Shown here in pieces: positions 1 to 56,785 of a DNA stretch of 56,785 bases. The notes beneath the pieces were generated by a model, which saw nothing but the letters and a program-made list of their open reading frames with translations, had not been told where the DNA came from and ran no database searches. The translations under genes and the position numbers were made by a program. Each line of letters opens with the position of its first letter. Position 1 is the first letter of the stretch. Source of the DNA: an uncultured Eubacteriales bacterium (GTDB lineage Bacteria; Bacillota_I; Bacilli_A; RF39; UBA660); NCBI GenBank assembly GCA_900320735.1, contig ONTJ01000031.1, forward strand, positions 1 through 56,785. The letters are read 5' to 3'.

Positions 1-258
1 GTTTTAATATCAATATTTATTATAAATAAGGAGTTTAAATTAGAAAATAAAATTGTAATCCTTATTATATCAATATCATTTTTTGTAGAATTTTTAATAG
101 AATTTATTATTGTAAGAACATTTAATATATTATCAAATTTAATAGTGATATATGCTTTATCTAAATCCATGATAGTATCATTATTAACAGTAAATGTATT
201 ATATATTTATGTAAATATACTAACTAAAAGAATTGACATACATAAAAAAACAAAGTAA
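1..258 (+). CDS. 3' end of a hydrophobic (membrane) protein; N-terminus lies outside the window
   Basis: Frame 1 is open from base 1 to TAA at 256-258, which is 85 codons without a stop in very AT-rich DNA. The translation is I/L/V/F-rich (…LLTVNVLYIYVNILTKRIDIHKKTK). It is absent from the ORF track because it has no in-window start. Confidence 0.5.
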   Translation, partial: VLISIFIINKEFKLENKIVILIISISFFVEFLIEFIIVRTFNILSNLIVIYALSKSMIVSLLTVNVLYIYVNILTKRIDIHKKTK

Positions 259-261
259 AAT
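233..261 (+). promoter_or_regulatory. sigma-A-type promoter for the serS leader
   Basis: TTGACA (233-238), a 17-nt spacer, then TAAAAT (256-261). It sits just upstream of the T-box leader. Confidence 0.6.
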
Positions 262-267
262 ATATTT

Positions 268-460
268 GTAAAGCGTTGATGAAAGATTAGTAATAATAAT
301 CATTATTTATAAGAGAATTAGTGGTTGGTGAGAACTAATATAATGATATTATGAATCTACTTTCTAGTTAGGCTAATAACCTACGGTAAAAGCCGTTATC
401 TAATGAGTTAAAAAAAGGATGGTACCGTGCACATGCACTCCTTAAGTATCATCTTTTTTA
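268..460 (+). promoter_or_regulatory. T-box leader (serine specifier) with terminator/antiterminator
   Basis: The T-box core GGATGGTACCGTG (417-429) matches the conserved GGTGGTACCGCG motif, including a UGGU bulge able to pair with the tRNA NCCA end. A specifier-like GAA-TCT-A sits at 353-359, with TCT (Ser) at 356-358. A terminator helix pairs 418-425 with 446-453 and is followed by TTTTTT (454-459). The element lies directly upstream of serS. Confidence 0.8.
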
Positions 461-482
461 CGTTTAGAAGGAGGAAAATGAT

Positions 483-1772
483 ATGTTAGATATTAAATTT
501 GTAAGAGAAAATCCAGAAAAAGTAAAGGAAAATATCAGAAAAAAATTTCAAGATAAGAAGTTAGGACTAGTGGATAGAGTTATCAAACTTGATAGTGAAT
601 ATAGAGAAATTAAAGTAAAAGCTGATAATCTTAGAAATGAAAGAAATACACTAAGTGACAAAATAGGTCTTCTTATGAGAGAAGGCAAAAAAGAAGAAGC
701 TCTTGAAATAAAAAATGATGTAAGTAAGATAAATGAAGAATTAAAAGAATTGGAAGAAAATGAAAATAAATTTTCTACTGAAATAAAATCAATTATGTGT
801 ATGATACCAAATATGATTGCAGATGATGTACCAATTGGAAAAGATGATTCGGAAAATGTAGATGAAATGCACTTTGGTAATCCAGTAGTACCAAGTTATG
901 AAATACCTTATCATGCGGATATAATGGAGAGTTTTAATGGTCTTGATAAAGTTTCTGCTGCCAAAGTATCAGGTAATGGTTTTTATTATTTGATGGGAGA
1001 TATAGCAAGACTTCATTCAGCAACACTTTCATATGCAAGAGATTTTATGATAGATAAAGGATTTACTTATGCAATCCCACCTTTCATGATTAGATCTGAT
1101 GCTGTAGATGGTGTTATGTCTTTTGAAGAAAAAGAAGCAATGATGTATAAAATTGAGGGTGAAGATCTATATATGATTGGGACATCAGAACATTCTATGA
1201 TAGCTAAATTTAAAGGTCAAATAATAGATGAAAGTATGCTTCCAATAACAATGACAAGTTATTCACCATGTTTTAGAAAAGAAGTAGGGGCACATGGTAT
1301 TGAAGAAAGAGGAGTATATAGAATACATCAATTTGAAAAACAAGAAATGATAGTAATATGTAAAAAAGAGGAATCAGAACAGTGGTATGATAAAATGTGG
1401 AAATATTCTGTAGATTTATTTAGAAGTTTAGATATACCAGTTAGAAAATTAGTTTGTTGCTCTGGTGACTTAGCAGATCTTAAATATAGGTCATGTGATA
1501 TAGAAGCATTTTCTCCAAGACAACAAAAATATTTTGAAGTTTGTTCTTGCTCTAATTTAACTGATGCTCAAGCAAGAAGATTGGGTATTAAATATAAAGA
1601 TGAAAATGGTAATAAAGAATTTGCCCATACTCTAAATAATACCGTTATTGCATCACCAAGAATGTTAATAGCGCTTTTAGAAAATAATTATAATGAAGAT
1701 GGTTCTATTACAATACCAATTGTACTAAGACCATATATGGGTGGAAAAGATAAAATTGTACCTATAAAATAG
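483..1772 (+). CDS. serS: seryl-tRNA synthetase
   Basis: 429 aa. The N-terminus MLDIKFVRENPEKVKENI and the coiled-coil arm are typical of SerRS. Class II core motifs are present (FRKEVGAHG, GVYRIHQFEKQE). It follows a Ser T-box and has a GGAGG RBS. Confidence 0.95.
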   Translation: MLDIKFVRENPEKVKENIRKKFQDKKLGLVDRVIKLDSEYREIKVKADNLRNERNTLSDKIGLLMREGKKEEALEIKNDVSKINEELKELEENENKFSTEIKSIMCMIPNMIADDVPIGKDDSENVDEMHFGNPVVPSYEIPYHADIMESFNGLDKVSAAKVSGNGFYYLMGDIARLHSATLSYARDFMIDKGFTYAIPPFMIRSDAVDGVMSFEEKEAMMYKIEGEDLYMIGTSEHSMIAKFKGQIIDESMLPITMTSYSPCFRKEVGAHGIEERGVYRIHQFEKQEMIVICKKEESEQWYDKMWKYSVDLFRSLDIPVRKLVCCSGDLADLKYRSCDIEAFSPRQQKYFEVCSCSNLTDAQARRLGIKYKDENGNKEFAHTLNNTVIASPRMLIALLENNYNEDGSITIPIVLRPYMGGKDKIVPIK

Positions 1773-1780
1773 GAGAAATT

Positions 1781-2266
1781 ATGATTAATAAAAGAAGTGG
1801 ATATATAAGTTGGGATTCATATTTTATGGGAATTGCAGAACTTTCTGCAAATAGAAGCAAAGATCCAAATACTAGGGTTGGTGCATGCATAGTATCAAAA
1901 GATAAGAAAATATTATCAGTGGGATATAATGGCGCACCTAATGGGTATGATGATAATGATATGCCTTGGGATAGAGAAGGAGATTTCATAAATACTAAGT
2001 ATGCATATGTATGTCATGCAGAATTAAATGCAATCCTAAATAATAAGGGTTCTAACTTAGAAGGCTCAACTATTTATGTAGATTTATTTCCATGCAATGA
2101 ATGCGCAAAAGCAATTATTCAATCTGGAATTAAAGAAATAATATATAAATCTGATAAATATAATGGTACTGATAGTAATATAGTATCTAAAAAAATGCTT
2201 GATTATTGTGGTGTGAAATATAGAAAATATGTTGAGGAAGGAAAAGAAATTAATTTAAAATTATAG
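1781..2266 (+). CDS. dCMP (deoxycytidylate) deaminase, ComEB-like
   Basis: 161 aa carrying the zinc-deaminase motifs HAELNAI and PCNECAKAI. The size and layout fit the dCMP deaminase family. Confidence 0.85.
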   Translation: MINKRSGYISWDSYFMGIAELSANRSKDPNTRVGACIVSKDKKILSVGYNGAPNGYDDNDMPWDREGDFINTKYAYVCHAELNAILNNKGSNLEGSTIYVDLFPCNECAKAIIQSGIKEIIYKSDKYNGTDSNIVSKKMLDYCGVKYRKYVEEGKEINLKL

Positions 2267-2296
2267 AAAACTAACTATCAATTAGTTAGTTTTTTT
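2267..2296 (+). terminator. intrinsic terminator after the deaminase gene
   Basis: A stem pairs AAAACTAACTA (2267-2277) with TAGTTAGTTTT (2283-2293) around a 5-nt loop and runs into a T tract. Confidence 0.6.
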
Positions 2297-2304
2297 GATA
2301 TAAT
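2296..2304 (+). promoter_or_regulatory. extended -10 promoter (TGaTATAAT)
   Basis: TGATATAAT lies 22 nt upstream of the ATG at 2326. The same motif recurs upstream of many genes in this window. Confidence 0.45.
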
Positions 2305-2325
2305 ATTTTCTCGAGGTGATTAAAT

Positions 2326-2646
2326 ATGAATTTATTTATAAATGAAATAAAACATAAAATGATTGATGAAAACATTACAGAAGAAAAACTTGCACATATG
2401 ATTGGATGCTCTGAGGTATCACTTAATAAGTGGCTTAGTGAAAAAGAAGAAATGCCTGTTATGATTTCTAATAGTATTAAAAAAACTTTAAACATTATGA
2501 AAAGTGAAGATGAAAAAAATTTAAAAGATTTAGCTGATAGATTTGGCAAATTAAGCGATGAAAATAAAAATAAAGTTTTAGAATACATTGAATTTTTACA
2601 ATATAGTGAAAATAAATTAAAATTATCAATGACACCTAGCTGTTAA
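2326..2646 (+). CDS. small XRE-type helix-turn-helix protein
   Basis: 106 aa. The segment TEEKLAHMIGCSEVSLNKWLSEKE fits an HTH_3-like helix-turn-helix. The C-terminal part is charged. Confidence 0.55.
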   Translation: MNLFINEIKHKMIDENITEEKLAHMIGCSEVSLNKWLSEKEEMPVMISNSIKKTLNIMKSEDEKNLKDLADRFGKLSDENKNKVLEYIEFLQYSENKLKLSMTPSC

Positions 2647-2660
2647 AAAGTTAGATTTTT

Positions 2661-2669
2661 TGATATAAT
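2661..2669 (+). promoter_or_regulatory. extended -10 promoter (TGaTATAAT) upstream of miaB
   Basis: TGATATAAT at 2661-2669. It sits within a roughly 45-nt segment that is nearly duplicated from 2283-2325. Confidence 0.45.
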
Positions 2670-2688
2670 ACGAAATAGAGGTGTAATT

Positions 2689-4128
2689 ATGCTTAAACAT
2701 GTTAATATAAAACCTTCTTATATTGATGCCAAAAGAAGGACAAAAGAAGAAGTTAAAATACTTACAGATGAGTATATAATGACAAACGAATTAAAAAAAT
2801 TAGGACTTGGTAAGAAGTATCATATTATTACATATGGTTGTCAAGGAAATGTAAGAGATTCTGAAACTATTAGCGCAATACTTGAAGATATGTCATTTAC
2901 AAGTACTGAGAATATTGAAGATGCAGATCTAATATTACTTAATACCTGTGCGATAAGAGAAAATGCTCATAATAAAGTATTTGGTATGTTAGGCAGAATA
3001 AAACACTTAAAGATGACAAACCCAAACATAATAACAGTTCTTTGTGGCTGTATGGCACAAGAAGAATCAGTTGTAGAAGAAATAGAAAAAAATTATAAAT
3101 GGATGGATTTAGTGTTTGGAACACATAATATTCAAAATTTACCAAGATTACTTTCTCAGGCAATGGAATTAAACGAATTAATTATTGAAGTCTTTTCTAA
3201 AGAAGGGGATATAGTCGAAAACCTTCCTGTAAAGAGAGAAAGTAAATACAAAGCATTTGTAAATATAATGTATGGATGTGATAAGTTTTGTACATATTGT
3301 ATAGTACCATTTACAAGAGGAAAACAAAGAAGTAGAAAAGAAGAAGATATATTAAAAGAAATTGATGGACTAATAAAAAAAGGATATAAAGAGGTTACTT
3401 TACTTGGCCAAAATGTTAATGCCTATGGTAAAGATTTAAGTGATGGATCATCTATGAGTAAATTACTTGAAGATGTCGCTAAAACAAAAATTGAGAGAAT
3501 AAGATTCGTAACTTCACATCCTTGGGATTTTACAGATGAAATGATAGATGTGATAGCTAAATATGATAATATTATGCCTTATATTCATCTACCACTTCAA
3601 TCAGGTAGTAATAATATACTTAAATTAATGGGAAGAAGATATACAAAAGAAGAATATCTAACTCTTGCAAAAAAAATAAGAGAAAAAATACCTAATGTAT
3701 GTATTACTACTGATATAATTGTAGGATTTCCAGGTGAAACAAGGGAAGATTTTAATGAAACACTTCAGGTAGTAGATGAGGTTAAATATGATGGTGCATT
3801 TACTTTTATATATTCTCCAAGAGAAAATACTCCAGCTGCCAAGATGGATGACAATATACCATTTGAGGAAAAACAACAAAGATTGTATGAACTAAATGAA
3901 CTTGTAAATAAATATTCAAATAATAGTAATAATAAATTATTAGAAAAGATAGTACCTGTTTTAATTGAAGGAGTTTCATCAAAAGGAAAAGATATATATT
4001 TTGGATATACAGATACCATGAAACTTGTTAATGTAAAATGTGGTAGTGAAGACTTAGGTAAAATTATAAATGTAGTAATAAAAGATGCAAAATCTTGGAG
4101 CCTAAATGGGGAAAAAGTTAATGAATGA
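2689..4128 (+). CDS. miaB: tRNA-2-methylthio-N6-dimethylallyladenosine synthase (radical SAM methylthiotransferase)
   Basis: 479 aa. It has the UPF0004 N-domain (YHIITYGCQGNVRDSE), the radical-SAM CxxxCxxC motif (CDKFCTYCIVP) and a C-terminal TRAM-like domain. Confidence 0.9.
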   Translation: MLKHVNIKPSYIDAKRRTKEEVKILTDEYIMTNELKKLGLGKKYHIITYGCQGNVRDSETISAILEDMSFTSTENIEDADLILLNTCAIRENAHNKVFGMLGRIKHLKMTNPNIITVLCGCMAQEESVVEEIEKNYKWMDLVFGTHNIQNLPRLLSQAMELNELIIEVFSKEGDIVENLPVKRESKYKAFVNIMYGCDKFCTYCIVPFTRGKQRSRKEEDILKEIDGLIKKGYKEVTLLGQNVNAYGKDLSDGSSMSKLLEDVAKTKIERIRFVTSHPWDFTDEMIDVIAKYDNIMPYIHLPLQSGSNNILKLMGRRYTKEEYLTLAKKIREKIPNVCITTDIIVGFPGETREDFNETLQVVDEVKYDGAFTFIYSPRENTPAAKMDDNIPFEEKQQRLYELNELVNKYSNNSNNKLLEKIVPVLIEGVSSKGKDIYFGYTDTMKLVNVKCGSEDLGKIINVVIKDAKSWSLNGEKVNE

Positions 4129-4456
4129 TGTAATAAAAGATGTAGAAAAATTAAAGGAAAATTTAATTAATTCTAGTGAATATAAAAATTATAAGAAATG
4201 TGAAAAAATAATAGATAGTAATAAAGAAATAAATGAAGTTATAGATAATATAAAGAATATACAAAAGATTATTATAAACAAAGAAGATAAGAAAAAACCT
4301 ACCGATAAGGAAGATGTACAACTAAGTAGTCTTTATCAGAAATTGTATTCATATAAAGAATATAATGATTACATACAAGCATCAAAAGAATTAAATGAAA
4401 TAATCACATGTGTTCAAAAAGAATTTGAAAATTATTTTAATAGATTTATAATTTAA
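4106..4456 (+). CDS. YlbF/YmcA (RicA)-like small helical protein
   Basis: 116 aa, helical and K/E/N-rich. It lies immediately downstream of and overlapping miaB, the same position ymcA occupies after ymcB(miaB) in Bacillus. The family call rests on synteny plus composition only. Confidence 0.45.
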   Translation: MGKKLMNDVIKDVEKLKENLINSSEYKNYKKCEKIIDSNKEINEVIDNIKNIQKIIINKEDKKKPTDKEDVQLSSLYQKLYSYKEYNDYIQASKELNEIITCVQKEFENYFNRFII

Positions 4457-4479
4457 AGAACAAAAATGTTCTTTTTTTC
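4457..4479 (+). terminator. intrinsic terminator
   Basis: AGAACA (4457-4462) pairs with TGTTCT (4467-4472) around an AAAA loop, followed by TTTTTTT. Confidence 0.7.
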
Positions 4480-4535
4480 TTTACAAATTAACAATAACAA
4501 ATATAATAATAATTACAAATGTTAATGGAGGGTAT

Positions 4536-4847
4536 ATGGATAACATTGAAGAACTAATCAAACTTAAAAAATTTATAAACTTGTCTGATATATATTTGAA
4601 AAGGTTAAATAGGGGAATGACTATTAATAATTTAATAAATCAATTAGATACTGAAGAATATATTTATACATATAATCAACAATGTAATGATCCTAATTTA
4701 AATGATTATACTGGGTTTATAGAAAATGACGAAGATATAATCGACAATTGGTATGCACTAGCAAAGGCTTCATATGAATTTAATAATAAACAACTTACAA
4801 AGAATAAAATTATCGATGAATATATATTAAAAATGTTAATCAGATAG
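4536..4847 (+). CDS. hypothetical protein
   Basis: 103-aa ORF with a GGAGGG RBS 7 nt upstream. I recognise no motif. Confidence 0.55.
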   Translation: MDNIEELIKLKKFINLSDIYLKRLNRGMTINNLINQLDTEEYIYTYNQQCNDPNLNDYTGFIENDEDIIDNWYALAKASYEFNNKQLTKNKIIDEYILKMLIR

Positions 4848-4878
4848 AAAAATATGGTAAAATTAAATTGGTGGTTAT

Positions 4879-5511
4879 ATGAATTTTAATTATGATGGAA
4901 AAAATTATGAAGTTGTTATAGAAAAAAAGAATATAAAAAATACATATATTAGGGTAAAGGATGATCTAAAAATATATGTATCAGCACCACATTTAGCACC
5001 TAAAATTTTTATTAAAAATTTAATTAACAATAATAGAAAACAAATAATAAAGATGATAGAAATAAAAGAAAATAATATGTGCAAAAAGAAATATAATTAT
5101 TACTTAGGTAAAAAAATTAATATCATCTATCAAGATATAAGCAAACCATATTTTATTGAAGATACACTATATGTAAAAGAAAAAGAAGATATAAAAAAAT
5201 GGTATTTAAGTGAGGCAAAGAAAGTATTTAAAGAAAGACTAGATATAATATATAATTCTTTTACAAAAGATGTTCCATATCCAAAATTAGTAATTAGGAA
5301 TATGAAAACAAGATGGGGAGTATGTAATAAGAAACTTGAAAAAGTAACTTTAAATTATAATTTAATTTATATGGATATAAAATATATAGATTATGTAATT
5401 GTACATGAACTTTCTCATTTTATTCATTTTGATCATAGTAAAAGTTTTTGGAAATTGGTTTGTGAAAATGAGCCAAATTATAAGCAAATAAGAAAAGAGA
5501 TGAGAGAATAA
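4879..5511 (+). CDS. M48-family/DUF45 (YgjP-like) zinc metallopeptidase
   Basis: 210 aa. The C-terminal HELSHFIHFDHSKSFWKLV contains an HExxH motif in the context typical of DUF45/YgjP proteins. Confidence 0.75.
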   Translation: MNFNYDGKNYEVVIEKKNIKNTYIRVKDDLKIYVSAPHLAPKIFIKNLINNNRKQIIKMIEIKENNMCKKKYNYYLGKKINIIYQDISKPYFIEDTLYVKEKEDIKKWYLSEAKKVFKERLDIIYNSFTKDVPYPKLVIRNMKTRWGVCNKKLEKVTLNYNLIYMDIKYIDYVIVHELSHFIHFDHSKSFWKLVCENEPNYKQIRKEMRE

Positions 5512-6233
5512 TGTTAATTGAATCTATTGAAAATAAGAAAATAAAAAGTCTAAAAAAATTACATTTAAAGAAATATAGAGAACAAGAAGAAATGTTTTTA
5601 GTTGAGGGTATACATTTAGTAAGTGAAGCATACAAAACAGGAAATCTACTTGAGGTATTACTTTTAGAAGGTAGTGAAATCAATTTAGATGTTAATAAAA
5701 TATACGTTTCAAAAAATGTAATGAAATATATATCTGAACTTGAAACGCCATATGAAATAATAGGTGTATGTAAATATCCCAAAATTAAAGATATTGGTGA
5801 TAGAGTGCTTATGATAGATGGTATTCAAGATCCAGGGAATTTAGGTACTATCATAAGAAGTAGTGTGGCTTTTAATATTGATACAATAATAATTAGTACA
5901 AATTCTGTTGACTTATATAATTCAAAGGTAGTACGAGCTGCACAAGGAATGAATTTTCATATTAACATAATACGAGATGATTTAAGAAAGATAATACTTA
6001 ATTTAAAAAATAATGAATACAAAATATATACAACAGATGTAAATAATGGAAACGAGTTAAAAAATATAAAAAATCCTTTAAAATATGGTATAATAATGGG
6101 GAATGAAGGAAATGGTGTTTCACCTGAAATAGCAAATCTTTCAGACGAAAAAATTTATATAAAAATGAATGAAAATTGTGAAAGTTTAAATGTAGCAGTA
6201 GCCACTTCAATAATATTATATGAACTAATGTAA
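5511..6233 (+). CDS. TrmH/SpoU-family RNA 2'-O-methyltransferase
   Basis: 240 aa carrying SpoU motifs (DGIQDPGNLGTIIRS, GNEGNGVS, ESLNVAVATSIILYE). Its start overlaps the upstream stop as TAATG. Confidence 0.85.
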   Translation: MLIESIENKKIKSLKKLHLKKYREQEEMFLVEGIHLVSEAYKTGNLLEVLLLEGSEINLDVNKIYVSKNVMKYISELETPYEIIGVCKYPKIKDIGDRVLMIDGIQDPGNLGTIIRSSVAFNIDTIIISTNSVDLYNSKVVRAAQGMNFHINIIRDDLRKIILNLKNNEYKIYTTDVNNGNELKNIKNPLKYGIIMGNEGNGVSPEIANLSDEKIYIKMNENCESLNVAVATSIILYELM

Positions 6234-6245
6234 GTAGGTGATTTT

Positions 6246-6725
6246 ATGGAATTTATAAATATAGGTAAAATAGTAAATACTCATGGATTAAAAGGTGAAC
6301 TTAGAATAATATCAGACTTCAGATATAAACATAAGGTTTTTATTAATGGTATGAAACTTTATGTAGGAAAAAAATATGAAGAGTTTACTATAAACACTTA
6401 TAGATTTCATAAAATTTATGACATGGTTACATTTGATGGTTATAATGATATTAATGAAGTTGAATATTTAAAAGGCAAAAGTGTATATATAAATGCTGAT
6501 GATTTAAAGCTTGATAATGAAATATATTCAGGAAAATTAATCGGATTTAAAGTATATATTGGTGATAAAGAAATAGGAAACGTAACTGAAATTATAGATA
6601 CAAAAGCAAATGAAGTACTTAGAATATCAAAAGATATTTTAATACCATATGTAGATGCATTTATTAAAAAAATAGATTTGGATAAAAAAATAATAATTGT
6701 AAATGATATAGGAGGGTTAATATGA
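6246..6725 (+). CDS. rimM: 16S rRNA processing protein RimM
   Basis: 159 aa. The N-terminus [16 protein letters not shown] is the RimM signature, a PRC-barrel-like C-terminus follows, and the gene sits directly upstream of trmD. Confidence 0.85.
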
Positions 6726-7843
6726 AATTTAAAATTTTAACATTATTTCCTACTATGTTTGATGGTTTTTTATCAGAGTCTATTATCAAAAGGGCAATCG
6801 AAAATAAGAAAATTGATATAAGTATTCATAATATAAGAGATTATGCAGTAGGAAAACATAATCAGGTAGATGATACACCATATGGTGGAGGATCTGGAAT
6901 GCTTCTTATGTGTGAGCCAATATTTAATGCAGTAGAAGACGTAAAAACAAAAAAATCTAAAGTAATTATGATGAGTCCAGATGGTGAAAAATTAACTCAA
7001 AAAAAGGCATATGAATTATCAAAAGAAAGTGATTTGATTTTAATATGTGGTCATTATGAAGGATTTGATGAAAGAATAAATTCTATTGTTGATGAAAAAA
7101 TATCAATAGGTGATTATGTTTTGACAGGTGGAGAATTACCTGCTATGGTACTCATAGATTCTGTATCTAGATTAGTAGATGGAGTAATAAAAAAAGAATC
7201 ACATATAAATGATTCATTTAATGATAATTTACTTGATTACCCTCAATATACTAAACCAAGAGAATTTAATGGTATGAAAGTACCTGATGTACTTCTTTCA
7301 GGCGACCATAAAAAAATAGATGAATGGAGAATGGAAGAAGCTATTAAAAAAACAAAAGAAAAAAGACCAGATTTAATTGAAAAAGAAGAAACTAAAAGAA
7401 AAAAAATAGGCGAATATACACTAATAGATGATAAAAGTAAGAAAAAATTAGAAACTATTAATATAAATGAAACGTTTAATTTTAAACCTAAAAACAACAT
7501 AAAAAAAGAAGAATTAAATTCAATAAGTAAAATAGTATTAGTTGAACCTACATTTATTGAAACAATAGCTAAGAAAAATATAAATAAAAAATTAAATGTG
7601 TTACTTAGTCAAATATCTATAGTATTAAATGATGAGACTGATGATGAAGCAGGTGAATATGTACTTGGCGAGATAGATAGACTAGAAAATATGATTCTTT
7701 CAAATTACCAACAATATTTGGGAAGCGATTACATAAAATTAGTTAGAAATAAACTAAAAATACTAAGAGAAGAGATAAAATATAAGCAAATGATGAAGAT
7801 ACAGACAGTAGAATATAAAGAAAAGAAGGGAAGAAGTTTATAA
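6722..7843 (+). CDS. trmD: tRNA (guanine37-N1)-methyltransferase TrmD with a C-terminal extension of about 150 aa
   Basis: The first 225 aa or so are a canonical TrmD ([59 protein letters not shown]). Residues about 225-373 are an extra K/E/N-rich region with no motif I recognise. Confidence 0.9.
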
Positions 7844-8883
7844 TGGGTAATATAATATTAACAGGAGATAGACCAACAGGCAATTTGCATTTGGGTCACT
7901 ATATAGGTTCACTTAAAAATAGGTTAAAACTTCAAAATGAAGGACATTATGATGAAATGTATGTGATGATTGCAGATGCACAAGCACTAACTGACAATTT
8001 TGATAATCCTAAGAAGATAAGAGACTATGTAAAAGAAGTTGCAATTGATTATTTATCGGTAGGAATTGATCCAAATAAGGTAAATATATTTATACAATCA
8101 GAAGTATCCGAACTTACTGAATTAACTTTCTATTACATGAATTTAGTTACAGTGTCAAGACTTCAAAGAAATCCAACTGTAAAAAATGAAATAAAACAAA
8201 AAGATTTTGATGCATCCATTCCAACTGGATTCTTATGCTATCCTATATCACAAAGTGCAGATATAACTGCATTTAAAGCGAATGTAATTCCTGTAGGTGA
8301 TGATCAACTTCCTATGATAGAACAAGCAAATGAAATTGTTAGGACATTTAATAGAATATATGGAGAAACTTTAGTAGAATGCAAAGCAATATTACCTGAA
8401 AAAGAAATACAAAGACGTCTACCTGGTTTAGATGGTAACAATAAAATGAGCAAATCACTTGGCAATTGTATATATTTATGTGATGATAGTGAGGCTGTTA
8501 AAACTAAAGTAATGAGTATGTATACAGATCCAAATCATATAAAGATAGAAGATCCTGGAAAAGTAGAAGGGAATATGGTATTTACATATCTAGATGCATT
8601 TTCTAGTGATGATCAAATTAAAAAATATAGTGAATTTAATTCTTTAGAAGAAATGAAAAACAAATATTCCATAGGTGGTCTTGGAGATGTATATATTAAA
8701 AAAGTATTATATAATGTACTTGAAGAAATATTGACTCCAATAAGGGAAAAAAGAAGATACTATGAAGAACATCCAGAAGAGGTATTAAATATTTTGAAAA
8801 ATGGTACAAATAAAGCAAAAGAAAAAGCAAGCAATACTTTAAGGGAAGTAAAAAAAGCAATAATGATAGATTATTTTAATTAA
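7843..8883 (+). CDS. trpS: tryptophanyl-tRNA synthetase
   Basis: 346 aa. It has a HIGH-type motif (TGNLHLGHY), a KMSKS motif and a TrpRS-like length. Its start overlaps the trmD stop as TAATG. Confidence 0.9.
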   Translation: MGNIILTGDRPTGNLHLGHYIGSLKNRLKLQNEGHYDEMYVMIADAQALTDNFDNPKKIRDYVKEVAIDYLSVGIDPNKVNIFIQSEVSELTELTFYYMNLVTVSRLQRNPTVKNEIKQKDFDASIPTGFLCYPISQSADITAFKANVIPVGDDQLPMIEQANEIVRTFNRIYGETLVECKAILPEKEIQRRLPGLDGNNKMSKSLGNCIYLCDDSEAVKTKVMSMYTDPNHIKIEDPGKVEGNMVFTYLDAFSSDDQIKKYSEFNSLEEMKNKYSIGGLGDVYIKKVLYNVLEEILTPIREKRRYYEEHPEEVLNILKNGTNKAKEKASNTLREVKKAIMIDYFN

Positions 8884-8938
8884 TAATCTATTTTTTTATT
8901 ATTTGATATGTATAAATATTGTTCTTTTTTATTATAGA

Positions 8939-8947
8939 TGATATAAT
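8939..8947 (+). promoter_or_regulatory. extended -10 promoter (TGaTATAAT)
   Basis: TGATATAAT at 8939-8947. A weak -35 TTGTTC lies at 8919-8924, giving a 17-nt spacer. Confidence 0.45.
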
Positions 8948-8967
8948 TAAAAGTAGAATACGGAGGG

Positions 8968-9225
8968 ATGTCAGTGGATAAGAAAGTATTAATTACTAAT
9001 TCACAGGGTGCTCAAATTCAAGCTGACGTAGTAACGGCATTTAAATTAAAAGAAAATAACAATAAATATATTGTTTATACTTTTAATGAAAAAAACAACA
9101 ATAATATTAAGACTTATGTGTCAAAAATACGAGAAGAAGAAAATGGCATTTATTTTGATTCTATTACTGATGACGAAGAGTGGAAACTAGTAAGAGAAGC
9201 GATAATAAATGAAGTTATTAATTAG
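8968..9225 (+). CDS. DUF1292/UPF0473-like small acidic protein
   Basis: 85 aa. The pattern ITNSQGAQIQADVVTAF…KYIVYTF…ITDDEEWKLVREAI resembles the YrzB/DUF1292 family. The true start may be GTG at 8974. Confidence 0.55.
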   Translation: MSVDKKVLITNSQGAQIQADVVTAFKLKENNNKYIVYTFNEKNNNNIKTYVSKIREEENGIYFDSITDDEEWKLVREAIINEVIN

Positions 9226-9233
9226 GAGGGATT

Positions 9234-9506
9234 ATGACGAGATTTATAAATCCAGTAGTGTTGAAATTAAAAAAAATAGAAGAAGAAAACAATAAACTTA
9301 AAGGTGAAACTATAGAAGAAGATAATAATCAAATTATATCTATAGATGAAATATTAGATGAAGATGAAAAAATAGAATTTATAGTATTTCCTAAGTTTGC
9401 TACCATAACAGGCCTTCCAAGAAATATTGACATAAGTGAAGGTAATTTGAATAATATAGAATATAATAAATTTTATATAGACAATAGTTTTACTAGAGGA
9501 ATGTAA
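9234..9506 (+). CDS. hypothetical protein
   Basis: 90-aa acidic ORF with a GGAGGG RBS. No recognisable motif. Confidence 0.5.
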   Translation: MTRFINPVVLKLKKIEEENNKLKGETIEEDNNQIISIDEILDEDEKIEFIVFPKFATITGLPRNIDISEGNLNNIEYNKFYIDNSFTRGM

Positions 9507-9535
9507 TTGATTTAGACAATTAAATATGATATAAT
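9507..9535 (+). promoter_or_regulatory. sigma-A-type promoter
   Basis: TTGATT (9507-9512), a 17-nt spacer containing TG (9527-9528), then TATAAT (9530-9535). Confidence 0.5.
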
Positions 9536-9559
9536 ATTAAAATATGTGAGGTGTATGAA

Positions 9560-10063
9560 ATGAAAGATAAGATAAATAAATTACTTAAAAATAAAAGATT
9601 TGTTATGTTTATGATTTTATTTTTAATTTTACTTATTTGCCTAATTTTATTAAAGGGAGCATTTTTTCCTAAAAGTGGATCAAATTATGGTAATAGGTTA
9701 GATGGTATTGAAAAAATAAAATTTGGACAATCAGCTCAAACAAAAATTATAAAATCAATAAAATCAAATGAAAAAGTAGAAAAAGTAAAAATGAATATTC
9801 ATGGTAAGATAATAAATATAATATATGATGTTAAAAAAACTACAACTGTAGATGAAGCACACTTGATTGCACAAGAAAGTTTAGATAAATTTTCTAATAA
9901 GGTTAAAGGGTTTTATGATATTCAATTTATAATTACAAATAAAAATGAGGAAGGACAAGAGGTTGAAACTACAAAAGAAGATGGTACTGTATCTAAGGAA
10001 ATTGTAAAACAATTTCCAATAATGGGATATAAAAATGCCAAAAATGATAGTATTGTATGGTAG
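9560..10063 (+). CDS. membrane-anchored hypothetical protein
   Basis: I prefer ATG 9560 (MKDKINKLLK…) because of the GAGGTG RBS; the track start is 9551. One N-terminal TM helix (FVMFMILFLILLICLILL) precedes a soluble domain. Confidence 0.6.
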   Translation: MKDKINKLLKNKRFVMFMILFLILLICLILLKGAFFPKSGSNYGNRLDGIEKIKFGQSAQTKIIKSIKSNEKVEKVKMNIHGKIINIIYDVKKTTTVDEAHLIAQESLDKFSNKVKGFYDIQFIITNKNEEGQEVETTKEDGTVSKEIVKQFPIMGYKNAKNDSIVW

Positions 10064-10072
10064 GTAGATATT

Positions 10073-12142
10073 ATGAAAAAGAAAAATAAAAAATATAATT
10101 TAAAAAGAATACTAACATTAGTAGTAACAATTATAATAATTACTATTAGTATTTTAATATTAATTGGTATTAAAAATAGAAATGATAAAAATGGTGTATT
10201 TTCTATATTAGAAAAAAGATGGATAGAAAAAAATAAATCAGATGTTATTAATGTATCAATAATAAATGATTTGCCAATATTTGGTAGTGAAGGCGACGGT
10301 GTATTTTTTGATTTCTTAAAGGATTTTGAAAAAGAAACTTCGATAAAAGTTAATATGATACCTTATTCAATACAAAAAAGTGCAAATGATAAAGGTTATA
10401 GTTTTCAAGTTACTGATAAGTCTGTACTTAATGAAAATGAATTACTATTTTATACTGATAATTATGTGATGATCAGTAAGGATAGTGAAAAAGTTAAAAA
10501 AATTAGTGATTTAGAAAATACAATAATAGGTGTCTTAGAAACGGATTTAAGTACCGTTAAAGAACATTTGAATGTAGATAGTAGTGTTATATATAATACA
10601 TATAATAATATAGATACTTTAATCGCAGCAATTAAGAATAATGATATAAAATACGCTATAATACCTAAGAATATTTATTTAGATGTAATTTTAAAAGATA
10701 ATTATTATATTGTATATAATATATCTGATATCTATACTAATTATACATTTAATATAAATGGTGAAGAAAAAGTATTAAATAACATATTTAATAAATTTTA
10801 CATCAGATGGATGAAGGAAAAATATGCCGATTCATATAATTCTAGATTATTATCATTATATATGAATGTAAAAGGAATAGATGAAATATCAAAAGCGGAT
10901 TTTAATAGTAAAGATTATGTATATGGCTATGTGAAAAATGTTCCTTATGAATCAGAAATAAATGGAGATTTTATAGGGTTTAACAGTGAAATATTAGATG
11001 ACTTTGCATCATCTATGAATATATCATTTAAAATTAGTGAATTTGATTCAATTGAGGAATTAACAAGAGCACTTAACGATGGTAAAGTTGATGTAGCATT
11101 CAATTATTATAAATTTAATAATTTAAATAATAAAGTTGATTATACATTTTCAGTATATGATGAAAAGGTTGTAGTTTTATCAAGCATTAATAATATTAAG
11201 ACAACAGCAAGTTCATTCAAATCATTAAAAGATAAAGAAGTTTTAATGATTGATAATAAAATTGCTAATTATATAGATGATAAAACTGATATAAAAATTA
11301 ATAAATTTAATACAATTAGTTCGTTATTTAGTAGTATGAATGATGATTCTATATTAATTATGGATTATAATACATACAATTACTATAAAAATAGTGAACT
11401 TATAGATTATAAAGTAATTTATGAGGAAAATATAGATTCTGATTTTAACTTTATATTAGTTAATTCAAATAAAAACAAAACTTTTATAAGTTTATTTAAA
11501 TACTATATTTCATCTGTAAATTCAGATATCTACAAATCAAAGGCATTATTGAAATATAATAATGATAGTAAAAAAATTAATTTATCTTATGTATATTTAA
11601 TAATAGGAATAATTGTTTTAACAATATTCAGTATATTTTATTTCAAAAACAGAACAATTTCTAGCAAAGTTAAAAAAGAAGATAAAATGAAATATGTTGA
11701 CCATTTGACTTCACTTAAAAATCGTCATTACCTAAATCAAAATTATTTAAAATGGCAATCAAACAAAATATATCCACAAGCAATAATTGTTGTAAATGTA
11801 AATAAAATTGGGCATATTAATGATGTATATGGTCATGAAGAAGGGGATATGGTTATTAAACAAGCAGCTAATATACTTATTAATAATCAACTTGAACAAA
11901 GTGACATAGTAAGGACAAATGGAGATGAATTCTTGATATATCTAGTTGGATATGAAGAATCAAAAGTCATAACTTATATGAGAAGATTATATAAAGAATT
12001 TAAAAATTTACCATATAAGTTCGGCGCTTCATTAGGTTATAGTATGATCTTAGATGACGTTAAGACTATTGATGATGCGATCAATGAATCTGTTTTAGAA
12101 ATAAAAACTAATAAAGAAACTATGAATAATAAAGAATCATAA
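10073..12142 (+). CDS. membrane receptor diguanylate cyclase (GGDEF domain) with a large extracytoplasmic solute-binding-like region
   Basis: 689 aa. The layout is an N-terminal TM helix, an ectodomain of about 480 aa, a second TM helix (VYLIIGIIVLTIFSIFYF), and a C-terminal GGDEF domain (DHLTSLKNRHYL…GHEEGDMVIK…RTNGDEFLIY). Confidence 0.8.
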   Translation: MKKKNKKYNLKRILTLVVTIIIITISILILIGIKNRNDKNGVFSILEKRWIEKNKSDVINVSIINDLPIFGSEGDGVFFDFLKDFEKETSIKVNMIPYSIQKSANDKGYSFQVTDKSVLNENELLFYTDNYVMISKDSEKVKKISDLENTIIGVLETDLSTVKEHLNVDSSVIYNTYNNIDTLIAAIKNNDIKYAIIPKNIYLDVILKDNYYIVYNISDIYTNYTFNINGEEKVLNNIFNKFYIRWMKEKYADSYNSRLLSLYMNVKGIDEISKADFNSKDYVYGYVKNVPYESEINGDFIGFNSEILDDFASSMNISFKISEFDSIEELTRALNDGKVDVAFNYYKFNNLNNKVDYTFSVYDEKVVVLSSINNIKTTASSFKSLKDKEVLMIDNKIANYIDDKTDIKINKFNTISSLFSSMNDDSILIMDYNTYNYYKNSELIDYKVIYEENIDSDFNFILVNSNKNKTFISLFKYYISSVNSDIYKSKALLKYNNDSKKINLSYVYLIIGIIVLTIFSIFYFKNRTISSKVKKEDKMKYVDHLTSLKNRHYLNQNYLKWQSNKIYPQAIIVVNVNKIGHINDVYGHEEGDMVIKQAANILINNQLEQSDIVRTNGDEFLIYLVGYEESKVITYMRRLYKEFKNLPYKFGASLGYSMILDDVKTIDDAINESVLEIKTNKETMNNKES

Positions 12143-12153
12143 GGTGTGATATT

Positions 12154-12978
12154 GTGGATAAATTCAAAAGAATTATTATAAAAGTTATAAAATTAATAAG
12201 AAAGCCAGTTATGTCTATTTTACCAGGACAATTGTCTTTCTTTTTGTTATTGTCTTTAATTCCAATTTTATTATTAATGGGTGTTATATGTAATATATTA
12301 TCTCTTCCAACCAATGATATAATAAGTGCATTAAAGATTAGCTTGCCAGCTAATACTAGTTCACTTCTCATACCACTTTTGTCAAATAGCAAGATGGATT
12401 ATAACATTTTAATATTGATAATATCTTCTATTATTTTAATATCAAAAGGAACAAGATCAATAATGAGAGTAGCAACAACTATATATGAAAATGAAGATAA
12501 AAATACACTGATTAATTTAATAAAATCAATTGTACTTGCAGTCATACTTGTTTTGTTATTTGCCTTCCTAATTGTAATACCAATTTTAGGTACAAAAATT
12601 TTAGATTTTTTTCATAATTTTAAAATAATATCTTCGTTATCTGATAATCTAATTAAGATGTATGATATTCTAAAATGGCCATTTTCAATTTTTGTAGTAT
12701 TCATAAATATAAAATTATTATATATGTTTTCTCCATCAAAAAGGATACCTTCAAAAAATGTTAATAAAGGTGCAATTTTTACAACATTTTTTTGGATTAT
12801 ACTAACAGCTATATATTCATTTTATATAACAAATATATCCTCATATAATTTATATTATGGTGGTGCATCCAATTTAATTATTTTAATGCTTTGGGTATAT
12901 TTCATTAGTTATATATTTGTCCTTGGCATGTGTATCAATGCAAGTTCACAGTCAAATGATTTACATGATATAAAGTAA
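12154..12978 (+). CDS. YihY/BrkB-family membrane protein
   Basis: 274 aa and polytopic. The N-terminus ILPGQLSFFLLLSLIPILLL is typical of YihY family proteins. It uses a GTG start. Confidence 0.7.
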   Translation: MDKFKRIIIKVIKLIRKPVMSILPGQLSFFLLLSLIPILLLMGVICNILSLPTNDIISALKISLPANTSSLLIPLLSNSKMDYNILILIISSIILISKGTRSIMRVATTIYENEDKNTLINLIKSIVLAVILVLLFAFLIVIPILGTKILDFFHNFKIISSLSDNLIKMYDILKWPFSIFVVFINIKLLYMFSPSKRIPSKNVNKGAIFTTFFWIILTAIYSFYITNISSYNLYYGGASNLIILMLWVYFISYIFVLGMCINASSQSNDLHDIK

Positions 12979-13013
12979 AGTTGATAAAAATCCTACAAAA
13001 AATATATAAAAAG

Positions 13014-13022
13014 TGATATAAT
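13014..13022 (+). promoter_or_regulatory. extended -10 promoter (TGaTATAAT)
   Basis: TGATATAAT lies 25 nt upstream of ATG 13047. Confidence 0.4.
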
Positions 13023-13046
13023 TTTAATGTTATGGAGGTAATCATA

Positions 13047-15077
13047 ATGAAAGATAAAATAAAAAATGTAGTAAATAAAGTTAAAGAATTCGATTACAAA
13101 TATTACTTAAGTACTAATGTATTGTTTTTTACTTTTGTAATAACAACGCTTATAAATGGAATGTTACTAAGATTTGTAACAGTTCATAATTTTTTTGCAA
13201 TTAAACCTGTACTTGCAGATTTAGCACTAATATTATTACTTGGTGCGTTTGTATATTTATTCAAACCAAAAAACAGATTTAAATATTTAGTTATATTATC
13301 GGTTATATTGACTGCAGTGTGTGTAATTAATTCACTTTATTACACATATTATATGTCATTTGCGTCATTTTCTTTAATTGCTGTTTCACTAACAGTAGTG
13401 GACGTAGGAGATGCTGTAATCAAAAATGTTTTACAATTTAAAGACTTTATATTCTTGTGGCAAATCATTGTACTTTTTATTGTAAATTTAAGATTAAAGA
13501 AAAAAGGTCATTATAATAGAGTGGCTAAATTAGAAAATAAGAAAAAAAGATTTTCAGGTACAATTATATCAGGGCTAGTTGTATATGCATTGTTTTTTGC
13601 AACTGTTACATCAGTTGAATATAGTAGACTTGCAAAACAATGGAATAGAGAATTTTTAGTAACTAAATTTGGAGTATATACATATCAAATAAATGATTTA
13701 TTTAAGAGTTTAGATGCTAAATTTAATACATTGTTTGGATATGATAATGCTGCTAAGGAATTTAGGGATTTCTTTGATACAAAAGAAGCACATAAAAATA
13801 ATGACTATACTAACAAATTTAAAGATTATAATGTAATTGTCATTCACGCAGAAAGTATTCAAAATGTAGCACTTAAGATGTCGTTTAATGGCAATGAAGT
13901 AGCACCTAATCTTAATAGATTGAAAAATGAAGGTATATATTTCAGTAATTACTATGCACAAGCTAGTAGTGGAACAAGTAGTGATTCAGAATTTACATTC
14001 TCAACATCACTTCTTCCTGTAACTAATGGTGCAGTTGCTATAAGTTATTGGAATAGAGAATATGAAACTATACAAAAATTACTTAAAGAACAAAATTATA
14101 GAATTTTAAGTATGCATGGTAATACAGGCAGTTTTTGGAATAGAATTAATTTTCATAATAGTTTAGGTTATGATAAATATTATAGTAAAGCAGATTATAA
14201 TATAGATGAAACAATCGGACTTGGTCTATCTGACAAATCTTTCTTTAGACAATCTATTGATATATTAAAAAATGAACATGATAAGTATGGAAAGATATTT
14301 GCAACACTTATTATGCTTTCAAATCACACTCCATTTGATGATCTAGAATCCTATGGAAAATTTGATGTTGATATTAAAGAAAATGTCACTAAAACTTTAG
14401 AAAATGGTGAAACAGTAACAGAAGAGGTTTCATATCCATATATGGAAGGAACAAAACTAGGAAATTATTTTAAATCAGTTCATTATGCAGATAGTGCTAT
14501 TGGAGAATTAATTAATGGACTTGATGAAAAAGGATTACTTGAAAATACAATTGTTGTAATTTATGGTGACCATGATGCAAAACTTCCAAAATCAGATTTT
14601 ACGAGACTATATAATTATGACAAAGAGACTGATGACATAATTTCAGAAGAAGATGAAAAATATATAGATGTTGATTATTATAAATATGAATTAGACAGAT
14701 CAGTACCATTCATTATTTGGACAAAAAATGAAAAATTATCTAAAGTAGTAAACACTGCTATGGGTATGTATGATGCTGCACCAACTTTAGCTAATATGTT
14801 AGGTGTGACTCCAAAATATAATTTAGGACATGATGTAATGGGATTAGATGATAATATAGTAATATTCCCAAATGGTAACTGGTTAACAAATAATATTTAT
14901 TATAATAGTCAAAAAGATCAATATAAAATATTAAATACAAACTATGTAATAAATAATGATGAAATATCTAATAATAATGAATATGTTTCACAAAGGCTAA
15001 ACATTTCTAATGATATAATATTGTATGACTTGATTAAAAATGAAAAGAATAGATTACAGAGAGTAGAAGGAGAGTAA
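13047..15077 (+). CDS. LTA synthase-family sulfatase-fold enzyme (LtaS-like polyglycerolphosphate transferase)
   Basis: I prefer ATG 13047 because of the GGAGGT RBS. Five N-terminal TM helices precede an extracellular sulfatase domain (SGTSSDSEF, LSNHTPF, IYGDHD). Confidence 0.8.
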   Translation: MKDKIKNVVNKVKEFDYKYYLSTNVLFFTFVITTLINGMLLRFVTVHNFFAIKPVLADLALILLLGAFVYLFKPKNRFKYLVILSVILTAVCVINSLYYTYYMSFASFSLIAVSLTVVDVGDAVIKNVLQFKDFIFLWQIIVLFIVNLRLKKKGHYNRVAKLENKKKRFSGTIISGLVVYALFFATVTSVEYSRLAKQWNREFLVTKFGVYTYQINDLFKSLDAKFNTLFGYDNAAKEFRDFFDTKEAHKNNDYTNKFKDYNVIVIHAESIQNVALKMSFNGNEVAPNLNRLKNEGIYFSNYYAQASSGTSSDSEFTFSTSLLPVTNGAVAISYWNREYETIQKLLKEQNYRILSMHGNTGSFWNRINFHNSLGYDKYYSKADYNIDETIGLGLSDKSFFRQSIDILKNEHDKYGKIFATLIMLSNHTPFDDLESYGKFDVDIKENVTKTLENGETVTEEVSYPYMEGTKLGNYFKSVHYADSAIGELINGLDEKGLLENTIVVIYGDHDAKLPKSDFTRLYNYDKETDDIISEEDEKYIDVDYYKYELDRSVPFIIWTKNEKLSKVVNTAMGMYDAAPTLANMLGVTPKYNLGHDVMGLDDNIVIFPNGNWLTNNIYYNSQKDQYKILNTNYVINNDEISNNNEYVSQRLNISNDIILYDLIKNEKNRLQRVEGE

Positions 15078-15078
15078 T

Positions 15079-15711
15079 ATGAAGAAAAAAAAGAAGAAAT
15101 TAATATTCTTTATAATCATACTAATTGCAGCAGCAGTTTTAGTATATATGGCTCTTAACTTAAATAATAAAGGTAGTGACAAACCAATTAAGAAAGTAGT
15201 AGATGAAATAGAAAAATTTGATTATACTGTTTCAGAAACTGATACAAAATTATTTAAAGATGAATTTAAAAAATTAAAAAAAGAGTTATCTAAGAAAAAA
15301 ATTGATAATAAGGAATATGCGACTATTGTAGCAAAGTTATTTATAATTGATTTCTTTACATTAGATAATAAGCTAAGTAAGAATGATGTTGGTGGAATTC
15401 AATTTGTATATAGCGAATATAAAACATCGTTCATTGACAAAGCAAGAGATGAATTTTATAGATATGTGAAGAGTAATCTAGATAATAATAGAGATCAAAA
15501 ATTACCAATCGTCAAAGAAATAAAAGTTACTTCTTGTGAAGAAATAACTACATCATCAGAATTATCTGGCGAACAATTTTCATCAATAGATGAGGCATAT
15601 AAAATAAGTCTTAATTGGAAATATAAAGAAGATTTGGGATATCAATCTTCAGGTAATGTCATAGTAATAAAAGATAATGAGAAATTTTCAGTAGCAAAGT
15701 TATATGAATAA
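15079..15711 (+). CDS. membrane-anchored hypothetical protein
   Basis: 210 aa with a K-rich N-terminus, one TM helix, then a soluble domain. It is tightly packed between the LtaS-like and LCP genes. Confidence 0.6.
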   Translation: MKKKKKKLIFFIIILIAAAVLVYMALNLNNKGSDKPIKKVVDEIEKFDYTVSETDTKLFKDEFKKLKKELSKKKIDNKEYATIVAKLFIIDFFTLDNKLSKNDVGGIQFVYSEYKTSFIDKARDEFYRYVKSNLDNNRDQKLPIVKEIKVTSCEEITTSSELSGEQFSSIDEAYKISLNWKYKEDLGYQSSGNVIVIKDNEKFSVAKLYE

Positions 15712-15721
15712 GGAGGTAATT

Positions 15722-17773
15722 ATGAAACGTAAAGATAGTGGAGAAACAAGAAAAAAATATAAGGGTTTTGCATCTTTTGTAGGATTTTTACTTGGAATGT
15801 ATCTAGTAACAACTGCTTATTTAGTTTATAATTTATATAATTTAACTGGTATTGAAAATTTAATTAGATATGTAGTTATGGGTGTATTAATACTAGTATC
15901 ATTATTCGTGTTAATAAAATATTTTTCAATGAGAAAAAAACCAAAAATAGGAAAATATTTACTTATGACGCTAGTTATTATTATACTTGGAATAGCCCAA
16001 TTTTTTGTAGGGTATACAATAAATAAAGGGCTTAATGTAGTTAACAGTATTTCAGATAAAAAATACAAGACATATAAAACTAGTTTAGTGGCACTAAAAA
16101 GTGGAAGTATATCTAAAGTAAAAGACATAACAGGTGATACTAAAATCGGTAGAGTAAGTGATAGCGATGATGTTGAAAATAATATGTTATCCGAAGAAAT
16201 AATTGAAAAAAATAAGATAAGTGATGATCAGATAGTAGATTATGATGACCCTATAACTTTATTATATGATTTATATGAAGGCAAGGTAGATGCTGCATTT
16301 ATTTCTGGAAGCTATGTTGATATATATAAGACAATGCAAAAATTTGAAAATATTGCAGACGATTTAATAGAACTTGATTCATATTCAAAAAAAATGAAAG
16401 TTAAAAAAGAAGATAAAACTACTGCACTTAATTCTTCAAGTATAGACAAACCATTTACGATTTTATTGATGGGTGTAGACTCAACTGCAGATGATATATC
16501 AAAATCAAGCGGTCTTGGAGATTCACTAATGGTTATAACATTTAATCCTAAAACATTAAATGCAACTATACTAAGTATCCCACGTGATACATTTGTGCAA
16601 GTTACATGTTATAGAAATGTAAGAAGTAAAATAACACATGCTGCTTCAGGTGGAGATAAGTGTATGATAAATACTATTCAACAATTTTTAGATGTTAATA
16701 TTGATTACTATGTAAAAATTAACTTTAGAGGACTTGTTAAAATAGTAGATGCTGTTGGAGGAATTGATGTAGATGTTCCATATGCGTTCTGTGAGCAAAA
16801 TAGTTTAAGACAAATGGATAATGGGGCAATGGTATTTGTTAATAAGGGATGGCAACATTTAAATGGAGAACAAGCATTAGCACTTTCTAGAAATAGAAAG
16901 ACAGTTGAATATTGTTCTAAAGAATGGAATAAAGGTACAAGAAATGACTTTGTAAGAGGACAAAATCAACAACTAGTAATAAATGCAATTGTAAATAAAA
17001 TTAAGTCATTGGATAGTTTAGATAAATTTTATTCATTGTTAGATGCTATAGGTGGTAGCATGGTAACAAATATGGATAGAAAACAAATATTATCATTCTA
17101 TAATTTACTAAAGAAAATATTAATAAATAGTAAAGATTTAACAAGTGGTAATAATTTAATTGATATGCAAAAAACTTACTTGAATGGTAGAGGAGCATTA
17201 ATACAAGATGGAATAATGTCAAGTATGAACTTATATGAATATGTACCTTCTACTCAAAGTTTAAATGCAATAATAAAAGTCATGAAAGAAAATCTAGAAC
17301 TTGTAAAAGTAGAACCAACTAAAACATTTAGTTTTTCATCAGATAAAAAATATGAACAAAAAGTAATAGGGTCTGACTTATATGGTGGAATAGCATCATA
17401 TCCAACAGTACCTGAAGCTCCAACTAATGACAACACATGTACTGGTGAAAATGAAGAACTAGGTGCAGATAAAGTAACTTGTGTTTGTAAAAATGGTTAT
17501 AAAAAAGAAGATGGAGTATGTAAAAAACAGGAATCTAGTTGTACTGGTGAAAATGAAGAACTAGGTGCAGATAAAGTAACCTGCGTTTGTAAATGGGGAT
17601 ACAAAAGAAAATCTGGTGTTTGTGTAAAAAAAGATGATTCTTCTTCTGATGATGGAAGTAATAAAGAAAATAATAATGATGAAAATCCAAGTGGTAAAAA
17701 TGATACACAGCCATCGGATAATACTGGTGGATCTGAATCAAATAACGAAACAAATCCTTCTAATGAAGAGTAG
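15722..17773 (+). CDS. LytR-CpsA-Psr (LCP) family glycopolymer-peptidoglycan ligase with extra domains and a Cys-rich repeat tail
   Basis: I prefer ATG 15722 because of the AAGGAGG RBS. N-terminal TM helices are followed by an inserted binding-protein-like segment, then the LCP core (FTILLMGVDS…DSLMVITFNP…LSIPRDT…HLNGEQALALSRNR). Two 34-aa Cys-rich repeats and an S/D/N/E-rich tail complete the protein. Confidence 0.8.
   Translation: MKRKDSGETRKKYKGFASFVGFLLGMYLVTTAYLVYNLYNLTGIENLIRYVVMGVLILVSLFVLIKYFSMRKKPKIGKYLLMTLVIIILGIAQFFVGYTINKGLNVVNSISDKKYKTYKTSLVALKSGSISKVKDITGDTKIGRVSDSDDVENNMLSEEIIEKNKISDDQIVDYDDPITLLYDLYEGKVDAAFISGSYVDIYKTMQKFENIADDLIELDSYSKKMKVKKEDKTTALNSSSIDKPFTILLMGVDSTADDISKSSGLGDSLMVITFNPKTLNATILSIPRDTFVQVTCYRNVRSKITHAASGGDKCMINTIQQFLDVNIDYYVKINFRGLVKIVDAVGGIDVDVPYAFCEQNSLRQMDNGAMVFVNKGWQHLNGEQALALSRNRKTVEYCSKEWNKGTRNDFVRGQNQQLVINAIVNKIKSLDSLDKFYSLLDAIGGSMVTNMDRKQILSFYNLLKKILINSKDLTSGNNLIDMQKTYLNGRGALIQDGIMSSMNLYEYVPSTQSLNAIIKVMKENLELVKVEPTKTFSFSSDKKYEQKVIGSDLYGGIASYPTVPEAPTNDNTCTGENEELGADKVTCVCKNGYKKEDGVCKKQESSCTGENEELGADKVTCVCKWGYKRKSGVCVKKDDSSSDDGSNKENNNDENPSGKNDTQPSDNTGGSESNNETNPSNEE
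17438..17641 (+). repeat. tandem 102-bp (34-codon) direct repeat inside the LCP gene
   Basis: The copies start at 17438 and 17540. The first 40 nt or so are identical (TGTACTGGTGAAAATGAAGAACTAGGTGCAGATAAAGTAAC). They encode CTGENEELGADKVTCVCKNGYKKEDGVCKKQESS and CTGENEELGADKVTCVCKWGYKRKSGVCVKKDDSS. Confidence 0.9.
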
Positions 17774-17778
17774 TAAAA

Positions 17779-17805
17779 AGATAAGATGAAAATCTTATCT
17801 TTTTT
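17779..17805 (+). terminator. intrinsic terminator
   Basis: AGATAAGAT (17779-17787) pairs with ATCTTATCT (17792-17800) around a GAAA loop, followed by TTTTT. Confidence 0.75.
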
Positions 17806-17867
17806 AACATTTATTTGACATAAAATGATATTTTTTTTAATACCACCTATACCTCACTATAATAATT

Positions 17868-17876
17868 TGTTATAAT
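17868..17876 (+). promoter_or_regulatory. extended -10 promoter (TGtTATAAT)
   Basis: TGTTATAAT at 17868-17876, upstream of the GGGAGG RBS and ATG 17903. Confidence 0.45.
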
Positions 17877-17902
17877 TTTAATATATGATGGGAGGAATTG
17901 AT

Positions 17903-19858
17903 ATGAAAAAAAATATATTTTTTATTATAGTTTTCTTATGTTTTCTTCCTTTAACTATTAAAAATGTATATGCACTTGATTCGACATATACAAATGGTAT
18001 TGTTAATAATAGAGGCGTAAATGTAAGAACTGGTCCTGGGACTAATTACGCAGTTGTAAAAACTAATACATATTCAAATATAACTGTTTCTTATCCTGAA
18101 GGTGTGGAAGTTCTTTCACACACCAATGGTTGGACACAAATAAGATTATTATATAATGGCTTTTTATATACTGGTTATATAAGTAGTCAATATTTAGATG
18201 AGACTACATATAATTTAGATATTAATTATTATAATAGCTTAATATCATCTGGTTTTCCTAGTGTATATGCTGAAAAACTTACAAAACTACATGCAGTAAG
18301 ACCTAATTGGAATTTTGTACCATCATTTACTAATGTAAGTTTAAATGATGCTGCACTTAATGAATATTCGCCAATTTATAAAAATTTAATAAGCACATCC
18401 GATACAAGATTACTATCTACCGATGGTGCAGCATATTCAAATGGAACTTATATTCAATTTGAACCAGGTTGGTATGCTCCAAGTATAGATACATTAAAAT
18501 ACTATATGGACCCTAGAAATTTCATTGACAACAGCCATATATTTATGTTTGAGCAATTGTCATATGACTCAAAGGTTACTGAAGCAGACGTTCAGAAAGT
18601 ATTAAATGGTTCATTTATGGAGGGAAGTTATTCATATAATGGCGAAATTTGGACATATGCTAAGACATTTTTAACAGTAGGTAAGGAATATGGTGTTAAT
18701 CCAGTTCATTTAGCAGCTAGAGTACTTCAAGAACAAGGAATGAGTGGAAGTGCAACAGGTGCCATGAATGGCAGTGATGGTTTAATTTATCATAATTATT
18801 TTAATTTTGGTGCGACTGGTTCATCAGCTTCAGAAATAATAGGTAATGCTCTTAATTATGCAATGAAAAATGGTTGGAGTAATCCATATCTTGCAATAAA
18901 AGGTGGTGCAAGTGGAATAGCTAATGGGTACATATCAAATAGACAAGATACCCTTTATTATCAAAAATTTAACATTATAGGTGATGGTAAATATTGGCAC
19001 CAATATATGGCAAACATAACTGCTCCATATACTGAAAGTTATCAAACATACAAGTCATATTATAATTCAAATTTAATAAATACAGCATTTACATTTAAGA
19101 TACCAGTGTATTCAGATATGAAGGAACAGACAATTGTTCCACAAAAGAGTAATAACAATAACTTAAATAGTTTAAATATAACAAATTGTACTTTATCTCC
19201 AACATTTGATTCAGCAATAACAAGTTATACTTGTGAAGTTGAAAATAAAGTGGATAGTGTCAAGATAACTGGTACAATAGATAATTCAGCTAAAGTAAAA
19301 GGACTTGGAGATGTTAAGTTGTCCGAAGGAGAAAATAAAATAAAAATAGAGGTAACTGCAGAAAATGGTACTAACAAGACTTATGAAGTTGTCATAACTA
19401 GAAAAAAAGCAGAAGCTGGCAAGTCCACTCAAGTAGATGTAATTAAATCTGTTGGATTGAAAAACGACAATGATAATTTAACAGGTTTTACTCTAGGTAG
19501 TGATGTTAGTAGTATATCTAAGTTGATAAAAGACAAAAATTCTAATGTAACTATAAAAATCTTTGATTCTTCAGATAAAGCAATAACAAATGGACTTATT
19601 TCTACTGGTCAAAAGATTGAATTAACACTAAATAATTCTACTAAAAAATATAATGTTGTAGTTAGTGGTGATACAAATGGAGATGGAAAAATTGAAATAG
19701 GCGATTATTCAAAAATAAAAGCTTATATTCAAGGAAAAATAAAAATTGATGGAAGTTATTTATTAGCTTCTGACACAAATAGAGATGGAAAAATTGAAAT
19801 AGGTGATTATTCAAAAATAAAAGCTTATATTCAAGGAAGAATAAAATCGTTAGAGTAG
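17903..19858 (+). CDS. secreted peptidoglycan hydrolase (SH3 + glucosaminidase-like domain) with a cadherin-like beta-sandwich domain and a C-terminal type-I dockerin
   Basis: I prefer ATG 17903 (MKKNIFFIIVFLCFLPL is a signal peptide). The domains in order are an SH3-like segment (NNRGVNVRTGPGTNYAVV), a glucosaminidase-like segment (YGVNPVHLAARVLQEQG…NYFNFGA), a cadherin-like module (LNSLNITNCTLSPTFDSAITSYTCEV…KTYEVVITR), and a duplicated dockerin calcium-loop/helix (DTNGDGKIEIGDYSKIKAYIQG twice). Confidence 0.75.
   Translation: MKKNIFFIIVFLCFLPLTIKNVYALDSTYTNGIVNNRGVNVRTGPGTNYAVVKTNTYSNITVSYPEGVEVLSHTNGWTQIRLLYNGFLYTGYISSQYLDETTYNLDINYYNSLISSGFPSVYAEKLTKLHAVRPNWNFVPSFTNVSLNDAALNEYSPIYKNLISTSDTRLLSTDGAAYSNGTYIQFEPGWYAPSIDTLKYYMDPRNFIDNSHIFMFEQLSYDSKVTEADVQKVLNGSFMEGSYSYNGEIWTYAKTFLTVGKEYGVNPVHLAARVLQEQGMSGSATGAMNGSDGLIYHNYFNFGATGSSASEIIGNALNYAMKNGWSNPYLAIKGGASGIANGYISNRQDTLYYQKFNIIGDGKYWHQYMANITAPYTESYQTYKSYYNSNLINTAFTFKIPVYSDMKEQTIVPQKSNNNNLNSLNITNCTLSPTFDSAITSYTCEVENKVDSVKITGTIDNSAKVKGLGDVKLSEGENKIKIEVTAENGTNKTYEVVITRKKAEAGKSTQVDVIKSVGLKNDNDNLTGFTLGSDVSSISKLIKDKNSNVTIKIFDSSDKAITNGLISTGQKIELTLNNSTKKYNVVVSGDTNGDGKIEIGDYSKIKAYIQGKIKIDGSYLLASDTNRDGKIEIGDYSKIKAYIQGRIKSLE
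19681..19838 (+). repeat. internal duplication encoding the two dockerin segments
   Basis: AGATGGAAAAATTGAAATAGG(C/T)GATTATTCAAAAATAAAAGCTTATATTCAAGGAA occurs at 19681-19736 and again at 19783-19838, an offset of 102 nt. Confidence 0.9.
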
Positions 19859-19867
19859 GTGAATATA

Positions 19868-21361
19868 ATGAAAAAAATTAAAATTATTGGCTTGTTTTTA
19901 GTAGGATTATTTATCCTACCAAAACAGGTATTCGCATTTTCTGCAAGCGTTAGGTGTTCTGCACCTAGCAGTGTAACAGTTGGTCAATCATTTACTGTAA
20001 CTATATCTGGAAGTTCAAGTACTGCAACTGATTGGGCAGCAAATGGCGCGGTGAATTCTAGTTCAAATTTGAGATTAACAAGTGGAGATACAGGAAGTGG
20101 TTTATGGTTTGATGATAAATCTTCAATAAGTAAATCATACACTTTTAGTGCTTTAAGTGAAGGAACAGCTACTGTAAGCCAGTCATTTAAAGTAACAAAT
20201 CAAGATGACTTTACAAGTCCAACATACAACTCGAATACATGTACAATAAATATTGTAAAACCAGCACCTGCTACGCCTAAGGTTCAAGCATCTGTAAATA
20301 ATGTTCAAAAAAATAATAATACATCAAATACAAAGAGCAGTGAATCTTCTGATAATTCATTAAAATCGTTATCGATAGATGGTTTTAAGTTAAATCCGGA
20401 TTTTGATAAAGATATACTTGAATATACACTTGATTTATCATCAGATACAAAAAGTATAAAAATAATTGCTGAAAAAAATGATGAAGAAGCAACAGTATCT
20501 GGTGATGGAGAAGTAGAAGTAAAAGAAGGACAAAATACTTTTCAAATATTAGTAACAGCCGAAAATGGTGAATCTAGGACTTATACTATAACAGCAAATG
20601 TTCAAGAAAGTTCATCGATTACCGTAAACATAGGTGGTAAAAAGTATACTGTATTAAAAAAAATAATTGGGCTTGATGCACCAACAGGTTTTGAAAAGAA
20701 AAATATTCAAATAGATAAAACTGAAATAGAAAGTTTTTATAATAAGAAAATAAACTATTCATTAGTGGCACTTAAAGATAATATTGGCAACATCTCACTT
20801 TTTATATATGATGCCCGCTCAGATGAATACATGAAGTATTCTCCTATAGTATCAGATAGTTTTACTATAGTAATATTATCGGCTAATGAAAAAAATATAC
20901 CTCATAATTATCATAAGAGTAAATTTAAATATAATAATGATGAGGTAATTGGATATGCAATAGATGAAAAATCAGATTTCAGATTAATTTATGGTATTAA
21001 TGCTGAAACTGGCAAAAAAGGTTTCTATTTGTATGATACAAAATATAATACAGTTCAAAGATTTGATAATGATCAAGTAAAACTATATAAACGATTACTT
21101 GAAAAATTAAATTTAGCATTTATCATATTTGGATCAGCAATATTATTTTTAATTATCGTAATAATAATATTACTTTCAAAAAATGCAAAATTTAAAAGTA
21201 AATATTTAAAATATAGATTAAATGATATTGATAATCCTACATCTAATGAAATAAAATATCAGGAATTAGAGGGTACAAAAACAATGACAGCTATAGAATT
21301 GAATGATAAAAAAGACAAGAAGAACAAAAAGAAAAAAGAAAAAACATTTTTAGATGAATAA
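19868..21361 (+). CDS. secreted, C-terminally membrane-anchored protein with an Ig/cohesin-like N-domain and a cadherin-like beta-sandwich domain
   Basis: I prefer ATG 19868 (MKKIKIIGLFLVGLFILPKQVFA is a signal peptide). A beta-rich N-domain (VTVGQSFTVTISGSS…) is followed by a P/S/N linker and a cadherin-like module (LKSLSIDGFKLNPDFDKDILEYTLDL…RTYTITANV). A C-terminal TM helix (LAFIIFGSAILFLIIVIIILL) and a K-rich tail complete it. Confidence 0.7.
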   Translation: MKKIKIIGLFLVGLFILPKQVFAFSASVRCSAPSSVTVGQSFTVTISGSSSTATDWAANGAVNSSSNLRLTSGDTGSGLWFDDKSSISKSYTFSALSEGTATVSQSFKVTNQDDFTSPTYNSNTCTINIVKPAPATPKVQASVNNVQKNNNTSNTKSSESSDNSLKSLSIDGFKLNPDFDKDILEYTLDLSSDTKSIKIIAEKNDEEATVSGDGEVEVKEGQNTFQILVTAENGESRTYTITANVQESSSITVNIGGKKYTVLKKIIGLDAPTGFEKKNIQIDKTEIESFYNKKINYSLVALKDNIGNISLFIYDARSDEYMKYSPIVSDSFTIVILSANEKNIPHNYHKSKFKYNNDEVIGYAIDEKSDFRLIYGINAETGKKGFYLYDTKYNTVQRFDNDQVKLYKRLLEKLNLAFIIFGSAILFLIIVIIILLSKNAKFKSKYLKYRLNDIDNPTSNEIKYQELEGTKTMTAIELNDKKDKKNKKKKEKTFLDE

Positions 21362-21449
21362 AAATGTTTTTTTATACCATTATGTTTATGACATGATAGT
21401 TTATATGTTAAAAAAAGGTAATATGCGGGATGCTATTATTCTTTTTTTA

Positions 21450-21458
21450 TGTTATAAT
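21450..21458 (+). promoter_or_regulatory. extended -10 promoter (TGtTATAAT)
   Basis: TGTTATAAT lies 19 nt upstream of ATG 21477. Confidence 0.4.
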
Positions 21459-21476
21459 TTTCTATAGGAGAATAAT

Positions 21477-22496
21477 ATGAAAAAGCAGTATATAAATTTT
21501 TTGAAATTCATTTCTATAATACTTGTAATATGTATCCATATAATATCAAAATTATGGAATATATATCCACTAACATCAAATGAATTTAGGATACTTACAA
21601 TGCTAGATTGCTTTTGTAGAATATGTGTTCCTATATTTGCTATGTGTAGCGGAGTTATCTTCTTAAATAGAAATGACAAGCCTAAAAATATATTTTTGAA
21701 ATATATTTTAAAAATATATCTAATATTTATCATATTTAATTTGCTATACAAAATATTTGATTATATATATATTAAAGACGGTATTATTAATGTAAAAATA
21801 ATTTTTAATTTTATATTAGACAGTATATTACTTAAATCTATATACCACTTATGGTATTTAAAAATAGTTATTATTATTTATTCGTCAATTTTAATATTTA
21901 AGTATTTTATAAATAAGAATAAAAGATATATTGAAAACATATTATTATTTTTATTAATAACTTTATTTATTGTACTTCCAACATTCATAACTAATGCATA
22001 TTATGTTGAAATTGTTAACTTAATTGGATATATTACATATTTTTATTTGGGGTATTATCTATATAAATACAAAAATTTAAAAATGCTACTATTCCTTTTT
22101 ATATTAAGTATAATTTCATATATAGACATGTACAATAATACAATAAATTCAAGTGAAAAAACAGAATATTTTATGAGATATCTATCGATAAATGTTTGCA
22201 CAATGTCTAGTTTTGTATTTTTATTTGTATCTAGAATAGAAAATGTATTTGAAAAAGATAAAATTAAGAAAATTTTAAATTTCGAATCAAAACATAATTT
22301 CAATATTTATCTGATTCACGGTTTTGTAATTGGTGGATTACAATATATAAAATTAATAGACATCTATAATTATAAAAATATATATTGTATCTTTGTCTAT
22401 GTAATAATTACTTACATAATATGCTTAATTGTCTCAGTAGTGGCAGTTAAAACATTAAATATATTAAATAGAAAATGCAAATTGATTAAAGAATAA
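21477..22496 (+). CDS. membrane acyltransferase (acyltransferase-3 family), likely glycopolymer O-acylation
   Basis: 339 aa with about 10 TM helices. The N-terminus FLKFISIILVICIHI resembles the conserved His-containing first helix of the Acyl_transf_3 family. It sits at the head of the glycopolymer locus. Confidence 0.6.
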   Translation: MKKQYINFLKFISIILVICIHIISKLWNIYPLTSNEFRILTMLDCFCRICVPIFAMCSGVIFLNRNDKPKNIFLKYILKIYLIFIIFNLLYKIFDYIYIKDGIINVKIIFNFILDSILLKSIYHLWYLKIVIIIYSSILIFKYFINKNKRYIENILLFLLITLFIVLPTFITNAYYVEIVNLIGYITYFYLGYYLYKYKNLKMLLFLFILSIISYIDMYNNTINSSEKTEYFMRYLSINVCTMSSFVFLFVSRIENVFEKDKIKKILNFESKHNFNIYLIHGFVIGGLQYIKLIDIYNYKNIYCIFVYVIITYIICLIVSVVAVKTLNILNRKCKLIKE

Positions 22497-22536
22497 CAAT
22501 ATGATAAAATTATATATGAAATAAGGTGAAAATTGT

Positions 22537-23256
22537 ATGTATGAATATTTTAAAAAAATGTATAAGGAAGATTCAAAAAAATTGTTTTCGTTGCTTGAAG
22601 ATAATTTAAAAACAAATAAAAAAACATTTATTGTGACCGCAAATCCTGAAACATTTTCACATGGCAAGGATGAGGAGTTTAACAAATTGTTACTAGATGA
22701 TATAACAACAATTATTCCAGATGGCATTGGACTTGTTAAGGCAGCAAAAATGCTTGATATTAATGTGAAAGAAAGAATACCAGGGATAGATATTTCAGTA
22801 AAGTTGTTAGAATTTTTAAATAAATACTCCAAAAAACTATATATATTTGGATCAAAACAAGAAGTAATTGATCAGATGAAAGTAATTATCCAAACAAAAT
22901 ATCCTAATATAGATTTAGTTGGAATGACTAACGGGTATGTAAAGGATAAAGATTTAGTTATGAAACAAATAAAAAAATTGAATCCGGATGTAGTTATGGT
23001 AGCACTAGGAGTACCAGCACAAGAAAAATTAATCTATAAACATATAATGGAATTTGATAAAGGAATATTTATTGGGGTTGGAGGTTCATTTGATGTACTT
23101 AGTGGTTCAAAAAAAAGAGCTCCAAAATTATTTATAAAATTAAACTTGGAATGGCTATATAGAATATGTAGGGAACCATCAAGATTTAAGAGATTTTATA
23201 AAAACAATATTAAATTTATTTTCAAAATAAAAAAATTAAAAAAACAAAATAAATAG
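22537..23256 (+). CDS. tagA: WecB/TagA/CpsF-family glycosyltransferase (probable ManNAc transferase for the linkage unit)
   Basis: 239 aa with family motifs: VTANPETF, IIPDGIGLVKAAKML, ERIPGIDI, LGVPAQEK and LEWLYRICREPSRFKRF. A UDP-GlcNAc 2-epimerase gene lies in the same locus. Confidence 0.8.
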   Translation: MYEYFKKMYKEDSKKLFSLLEDNLKTNKKTFIVTANPETFSHGKDEEFNKLLLDDITTIIPDGIGLVKAAKMLDINVKERIPGIDISVKLLEFLNKYSKKLYIFGSKQEVIDQMKVIIQTKYPNIDLVGMTNGYVKDKDLVMKQIKKLNPDVVMVALGVPAQEKLIYKHIMEFDKGIFIGVGGSFDVLSGSKKRAPKLFIKLNLEWLYRICREPSRFKRFYKNNIKFIFKIKKLKKQNK

Positions 23257-23271
23257 AATGCAGGTGTAATA

Positions 23272-24474
23272 ATGAAAGAAAAAATTAAATTAATATTTGA
23301 TAAGTTTATTATAATATTTTTATTATTACAACCATTTATTGATGCATTTACCATGCTACAAATACGATATGAAGTAAATAATATAACAGCTTCTATGATA
23401 TTTAGATTTATATTTTTTATGATTATGCTACTGTACATTATAAAAAATAAAAAGCTAAGAAAATATGGCATTATTTTTAGTGTATATTTTATATTTCAGA
23501 TAATATTCATGTCTCTACATATGAAAAATAGTATAAGTATGGAAATATCAAATATATTTCAAATATTTTATCTTCCATTAGCTATATTATTTTTTAATAA
23601 ATACGAAAACAAAAAAATAAATGATAGATTGATTTTGATAATTAATTTTATATATATTAGTATGATTATAGTTCCGTATTTATTTCACTTTGGTGTATAT
23701 GCATCTGACTTATACAAGGAAAAAAGTGGATTCTATGGACTATTTTATGGTGGCAATGAAATAAGTATGATATTACTTGCTTTATTTCCTATATCTGTAA
23801 AGGCATTATGTAATATAAAAAATATATTAATAAAAATTATTTATATAGTTTCGCTTGCATTAGCGACATTACTTATTGCGACAAAAACATTATTGCTTGG
23901 AATAATTATTGTATTTATATATTATGCTATTAAATATTTAAAAGCAAACATAAAATTGATGAATAAAGGTAAGAAAATGTTAATAATATCATCCATATTA
24001 GCTATATTATTAGTAATGATTATACTAATACCTAAAACAGCTATGTATAGCAATATAAAACTTGCAATGAAAACTTTTAGGGTAAGTGATAAAAATTTAT
24101 TTTCAATTTATAGTCTTGATAAAATAGTATTTAGCGGTAGACTTGGATTTTTAAAAAATATAAATAACATATATATGAATTCAGGACTTCTTTCAATGCT
24201 ATTTGGTCTTGGTAAAACATTAATAGTGAACGTAAAAATAATAGAAATAGATATATTCGATTTATTTTATAGTGTGGGTATAATTGGCTTTTTGATATAT
24301 GTATTATATATGGTTAGAAGTATGAAACAAATAAGACTAAAAAATGTATATAAATTTGATTTTATATTTTTATTAATAATCTCATTGGTAGTAGGCCATA
24401 TATTACTTGCCGTTAATGTTTCAATATTTTTAGCACTTCTTGTTATATTGAATAAGAATAATGAAATGGAGTAG
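23272..24474 (+). CDS. polytopic membrane protein, O-antigen ligase/polymerase-like
   Basis: 400 aa with about 10-12 TM helices and one larger loop, located in the glycopolymer locus. The family call rests on topology and context only. Confidence 0.5.
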   Translation: MKEKIKLIFDKFIIIFLLLQPFIDAFTMLQIRYEVNNITASMIFRFIFFMIMLLYIIKNKKLRKYGIIFSVYFIFQIIFMSLHMKNSISMEISNIFQIFYLPLAILFFNKYENKKINDRLILIINFIYISMIIVPYLFHFGVYASDLYKEKSGFYGLFYGGNEISMILLALFPISVKALCNIKNILIKIIYIVSLALATLLIATKTLLLGIIIVFIYYAIKYLKANIKLMNKGKKMLIISSILAILLVMIILIPKTAMYSNIKLAMKTFRVSDKNLFSIYSLDKIVFSGRLGFLKNINNIYMNSGLLSMLFGLGKTLIVNVKIIEIDIFDLFYSVGIIGFLIYVLYMVRSMKQIRLKNVYKFDFIFLLIISLVVGHILLAVNVSIFLALLVILNKNNEME

Positions 24475-24477
24475 ATT

Positions 24478-25545
24478 ATGAAAAAAGTATTATTTTGTGC
24501 ATACAATCTTGATGTTGGTGGAATTGAAAATGCACTTATAAATTTATTAAATAATTTTAATTATGATAAATACGATGTAACACTTATCTTAGAAAAAAAA
24601 GAAGGAATATTCTTAAATAGACTAAATAAAAAGGTAAAAGTAGAAGAATATAAGGTAAGTGAAAGTAAAAATATATTACTTAGAAAATTTAAAAATTTAG
24701 GAAAACGAATTATATGGTTGATTAAGAATTATCATAAATATGATTTTTCATGTTGTTATGCAACATATTCACTACCATGCAATGTACTAAGTAAATATGC
24801 ATCTAAAAATAATCTATTTTATATTCACAGTAATTACAGCTTTATATATGATTCAGAAAACTTAAAAAAATTTTTTGATGAAAGAAAAATAGAAAAATAT
24901 AAAAATATAGCGTTTGTATCAAATGAATCCAGAGAAGATTTAATAAAATATTATCCATCGATCAAACAAAATTCATATGTTATAAATAATTTAGTAAATT
25001 ATGAAAAAATAGAAGAAATGTCTAATGAAAAAATAGAGGAAGAAAAAATTTCAGATTTACTATTTGTATTTGTGGGTAGGCTCGAAGAACATTCAAAGAA
25101 AATATCTAGAATGATATCTGTAATTAGTAAAATAGAAAATGCAGCTTTGTGGATAATAGGAGATGGAAAAGATAGAAAAAAATATGAGAATATGATAAAA
25201 AATATTTCTAATGTCAAATTGCTTGGTTTAAGGGAAAATCCTTATCCATATATAAAATGTGCAGATTATGTTATCTTAACTAGTGATTATGAAGGGTTTC
25301 CAGTTGTTTATAATGAGGCAATTGTATTAAATACACCAATAATAACAACATTAAATCTAAGTGATGATTACATATCTATAAAAGATAGATTTGGTTATAT
25401 AGTTAGTAAAGATGAAAATGCTATGCTTAGTGAAATTAAAAATATAATTAAATATCATAATTTAAAAATGGAGAAAGTAGATTTTAAAAAAATAAACAGT
25501 TCTAGAATTGAAAAAATAGAATCATTAATAGAAGGTGGAAAATAA
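24478..25545 (+). CDS. GT4-family (GT-B fold) glycosyltransferase
   Basis: 355 aa. The N-terminus has the GGIENALINL motif. The C-domain reads FVGRLEEHSKK…YEGFPVVYNEA, which is EX7E-like. Confidence 0.75.
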   Translation: MKKVLFCAYNLDVGGIENALINLLNNFNYDKYDVTLILEKKEGIFLNRLNKKVKVEEYKVSESKNILLRKFKNLGKRIIWLIKNYHKYDFSCCYATYSLPCNVLSKYASKNNLFYIHSNYSFIYDSENLKKFFDERKIEKYKNIAFVSNESREDLIKYYPSIKQNSYVINNLVNYEKIEEMSNEKIEEEKISDLLFVFVGRLEEHSKKISRMISVISKIENAALWIIGDGKDRKKYENMIKNISNVKLLGLRENPYPYIKCADYVILTSDYEGFPVVYNEAIVLNTPIITTLNLSDDYISIKDRFGYIVSKDENAMLSEIKNIIKYHNLKMEKVDFKKINSSRIEKIESLIEGGK

Positions 25546-26471
25546 TGAAATTTAGTATAATAATACCTGCATACAATGTTGAAAAGTATATAGAAAGATG
25601 TTTAGATAGCATATTTTCAAATTCATATAAAAATTATGAAATTATTATAGTTAATGATGGTTCTACTGATAATGTTGAAGAAAAGATTAATAAGTATTTA
25701 GATAAATACAATAATATTATATATATAAAACAAGAAAATAAGGGACTTAGTGAAGCAAGAAATGAAGGTGTAAAAAAAGCAACTGGAGATTATTTATTAT
25801 TTGTAGATTCTGATGATTTCATTGAACCAGAGTTATTAGAAAAAATAAATAATTCAACTAAAAATAATCCAGATTTAATTAGATTTCAAGCAAAAGAAGT
25901 ATATGATGATAAAACAATAAATTATAATGAATCTGCTTTTGAAAATAAAAATGGTATTGAAGCATTTTCTTATATATTAAATTTTCATTTTGTAGAACCA
26001 GCATGTTTATATGCATATAATTTAAAATTTTATAAAGATAATGATTTTAAATTTACAAAAGGTATATATCATGAAGATTATGCATTAGTTCCATATATAA
26101 TAAATAAAGCAAATATAGTAAATTGTATTGATTATATAGGATATGATTATTATCAAAGAGGTAATAGTATAATGAATAATCCAGATTATTCTAAGACATT
26201 AAAAAAAGTAGATGACTTGTATAAAGGATTTAAAATATTAATTGATAAATCAAATAATATAAGTGGTGATAGAAAATTATATTATAGTTATATATCAAAT
26301 ATATTTGTTAAAAAAATATGTTCTTTAAATAAAGAAGATTATAAAAAATATAAAAAGATATTAAAAGAAGAAAAAGTATATGATTTGTTATTATCAAATA
26401 CACTGTCAAGAAAAATTAAAAAGATGTTAATAAAGATCAGTCCTAAATTATACTATAAATTGATTGGATAA
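25545..26471 (+). CDS. GT2-family glycosyltransferase
   Basis: 308 aa. FSIIIPAYNVEKYIERCLDSI, VNDGSTD and FVDSDD are classic GT-A/GT2 motifs. Confidence 0.85.
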   Translation: MKFSIIIPAYNVEKYIERCLDSIFSNSYKNYEIIIVNDGSTDNVEEKINKYLDKYNNIIYIKQENKGLSEARNEGVKKATGDYLLFVDSDDFIEPELLEKINNSTKNNPDLIRFQAKEVYDDKTINYNESAFENKNGIEAFSYILNFHFVEPACLYAYNLKFYKDNDFKFTKGIYHEDYALVPYIINKANIVNCIDYIGYDYYQRGNSIMNNPDYSKTLKKVDDLYKGFKILIDKSNNISGDRKLYYSYISNIFVKKICSLNKEDYKKYKKILKEEKVYDLLLSNTLSRKIKKMLIKISPKLYYKLIG

Positions 26472-26482
26472 AGGAGATATAT

Positions 26483-27412
26483 ATGAAAGTTAGTATAGTT
26501 GTACCAGTATATAATACGGGAAAGTATTTAAAAAAATGTATAGATTCACTATTAAATCAAAATTTTGATAATTATGAGATAATAATTATTAATGATAATA
26601 GTCCAGATGATAGTGAAGGAATAATACTTTCTTATAATAATCCAAAAATTATTTATATTAAGAATAGCGAAAATAAAGGAATTGGATATAATAGAAATTT
26701 AGGTATCGAAAAATCAAAAGGAAAATATATATGTTTTATTGATTCAGATGATTATGTTAGCAATAATTTTTTAAGTGAGCTGTATCTAGCATGTGAAAGT
26801 GAAAAATTAGACATGGCAATATGTGATTATAACTATGTAGATAATAATAAAATAAAACAAGTTAAACTTATAGACTTTAATACAACTAATCTAGATGAAA
26901 GTCCAGATTTAATTACAAAAATTCCTTTAGGCCCATGTAATAAGATGTACAGGAAAGATTTAATAATTTCGAATAATATAAGATTTGAAGAAAAATTAAA
27001 ATATGAAGATATTCCATTTGTAGGTGGTTCGCTATACTATTCAAATAAAATAGGTAAAGTAAATAAATTTCTTAATTATTTTACTGTTCATGAAAATAGT
27101 GAAACATCTACGAGAGATTTAAAAGTATTTGATATATTTAAGGAACTTGATAATCTAAGAAAAATATATAAGAATAAAAGTAAATATTTAGATGAATATA
27201 TAGTGTCTACAGTATTTAATTATACTATTCAGCAACGTTATCAAAAAGATAAAAAAATTGCTTATAGATTTATTGAAATGGCTTTTAAATATTTAAAGGA
27301 TAATGATATTGATTATAAAAATAGTAATTATATAAAATCAAGAGGACTAAAGGGGATACTAGAAAAAAATAAATTATTAACTAAAATATATTGTTTTATA
27401 TATAGAAAATAA
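26483..27412 (+). CDS. GT2-family glycosyltransferase (paralog of the preceding gene)
   Basis: 309 aa with VSIVVPVYNTGKYLKKCIDSL, INDNSPD and FIDSDD. Confidence 0.85.
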   Translation: MKVSIVVPVYNTGKYLKKCIDSLLNQNFDNYEIIIINDNSPDDSEGIILSYNNPKIIYIKNSENKGIGYNRNLGIEKSKGKYICFIDSDDYVSNNFLSELYLACESEKLDMAICDYNYVDNNKIKQVKLIDFNTTNLDESPDLITKIPLGPCNKMYRKDLIISNNIRFEEKLKYEDIPFVGGSLYYSNKIGKVNKFLNYFTVHENSETSTRDLKVFDIFKELDNLRKIYKNKSKYLDEYIVSTVFNYTIQQRYQKDKKIAYRFIEMAFKYLKDNDIDYKNSNYIKSRGLKGILEKNKLLTKIYCFIYRK

Positions 27413-27424
27413 GAAGGTATTGAT

Positions 27425-28552
27425 ATGAAAAAAATAACTATATTATGCTTACATTTGGATTATGGTGGAGTTGAGGTTGCCACAACTAATTTGGCAAATA
27501 TGCTATCAAATAATTATGATGTTGAAATAATTTCGTTTTATAATTTAAATGGTAAACCTGCATATAAATTAAACGATAATATAAAAGTTAAATATATATA
27601 TGATGGTAAACCAAATAGAGAAGAGATAAAAGATAGTATAAGAAAATTTAAAATTTTTACTCTCATAAAAGAGAGTATTAAATCCATAAAAATATTATAT
27701 AAGAAAAAATATAATATAATTGGTGAAATAAAAAAATGCAAAAGTGATTTAATAATTTCGACAAGAATAGAATTTACTGAACTACTTAATAAATATTATA
27801 AAGGCAATGCAGTACTCATTTCACAGGAACATCGCCATCATAATAATGATAAAAGGTATATAAAAAGAGTGCAAAATTCTCTTACTAACATAGACTACTA
27901 TATGCCTGTTTCAAAGAAAATGACTAAATTTTATAAAAACAAAGTCAAAACAAAAGTTATGTATGGTCCATTATGTGTAGATTATATTCCTGACAAAGAA
28001 ACTAAGAAAACAAGTAAAAATATCATTTCAATTGGAAGATTATCTCCTGAAAAAGGGTATTTAGATTTAATAGATGTTTTTAAAATAATACATCAAAAGG
28101 ATAATGAATGCATACTTCACATAATTGGTGATGGTATTGAAAGAAAATTAATAAAAGATAAAATAAAAGAATTAAAACTAAATAATTTTGTTAAGGTATA
28201 TGGTTATAAAGATAAGAGTTTCATTAGAGAAAAATTAAATGAAATGAGTTTATATTTAATGACATCATACGAAGAATCATTTGGACTTGTCTTACTTGAA
28301 GCAAGTGCATATGGAATACCATCAATTGCATTTGATTGTGCAGAAGGTGCAACAGAAATAATTAACAATGATGTTGATGGCTATTTAATAGAAAATAGAA
28401 ATAAAGAAAAAATGGCAGAAAAGGCACTTGAATTATTAGAAAATCGAAATAAGCTTGCTAATTTTGGACACAATGCAAGAACTAAATGCCTAGAATATTC
28501 ATATGAAAATGTAAAAGAAAAGTGGCTTAGTATAATTGATAAAATGATATAG
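27425..28552 (+). CDS. GT4-family glycosyltransferase
   Basis: 375 aa with DYGGVEVATTNLAN, IGRLSPEKGY and YEESFGLVLLEASAYGIPSIAFD. Confidence 0.85.
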   Translation: MKKITILCLHLDYGGVEVATTNLANMLSNNYDVEIISFYNLNGKPAYKLNDNIKVKYIYDGKPNREEIKDSIRKFKIFTLIKESIKSIKILYKKKYNIIGEIKKCKSDLIISTRIEFTELLNKYYKGNAVLISQEHRHHNNDKRYIKRVQNSLTNIDYYMPVSKKMTKFYKNKVKTKVMYGPLCVDYIPDKETKKTSKNIISIGRLSPEKGYLDLIDVFKIIHQKDNECILHIIGDGIERKLIKDKIKELKLNNFVKVYGYKDKSFIREKLNEMSLYLMTSYEESFGLVLLEASAYGIPSIAFDCAEGATEIINNDVDGYLIENRNKEKMAEKALELLENRNKLANFGHNARTKCLEYSYENVKEKWLSIIDKMI

Positions 28553-28616
28553 CAATATCTATATCATTTTTAATGTCAAATTTTGTGTCAATTTTATTTA
28601 AATATACTATTTTATA

Positions 28617-28625
28617 TGATATAAT
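28617..28625 (+). promoter_or_regulatory. extended -10 promoter (TGaTATAAT)
   Basis: TGATATAAT lies upstream of the AGAGGTGA RBS and the TTG start at 28658. Confidence 0.4.
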
Positions 28626-28657
28626 TAGATATATGAGAATTGTAGAGGTGACTTATA

Positions 28658-29461
28658 TTGAAAAATATTTTTTCCAATTTTAAAAAATATTGGTTTTTAA
28701 TGAAGCAACTTATGTCAAGGGATTTTAAAGTGAAATACAAAAGATCTGTCTTGGGAGTTCTTTGGAGTTTACTTAATCCAATTTTGATGATGGCTGTAAT
28801 GGCTATAGTATTTTCACAAATGTTTAAATTTAAAGTAGAGGGAATAAATTACTTAGTTTATTTGATGACAGGTATAATTTTATTTAATTATTTTTCGCTT
28901 GCATCAAATATGGCGATGACATCAGTAGTTGAGAACTTTACTTTGATAAATAAAATATATATTCCAAAATATGTATTTCCAATTTCAAAGTGTTTATCAG
29001 TAGGAATAGATTTCTTACTTACTTTGATACCTTGGTTTGGTATAATTATACTTTCATATTTTGGTCTTGGTGAGCATACATGTACTATAACAATAAATTA
29101 TTTGTTTTTGCCATACATATTTATATGTTTAATATTATTTACAATGGGTATAGGTTTATTGCTATCTTGTGTATCAGTATTTTTGAGAGATATGTTTCAC
29201 ATTTATTCAATATTAATTACAATATGGAATTATTTAACTCCAGTATTTTATAGTGTTGAAATATTACCAAAAAAATTACAATTTTTAATGAACTTTAATC
29301 CACTATATCAATTTATAAATGCGACTAGAACAATAGTGTTATACGGACAAATGCCATCACTGGAAAATATCATAGCTCTAACAGCATTTGCTTTTGGTAT
29401 GTTATTTATAGGATCTGCAGTATTTAAATCTAAACAAGATAGATTTATATACTACATATAG
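28658..29461 (+). CDS. ABC-2 type polysaccharide/teichoic-acid export permease (TagG/Wzm-like)
   Basis: 267 aa. The N-terminus MSRDFKVKYKRSVLGVLWSLLNP is the ABC-2 signature, and the protein has 6 TM helices. It uses a TTG start. Confidence 0.85.
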   Translation: MKNIFSNFKKYWFLMKQLMSRDFKVKYKRSVLGVLWSLLNPILMMAVMAIVFSQMFKFKVEGINYLVYLMTGIILFNYFSLASNMAMTSVVENFTLINKIYIPKYVFPISKCLSVGIDFLLTLIPWFGIIILSYFGLGEHTCTITINYLFLPYIFICLILFTMGIGLLLSCVSVFLRDMFHIYSILITIWNYLTPVFYSVEILPKKLQFLMNFNPLYQFINATRTIVLYGQMPSLENIIALTAFAFGMLFIGSAVFKSKQDRFIYYI

Positions 29462-29473
29462 GAGGTTATATAT

Positions 29474-30208
29474 ATGATTAGAATAAAAAATGTTTCAATG
29501 AAATTTAACCTTGGTATTGAAAAAGATTTTTCTTTTAAACAATTATTTATTAATTTATTTAGTGGAAAAATGAAAAAGAAAGATTATTTTTGGGCTCTAA
29601 AAGATGTAACTTTTGATGTTAATAAAGGTGATGTTGTCGGCCTAATAGGAAGTAATGGTGCTGGTAAATCAACACTACTTAAGGTTGTTAGTGGTGTAAT
29701 GAAACCAACAAGTGGTAAAGTAGAAGTTGATGGTGTAATTTCACCAATGATTGAACTAGGTGCAGGATTTGACCTTAATTTAACCGCAAGAGAAAATATA
29801 TATTTAAATGGTGCTATACTAGGTTATTCTAAAAAATTCTTAGATAGTAAATTTGATGAAATAGTAGAGTTTTCAGAACTAAAGGATTTCTTAGATGTTC
29901 CAGTTAAAAACTTTTCTTCAGGTATGACTGCTAAACTTGCATTTTCAATTGCAACAATAGTTAATCCTGAAATATTAATAGTAGATGAAATATTATCCGT
30001 TGGGGATATTAAATTTCAAGAAAAGAGTAAGAATAAGATGCTTGAAATGATAAATGGAGGTACTACAGTACTTTATGTATCACATTCACTAGAATCTATA
30101 AAAGAATTATGCAACAAAGTAATATGGCTTGATCATGGTAAAGTCGTGATGATGGGCAATACTAAAGAAGTGTGTGATAAGTATTACGAACAACAAATGG
30201 GAAGGTAG
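29474..30208 (+). CDS. polysaccharide/teichoic-acid export ATP-binding protein (TagH/Wzt-like, nucleotide-binding domain only)
   Basis: 244 aa with Walker A GSNGAGKST, the signature FSSGM and Walker B ILIVDE. There is no C-terminal carbohydrate-binding extension. Confidence 0.85.
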   Translation: MIRIKNVSMKFNLGIEKDFSFKQLFINLFSGKMKKKDYFWALKDVTFDVNKGDVVGLIGSNGAGKSTLLKVVSGVMKPTSGKVEVDGVISPMIELGAGFDLNLTARENIYLNGAILGYSKKFLDSKFDEIVEFSELKDFLDVPVKNFSSGMTAKLAFSIATIVNPEILIVDEILSVGDIKFQEKSKNKMLEMINGGTTVLYVSHSLESIKELCNKVIWLDHGKVVMMGNTKEVCDKYYEQQMGR

Positions 30209-30216
30209 GCAAAATT

Positions 30217-32796
30217 ATGAAAAATTTAATCAATTCTTATTGGAAAAGTTTAAAAAACAAAAAAGTAAGTGTTAAGAAAAAAAATGGAAAATTAATTATC
30301 AATAACGATTCAGAACGTGTTGGGATTGTCGTATGTACAAAATTATTTAAGAAAAATGAAAATGGATTTAAAATAGATTTTAATGGAAAAATTATACATG
30401 GCGAAGCCGCAGTATTGGAATTAATTAACAAAAAACGTAGAGTTATTGGAGAGACAACAATTAATTCTACAATGTTAATTGGAGATGAATTTTTTAGATA
30501 TTATTTAGTTGCAATAAAGATTTTTCCAAAAACAAAAGTTGAAATAGACACTATCAACTTTAATGAACAAATTATAACTGATGAGGATAAATTTGGAGAT
30601 TTTACTAATGATATTCTTGTAATAACACCTAGTTATCCAAGTGAAGAACATAAATATTTATCTGGATTTGTTCATTCTAGGGTTGTAGAATACAAGAAGA
30701 ATAATGTTAATGTTGACGTAGCTGTCGTTTATAATTATCTAAATATTAGTAAATATAAATTTCAAGATATAAAAGTTTCTAGAATGTCTAGTTTAGATTT
30801 AAGAACATTAATTACTAAGAAAAAATATAAAAAAATACTTGTTCATTTTTTTGATGAAAGATATTTTAATATTTTACAAGGATGTGATTTAACTAATACT
30901 GAAGTTTATGTATGGGTACACGGACCAGAAACTTTATATTGGGACTATCCTGAATTTACTACTAAATATTTTGAAGGTAAGGCACAGTTAAGTGAAGAGA
31001 AACTAAAGCAATTTAATGTAAATGATAAAATAATAAGAACAATTAATGAGATGCCAAATTTTAAATTTATTTTTGTTTCACAATGGATTAAGGATAAAAG
31101 TGAAGAATTGATTAATATAAAATTTAATAATTATGTGGTAATTCCAAACATTATAGATGTTGATTTATTTGATTACAATGAAAAAAAAGAAGATCAATTA
31201 AAGAAAATTTTTATGCTTAGAAGATATGACAATATAAATAAATATGCGGTTGATGTTAGTGTAAGAACAATTTTAGAATTGAGTAAAAGACCTAAATTTG
31301 ATGAGTATGAATTTAACATCTATGGAAATGGTGAAGTATTTGATAAATTATTTGCGCCAATTATGAATTTTAAAAATGTTCATTTTCATAGAAGCTTTTT
31401 TACACATGAAGAAATTTCTGATATACATAAACAAAATGGCATTGCATTATTTCCTACGAGATATGATGCACAAGGTGTTTCTATGTGCGAAGCGGGTAGC
31501 TCAGGATTACTTGTAGTTTCATCTGATAATGACGCAATTAAAGAATTCATTCCATATAAAGATGGAAATATAATTGAAACAGAAGATTACAAACAATATG
31601 CAGATTTTATTGAAAAGGTATCTAATGATGTTAAATTATTTAATAAAATTACGAAGGAAACTAGAAAAAAAATAGTTGAAAAATGTTCATATTCTGCAAC
31701 AGTTGCACGTGAAATTGAACTTATAAAATCAAAATCTAATAATAATTTCTATTCGGTTAATTTAAAGAATAACAATAAGAAACCTATATTATCAATTATA
31801 ATTCCTTCATATAATGTATCTAAATTTATAAATAAGACATTGAAATCACTTATAGTTAATAATAAAAATTCATCTAAAATTGAAATACTAGTAGTCAATG
31901 ATGGTTCAAAGGATGATACTGCTGAAGTAGTTAAAAAATTTATAAATGAATATGGTGATAAAAAATCATGTATTGTTAAATTGATTGATAAGGAAAATGG
32001 AGGACATGGTTCAACCATTAATGTAGGTATCAAGGAAGCAACTGGTAAGTATTTAAGAATTATTGATGGGGACGATTGGGTAGATACTAAGGATTTTGAA
32101 AAATTAATTGATATTCTTGACAAAGAAGAAAGTGATATTGTTGTTACTAATTATTGTGAAGACTTATATGCTGATGGAAGTGCATTATTAAGAAAAGTTA
32201 GTCTATATGATTTTATGGTTCCAGGATATCAATATGATTTTGATGATCTATGTTACAGTGATTATGGCTTTGGAATGTGGGGTCCTATACTAGCAACTGC
32301 AAATATTAAATTATCTAAATTAAAGGAAGCAGATTTTAAATTAAGCGAAAAAACTTTTTATGTTGATATGGAATACAACACATTCTATTTACCTAAAATA
32401 GATACTATTTCTTATTATGATTTAGACATTTATAGATATTTTATTGGAAGATCTCAGCAATCGACAAGTTTAAAATCATTTATTAGAAATATCGATCAAC
32501 ATGAAAAAGTAATCAAAAACATACTTTCGTTTACTAGTGAATCAGATATGAGTGAACTAAAAAAACAATATATATATGAAAAACTTGCAATACCTATGAT
32601 AATTTCACATTATGATTTGCTAATCAATAATATAAAAAGTAGAAAAAAATTCAAAGTTTTTGATAAGATGATTAGAACATATTTACCAAAAAAATATGAC
32701 AGTTTTTTCAATAGAAAAGTAAATTTAATTAGAAGATTTAGAGGTAATTTTATTAGAATCTTTTCATTTATATTTTATATAAGGGGAGGAATTTAA
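30217..32796 (+). CDS. multidomain glycosyltransferase (unknown N-domain + GT4-like + GT2)
   Basis: 859 aa. Residues about 130-500 look GT-B/GT4-like (…NGIALFPTRYDAQGVSMCEAGSSGLLVV). Residues about 520-760 are GT2 (LSIIIPSYNVSKFINKTLKSL, VNDGSKDDT, IDGDDW). Confidence 0.75.
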   Translation: MKNLINSYWKSLKNKKVSVKKKNGKLIINNDSERVGIVVCTKLFKKNENGFKIDFNGKIIHGEAAVLELINKKRRVIGETTINSTMLIGDEFFRYYLVAIKIFPKTKVEIDTINFNEQIITDEDKFGDFTNDILVITPSYPSEEHKYLSGFVHSRVVEYKKNNVNVDVAVVYNYLNISKYKFQDIKVSRMSSLDLRTLITKKKYKKILVHFFDERYFNILQGCDLTNTEVYVWVHGPETLYWDYPEFTTKYFEGKAQLSEEKLKQFNVNDKIIRTINEMPNFKFIFVSQWIKDKSEELINIKFNNYVVIPNIIDVDLFDYNEKKEDQLKKIFMLRRYDNINKYAVDVSVRTILELSKRPKFDEYEFNIYGNGEVFDKLFAPIMNFKNVHFHRSFFTHEEISDIHKQNGIALFPTRYDAQGVSMCEAGSSGLLVVSSDNDAIKEFIPYKDGNIIETEDYKQYADFIEKVSNDVKLFNKITKETRKKIVEKCSYSATVAREIELIKSKSNNNFYSVNLKNNNKKPILSIIIPSYNVSKFINKTLKSLIVNNKNSSKIEILVVNDGSKDDTAEVVKKFINEYGDKKSCIVKLIDKENGGHGSTINVGIKEATGKYLRIIDGDDWVDTKDFEKLIDILDKEESDIVVTNYCEDLYADGSALLRKVSLYDFMVPGYQYDFDDLCYSDYGFGMWGPILATANIKLSKLKEADFKLSEKTFYVDMEYNTFYLPKIDTISYYDLDIYRYFIGRSQQSTSLKSFIRNIDQHEKVIKNILSFTSESDMSELKKQYIYEKLAIPMIISHYDLLINNIKSRKKFKVFDKMIRTYLPKKYDSFFNRKVNLIRRFRGNFIRIFSFIFYIRGGI

Positions 32797-32797
32797 C

Positions 32798-33907
32798 ATG
32801 AAAAAAATAAAAGTAATGAGTATATTCGGAACAAGACCTGAAGCTATTAAAATGGCACCACTTGTTAAAGAACTTGAAAAAAGAGAAGAAATAGAGAGTA
32901 TTGTGTGCGTAACTGCACAACATAGACAAATGCTTGACCAAGTATTAAATACTTTTGATATAAAACCAGATTATGATCTTGATATTATGAAACAAGGTCA
33001 AACATTAGGAGATATAACAACAAGAGCACTAAATGGAATCGAAAGTGTTATAAAGGAAGTCATGCCTGACATCGTTTTAGTTCATGGTGATACAACTACA
33101 ACTTTTGCAGGAGCGCTCGCAGCATTCTATAATCAAGTTTCAATTGGACACGTAGAGGCAGGTCTTAGAACATATGATAAGTACTCACCATTCCCAGAAG
33201 AAATGAATAGACAAATGGTAGATTGTATGACAGATATGTATTTTGCTCCAACAAATTTAAGTAAAGAAAATCTAATAAAAGAAAATATAGATGAAGATAA
33301 AATATACGTAACTGGAAATACTGCAATAGATGCAATGAAGACTACTGTTACGGAAGATTATTATAATGAAATATTTGATTGGATTGGTAATGATAGAATG
33401 ATATTACTTACTGCTCATAGACGAGAAAATCTTGGAGATCCAATGAGGAGAATATTTAGAGGAATTAAAAGGGCAATAGATGAGACATCAGATGTAAAGG
33501 TTATTTATCCAATACACTTAAATCCTAAGGTTAGGGAAGTTGCTTATGAAATATTTGGTGATGACGATAAGATTAAATTCATTGAACCACTTGAAGTATT
33601 TGATTTCCATAACTTTCAAAAAAAATCTTATATAATATTATCTGATTCAGGCGGAATACAAGAAGAAGCACCATCACTTGGTAAACCAGTTTTAGTTTTG
33701 AGGGATACAACTGAAAGACCAGAAGGAATAGCAGCAGGTACTTTAAAGCTTGTAGGTACTGATGAAGAAGTTATATATAATGAAGTTAAAAAATTACTAA
33801 CTGATAATGAAGAATATGATAAGATGAGTAAAGCATCCAATCCATATGGAGATGGACATGCTAGTGAGAGAATAGTTGATGCTATTATAAAAAAATTTAG
33901 TATTTAA
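32798..33907 (+). CDS. wecB: UDP-N-acetylglucosamine 2-epimerase (non-hydrolysing)
   Basis: 369 aa with FGTRPEAIKMAPL, HGDTTTTFAGALAAFY, HVEAGLRT and SDSGGIQEEAPSLGKPVLVLR. Confidence 0.9.
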   Translation: MKKIKVMSIFGTRPEAIKMAPLVKELEKREEIESIVCVTAQHRQMLDQVLNTFDIKPDYDLDIMKQGQTLGDITTRALNGIESVIKEVMPDIVLVHGDTTTTFAGALAAFYNQVSIGHVEAGLRTYDKYSPFPEEMNRQMVDCMTDMYFAPTNLSKENLIKENIDEDKIYVTGNTAIDAMKTTVTEDYYNEIFDWIGNDRMILLTAHRRENLGDPMRRIFRGIKRAIDETSDVKVIYPIHLNPKVREVAYEIFGDDDKIKFIEPLEVFDFHNFQKKSYIILSDSGGIQEEAPSLGKPVLVLRDTTERPEGIAAGTLKLVGTDEEVIYNEVKKLLTDNEEYDKMSKASNPYGDGHASERIVDAIIKKFSI

Positions 33908-33925
33908 ATTTATAGTGAGGTAAAT

Positions 33926-35283
33926 ATGAATATACTTGTCATAAGTGAGAATTTCGTTAGAGGTGGGTTAGAAACCCATATAAATACATATTATGATTTG
34001 ATTAATACAAAAAAAGATAATGTTAAGATGTATTTTGCTTTCGCAAAATATGAAGATAATGGTTATTTAAAGGATGCAACAGTTTATGATAACTTTAATT
34101 TTAGTTATAATTCTTCTATAGATGATTTTATATCTGACGTGAACAGACTTGTTTCGATTATAAAAAAACATAAGATTGATGTTGTACAAGTTCATCCTTT
34201 TTATTCATTATTTCCTGCCATGTTTGCTGCCAAAATTACAAACACAAAATTTATATATACATATCATGGATTAGCTTCAATTAATTTTGTACAAGCTATG
34301 AATGATTCGTTACTATTTTCTTTTGGTATTGAATATGGAATGGACAAAATTTTTTGTGTTACTGAAAATGTTTTTAATAATTTTAAAGATTTTCATAATG
34401 ATAATATTGTATTTTTACCTAATATAATTAATGAAAATTCATACAATGAACATAAAATTTCACCTAAAAAAAGGTGGCATTAATTTCGAGATTAGATGTT
34501 GACAAGTACCCATCAATTATAAAATTTTTGAGAATTTTACCAAAACTTGATATAGATACTGTAGATATATTTGGCTCTGGAGCTATGCTAGAAGAATGTA
34601 AAAAATTTATTGAAGAAAATAAACTTGATGAAAAAGTTAAATTTATGGGATTTAAGAGTGATATGTCCGAAGAACTCGACGATTATACTGGAACAATCGG
34701 TATCGGTAGGGTTACTTTAGAATCACTTTGTATGAATTATCCTAGCATTTTAATAGGCCAAAACAAAGTAGTGGGCGTTATTGATTCTGAAATTTATGAT
34801 GCAGTAAAAAGGGTAAACTTTGTTCCTTTTACGCTGAATGATATAAGTGTTGAGGATCTAAATAAGTCTATTAAAGAAATTAATAATAATCAACTAGAAA
34901 AATATCAATTTAGAAATAGAATAATTGATGATTTTGGAACCAACAATATTGATTATTATATAGATGAAATTTCAAAAATTACACCTGTTTTTTTCTCAAT
35001 TTTTGAGGATGTATATGACAAAATTAAAAATATAAAAGATGGTACACAATATTTTTATACCTCTAGAGAAGTTTTTGATATTATTTTCAGAATTATATCT
35101 GCTTCTTCCAGAAATTTATATTTTAAAGAAATTGCTATTAATTATAATTACATTTATAGTATTTTAAAGAGGCAAGATTTAATTGAGGAAAGAATAGGAC
35201 AAATTGATTGTAGCTATAATAAAAATAATATATTTAAAAAAATTAAAAAGCTTATCAAAAAAATATTTAGAAAAAATAAATAA
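33926..35283 (+). pseudogene. GT4-like glycosyltransferase split by a frameshift in an A7 tract (or phase-variable gene)
   Basis: ORF 33926-34483 encodes a GT4 N-domain (ISENFVRGGLETHI). ORF 34474-35283 continues with the C-domain (ALISRLDVDKYPS…FGSGAMLEE…KFMGF). The junction is the A7 run at 34466-34472. One extra A would give a continuous …SPKKKVALISRLDVDK… reading frame of about 453 aa. Confidence 0.7.
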
Positions 35284-35306
35284 TACATATTAAAGGAGAC
35301 ACTATT

Positions 35307-36575
35307 ATGAAAAAAGTAAAATATTTAATTATAGGCGCAGGGATATCTGGATTAACATTTGCAAACTATGCTGATGGTGATTATCTAATTGTTGAAAAAG
35401 AAAATGAAGTTGGAGGATATTGCAGAACATTCAAACGAAAAGATTATGTATGGGATTTTGCAGGGCATTTCTTTCATTTTAAGACAGATGAATTCAAAAA
35501 GAAATTTTTAAATAAAATGAGTAATGACGATATCGTATATAATGATAAATGTACAAAAATATTATATAAGGATAAATTCATTGATTTCCCATTTCAAACA
35601 AACATACACCAACTTGAAAAAGATGAATTTATAGATTGTTTATATGATCTATTTACTAAAGAAGAAAAAGATAATTATGATAATTTCTTAGATATGCTTT
35701 ATGGTAAATTTGGTAAGTCGATTGTAGAAAAATTCTTAAAACCATATAATGAAAAACTCTATGCAACTGATTTACAAAATTTAGATGTAGATGCTATGGG
35801 AAGATTCTTTCCATATGCTGATAAAGAGGCAATAATTAAAAATATGAAAAATAGTGAAGTAAATTCATATAATAGTAGTTTCCTATATCCTAAAAAAGGT
35901 GCCGGAAGTTTTATCGAAATATTATATAATGAACTTGATAAGAATAGGGTATTACTAAATACGAGTGTTACTAAATTAGATATTAATAATAAGAAAGCAG
36001 AATTATCAAATGGAGATGAAATTAATTATGACTATTTAATTAATACAATGCCTTTGAATAAATTTTTAACTCTAACAGGAGGATATGATACTTTATTAAA
36101 TGAACTATCATATAACAAAGTATTAGTATTTAATTTAGGGTTTGATAAACCATCTCCAAGATGTACTGAAGAACACTGGATTTACATACCTGATAAAGGA
36201 TGTAACTTTTATAGAGCTGGATTTTATAATAACATACTAGGTGACGATAAACTAAGCATGTATATTGAAATTGGTTATTCAAAAGATACTGAAATAACAC
36301 AAGATATGATTGATAATCAGCTAACTTTGACAATAGAAAATTTAAAAAAATCTAATATTATAACTGATGATATGAAATTAGTTGATCATGTTTCAGTTAT
36401 TATGGATCCTGCGTATGTACACATTAATAGTAAGACTAATAATGATATAGATAATTTAAAACAAGAGTTGTCTAAAAAAAGCGTATATACTATAGGTAGA
36501 TATGGTGCTTGGATTTATAATTCTATGGAGGATTCAATGATTTCTGCTAAAGAACTTGCAGAAAATTTAAAATAA
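35307..36575 (+). CDS. FAD/NAD(P)-binding oxidoreductase, amine-oxidase / UDP-galactopyranose-mutase-like
   Basis: 422 aa. The N-terminal Rossmann motif is YLIIGAGISGLTFA…VEKENEVGGY…GHFFH, and the C-terminus reads GRYGAWIYNSMEDSMISA. It lies in the glycopolymer locus. Confidence 0.55.
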   Translation: MKKVKYLIIGAGISGLTFANYADGDYLIVEKENEVGGYCRTFKRKDYVWDFAGHFFHFKTDEFKKKFLNKMSNDDIVYNDKCTKILYKDKFIDFPFQTNIHQLEKDEFIDCLYDLFTKEEKDNYDNFLDMLYGKFGKSIVEKFLKPYNEKLYATDLQNLDVDAMGRFFPYADKEAIIKNMKNSEVNSYNSSFLYPKKGAGSFIEILYNELDKNRVLLNTSVTKLDINNKKAELSNGDEINYDYLINTMPLNKFLTLTGGYDTLLNELSYNKVLVFNLGFDKPSPRCTEEHWIYIPDKGCNFYRAGFYNNILGDDKLSMYIEIGYSKDTEITQDMIDNQLTLTIENLKKSNIITDDMKLVDHVSVIMDPAYVHINSKTNNDIDNLKQELSKKSVYTIGRYGAWIYNSMEDSMISAKELAENLK

Positions 36576-36602
36576 AAAAGAGAAATTAATTTCTCTTTTT
36601 TT
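36575..36602. terminator. bidirectional intrinsic terminator between convergent genes
   Basis: A perfect hairpin pairs AAAAAGAGAAA (36575-36585) with TTTCTCTTTTT (36590-36600). A-tracts and T-tracts flank it on both sides. Confidence 0.7.
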
Positions 36603-38361
36603 CTATTATTATTGTTGCTAATACTGGCATTAGTATGACAATAGGGAAACAATATCTAAATAGTGCAACAGGAGCTGCCAATACAGTTGCATATAGACCT
36701 GCTATACATGCAAGTGGTATAAAATATTTTTTTTGTTTTCTTACTATGCATATTCCAATTGTATATATAAATATTAAGAAATAAGTTCCCATTTCAAAAA
36801 AACTTGATATAATTGGAATTTTTTTCCACTTGTTTTTTTCAATTATAATATTTAATACTTTTTCATATATTGGAAATTTACTGTTTCTTTTAATTTCTAT
36901 ATAATTTTTATTCCATTTTTTTGCGTCTAACATATTATATTCTATATATGGATGATACATTCTCGTATCATTATATTCTTTATTTGGATACCAAACTCCT
37001 AGATTATTTAAAAGTAGGGCCTCAGTATAATTTTCAATATCCTTAATACCAACACGCATCCAAAATGATAAATATTTACCTTTATTTTTATCAGTTTCAT
37101 CCACATTTAAAACATTTTTAATTGGATCAGCAATTGATTGCCTAAATTTATAATTTTTGAAATCATCAAGATTAGTATAAAATTTATTGTATAACTTTAA
37201 ATCTTTTTTATCTAAAACAGCATAATTATAGTTATATACTCTTGCTAATTGTTGTGATGGAATACTTGATATTTCACGTATTGAAGATTCATTTTGAACA
37301 TTTATTAAATTGTATATTGGACCAGTATAAATTTTATATAATATTAATGGAATTATAAATATTAATATTGTTAAAAATTTTTTATTTTTTTTGAATAATA
37401 ATATAAATGGTATAGTGGCAATTGTAGCATAATAACCATTATTTCTAGCAATACATAATAAGAATATTAATATTATTAATTTCAAAAAATTTAATTTGTT
37501 TTTATAGTAGTCATCATCATTAACTAATTCTATTAAATTAAGTATCACTAGAGCAAATAAACCAGAAAAAATTACATCTTGTGCGGTCGACATAACCATC
37601 GCTGTATATAATGGAAATAAACTATAGAAAATCAAACATAGTATAAACAATAATTTATTATGAGTTTTTTTGCATACATAAAGCGAGATTCTTGTTGCTA
37701 CATATGTCATAAATATCATTTGCAATAGAGTATATATTGCAAATCCAATTTGATAATTATTAAACAATAATTTTCCTAGATTGATACAAAGTGCAATTAT
37801 GAAACTAAAGAAGAGTGAAAAGTGGGATGTTAATTGCACATTACTATCTAAAACTTGCAATATCTGAAAACCAGCATCATAACCATATATTCCTGGATAT
37901 AATGCAAGAAATACTAAAAAATTAAATAGAAATATTATTGAAAAAGTAAGTAGTTTTAATTTTCTAGTATAATTTAAATTTTCTTTAATGTTTATCTTTT
38001 TTAAATAACTAGTGGAATACATTATTATGGGCACTATTGCAAAATGCAAACAAATTATTTTAATTAATGTTCCTAAAGTCCAAAAAATTTCGCCATGTAC
38101 ATCTAACTGCGCGCCTATCACAAGTATTAATGATAAAAAAATTGAAAAACAATATGAAAAGATACGTTCTGATTTTTGATGTTGATCAATTATTTTATAA
38201 ATATTAAATAATAATATAAATATAATTAAGTTAACTAAATTGTTTGATAAATTTGCTGTAGTTGTTATCTCAAATAATTTAATTATTCCTATCGTTCCTA
38301 ATACACTAAATAATATATTATTAACCATTTTGTTTTTTATAAATTCTTTTAATTGTCTCAT
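36586..38361 (-). CDS. large polytopic membrane protein, probable extracytoplasmic (GtrC/GT-C-like) glycosyltransferase
   Basis: 591 aa with at least 12 predicted TM helices and a soluble segment of about 150 aa. It is divergently adjacent to GtrB-like and GtrA-like genes. The family call is contextual. Confidence 0.5.
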   Translation of the reverse strand: MRQLKEFIKNKMVNNILFSVLGTIGIIKLFEITTTANLSNNLVNLIIFILLFNIYKIIDQHQKSERIFSYCFSIFLSLILVIGAQLDVHGEIFWTLGTLIKIICLHFAIVPIIMYSTSYLKKINIKENLNYTRKLKLLTFSIIFLFNFLVFLALYPGIYGYDAGFQILQVLDSNVQLTSHFSLFFSFIIALCINLGKLLFNNYQIGFAIYTLLQMIFMTYVATRISLYVCKKTHNKLLFILCLIFYSLFPLYTAMVMSTAQDVIFSGLFALVILNLIELVNDDDYYKNKLNFLKLIILIFLLCIARNNGYYATIATIPFILLFKKNKKFLTILIFIIPLILYKIYTGPIYNLINVQNESSIREISSIPSQQLARVYNYNYAVLDKKDLKLYNKFYTNLDDFKNYKFRQSIADPIKNVLNVDETDKNKGKYLSFWMRVGIKDIENYTEALLLNNLGVWYPNKEYNDTRMYHPYIEYNMLDAKKWNKNYIEIKRNSKFPIYEKVLNIIIEKNKWKKIPIISSFFEMGTYFLIFIYTIGICIVRKQKKYFIPLACIAGLYATVLAAPVALFRYCFPIVILMPVLATIIIEKKRN

Positions 38362-38461
38362 ATTATACTCCTTTTATAGAATTATATCATCTGTACTTGT
38401 TCGTGTAAATATTTTATTTCTTATAAAAATAGGGTAATTGCTTTATTTTATTTTTGATTAA

Positions 38462-38470
38462 TGATAAAAT
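38462..38470 (+). promoter_or_regulatory. extended -10 promoter (TGaTAAAAT)
   Basis: TGATAAAAT lies upstream of the ACGGAGGA RBS and ATG 38489. Confidence 0.4.
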
Positions 38471-38488
38471 TATAACGGAGGATGTAAA

Positions 38489-39421
38489 ATGAGTAAAAAA
38501 ATAGCAGTTTTGATTCCTTGTTATAATGAATCAAAAACAATTGAAAAAGTAGTTAAAGATTATAAAACAGTATTACCAGATGCAGATATATATGTTTATG
38601 ATAATAATTCTACAGATGGTACTGACAAGATAGCTAAAAAAGCTGGTGCAATAGTAAAGTATGAATACAAGCAAGGAAAGGGTAACGTAATTCGAAGTAT
38701 GTTTAGAGACATTAATGCTGATTGCTATTTAATGATAGATGGTGACGATACTTATCCAAAAGAAAATGCAAAAGAAATGTGTGATTACGTTTTAAATGGA
38801 CAAGCTGATATGGTTATTGGTGATAGATTATCAAGCACATATTTCACTGAAAATAAAAGACCATTTCACAATTTTGGAAATGTCCTAGTTAGAAAACTTA
38901 TTAATACACTTTTTAAAAGTAAAGTAAAGGATATTATGACAGGTTATCGTGCATTCAGCTATGATTTTGTTAAAACATTTCCTGTTTTGTCAAAAGGATT
39001 TGAAATTGAAACTGAAATGACAATTCATGCGTTAGATAAGAATTTCTTGCTTAAAGAAATTCCAGTAGAATATAGAGATAGACCAGAGGGTAGTGTGTCA
39101 AAGTTAAATACATTTAGTGATGGATTTAAAGTGCTAAAAACAATAGGTAGATTATTTAAAGAATACAAACCAATGATATTCTTTGGGTTAATAAGCTTAT
39201 TATTTTTTGTGATATCACTTATATTTGGTATACCTGTATTTGCAGAGTATTTTAAGACAGGTTTTGTTCCTAGATTTCCAACATTAATTTTTTCTGGATT
39301 TATGTTAACAATATCATTGTTATTATTTATTTGTGGAGTAATACTTGAAGTAGTTGTAAAAAAACATAGACAATTATTTGAATTATTTTTAATTAATTCA
39401 AGGAAAAATGATGATAAATAA
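38489..39421 (+). CDS. GT2 polyprenyl-phosphate glycosyltransferase (GtrB/CsbB-like)
   Basis: 310 aa. A GT2 domain (VLIPCYNESKTIEKVV, DNNSTDGT, IDGDDTY) is followed by two C-terminal TM helices, the usual GtrB/DPM1-like layout. Confidence 0.8.
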   Translation: MSKKIAVLIPCYNESKTIEKVVKDYKTVLPDADIYVYDNNSTDGTDKIAKKAGAIVKYEYKQGKGNVIRSMFRDINADCYLMIDGDDTYPKENAKEMCDYVLNGQADMVIGDRLSSTYFTENKRPFHNFGNVLVRKLINTLFKSKVKDIMTGYRAFSYDFVKTFPVLSKGFEIETEMTIHALDKNFLLKEIPVEYRDRPEGSVSKLNTFSDGFKVLKTIGRLFKEYKPMIFFGLISLLFFVISLIFGIPVFAEYFKTGFVPRFPTLIFSGFMLTISLLLFICGVILEVVVKKHRQLFELFLINSRKNDDK

Positions 39422-39809
39422 GTTAAAGAATAATAAATTATTTCTACAAATATTTAAATTTGGATTTGTTGGTGGACTTGCATTTTTAATAGACTATGGT
39501 GTTTTAATTTTTTGCAAAGAAGTACTTGGTTTTAATGTATTATTATCAGCCGCACTTGGTTTTAGTATTTCTGTTGTATTTAATTACATCGCAAGTGTTA
39601 AATGGGTATTTGATGTTGATGAAGCAAAAAGTAAAAGTAAAAACTTTATTTTATTCATAATTTTTAGCATAATTGGTTTATTACTTACTGAATTAATTAT
39701 GTATATAGGTACTGACAAACTATCTTTCAATTATATGATCGTCAAGATAATAGCAACAGCAGTTGTTATGGTCTTTAATTTTATTACAAGAAAAATATTT
39801 TTAGAGTAA
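39408..39809 (+). CDS. GtrA-family small membrane protein
   Basis: 133 aa with 4 TM helices. FKFGFVGGLAFLIDYGVL is the GtrA signature. It overlaps the upstream gene by 14 nt. Confidence 0.8.
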   Translation: MMINKLKNNKLFLQIFKFGFVGGLAFLIDYGVLIFCKEVLGFNVLLSAALGFSISVVFNYIASVKWVFDVDEAKSKSKNFILFIIFSIIGLLLTELIMYIGTDKLSFNYMIVKIIATAVVMVFNFITRKIFLE

Positions 39810-39837
39810 TTTAAAAATATTTTTTTTAAATCAAAAT

Positions 39838-39865
39838 AAAAAGCATAGATAATCTATGCTTTTTT
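39838..39865. terminator. bidirectional intrinsic terminator between convergent genes
   Basis: AAAAAGCATAGAT pairs with ATCTATGCTTTTT to form a hairpin centred near 39851, flanked by A and T runs. Confidence 0.7.
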
Positions 39866-40891
39866 ATTATTAATTAAGCTTTTATAGAATTTATCCCACA
39901 TCTTATAAATATTTTCTTTGCAATAAAAATTTGATATATACTTTGCATTTTCAACAGCCTCTTGATAAGTTTTTTTATCAGTACTTAGTTTTGTTATTAA
40001 TTTAGCAAAGTCATCATTATTATCAGCACATAAATATTTTTTAAATAATATATCTTCATATAATTCTAAATTTCTTAAAACTATTGGAGTATTAGTTGAA
40101 CATGCCTCAAGTATAGTCATAGGAAATAATTCATTATAAGATGGTACGAATAGCAAATCACTTATATTAAATAAATCATTCATGTCATCTCGTGGAATAA
40201 TACCTAAAAAATTGACATTTTTAGGTGGATGTTGCATTACCTTTTCAAGTTCTTTATGTCCATCAGTAATCGCACCAAAAGAGAAGCCTCCGGCCCAGAT
40301 AAATTTTACATTAGGAATCATTTTAGCTACTTCTACAAAATCCAAAACACCTTTTCTATTTTGTACTTGTCCAGCTCCCAATACTACAAAATCTTTTTCA
40401 TCTAATCCATATTTTTTTCTTAGTTTCTTTATTTCACTAGGACTTTTTTTATAAAATTTTTCTTTAGATACGAAATTAGGAATGTATGTTATTTTTTCTT
40501 CTTTAAGACCTGCTTTTATCATATCTTTTTTAAAAATAGGATTTACTACAACTATATGATCAGCTGATTTGTAAAAACTAATTACATATTTTTTAAATAT
40601 TTTAAATGCTAATTTAGGCAATTTTATAGATCCATCTAATGTATCTGGTAAGAAATGTACGTAGGCAATTGTGGGTACTTTTGCTCTTTTTAATTTAATG
40701 TAATTCCTAGGTTCAACAGTATGTGCATGGATTATATCACTATTTTTGATTTTGTCATTCAATAATATTTCAAAATCATCTTTTCCATCTTCTTTTAAAA
40801 GTTTCATAAGCTCAAGATATGCGGAACCAACACCTTGTCCATCAACTGAATCTGCCATTGAAAGCATATTTATTCTAATTTTTTTACTCAT
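39854..40891 (-). CDS. GT4-family glycosyltransferase (possibly a glycolipid synthase)
   Basis: 345 aa. The N-terminus reads INMLSMADSVDGQGVGSAYLEL, and the C-domain reads LGAGQVQNRKG…SYNELFPMTILEA. It is monocistronic on the minus strand. Confidence 0.75.
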   Translation of the reverse strand: MSKKIRINMLSMADSVDGQGVGSAYLELMKLLKEDGKDDFEILLNDKIKNSDIIHAHTVEPRNYIKLKRAKVPTIAYVHFLPDTLDGSIKLPKLAFKIFKKYVISFYKSADHIVVVNPIFKKDMIKAGLKEEKITYIPNFVSKEKFYKKSPSEIKKLRKKYGLDEKDFVVLGAGQVQNRKGVLDFVEVAKMIPNVKFIWAGGFSFGAITDGHKELEKVMQHPPKNVNFLGIIPRDDMNDLFNISDLLFVPSYNELFPMTILEACSTNTPIVLRNLELYEDILFKKYLCADNNDDFAKLITKLSTDKKTYQEAVENAKYISNFYCKENIYKMWDKFYKSLINNKKA

Positions 40892-40906
40892 ATTATCACC
40901 AATCTA

Positions 40907-40915
40907 ATTATAACA
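40907..40915 (-). promoter_or_regulatory. extended -10 promoter (TGtTATAAT on the minus strand)
   Basis: The reverse complement of 40907-40915 reads TGTTATAAT, upstream of the GGTGAT RBS and the minus-strand ATG at 40891. Confidence 0.45.
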
Positions 40916-40950
40916 TATGATAATAATTTGTAAAATACAATTATTATAAA

Positions 40951-40980
40951 TTGACAACACACATATTTATAAGTTAAAAT
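40951..40980 (+). promoter_or_regulatory. sigma-A-type promoter
   Basis: TTGACA (40951-40956), an 18-nt spacer, then TAAAAT (40975-40980). Confidence 0.55.
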
Positions 40981-41003
40981 AAAATAGAAATGGAGTGATA
41001 GAA

Positions 41004-41807
41004 ATGAAGTACTGTTCTAAATGTGGTTCAGAAAATGATGCGGAAGTAAAATTTTGTAGTAAATGTGGAAACTCATTTGAAAATGAAGTATCGGAAAACA
41101 AAAATGTAGTAAGCAAAAATAAGGAAGGACTTGGAGTGGCATCACTTGTAATTGGTATAATAGCATTAGTATTATCTTTTACATGTATATTCTTTATACC
41201 ATTCTTTATTATATTTCCACTTGCACTTGTAGGGTTAATACTAGGTATAGTAAATAAGGTCAAAAAAGGTAGAAAATTTGCAGGTATTATATTAAATGCA
41301 TTTGCATTATTAATATCTATAGTAACATGCATTTTATTTTTCGTGGTAGTAGGATTGACAGTTGACGAAGCAACAACTGAAGGAACTGATTTAAATAAAT
41401 TCATAAATAGATTCTATAATGAACTTGAAAGAGAAACATCAGATAATTATGTAGAAGGTTCATACAATTGCAAAAGTTATTCTGGAAGTGGTGAATCAAA
41501 CGATTATATAGTTCATTTTGATTTATACAAAGATAATACTTTTGTATGGGGCAAATATAATGATACTAATAATAATTATGTAAAAGGAACATATACATTT
41601 AAAGATTTAGACAAGAAAAATGCAAGTGGTGAATATAGTTATTACAATATTAAATTAGATGGTGAAGAATATTACGTAAATTCCGTTAAACAAGATCAAA
41701 AATATGCATCTGAATATGAATTTGGTATAACAGCAGTTAATAGAAAAAAACAAGGTATATTAATGAATGTTAGAACTTATAACATGTATTATTGTTATGA
41801 AGAATAA
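41004..41807 (+). CDS. zinc-ribbon / DUF4190-like membrane protein
   Basis: I prefer ATG 41004 (MKYCSKCGSENDAEVKFCSKCG is a CxxC…CxxC ribbon) because of the TGGAG RBS; the track start 40995 is a GTG. Small-residue-rich TM helices are followed by a Y/N/K-rich soluble domain. Confidence 0.65.
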   Translation: MKYCSKCGSENDAEVKFCSKCGNSFENEVSENKNVVSKNKEGLGVASLVIGIIALVLSFTCIFFIPFFIIFPLALVGLILGIVNKVKKGRKFAGIILNAFALLISIVTCILFFVVVGLTVDEATTEGTDLNKFINRFYNELERETSDNYVEGSYNCKSYSGSGESNDYIVHFDLYKDNTFVWGKYNDTNNNYVKGTYTFKDLDKKNASGEYSYYNIKLDGEEYYVNSVKQDQKYASEYEFGITAVNRKKQGILMNVRTYNMYYCYEE

Positions 41808-41836
41808 GTCCGTTTTGGACTTATTTTTATTTTTTT
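41806..41836 (+). terminator. intrinsic terminator
   Basis: AAGTCC (41806-41811) pairs with GGACTT (41817-41822), followed by ATTTTTATTTTTTT. Confidence 0.7.
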
Positions 41837-41862
41837 ATAATATATTATAATGTATCATTTTT

Positions 41863-41891
41863 TTGACAAAAGAGTCATTATATGATAAAAT
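41863..41891 (+). promoter_or_regulatory. near-consensus sigma-A promoter driving the ncRNA
   Basis: TTGACA (41863-41868), a 17-nt spacer ending in TG (41883-41884), then TAAAAT (41886-41891). No ORF follows it. Confidence 0.7.
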
Positions 41892-41897
41892 TAAGTT

Positions 41898-42509
41898 GTA
41901 TGAAGGGTGCAGTATCCTAGTTGGTACATCTATTATGAAGACGAGCCTAAAAATTCGTTAAAGAGCATACCTGTGAAACTTCTTGTGCTTGCTTGAATCG
42001 CCCAGATTTGGGTGGGTGCTGGGAGGTAGTTATCTGGGGAGCTTATAATGGCATATAAGTGTAGCCCATATGACATAGAGACTTAATATTGTGCTAAACC
42101 GAAATATAGTACGAATTAAGATTAAACCTACTTTGAGGCGAAAGTTTTGAGTAGTGTAGCTTGCCTTGAGTGAATACACTGGGATTATAATATGTATGAA
42201 TAATTTATGGCCAAAATTATTTATATGGATTTGTTATATGAAATTGTATTTGCAAAAAAGACTAATAATAGATAAATATCAGTGAGGAAATCTCCTAGGC
42301 TGTATGTCGATATAAGTTTGCAGTGCGTACTAAGTGGCAATCAAGTCGTATACTTAGGTAACGGTATATACAATTATTAAAGGGGAACCGCCTTTTGGTA
42401 ACGAAAGGTTAATTTGTGGGAAATCCTACTTGACCTATGACGCAAAGTTAATTATATTGATACCAATCATATTTTTTTATTGATACAAACGCATATAATG
42501 CGTTTTTTT
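41898..42509 (+). ncRNA. large structured non-coding RNA (about 610 nt), family unassigned (OLE/ROOL size class)
   Basis: No ORF of 60 aa or more lies on either strand between 41808 and 42523. The element has its own promoter and intrinsic terminator. G+C is markedly higher than the surroundings. It contains multiple hairpins, including a GAAA-tetraloop hairpin at 42128-42154, and long-range helices (42307-42315 with 42452-42460; 42317-42321 with 42442-42446). Confidence 0.7.
42487..42509 (+). terminator. intrinsic terminator of the ncRNA
   Basis: ACGCA (42489-42493) pairs with TGCGT (42499-42503), followed by TTTTTT. Confidence 0.75.
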
Positions 42510-42533
42510 AATCTTTAAATAAGATGTTTTTTA

Positions 42534-42542
42534 TGTTATACT
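42534..42542 (+). promoter_or_regulatory. extended -10 promoter (TGtTATACT)
   Basis: TGTTATACT lies upstream of the AGAGGT RBS and ATG 42563. Confidence 0.4.
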
Positions 42543-42562
42543 TTTATATAGAGGTATTTAAT

Positions 42563-44311
42563 ATGAAGAATAAGGGTTTGATAATTAAAATAATTATTTC
42601 GGTACTTGTAATTTTATTTTTATTATTTGCAGGCAAGTCAATTTTTAATAAATTTAATAGGAATACTCAAATTCAAGGTATAAGACGTGCGTCATATTCT
42701 GATTATGATAATGTATATTGTATTGAGTATAATTGCGAAGCACTCGCAGCGATTAAAGAAGATAGAAAGGAAATAACCATTTTTAATGTAGCCGGAGATA
42801 AAGCATTTAAGTACATTAATAAAAATGATGAAATACCTAAAAATGTAACAGATACTTATTATATTTCGTACTCAAATAAAAAAAATGAATATTATGTACG
42901 AAATAGAGGAAATAAATTATTATTTAAATCCACAAATACATTAACTAAACTAACAGATGATTATTTAATTATGTATAATGGAGTGAATTATTCAATAATT
43001 GATACAACAGGAAAAGAAATATATAAAAATGTATTAAGTTACAAAAAATATGATGATATTTATGAAATAAAGAGTAATGAAAATGTATATATATTAAATA
43101 AAAAATTAGAAAAATTACTTGTTAATTATAATATTTCTAAAGTTTATAAAGATGAATATGATATATTATATTTAATTGTCCAGAATATCGAAAATAAAAA
43201 TTATTATTATTATAATGTTGCTAAAGAAAAAATAATTGGTAACCCCTTTAAATCATATATTGAAAAGAAAAATAATATAATAATTAAAGATAAAAATAAT
43301 ATAGAATATATATTAAGTGAAACTGGAAAACAAGTAAGAATAACCTTAGATAAAAAAGTAGTAAAAAATATAAGTAGAAATTATACTATTTATAATGAAA
43401 GTATTTATAATGAAAAACAAAAATATATTCTCGTAGATAGTAAGAAAGAAAATGCAATAGGAATTTTGGATATAGGAAAAAATAAATTTTATAAATTATA
43501 TTCATATAAAAAAATAAAGAATATTAAATCTGAAATTAGTACGTTAAATGCAGATAATCTCACACTTAAAATATCTTGTTCTTATGCGTGTGATGAAAAT
43601 AAAACTGTTATTTATGATATGGAAGATAATAGAGAATTATTTAGAAAAAATAGTCAGATATATTCGTATATGCAATTTAGTGATAATCATAAAATTGTAA
43701 AATTAAGTGGTAATTTATATGTAGTATATGATAAAAACAATAAAAAAATATTTAAAAGTGAAAAAAAATTATTTATTGCAAATAAGAAAATATTAATAGG
43801 AGATATTCCATATTCTGATATATATTTATATTCTATATCTAAAAATAAAATAATAAATGATAAACCATTAATTATAAATCAGATTAATGATAATATATTA
43901 TATAAAAATATTAATGATAAAAGGGTAACATATATCAATGAAAATGGTGATGTGGTTATTGATATTAACACTAGCAATTATATAAAATTAATTGATAATT
44001 ATTATATTTATATAAACGATAATAATTATTTGAATGTCTATGATATAAATAAAGATAAAACATATAGTTATAAATTTAAAAAAGGTGAATCAATTAAAAA
44101 TATGTATGACTATATTATTAATCCATATAATAATGCTATATTTATTAGTAATAATGATGAACAATATATCAAAATTATGAATTTTAAATTTGATTTGTTT
44201 ACAAAAATAAATGATGCAAAACTATACCAAGTCAAAATAAATGATAAAAATGGTAATGCATATATGATAGTAAAAAATAAAGATAAATATAATATTTATA
44301 TTGCAAAATAA
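42563..44311 (+). CDS. membrane-anchored repeat protein (beta-propeller/WG-repeat-like), unknown function
   Basis: I prefer ATG 42563 (MKNKGLIIKIIISVLVILFLLFAGKS is a signal anchor). The rest consists of reiterated Y/N/K/I-rich modules of about 40-50 aa (…YYVRNRGNKLLFK…, …YSIIDTTGKEIYKN…, …LYVVYDKNNKKIFKS…). The coding DNA is extremely AT-rich. Confidence 0.6.
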   Translation: MKNKGLIIKIIISVLVILFLLFAGKSIFNKFNRNTQIQGIRRASYSDYDNVYCIEYNCEALAAIKEDRKEITIFNVAGDKAFKYINKNDEIPKNVTDTYYISYSNKKNEYYVRNRGNKLLFKSTNTLTKLTDDYLIMYNGVNYSIIDTTGKEIYKNVLSYKKYDDIYEIKSNENVYILNKKLEKLLVNYNISKVYKDEYDILYLIVQNIENKNYYYYNVAKEKIIGNPFKSYIEKKNNIIIKDKNNIEYILSETGKQVRITLDKKVVKNISRNYTIYNESIYNEKQKYILVDSKKENAIGILDIGKNKFYKLYSYKKIKNIKSEISTLNADNLTLKISCSYACDENKTVIYDMEDNRELFRKNSQIYSYMQFSDNHKIVKLSGNLYVVYDKNNKKIFKSEKKLFIANKKILIGDIPYSDIYLYSISKNKIINDKPLIINQINDNILYKNINDKRVTYINENGDVVIDINTSNYIKLIDNYYIYINDNNYLNVYDINKDKTYSYKFKKGESIKNMYDYIINPYNNAIFISNNDEQYIKIMNFKFDLFTKINDAKLYQVKINDKNGNAYMIVKNKDKYNIYIAK

Positions 44312-44351
44312 AGGAGTATAAAACTCTTTTTTAAAGTTAGGATGTGATTTA

Positions 44352-45932
44352 ATGCTTCAAGTTAGTAATTTAAGTTTAAAATTTAATACACGTGTGTTAT
44401 TTGAAAATGTAAATATAAAATTTGAAAAAGGAAACTGTTATGGTGTGATAGGTGCCAATGGCGCAGGGAAATCTACCTTTTTAAAAATATTAAGTGGGGA
44501 ACTAGAATCTACAACAGGGGATGTTATTATATCTAAGGGAGAAAGAATATCAGTCTTAAAACAAGATCATAATGGATATGATGACTATAATGTTATTGAT
44601 ACAGTCATTCAAGGAAATGATAAACTATATAGTATAATGAAAGAAAAAGAATTATTATATTCTAAAGAAGATTTCACTGAAATAGATGGTATTAGAGCGG
44701 GTGAATTAGAATCAGAATTTGCTGATTTAAATGGATGGAATGCTGAGAGTGATGCTGCCATATTACTAAGTGGTTTAGGTCTTGATAATTCATATACTAC
44801 TAAATATATGAGAGAACTAACAGGTGCAGAAAAAGTAAAAGTGTTACTTGCTAGAGCCTTATTTGGTGACCCTGATATACTAATACTAGATGAACCAACC
44901 AATTATCTAGACATTGATGCAAAAATATGGCTAGAAGAATTTTTAATAAATTTTGATAATACTGTAATAGTAGTATCGCATGATAGACACTTTTTAAACA
45001 AAGTATGTACTCATATGCTTGATATAGATTATGGGAAAATAACTATGTTTATAGGTAATTATGATTTTTGGTATCAATCTAGTGAATTAATATTAAAACA
45101 AATGAAGGAATCAAATAAGAAAAAAGAAGAAAAAATAAAAGAATTAAAGGAATTTATTGCGAGATTTTCCGCAAATGCATCTAAGTCCAGACAAGCAACA
45201 AGTAGAAAAAAATCCTTAGAAAAGATAGAATTAGATGAAATGAAGGCTTCTTCAAGAAAATATCCATATATCAATTTTGAAATCGAAAGGCCACTTGGTA
45301 AAGATGTAGTTCAACTAAAAAATATTTCAAAAGAAATCGATGGACAGGTATTACTGAAAAATATGAATTTAACGATAAATACAAATGATAAGGTTGGATT
45401 TATTGGAAATGAACAATCAATAACTGCATTATTTGAAATATTATCTGGTAATTTGAAACCTGATAGTGGTGAAATTATTTGGGGTACAACTGTAAAATAT
45501 GATTACTTTCCTAAAAAACATGATGAGTATTTCAATAATGATTTGAACTTAATAGAATTCCTTAGACAATATTCAAAAAATCAAGAAGAACCATTTATTA
45601 GAGGTTTTCTTGGAAGAATGTTATTTTCAAAAGAAGAAGCACTAAAAAAAGTAAAAGTATTATCTGGTGGAGAAAAAGTAAGATGTATGTTTTCAAAATT
45701 AATGCTTTCATATTCTAATGTACTTATTTTAGATGATCCAACAAATCACCTTGATATTGAATCAATAACGTCATTAAATAAAGCAATGGAAAATTATAAG
45801 GGAGTATTGTTATTTTCATCGAATGATCATGAGCTTCTATCAACAGTAGCAAATAGAATAATAGAATTTACTGAAGATGGAAAATATATAGATAAATTAA
45901 TGACATATGATGAATATATACAGCAAAATTAA
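44352..45932 (+). CDS. ABC-F family ATPase (two fused ABC domains, no TM domain)
   Basis: 526 aa. There are two nucleotide-binding domains with Walker A GANGAGKST, signatures LTGAEK and LSGGEK, and Walker B LILDEPTN and LILDDPTN. A charged inter-domain linker joins them. Confidence 0.85.
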   Translation: MLQVSNLSLKFNTRVLFENVNIKFEKGNCYGVIGANGAGKSTFLKILSGELESTTGDVIISKGERISVLKQDHNGYDDYNVIDTVIQGNDKLYSIMKEKELLYSKEDFTEIDGIRAGELESEFADLNGWNAESDAAILLSGLGLDNSYTTKYMRELTGAEKVKVLLARALFGDPDILILDEPTNYLDIDAKIWLEEFLINFDNTVIVVSHDRHFLNKVCTHMLDIDYGKITMFIGNYDFWYQSSELILKQMKESNKKKEEKIKELKEFIARFSANASKSRQATSRKKSLEKIELDEMKASSRKYPYINFEIERPLGKDVVQLKNISKEIDGQVLLKNMNLTINTNDKVGFIGNEQSITALFEILSGNLKPDSGEIIWGTTVKYDYFPKKHDEYFNNDLNLIEFLRQYSKNQEEPFIRGFLGRMLFSKEEALKKVKVLSGGEKVRCMFSKLMLSYSNVLILDDPTNHLDIESITSLNKAMENYKGVLLFSSNDHELLSTVANRIIEFTEDGKYIDKLMTYDEYIQQN

Positions 45933-45934
45933 AA

Positions 45935-46228
45935 ATGAAATTAGACGAATATTATAAATTACTTTTAGAAAGTTACTATGGTATAGATTTAATAGATGAA
46001 TATGATTTAAAAGTGTATGTATTAAAAGAAATAGAAGAATTAATGAATGATTTTAAAAACAGATATGATATAGATACACATAATATTTTGAATTATGTCA
46101 AAAATGATGTAAGTGATAAATTAAAACTTCAATCCAGTTTAATAGTACTAAATCAAATAAATGGACCAATAGAATTAATATTATTAATAAAAAATAGATT
46201 AAAAGAAATAAATAAGGAGATTATATGA
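45935..46228 (+). CDS. hypothetical protein
   Basis: 97-aa ORF that starts 2 nt after the ABC-F stop and overlaps the next gene by 4 nt. Confidence 0.5.
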   Translation: MKLDEYYKLLLESYYGIDLIDEYDLKVYVLKEIEELMNDFKNRYDIDTHNILNYVKNDVSDKLKLQSSLIVLNQINGPIELILLIKNRLKEINKEII

Positions 46229-46830
46229 TAAAAAAAATAGTTTTAACTGGGGGACCATGTGGTGGGAAAACAAGTGCAATAAATCATATTAAAGAAATTT
46301 ATGAGGAAAAAGGATATATAGTTTTATCTATAAATGAAACTGCAACTGAACTTATGAATATGGGAATAAAGCCTTTTGGATTAAGTGAAATAAGTATAGA
46401 CAAGTTTCAGGAATATATATTCTATCTTCAATTATTTAAAGAAATGCTAATAGATAAATATATATCTGATAATAAAGATAAAAATATACTAGTTTTACTT
46501 GATAGGTGCATATTAGATAATAATTCATATGTAAGTGATGAGAAGTTTAATGAATTACTTAATAAATTTAATGTAGACAGACAAAGTTATATAAATAAAT
46601 ATGACTTGTTTATACATTTAGTAAGTGCTGCCATAGATACTAATGAATATAATGTATCAAATAATAGTGCTAGAATAGAAAGCAAAGAAGAAGCAAAAGA
46701 AAAAGATAATAATATAAGAAATTGTTACAAAGATGTTAATAATTATGTAATTATAGATAATAGCACTAATTTTGAAGAAAAACTAAAAAAAGTGGAGCAA
46801 GAAATAAGCAATTTAATACAAAGTAAATAA
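46225..46830 (+). CDS. P-loop NTPase (AAA_28/NadR-kinase-like)
   Basis: 201 aa with an N-terminal Walker A motif, LTGGPCGGKTS, and a Walker-B-like LVLLDR. Confidence 0.6.
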   Translation: MIKKIVLTGGPCGGKTSAINHIKEIYEEKGYIVLSINETATELMNMGIKPFGLSEISIDKFQEYIFYLQLFKEMLIDKYISDNKDKNILVLLDRCILDNNSYVSDEKFNELLNKFNVDRQSYINKYDLFIHLVSAAIDTNEYNVSNNSARIESKEEAKEKDNNIRNCYKDVNNYVIIDNSTNFEEKLKKVEQEISNLIQSK

Positions 46831-46846
46831 TATTTACTTTTTTTTT
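46821..46846 (+). terminator. intrinsic terminator
   Basis: AAGTAAAT (46821-46828) pairs with ATTTACTT (46832-46839), followed by a T run. Confidence 0.55.
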
Positions 46847-46863
46847 GCATAAATTTTAAACAG

Positions 46864-47952
46864 GTGATAAATTTGAAGATAGATAAAAGACTGTTTATTT
46901 ACGTTATAATAATTTCTATTTTTGGAATACTCATGATCTATTCTGCATCTTCAATTTGGGCTAATTATAAATTTAATGATCCATTTAGATATTTAAAATT
47001 ACAATCTATATTTGTTATAATTGGTATATTTTTAATGTTACTAGTATCTAAAGTTGATTATAAATTATATTATGATAAGGCAAATATTATATTATTTATT
47101 TGTTTTATATTATTGATACTTGTATTAATCCCAGGATTAGGACAAGTGAGAAATGGTTCTAGAAGTTGGTTTGGTTTTGGGGGACTTGGAATACAACCTT
47201 CTGAATTTATGAAACTAGCAATAATTATATTTACATCCAAATACCTATGCAATAATCAAAAAAATATAAACAAAATTATAAAAGGTGTTTTTCCAATATT
47301 AATTGTAACATTGCTTGTATTTATTATGATAATGTTACAACCAGATCTTGGTACAGGTGCAATAATTTTAGTAAGTGTAATTGGATTATTATTTGTATCA
47401 GGAGTTGATAAGAGTTTTTTTATAAAGATAGGTATATTAGGACTAATGGGACTTACAGGACTCATTATTGCCGCACCTTATAGAATAAAAAGAATAATAT
47501 CATTTATAAACCCATGGTCGGATCCTCTCGGTGCAGGTTTTCAATCAATTCAGTCATTGTTTGCAATTGGCCCTGGAGGATTGCTTGGGATGGGACTTTT
47601 TAATTCCGTGCAAAAACATTTTTATTTACCTGAACCTCAAACAGATTTCATTTTTTCAATTATTAGTGAAGAACTTGGTATACTAGGTATTACATTGGTA
47701 TCAACTTTATTTATATTTATATTCTATAGATGTATAATGGTTGCACTTAAATGTAATAATTTATTTGGAAAATATTTATGTTTTGGTATTACATTTCAAA
47801 TAGCTTTTCAGACATTACTTAATTTGGCAGTAGTAGTAGGATTAGTTCCAATCACAGGTGTAACACTCCCATTTTTATCTTATGGGGGGTCTAGTTTACT
47901 TATAACCATGATTTCAATAGGAATTATTTTAAATATCTCAAGAGATAATTAA
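46864..47952 (+). CDS. FtsW/RodA/SpoVE (SEDS) family peptidoglycan glycosyltransferase
   Basis: 362 aa with about 10 TM helices. SEDS motifs are present: LQPSEFMKLA, QPDLGT, PEPQTDFIFS and LPFLSYGGSS. It uses a GTG start. Confidence 0.85.
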   Translation: MINLKIDKRLFIYVIIISIFGILMIYSASSIWANYKFNDPFRYLKLQSIFVIIGIFLMLLVSKVDYKLYYDKANIILFICFILLILVLIPGLGQVRNGSRSWFGFGGLGIQPSEFMKLAIIIFTSKYLCNNQKNINKIIKGVFPILIVTLLVFIMIMLQPDLGTGAIILVSVIGLLFVSGVDKSFFIKIGILGLMGLTGLIIAAPYRIKRIISFINPWSDPLGAGFQSIQSLFAIGPGGLLGMGLFNSVQKHFYLPEPQTDFIFSIISEELGILGITLVSTLFIFIFYRCIMVALKCNNLFGKYLCFGITFQIAFQTLLNLAVVVGLVPITGVTLPFLSYGGSSLLITMISIGIILNISRDN

Positions 47953-47961
47953 CAAATATTT

Positions 47962-47990
47962 TTGACAAACATAGTCAAATATGATAGTAT
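47962..47990 (+). promoter_or_regulatory. sigma-A-type promoter with extended -10
   Basis: TTGACA (47962-47967), a 17-nt spacer ending in TG (47982-47983), then TAGTAT (47985-47990). Confidence 0.6.
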
Positions 47991-48015
47991 ACAACTAACA
48001 AAAAGAGGGGATTTT

Positions 48016-48684
48016 ATGCAAATAAGAACCAGTAATATAATATATAATATATCAAAAGAAGAATTAATTGAAAAACATTATATTTCTGAGGGTGATGAGG
48101 CAATGGTTTATAAATTTGGTAGTGATGTATTTAAATTATATAAACCTAATTGTCCTAAGCATAGATTAAGTGAAGAAGATATTAGATATCTCATGCAGAT
48201 AAGAAATGATAGAATTCTTTTGCCTAATGAAGTCATTTATATAGATGAAAAATTTGGTGGATATAAAATGCCATATATTGTGGCAAGTTCAAAAACATAT
48301 GTTAAAAAAATGAAGATGATAGATATTTATGCACAGTTACAAATAATAAAAGAAGATTTGCTTAAATTAAAAGATTGCAACGTACTTATATATGATTTAC
48401 ATAATGAAAATTACATTTTTAATGGTGGAATGTATTTTATTGATCCTGGAAGTTATATGATAAAAAATGAGTTACAAAGTAGATACATAGAAATATTAAA
48501 TAGAGAACTTATGCGTGAGTTCATACTAAAAAATGTATTTTATAAATATTGCAATTTAAATTTGTGGCAAAAAGAAAAACTATATAATCATATTTCAGTT
48601 GATAATTATATATGTGATACAATTGATTGTGATATGGATCCAAATGAAACACTATATCAATATGTAAAAAGAATTGTAAAGTAA
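48016..48684 (+). CDS. protein-kinase-fold / phosphotransferase-like protein
   Basis: I prefer ATG 48016 because of the AGAGGGG RBS; the track start at 47962 lies inside the promoter. The sequence EGDEAMVYKF…FKLYK…IYDLHNENYIF…FIDPGSY resembles the nucleotide-binding Lys, catalytic-loop HxxN and DxG motifs of small kinase-like folds. Confidence 0.45.
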   Translation: MQIRTSNIIYNISKEELIEKHYISEGDEAMVYKFGSDVFKLYKPNCPKHRLSEEDIRYLMQIRNDRILLPNEVIYIDEKFGGYKMPYIVASSKTYVKKMKMIDIYAQLQIIKEDLLKLKDCNVLIYDLHNENYIFNGGMYFIDPGSYMIKNELQSRYIEILNRELMREFILKNVFYKYCNLNLWQKEKLYNHISVDNYICDTIDCDMDPNETLYQYVKRIVK

Positions 48685-48704
48685 TTTATAATTCTTTTTA
48701 ATTA

Positions 48705-48713
48705 TGATATAAT
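48705..48713 (+). promoter_or_regulatory. extended -10 promoter (TGaTATAAT)
   Basis: TGATATAAT lies upstream of the AGAGGTG RBS and ATG 48731. Confidence 0.4.
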
Positions 48714-48730
48714 TACAACAGAGGTGTTAC

Positions 48731-49138
48731 ATGAAAAATTTTGATGAATTATTTAATTTATTCAACGTGAAAATAGAAGACAAAATTGAAAATGCTATTG
48801 AACAAACAAAGATGCAATTGAATAATCTGACAATCAATAGAACATGTATGATTTATTCTAGTTATTTATATAATAATTTAAAACAGCAACTGGTTAACTG
48901 CAAAATTATGGATACAGCTGAAGACTTAAAAATAAATTATAGACATAGATTTGTAACTGTATATGAAAATGGTAAAACATATTTAATAGATTTAACATTT
49001 TCTCAATTTGGTAATGAAGATTTATTGTTAAACAATTTAATTGAAAAAGGTTATGAACTTATGGATGAGAAAAAATGGCAATATTATATTGGTAAAATAT
49101 TAATGTGTACTGAAAAAAAAGAAAAGAAAATGAGGTAA
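48731..49138 (+). CDS. hypothetical protein
   Basis: 135 aa with spaced Cys, His and Asp residues (RTCMIYS, YRHRFV, YLIDLT) that could form a papain/transglutaminase-like triad. This reading is speculative. Confidence 0.5.
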   Translation: MKNFDELFNLFNVKIEDKIENAIEQTKMQLNNLTINRTCMIYSSYLYNNLKQQLVNCKIMDTAEDLKINYRHRFVTVYENGKTYLIDLTFSQFGNEDLLLNNLIEKGYELMDEKKWQYYIGKILMCTEKKEKKMR

Positions 49139-49140
49139 AT

Positions 49141-49749
49141 ATGGCTAAATTAATATTTAAATATTCGACAATGAACTCGGGTAAAACAATTGATTTAATT
49201 AGAACGGTACATAACTATGAAGAAAATAATTGCAAAGTAATAGTTATGAAACCAAAAGTAGATACTAAAGCTGGAACTAATATTCAAACTAGAATAGGGC
49301 TTGAGAGAAAAGTTGATATTTTAATAGATGAAAATGATTCAATAATAGAATTATTAAAGGGTAAATTAGAAGATGTAAAATGTATTTTTATAGATGAATC
49401 ACAGTTTTTAAAATGTGGTCAAGTAGATGAACTTTTTATAATTACAAAAGCTCTTGATATACCTGTTATTTGCTATGGACTTAGAACTGATTTTAAGCTT
49501 GATTCATTCGAAGGAAGTAAAAGATTACTTGAAATTGCGGAAACATTAGAGGAATTTAAGACTCTATGTTATTGTGGTGATGTGGCTAGATATGTTGGTA
49601 GAAAAGTTAATGATAAATATGTAATTGAAGGCAATATTATAGTAATTGATGGTACTAACGATGTAACATATGTTCCACTTTGTGGTAAACATTATTTAGA
49701 AAATGTAACTAAGATAGATTTAAATAAAGTAAAAGAAGATTTAAAATAA
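49141..49749 (+). CDS. tdk: thymidine kinase
   Basis: 202 aa with the P-loop STMNSGKT, FIDESQFL, and C-terminal zinc cysteines (CYCG…CGKH). Confidence 0.9.
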   Translation: MAKLIFKYSTMNSGKTIDLIRTVHNYEENNCKVIVMKPKVDTKAGTNIQTRIGLERKVDILIDENDSIIELLKGKLEDVKCIFIDESQFLKCGQVDELFIITKALDIPVICYGLRTDFKLDSFEGSKRLLEIAETLEEFKTLCYCGDVARYVGRKVNDKYVIEGNIIVIDGTNDVTYVPLCGKHYLENVTKIDLNKVKEDLK

Positions 49750-49758
49750 GGAGTAGTT

Positions 49759-50469
49759 ATGGCTAAATTAGAAAAAAGGCATATTGAATATTTAAATGAT
49801 CCTGAATTTTTAAAAATATATATGCAATTACTAAATTCAAGATTAGTATATTCAAATAATATAATTGAAAATGATAATGAACCAATAGGTAAGTTATATG
49901 ATAATGCAAATGTACTTACACTATCTGATAATTACAAAGCAATTTCTATTTTATTTAAGAAATTGTACGAAAAAAACAGTAAACCCCTAACTGAAGAATT
50001 AATAATAGAAATAGCAAATACAATAAATAAACATGCAATGTATATATCAGATGGTTATAGAACAAATGGATCCAATCATAAACTTGATGATAAGTATCCT
50101 ATTTCTGATTCAAAAGATATACCAAGAGATATGAAAAAATTATTAGATGACTATTATGGTAAGTGGAAAAAATATGATGTATTTGAACGTGAAGCACTAT
50201 TTAATATTGAATTTTTAAGAATACATCCTTTTGAAGATGGTAATGGAAGAACAAGTAGGCTTATACTTAATTTTAATTTGCTAAAACAAGGACACGCACC
50301 TGTCTTGATAAAAGAAGGAATGAGGGATCAATATTTTAAGGCAAGAGATTATTTTGATGATGTATGGATTAAGCAAATGTTTGAGAGTCTTTCAAAAGAA
50401 GAATTATATGCACTTGACGAATTGATTCAGTCCTATGAAGACGAAAATAAAATGGATTATGTAATATAG
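49759..50469 (+). CDS. Fic-family protein (AMPylase-type active-site motif)
   Basis: 236 aa. HPFEDGNGRTSRL matches the Fic core HxFx(D/E)GNGRxxR. Confidence 0.85.
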   Translation: MAKLEKRHIEYLNDPEFLKIYMQLLNSRLVYSNNIIENDNEPIGKLYDNANVLTLSDNYKAISILFKKLYEKNSKPLTEELIIEIANTINKHAMYISDGYRTNGSNHKLDDKYPISDSKDIPRDMKKLLDDYYGKWKKYDVFEREALFNIEFLRIHPFEDGNGRTSRLILNFNLLKQGHAPVLIKEGMRDQYFKARDYFDDVWIKQMFESLSKEELYALDELIQSYEDENKMDYVI

Positions 50470-50476
50470 GTGATTT

Positions 50477-51664
50477 ATGAGTAAAGTTATTATTATAGGT
50501 GGAGGTTTTTCTGGAGTAATAAGTGCTATTTATGCATCCAAAAATAATGAGGTAACTATTTTAGAAAGAAACAGTGAAATACTAAAAAAATTATTGATGA
50601 CTGGTAATGGTAGATGTAATTATTATAATGATAATCAAAATATAAGTAATTATAATTCGTCTACACCAGAATTACTAGATAAAATTATTACTAAAGAAAA
50701 TCTTAATGAATTAAATAAATTTTATACTGGTATTGGAATCATACCAAAAATAATAAATGGTTATTATTATCCATATTCTAACCAAGCAATATCTATAAAA
50801 GATGCGCTTGTAAGTAAATTAGAAGAATGTAAGGTTGATATTATAACTGACTATTATGTAAATGATATAAAGAAAGAGAATAATAAATTTATCATTAATA
50901 ATGAATTTACATGTGATAAATTAATAATATCAACTGGAGGTGCTTCATATCCAAAAACGGGTTCTGATGGTAATGGATACAACTTACTAAAAAAAATGAA
51001 TTTAGAAGTATCAGACATATATCCATCACTTACCTCATTTATATGCAATGATAGATATTTAAAAAAATTATCTGGCGTAAGATGTGAGGCTAGAGTTTCA
51101 TTATGTGAAAATAACAATGTAATAAAATCAGAAATTGGGGAACTTCAGCTTACTGATTATGGTGTAAGTGGTATATGTGTATTTAATATTAGTTCAGCTT
51201 ACTACAATACAAAAATTGATAAAGAAATACATATTAATTTTATGCCATTTATTACTTCAAAAAATGAATTGATTTCCTATTTAGATAATAGGGATAAATT
51301 AATGAACAATAAAAAAATTAGTGAACTTTTATGTGGAATACTAAATAATAAAATAATAAATGTAATAATTGATAAATCAAATCTTAAGGATATCAAATAT
51401 AAATCACTTGATTATAATGAAAAAAGCGTATTGTGTGAAAATATAAATAATTATACAATGAAAATAGAAGGAACTAAATCATTTGATAAAGCACAGGTTA
51501 CTAAAGGTGGACTTTATCTAACTCAAATTGACGATAACATGATGACACGAAGTATAGATAATTTATATGTAACTGGTGAACTTTTAGATATAGATGGTAT
51601 TTGTGGAGGATATAATTTAACTCATTCATTCATATCAGGTTTTATAGCAGGTAGTAATATATGA
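50477..51664 (+). CDS. HI0933/BaiN-like NAD(P)/FAD-dependent oxidoreductase
   Basis: 395 aa with IIGGGFSGVISA, TGNGRCNY, STGGASYPKTGSDG and GELLDIDGICGGYNL. Confidence 0.8.
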   Translation: MSKVIIIGGGFSGVISAIYASKNNEVTILERNSEILKKLLMTGNGRCNYYNDNQNISNYNSSTPELLDKIITKENLNELNKFYTGIGIIPKIINGYYYPYSNQAISIKDALVSKLEECKVDIITDYYVNDIKKENNKFIINNEFTCDKLIISTGGASYPKTGSDGNGYNLLKKMNLEVSDIYPSLTSFICNDRYLKKLSGVRCEARVSLCENNNVIKSEIGELQLTDYGVSGICVFNISSAYYNTKIDKEIHINFMPFITSKNELISYLDNRDKLMNNKKISELLCGILNNKIINVIIDKSNLKDIKYKSLDYNEKSVLCENINNYTMKIEGTKSFDKAQVTKGGLYLTQIDDNMMTRSIDNLYVTGELLDIDGICGGYNLTHSFISGFIAGSNI

Positions 51665-53232
51665 TAAGAGTAAGGCAAATTAAAGTAAATATTTTAAAAG
51701 ATACAAAAGAAGAATTACTCTCTAAAATATCAAAAAAATTGGATATTAAAAAAGATGAAATAATGAGTTATAAAATAAATAAAAAATCTATAGATGCTAG
51801 AGATAAAAATAATATTTTCTATGTCTATGAAATAGATTTGGATATTAAAAATGAAAATGATGTTAGATTTGGAATTGACGTATTCAAACAAGAAAAAGAA
51901 GAATATACATATAAAATTACAGGCAAGGAAAAGATGATACAAAGACCTATTATAGTAGGATCTGGACCATCTGGTTTATTTTGTGGATATATGCTTTGTG
52001 TATGTGGATATAATCCAATAATAATTGAAAGAGGAGAAAAAATAGAAGATAGAATAAAAACAGTAGAAAAATTCATAAATACTGGAAAATTAAATAAAGA
52101 TTCTAATGTGCAATTTGGTGAAGGTGGCGCAGGTACTTTTTCAGATGGTAAATTAAATACTTTAGTAAAAGACAAAGATTATAAAATGAAAAAAGTATTT
52201 GAAATATTTGTTGAAAATGGAGCACCTGAAGAAATTTTATATGAAAATAAGCCTCATATAGGTACTGACAAATTAAGAAAAGTAATAATAAATATGAGAA
52301 ACAAGATGATTTCTCTTGGTTGTGAATTTAAATTTGGCAAAACATTAACAGATATAATTATAGAAAATGATACTGTAAAGAAAATTATAGTTAATAATAA
52401 TGAAGTTATTGATTGTGATAATTTAATTTTAGCTCTAGGTCATAGTGCAAGAGATACATTCAAAATGCTAAATAAAAAAGGTATTAATATGATAAGTAAA
52501 CCATTTGCTGTAGGAATAAGAATTCAACATGAGCAAAGTATGATAAATGAATCTATGTATGGTAAATATGCAGATGTATTGCCACCATCAAGTTATAAAT
52601 TAACATACAAGACTAGGGATAATAGGGGAGTATATTCATTTTGTATGTGTCCAGGTGGATATGTCATAAACTCATCTAGTGAAGATGGTAAACTTGTAAT
52701 AAATGGAATGAGTAATTATAAAAGAGATAGTAAGAATGCTAATAGTGCTCTTATAGTAACGGTTTCAAAAGATGATTATGGTAATGGTTTGTTTGATGGA
52801 ATAAAATTTCAAGAAAAATTAGAAGAACTAGCTTATAAAATAGGAAATGGTAAAATACCGACTCAAAATTATGTAGATTTTAAAGAAAATAAATTATCTA
52901 AAAAATTGAATATAAAGCCAGTATTCAAAGGAGAATATACTTTATCAAATATTAATGATATACTTCCTAAAAATATATGTGATAGTTTGATTGAAGCTAT
53001 TGAATATTTTAATACAAAAATAAATGGATATAATACTAATGCCATAATAAGTGCAGTTGAATCAAGAACATCATCACCTATTAGAATAATAAGAGATGAA
53101 AATTATGAAACAAACATTAAAGGGATATATCCTATTGGAGAAGGTTCTGGATATGCAGGTGGAATAACAACTTCTGCAATGGATGGAATTAGATGTTTTG
53201 AAAAAATAATAGGAAAATATAGTTGTAAATAA
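51661..53232 (+). CDS. FAD-dependent protein (COG2509-like dehydrogenase)
   Basis: 523 aa. An N-terminal small domain is followed by IVGSGPSGLFCG…GEGGAGTFSDGKL, with a C-terminal IGEGSGYAGGITTSAMDG. It overlaps the upstream gene by 4 nt. Confidence 0.75.
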   Translation: MIRVRQIKVNILKDTKEELLSKISKKLDIKKDEIMSYKINKKSIDARDKNNIFYVYEIDLDIKNENDVRFGIDVFKQEKEEYTYKITGKEKMIQRPIIVGSGPSGLFCGYMLCVCGYNPIIIERGEKIEDRIKTVEKFINTGKLNKDSNVQFGEGGAGTFSDGKLNTLVKDKDYKMKKVFEIFVENGAPEEILYENKPHIGTDKLRKVIINMRNKMISLGCEFKFGKTLTDIIIENDTVKKIIVNNNEVIDCDNLILALGHSARDTFKMLNKKGINMISKPFAVGIRIQHEQSMINESMYGKYADVLPPSSYKLTYKTRDNRGVYSFCMCPGGYVINSSSEDGKLVINGMSNYKRDSKNANSALIVTVSKDDYGNGLFDGIKFQEKLEELAYKIGNGKIPTQNYVDFKENKLSKKLNIKPVFKGEYTLSNINDILPKNICDSLIEAIEYFNTKINGYNTNAIISAVESRTSSPIRIIRDENYETNIKGIYPIGEGSGYAGGITTSAMDGIRCFEKIIGKYSCK

Positions 53233-53311
53233 GTGTAAATTATCTTTGACAATTACGTGATTTTATTGTAGTATATAATTAGATTATATATAGGATATAG
53301 AGGTGTAAAAT

Positions 53312-53890
53312 ATGGAACAAAATTTAGATTTAAGTACGTACGAATTACTTAGCAGTTACGATAAGCTAATATTAAAGAAAGAAAATGAATTACAAAAATA
53401 TTTTTTTGAAAATGTAAAACAGGAAGACATGACAGGTGATATCGAACTTCCGCTAATTTATTCGGAAGACTCTGATTATGCAAAATTAAGAAGAATTAAA
53501 CCAACAATAACAAGTGAAGTAGCTATTCTTGAGAAAAAAATAAATGATCCAGAAAAATATTTAATTAACAATGTTATTGATAATTTAAATGTTAATGGTT
53601 TATCTAAAGAAGAAAGAGAAGAAGCTATTAAAAAAGGATTAGAATTAGAAGTAGAAAAAGCTAAAAATAAAAAAGAAAAATATGATTTAAGATTAAAAAC
53701 GATGGAAGAAGAACCAAAATTGTTTTTAAGATATTATGAGTTCAAAAATTCTGACTTTTCAATTGTAGAAGATGAAGATGTAAGAAAAAAACTTCATGAA
53801 ATGCAAACAGAAATAAATGAATATAAGAAAAGAAGAAATGCGATTTTAGGTGCTCTAAAAGATTCAGAAAATGCACCAAAAATGTTATAA
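53312..53890 (+). CDS. hypothetical coiled-coil protein
   Basis: 192 aa, K/E-rich and helical, with an AGAGGTG RBS. Confidence 0.55.
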   Translation: MEQNLDLSTYELLSSYDKLILKKENELQKYFFENVKQEDMTGDIELPLIYSEDSDYAKLRRIKPTITSEVAILEKKINDPEKYLINNVIDNLNVNGLSKEEREEAIKKGLELEVEKAKNKKEKYDLRLKTMEEEPKLFLRYYEFKNSDFSIVEDEDVRKKLHEMQTEINEYKKRRNAILGALKDSENAPKML

Positions 53891-53901
53891 AATAAGAGTT
53901 T

Positions 53902-53929
53902 TTGACATGATATCTATATGGTGTATAAT
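53902..53929 (+). promoter_or_regulatory. sigma-A-type promoter
   Basis: TTGACA (53902-53907), a 16-nt spacer, then TATAAT (53924-53929). Confidence 0.5.
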
Positions 53930-53931
53930 GT

Positions 53932-53966
53932 AAAAATGTCAAAATTTTTGACATTTTTTTATTTTT
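53932..53966 (+). terminator. intrinsic terminator-like hairpin
   Basis: AAAAATGTCAA (53932-53942) pairs with TTGACATTTTT (53948-53958), followed by TTATTTTT. Confidence 0.6.
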
Positions 53967-54003
53967 ATAGTAATATATTCGCAAATTTGAAAGAGGGGTT
54001 ATA

Positions 54004-55350
54004 ATGAATATAGGTTTAGACGTAGATGGGGTAATTTTTAATATAGAAGATTATCAAATCACTGAAGGTCAAAAATATTTTAAAAATAAACCAATCAAGG
54101 ATATAAATGGATATGGAATAAAAGAAGTTTTTGATTGTAGTTCTAAAGAAGAGTTCAAATTTTGGTTAAAGAAGACATTTAATTACAATAGAAACGTAGT
54201 TGCTAGAGAAGGAATGGCTGAGTTAATTAAAAAATTAAGGGAAAATGGTAATAGAGTATATATAATTACATCACGTGCAATGGCAACAGAAGACAATACT
54301 TTTGGTAAAATAATGCGAAATGAATTAGAAAAATCATTGATTAGAAATGGTATTGAGGTAGATGGAATAATTTATACTCCTACAAAAAATATGGAACAAG
54401 CAAAAAAGGATGAAATCAAAAAATATAATATACATGTAATGATTGAAGATAAAAAAGAAATTTTAGATTATATAAAAAATGACACACAAGCAATTTGCTT
54501 TAATACAAGAAATAATCATGATTATAATGATGATAAGGTAATTAGAATATTTGATGTTAATGGTTTAAAAGAAGAATTAGACACATTAATTTATAAATTT
54601 AATTCATCAAAAATGTCAGTATTAAGTTTTAAAGAAATTGAAAATATGTCAAATGAAGAAAAAATAAAGTATTATAATGAATTAAGAGAATATTATAAAA
54701 AAATGATGGATCCATATTATATAAAACAAGGTGAGGATGGATGTAATAAAGTAGTTGGAAAATTACAAAAAATATATAATTTTGTATATAGACCACACGT
54801 CATACATAAAGAAAAAATGCCTACAAATGGTGGGATTATATTGGCATCCAACCATTTACATTCATTCGACCCATTACTTCTAATGACAAATTCTAATATG
54901 CCTTTTCACTTACTTGCAAAATCTGAATTACATGAGAAAAAAATATTAGATAAGCTATTTACAACAATAGGATCAATATTTGTTGATAATAAGGATGCAG
55001 ATAGTAGAAGAAAGGCTAAAGAAGATTTAATAAAAGTTGTTTTAAATGGTGGCGTTGCAATGATGTTTCCTGAGGGAACAAGAAATAAAACTGAAAAAAG
55101 ATTATTAGATTTTCACATGGGAACTGTAAATGTTGCTCAAATTACAAAAGCTCCAATTTATCCTTTTGCAATTAATTCGGATTATAAATTGTTTAATAAT
55201 AATTTATGTATGTCAATAGGTGATCCAATATATATAAATGAAAATGATAATTTGGTTGAAAAAAATGAAGAATTAAAAGAACAAATAAATAATTTGTTAG
55301 ATGAAGTAAAGCAATATGAACATGAAAAGAGTTTAAAATTAAAAAAATAG
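54004..55350 (+). CDS. fusion protein: N-terminal HAD-superfamily phosphatase/nucleotidase-like domain + C-terminal 1-acylglycerol-3-phosphate O-acyltransferase (PlsC-like)
   Basis: 448 aa. The N-terminus has HAD motif I (IGLDVDGVIFN) and a motif II-like IITSR. The C-terminus has the LPLAT motifs SNHLHSFDP (HX4D) and MFPEGTRN. Confidence 0.75.
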   Translation: MNIGLDVDGVIFNIEDYQITEGQKYFKNKPIKDINGYGIKEVFDCSSKEEFKFWLKKTFNYNRNVVAREGMAELIKKLRENGNRVYIITSRAMATEDNTFGKIMRNELEKSLIRNGIEVDGIIYTPTKNMEQAKKDEIKKYNIHVMIEDKKEILDYIKNDTQAICFNTRNNHDYNDDKVIRIFDVNGLKEELDTLIYKFNSSKMSVLSFKEIENMSNEEKIKYYNELREYYKKMMDPYYIKQGEDGCNKVVGKLQKIYNFVYRPHVIHKEKMPTNGGIILASNHLHSFDPLLLMTNSNMPFHLLAKSELHEKKILDKLFTTIGSIFVDNKDADSRRKAKEDLIKVVLNGGVAMMFPEGTRNKTEKRLLDFHMGTVNVAQITKAPIYPFAINSDYKLFNNNLCMSIGDPIYINENDNLVEKNEELKEQINNLLDEVKQYEHEKSLKLKK

Positions 55351-55388
55351 TAAAAATTAAATTTACTATTTTTTTATGTAAATTAATA

Positions 55389-55397
55389 TGATATAAT
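55389..55397 (+). promoter_or_regulatory. extended -10 promoter (TGaTATAAT)
   Basis: TGATATAAT lies 26 nt upstream of ATG 55423. Confidence 0.4.
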
Positions 55398-55422
55398 TAT
55401 AGAAAATAAGGGTAGTGATAAT

Positions 55423-56785
55423 ATGTTAAATCTACATTTTCAAGTAGCAAGTTTATTCTATATAATTTTGATAATAATATTTTTTTATTCAAAACAAAGA
55501 GTACAAAACTTTGAAACAAGAATATTTTCATGTTTATTGTGGATAGATTTAATTGGAATAATTTTTGACATTGTACTTGTTGTATACGGATATTATGATC
55601 CATATAACAATGTAGTATATTTACTGAATAAATACTATCTATCATATATCATAATTTGGATATCATTATTTAGTATGTATTTTGTAAAGAATGCATTTAA
55701 TAATTCGAAAGTTATTGATAGAAAAACAATAAATATAATTTATTTATTAATATGTTTGATTAGTATTTTTGGTGTTTTTATATCAAAAGTTAAATTGTAT
55801 AATGAAAATGGAGTAATGTATTCATATGGTAAACCAATTAATATTGTAGTATATTATTCATTATTACATATCTTTGCTGTAGCTTTAGTTACATACTTCA
55901 ATCGAAAAAAATTAGCAGTAAAAAAATATATACCAATCCTTGCATTGATATTTCTATGTTTTCTAGCATTTATTATGAGATTGATTTCTCCAGGGATACT
56001 ACTTACAACTTCTATAATAAGTTTTGTTAATGTGGTTATGTTTTTTACAATTGAAAACCCAGATTTAAAAATGATTGAGCAATTAAATATAGCAAAAGAA
56101 CAAGCAGATAGAGCAAATAATGCTAAAACAGAATTTTTATCTAGTATGTCACATGAAATAAGAACACCACTTAATGCAATTGTAGGTTTTTCTAATACTT
56201 TAAATGAAAATCCTAATTTGCCTGGAGAACTTAAAGATGAAGTACATGATATACTTTCAGCTTCTGACACACTTCTTGAAATAGTAAATGGAGTTCTTGA
56301 TATATCAAAAATAGAAGCAAATAAAATAGAAATAGTAAAAGAAGAATATGATATTAAGAAAGTATTCGATGAACTATGCAAATTAACAAAAACAAGAATA
56401 GGTAATAAACCAATTGAATTTGTATGTAAGATGGATGGAACTATTCCAAGAGTACTTTATGGGGATAGTATTAGAGTAAAACAAATTATACTTAATTTAC
56501 TTACTAATGCCGCAAAATATACTGATGAAGGTAAAATTACATTTACTATAGATTCAGCAAAAAAAGATAATATTATTAGACTTATAATAAGTGTTAAAGA
56601 TACAGGAAGAGGTATAAAAGAAGAAAGTATTGGCAAATTGTTTAATAAATTTGAAAGATTAGATGAGGAGAGAAATACAACAATTGAAGGAACTGGTCTA
56701 GGACTTGCAATCACTAAAAAATTAGTTGATTTAATGCATGGAAATATAGTTGTTCAAAGTAAATATGGTAAGGGAAGTAAGTTTA
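55423..56785 (+). CDS. sensor histidine kinase with a multi-TM N-terminal sensor; 3' end outside the window
   Basis: The frame is open from ATG 55423 to the window end, so it is absent from the ORF track for lack of a stop. About 6 TM helices are followed by HisKA ([19 protein letters not shown]) and HATPase_c (LLTNAAKYT…DTGRGI…GTGLGLAI) domains. The track's minus-strand ORFs here are antisense shadows of this gene. Confidence 0.85.

Follow-up and report, generated by a model that had tools for sequence, protein, structure and literature searches.

The window analyzed here, a stretch of 56,785 nt, comes from a host that falls in Bacillota as judged by its relatives: the nearest loci and protein homologs are labeled 'Bacilli bacterium' MAGs and derive from ruminant guts. 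Annotation with Pfam and NCBIfam identified a cell-envelope glycopolymer cluster of ~28 kb, at the end of which a gene for a Zn-ribbon membrane protein is located. The cluster includes an LtaS-like sulfatase, an LCP protein, TagA/WecG, an O-antigen-ligase-like protein, and many glycosyltransferases, along with an ABC-2 exporter, a UDP-GlcNAc 2-epimerase, GtrA, and DUF6020. Downstream of the Zn-ribbon gene is a gap that a first-pass annotation of the DNA had described as free of open reading frames, and indeed the stretch 41808-42523 has no ORF reaching 60 aa on either strand, the largest measuring 49 aa. The gap is followed by a gene for a 582-aa protein, whose start is also called in public assemblies, and then by genes for ABC-F, FtsW, thymidine kinase, Fic, and others. 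The segment just ahead of the 582-aa gene holds a promoter-like site at 42514-42542 (TG-TATACT) and the ribosome-binding site of that gene. The features of the region are listed in Table 1.

Table 1. Features in and around the RNA gene, in window coordinates ("model" denotes positions in the RF01071 model; L153 and L155 are loci of two sister species)
Feature	Position	Strand	Remarks
GT4-family glycosyltransferase (GT)	39854-40891	-	Probable ancestral left flank; 84% and 80% identity to L153 and L155
Zn-ribbon membrane protein	41004-41807	+	Conserved upstream neighbor of ole in the clade; 63% and 52% identity to the L153 and L155 orthologs
Intrinsic terminator of the upstream Zn-ribbon gene	41800-41837	+	13-bp stem, then T-run
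ole promoter	41863-41891	+	-35 TTGACA, 17-nt spacer, TG-extended -10 TAAAAT
OLE conserved core	41904-42465	+	Rfam alignment
20-bp hairpin with invariant GCCCA loop	41979-42025	+	Model 93-139
Two hairpins, the second GCGAAA-capped	42082-42154	+	Model 198-241 and 249-277; putative equivalents of P7/P8
Composite long stem with palindromic GGCC loop at its end	42163-42262	+	Model 286-383; putative equivalent of P9
3' domain	42305-42462	+	Closed by three long-range helices
Long-range helices of the 3' domain	42305-42315/42452-42462, 42324-42328/42440-42444, 42341-42346/42428-42433	+	Consensus fold
P13-like hairpin with GUAA (GNRA) loop and bulged nucleotide	42348-42369	+	Consensus fold; inside the 3' domain
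Hairpin with GUAA loop	42390-42409	+	Consensus fold; inside the 3' domain
ole intrinsic terminator	42487-42512	+	AAACGCAT-ATA-ATGCGTTT, then T-run
Proposed rearrangement junction	42510-42562	+	Similarity to the ancestral-type ole-oapA spacer stops just past the T-run
Clade-specific 582-aa protein	42563-44311	+	N-terminal hydrophobic stretch (from the translation); no Pfam or NCBIfam match

When we scanned the whole window for structured RNA families using Rfam 15, the OLE model (RF01071) matched positions 41888-42482 of the forward strand with 363.6 bits and an E-value of 2.8e-103, a score about seven times the gathering score of 50 for this family. The alignment is untruncated, spanning model positions 1-616 of 616. 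OLE is an ornate, large, extremophilic RNA, the family having been described in 2006. The first-pass annotation had held that the family could not be assigned by eye and that the gene either belonged to a known family of large RNAs placed in a new context or was an undescribed RNA. Because RF01071 matches over its full length at 363.6 bits, the family is assignable; the former alternative stands, with OLE as the family, and the latter drops out. The only other Rfam match in the window is a T-box leader at 267-445, and no match at gathering score was obtained anywhere in the window for ROOL, GOLLD, raiA, HEARO, RNase P, tmRNA, SRP, or 6S. The interval 41888-42482 (+) is an intact OLE RNA of the full-length type and belongs to a known family, so that the covariance-model comparison takes away the novelty once suggested for this feature and leaves the feature itself in place.

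By its sequence signals, ole is a stand-alone unit comprising an upstream terminator, its own promoter, a conserved RNA, and its own terminator. The terminator at the end of the Zn-ribbon gene would insulate ole from upstream transcription. No site in the scanned region is better than the promoter picked out by the first-pass annotation, which agrees with the consensus at 11 of 12 positions; transcription probably starts near 41898. Of the two sister species, L153 has the same -35 and a TG-extended -10, and L155 has TGcTATAAT. The terminator proposed earlier was also recovered, as a hairpin (42487-42505) with a T-run behind it; three terminator-like sites occur in the scanned kilobase, compared with 0.2 expected from shuffles. 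Its position is common to both sister species, and its stem differs (GCAT/ATGC vs CCAG/CTGG). Folding of the transcript 41898-42512 gave an energy of -161.4 kcal/mol and a z-score of -3.3, with none of 20 shuffles folding as well; together with the promoter and terminator, this agrees with the earlier description of a stand-alone, highly structured RNA gene of ~610 nt. The G+C counts that had been made by hand in 60-nt lines (24, 29, and 23, against 5 in a coding line) were exact. The OLE interval has a G+C content of 34.6% vs 24.7% for the window; no window segment of equal length (595 nt) exceeds it, and just 0.1% of them all reach its value. A G+C island with a promoter and a terminator in an AT-rich genome does flag a real structured RNA, and a covariance-model family check should precede any novelty call on such islands.

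The RF01071 alignment was parsed pair by pair. Of the 159 consensus pairs, 7 fall at deleted positions and 152 are testable; 144 of the testable pairs are standard and 8 are non-standard. More than half of the standard pairs (77 of 144) have changed on both sides relative to the consensus, and when the 3' partners were permuted only 65 ± 6 standard pairs were obtained. The sequence is identical to the consensus at 205 of the 249 highly conserved (upper-case) positions, and every conserved block was found, namely GGUGCAGUAU.CUAGU, CCUAAAAAU, the GCCCA loop, AAUGGCAU, the GGCC loop, ACUAAGUGG, UUAAAGGG.AACC, and GGGAAAUCCUAC..GACCUA. The complementary segments that had been paired by hand in the first-pass annotation all exist in the sequence. 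Four of these helices coincide with consensus helices (42042-42059, 42128-42154, 42193-42227, and 42305-42315 with 42452-42462), whereas three conflict with the consensus: CCCAGAT/ATCTGGG, CTAAGT/ACTTAG, and 42317-42321 with 42442-42446, in place of which the consensus pairs 42324-42328 with 42440-42444.

Parts of this fold can be set beside contacts known from other OLE RNAs. In cryo-EM models of OLE, P9 is a dimer contact (PMC12265935). The OapB site in Halalkalibacterium halodurans (H. halodurans) is P13, in which a GNRA loop and a bulge are needed for binding (PMC7936274), and the hairpin at 42348-42369 has both of these features in its sequence and predicted fold. OapC binds the OLE k-turn flanking P5 in H. 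halodurans (PMC9723947). In the window, the J4a/5 k-turn segment has diverged from the consensus CAUCGAUGAAG to CAUACCUGUGAAA, and of the 44 highly conserved positions that do not match, six fall within this OapC k-turn segment (41964-41978), a divergence that fits the published absence of OapC from related RF39-type clades. The small hairpin of model positions 424-435 is wholly deleted in the window OLE. Given this deletion and the diverged k-turn segment, the composition of the ribonucleoprotein (RNP) may differ from that in the model organism.

Full-length OLE RNAs, such as those of H. halodurans, Clostridium acetobutylicum, and C. botulinum, resemble the window OLE in spanning the full model at ~600 nt in a Bacillota host. 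All major helices, most of the invariant nucleotides, the GCCCA and GGCC loops, the hairpins that we equate with P7 and P8, and the P13-like hairpin with its GNRA loop and bulge are shared. The window OLE differs in its G+C content of 35%, and therefore in stems that are mostly A-U/G-U rich and in a lower score, as well as in the loss of the model 424-435 hairpin, the divergence of the OapC k-turn segment, its own promoter and terminator, and the absence of oapA downstream and of dxs, ispA, and recN as neighbors. Among 15 comparison loci, typical OLEs score 440-551 bits and three AT-rich (variant) OLEs score 248-298 bits.

The closest of 120 OLE loci derived from GTDB, L072 and L109, belong to AT-rich 'Bacilli bacterium' MAGs from ruminant guts. 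Their 5' and 3' domains are near-identical to those of the window OLE over long stretches and their k-turn segment has diverged too, but they are without precisely the hairpins at 42082-42120 and 42128-42154. An OLE 'variant 2' of ~530 nt, without P7 and P8, has been published for Bacilli of the RF39 clade (Fernando and Breaker 2024, PMC11332333), and the L072 and L109 OLEs evidently correspond to it. The window OLE retains both hairpins and is therefore of the full-length type, in a very AT-rich lineage that resembles RF39; it documents this type in a relative of the RF39-like Bacilli, a group in which truncated OLEs prevail. L072 and L109 keep oapA downstream, directly in L072 and past an inserted 283-aa ORF in L109. 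In similarity to the window OLE they rank after the OLEs of the sister species L153 and L155. The sister loci (L153/L154 and L155/L156; uncultured Bacilli from ruminant metagenomes) have OLEs 93% and 89% identical to that of the window and share its GT and Zn-ribbon left flank, its terminator position, and its Rfam scores, the promoter hexamers being common to L153. They differ from it just past the ole terminator: in the sisters oapA starts ~25 nt beyond this point, where the window has unrelated sequence and the 582-aa gene.

The usual position of oapA was determined from the 120 OLE loci, which were gathered by a 5'-motif scan with one genome per species. A custom OapA HMM was built from 67 ORFs downstream of OLE, and its consensus carries a DxxxD motif. 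We found oapA directly downstream of OLE in 91 of the 93 other-species loci with enough downstream sequence. The two exceptions are L109, with its intervening ORF, and L016, with no oapA within 1.8 kb; an OLE without a directly adjacent oapA thus represents ~2% of the sampled loci. For the family, oapA right after ole is the commonest arrangement and not an absolute rule. Six-frame translations of the window gave no better E-value than 0.33 against the custom HMM, and no PF01595-type gene was found in the 10 kb beyond either window end. Hence oapA was not found within the ~77 kb around ole that the window and its two extensions cover, and these searches, with the Pfam and NCBIfam annotation, bear out the earlier remark that the usual OLE neighbors (oapA, isoprenoid, and recN genes) are absent.

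A protein search with the OapA of L072 was used to find OapA relatives, of which the best 120 were considered. One of them, P0066, has 173 aa, is 73% identical to L072 OapA, and carries the DxxxD motif. The best 120 were too many and too alike for the copy of this genome to be singled out by score, and P0066 was found by context. Its locus (L130) has the order TopA - 212 aa - DUF2779 - oapA - 289 aa (-) - 145 aa - BipA, and no OLE was found by nhmmer or Rfam within 3 kb of this oapA. Two more of the relatives, P0039 (sister loci L153, L154) and P0090 (sister loci L155, L156), lie in the order GT (-) - Zn-ribbon - OLE - oapA - ... - BipA, with L153 also carrying a 290-aa (-) gene and a 145-aa gene ahead of BipA. 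The order in L153-L156 is probably the ancestral one.

Both the window and the P0066 locus can be matched to these sister loci. L153 and L155 contain the closest OLEs found (472 and 435 nhmmer bits), their oapA products are 75% and 74% identical to P0066, and their BipA proteins are 88% and 83% identical to that of the P0066 locus. The 290-aa (-) and 145-aa genes of L153 match the P0066 locus as well, with 43% and 75% identity, and past oapA L155 matches in BipA only. The window aligns with L153 and L155 through the ole terminator and then diverges. In the P0066 locus, the alignment to L153 and L155 begins ~12 nt ahead of the oapA start codon, at the ribosome-binding site; the window and the P0066 locus are therefore complementary halves of one ancestral locus. 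The breakpoint appears to lie in the spacer of ~16-25 nt that separates the T-run of the ole terminator from the ribosome-binding site of oapA. Both half-loci occur in the same six assemblies (ERZ1029115, WOLF17-1 S004, S013, S014, and S015, and SRR4435579) and are alike in G+C content (0.25) and between-sample identity (~99.7%). The tetranucleotide distance of the P0066 locus, 0.011, lies inside the window's own range of 0.008-0.019, as do the distances of the related species L140 (0.013-0.014); this measure is compatible with a shared genome but does not discriminate from L140. From the complementary synteny, co-occurrence, and composition, it is highly probable that ole and oapA are unlinked within the same genome. 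A second ole copy may be located elsewhere in that genome.

The explanation we favor, to which we assign a probability of about 0.9, is that a full-length OLE forms its own unit, was split from oapA by a rearrangement, and is served by oapA in trans. ole would be transcribed alone, from its promoter to the terminator at 42487-42509, to yield an RNA of ~610 nt. By homology, this RNA is expected to fold into the conserved two-domain structure and to dimerize; OapA, a small membrane protein of four helices, would hold it at the membrane, and the RNP would help these Bacillota tolerate alcohols, cold, excess Mg2+, and poor carbon sources. Membrane localization, dimer formation, and stress phenotypes are known only for the H. 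halodurans and clostridial OLE RNAs, and a biochemical activity is not established for any OLE RNA. A rearrangement in a lineage of rumen Bacilli would have broken the GT - Zn-ribbon - ole - oapA - ... - BipA order in the spacer, which would explain why ole now precedes an unrelated 582-aa gene, while oapA (P0066), following the DUF2779 gene at the other locus, would act in trans. In the sister species, a TGnTATAAT motif is present directly past the ole terminator and may drive oapA. If oapA has its own promoter, ole and oapA would have been separate units already and their split could have been tolerated. As a discovery this locus has small importance, the RNA family being known; what is unusual is the lineage-specific rearrangement that appears to have unlinked oapA. 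With its breakpoint mapped precisely, the locus offers a natural example of an ole that is probably unlinked from oapA and whose RNA still appears to be under structural constraint, and this fits action in trans.

Such a split could instead have left ole as a decaying pseudogene, functionless after the loss of its linkage to oapA. Besides the missing neighbor, the score of 363.6 bits, which is below that of typical OLEs, could be taken in this sense, and rare defective OLE genes have been mentioned for genomes without OapA. However, the lower score is not a mark of decay, because sister OLEs with an adjacent oapA score 361.1 bits (L153) and 346.0 bits (L155); it is a property of the clade and its AT-richness, and the variant OLEs score lower still (248-298 bits). 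The preserved pairing also argues against decay, as does the pattern of change among relatives. Pairing holds in 91.4% of cells across the three closest species, vs 37-50% in slid controls. Covariation, which the first-pass annotation had suggested looking for in relatives, was found: there are 14 two-sided pair changes compared with 5.2 in shuffles, and 0 of 500 shuffles reach 14. At 18 positions the window has a substitution of its own, differing from both L153 and L155; 14 of these are paired positions, no pair formed in the relatives is lost through any of the 18, and in one case a C-G pair has become U-A, so the window-specific substitutions keep the structure. Promoter and terminator are intact, and five strain contigs have an identical 755-nt intergenic region, with the flanks differing by 0.14-0.33% in the four that could be compared without gaps; this identity is weak evidence alone, since no more than 1-2.5 differences per contig were to be expected. 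With a matching oapA very probably present elsewhere in the genome, we consider a pseudogene highly improbable. The OLE displays no decay in these comparisons and appears to stay under structural constraint.

A functional RNA could also have been rewired, working with the 582-aa protein, with the ~28-kb glycopolymer cluster, or without OapA. The position of ole would suit this, at the 3' end of a wall-polymer cluster and directly ahead of the gene for a clade-specific protein whose N-terminus has a hydrophobic stretch, and a link between OLE and the cell wall has been speculated on in the literature. The 582-aa protein was considered as a conserved OLE partner and rejected, since its homologs (30-37% identity) in related species occur without OLE upstream. 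A terminator separates ole from the 582-aa gene, and the GT and Zn-ribbon flank appears to be ancestral, being present also where oapA is still adjacent. Because this left flank occurs beside an oapA-linked OLE, the context is explained by one rearrangement, and rewiring seems a most unlikely account of it. The 582-aa gene is best described, from its sequence relationships, as a new neighbor in the place of oapA and not as a conserved partner. It is likewise very unlikely that the OLE, once severed, became independent of OapA and gained a new partner or role through a membrane-anchored 582-aa protein or the wall-glycopolymer cluster. Under the favored explanation of a split locus with oapA in trans, the lineage would serve as a natural experiment, ole and oapA having been cut apart cleanly at the spacer.

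The gap might conceivably encode a large RNA not yet described, an RNA from a different ornate family (ROOL, GOLLD, raiA, or HEARO), or two RNAs, the second (~225 nt) starting from an internal promoter that the first-pass annotation had placed at 42250-42278 (TTGCAA-17-TAAATA); this has almost no probability left, for although the size class and the hexamer match speak for it, the window has Rfam matches to OLE and T-box only, the promoter scan did not return the internal site, and that site overlaps conserved OLE core sequence (UGCAAAAgAGGcUA) in a helix-rich region. Phages or tRNA genes frequently accompany ROOL and GOLLD, but not the window OLE. In size class, ornate folding, and assembly into homo-oligomers these two families resemble OLE (PMC12286853), but neither matches the window by Rfam. 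Finally, the sequences derive from metagenome assemblies, and ole could in principle have been joined falsely to the 582-aa gene in an assembly chimera, a negligible prospect that is excluded by the recurrence of each junction in five or more independent assemblies: Zn-ribbon - OLE - 582-aa in at least five (L143-L146 and L149) and DUF2779 - oapA in at least ten.

Directly downstream of ole in the window, at the place taken in relatives by oapA (the gene of OLE's membrane-protein partner), lies a gene for a 582-aa protein that matched no family in Pfam or NCBIfam and whose coding DNA has a G+C content of only 14–20%. Its homologues, 590–712 aa long and 30–37% identical, were found only in related uncultured Bacilli. 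In the two sister-species loci in which OLE is followed by oapA (L153 and L155), an extended −10 motif, TGTTATAAT, was identified between the ole terminator and oapA, directly after the terminator (about 4960–5000 in each). A similar motif, TTTTTTATGTTATACT, precedes the 582-aa gene at 42540–42556 of the window, where it may be a remnant of the former oapA promoter or a chance occurrence in AT-rich DNA.

The RF39-like group contains a second case of weakened ole-oapA linkage: in one RF39-like MAG (L109), a 283-aa ORF is inserted between OLE and oapA (5293–6144 in the OLE-forward orientation). Another unlinked case is possible in an unrelated, GC-rich Bacillota MAG (L016), for which OLE scored 468 bits (stored coordinates 1838–2470, minus strand) and no OapA-like ORF was present in the 1.8 kb downstream of it. 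Three further OLE loci, L030, L073, and L102, come from contigs recorded under Desulfovibrionaceae, Deltaproteobacteria, and Actinomycetota. Mis-binning of Bacillota contigs is the probable explanation here, in line with what has been suggested in the literature about the few OLE hits outside Bacillota.

When the window was compared with scaffold_9 of STEW18-1 (L001, L144, and L127), 4 to 15 positions differed per 12–25 kb compared (identity about 99.93–99.97%), none of them within 41808–42562. The window is therefore from an assembly other than that scaffold's, near-identical to it and of the same species.

The right edge of a large cell-envelope glycopolymer gene cluster falls just short of ole. 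The cluster encodes an LtaS-like sulfatase, an LCP protein, TagA/WecG, an O-antigen-ligase-like protein, at least eight glycosyltransferases, an ABC-2 exporter pair, a UDP-GlcNAc 2-epimerase, GtrA, and DUF6020. Genes for the cell-division proteins MurG, FtsQ-like, FtsA, and FtsZ lie less than 10 kb past the right end of the window (L122). Of two adjoining proteins with cadherin-like domains, the first also carries an SH3 domain and a type I dockerin domain, a surprising find in a Bacilli genome that is small and AT-rich. The Coat_F gene in L127 hints that sporulation may be retained in this reduced, AT-rich lineage. At the left end of the window, the order of T-box leader and serS is an ordinary arrangement.

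Features in the window and, where stated, in a flanking locus
Feature	Position	Strand	Remarks
T-box leader	267-445	+	93.8 bits, barely over the gathering score of 93
Seryl-tRNA synthetase gene serS	483-1772		T-box leader directly upstream
Glycopolymer gene cluster	about 13000-41000		
Two secreted-type proteins	17885-21361	+	Cadherin-like beta-sandwich domains in both
582-aa protein gene	42563-44311	+	N-terminal hydrophobic stretch
Spore-coat protein F (Coat_F) gene	L127 3111-3359		About 6.2-6.4 kb past left end of window
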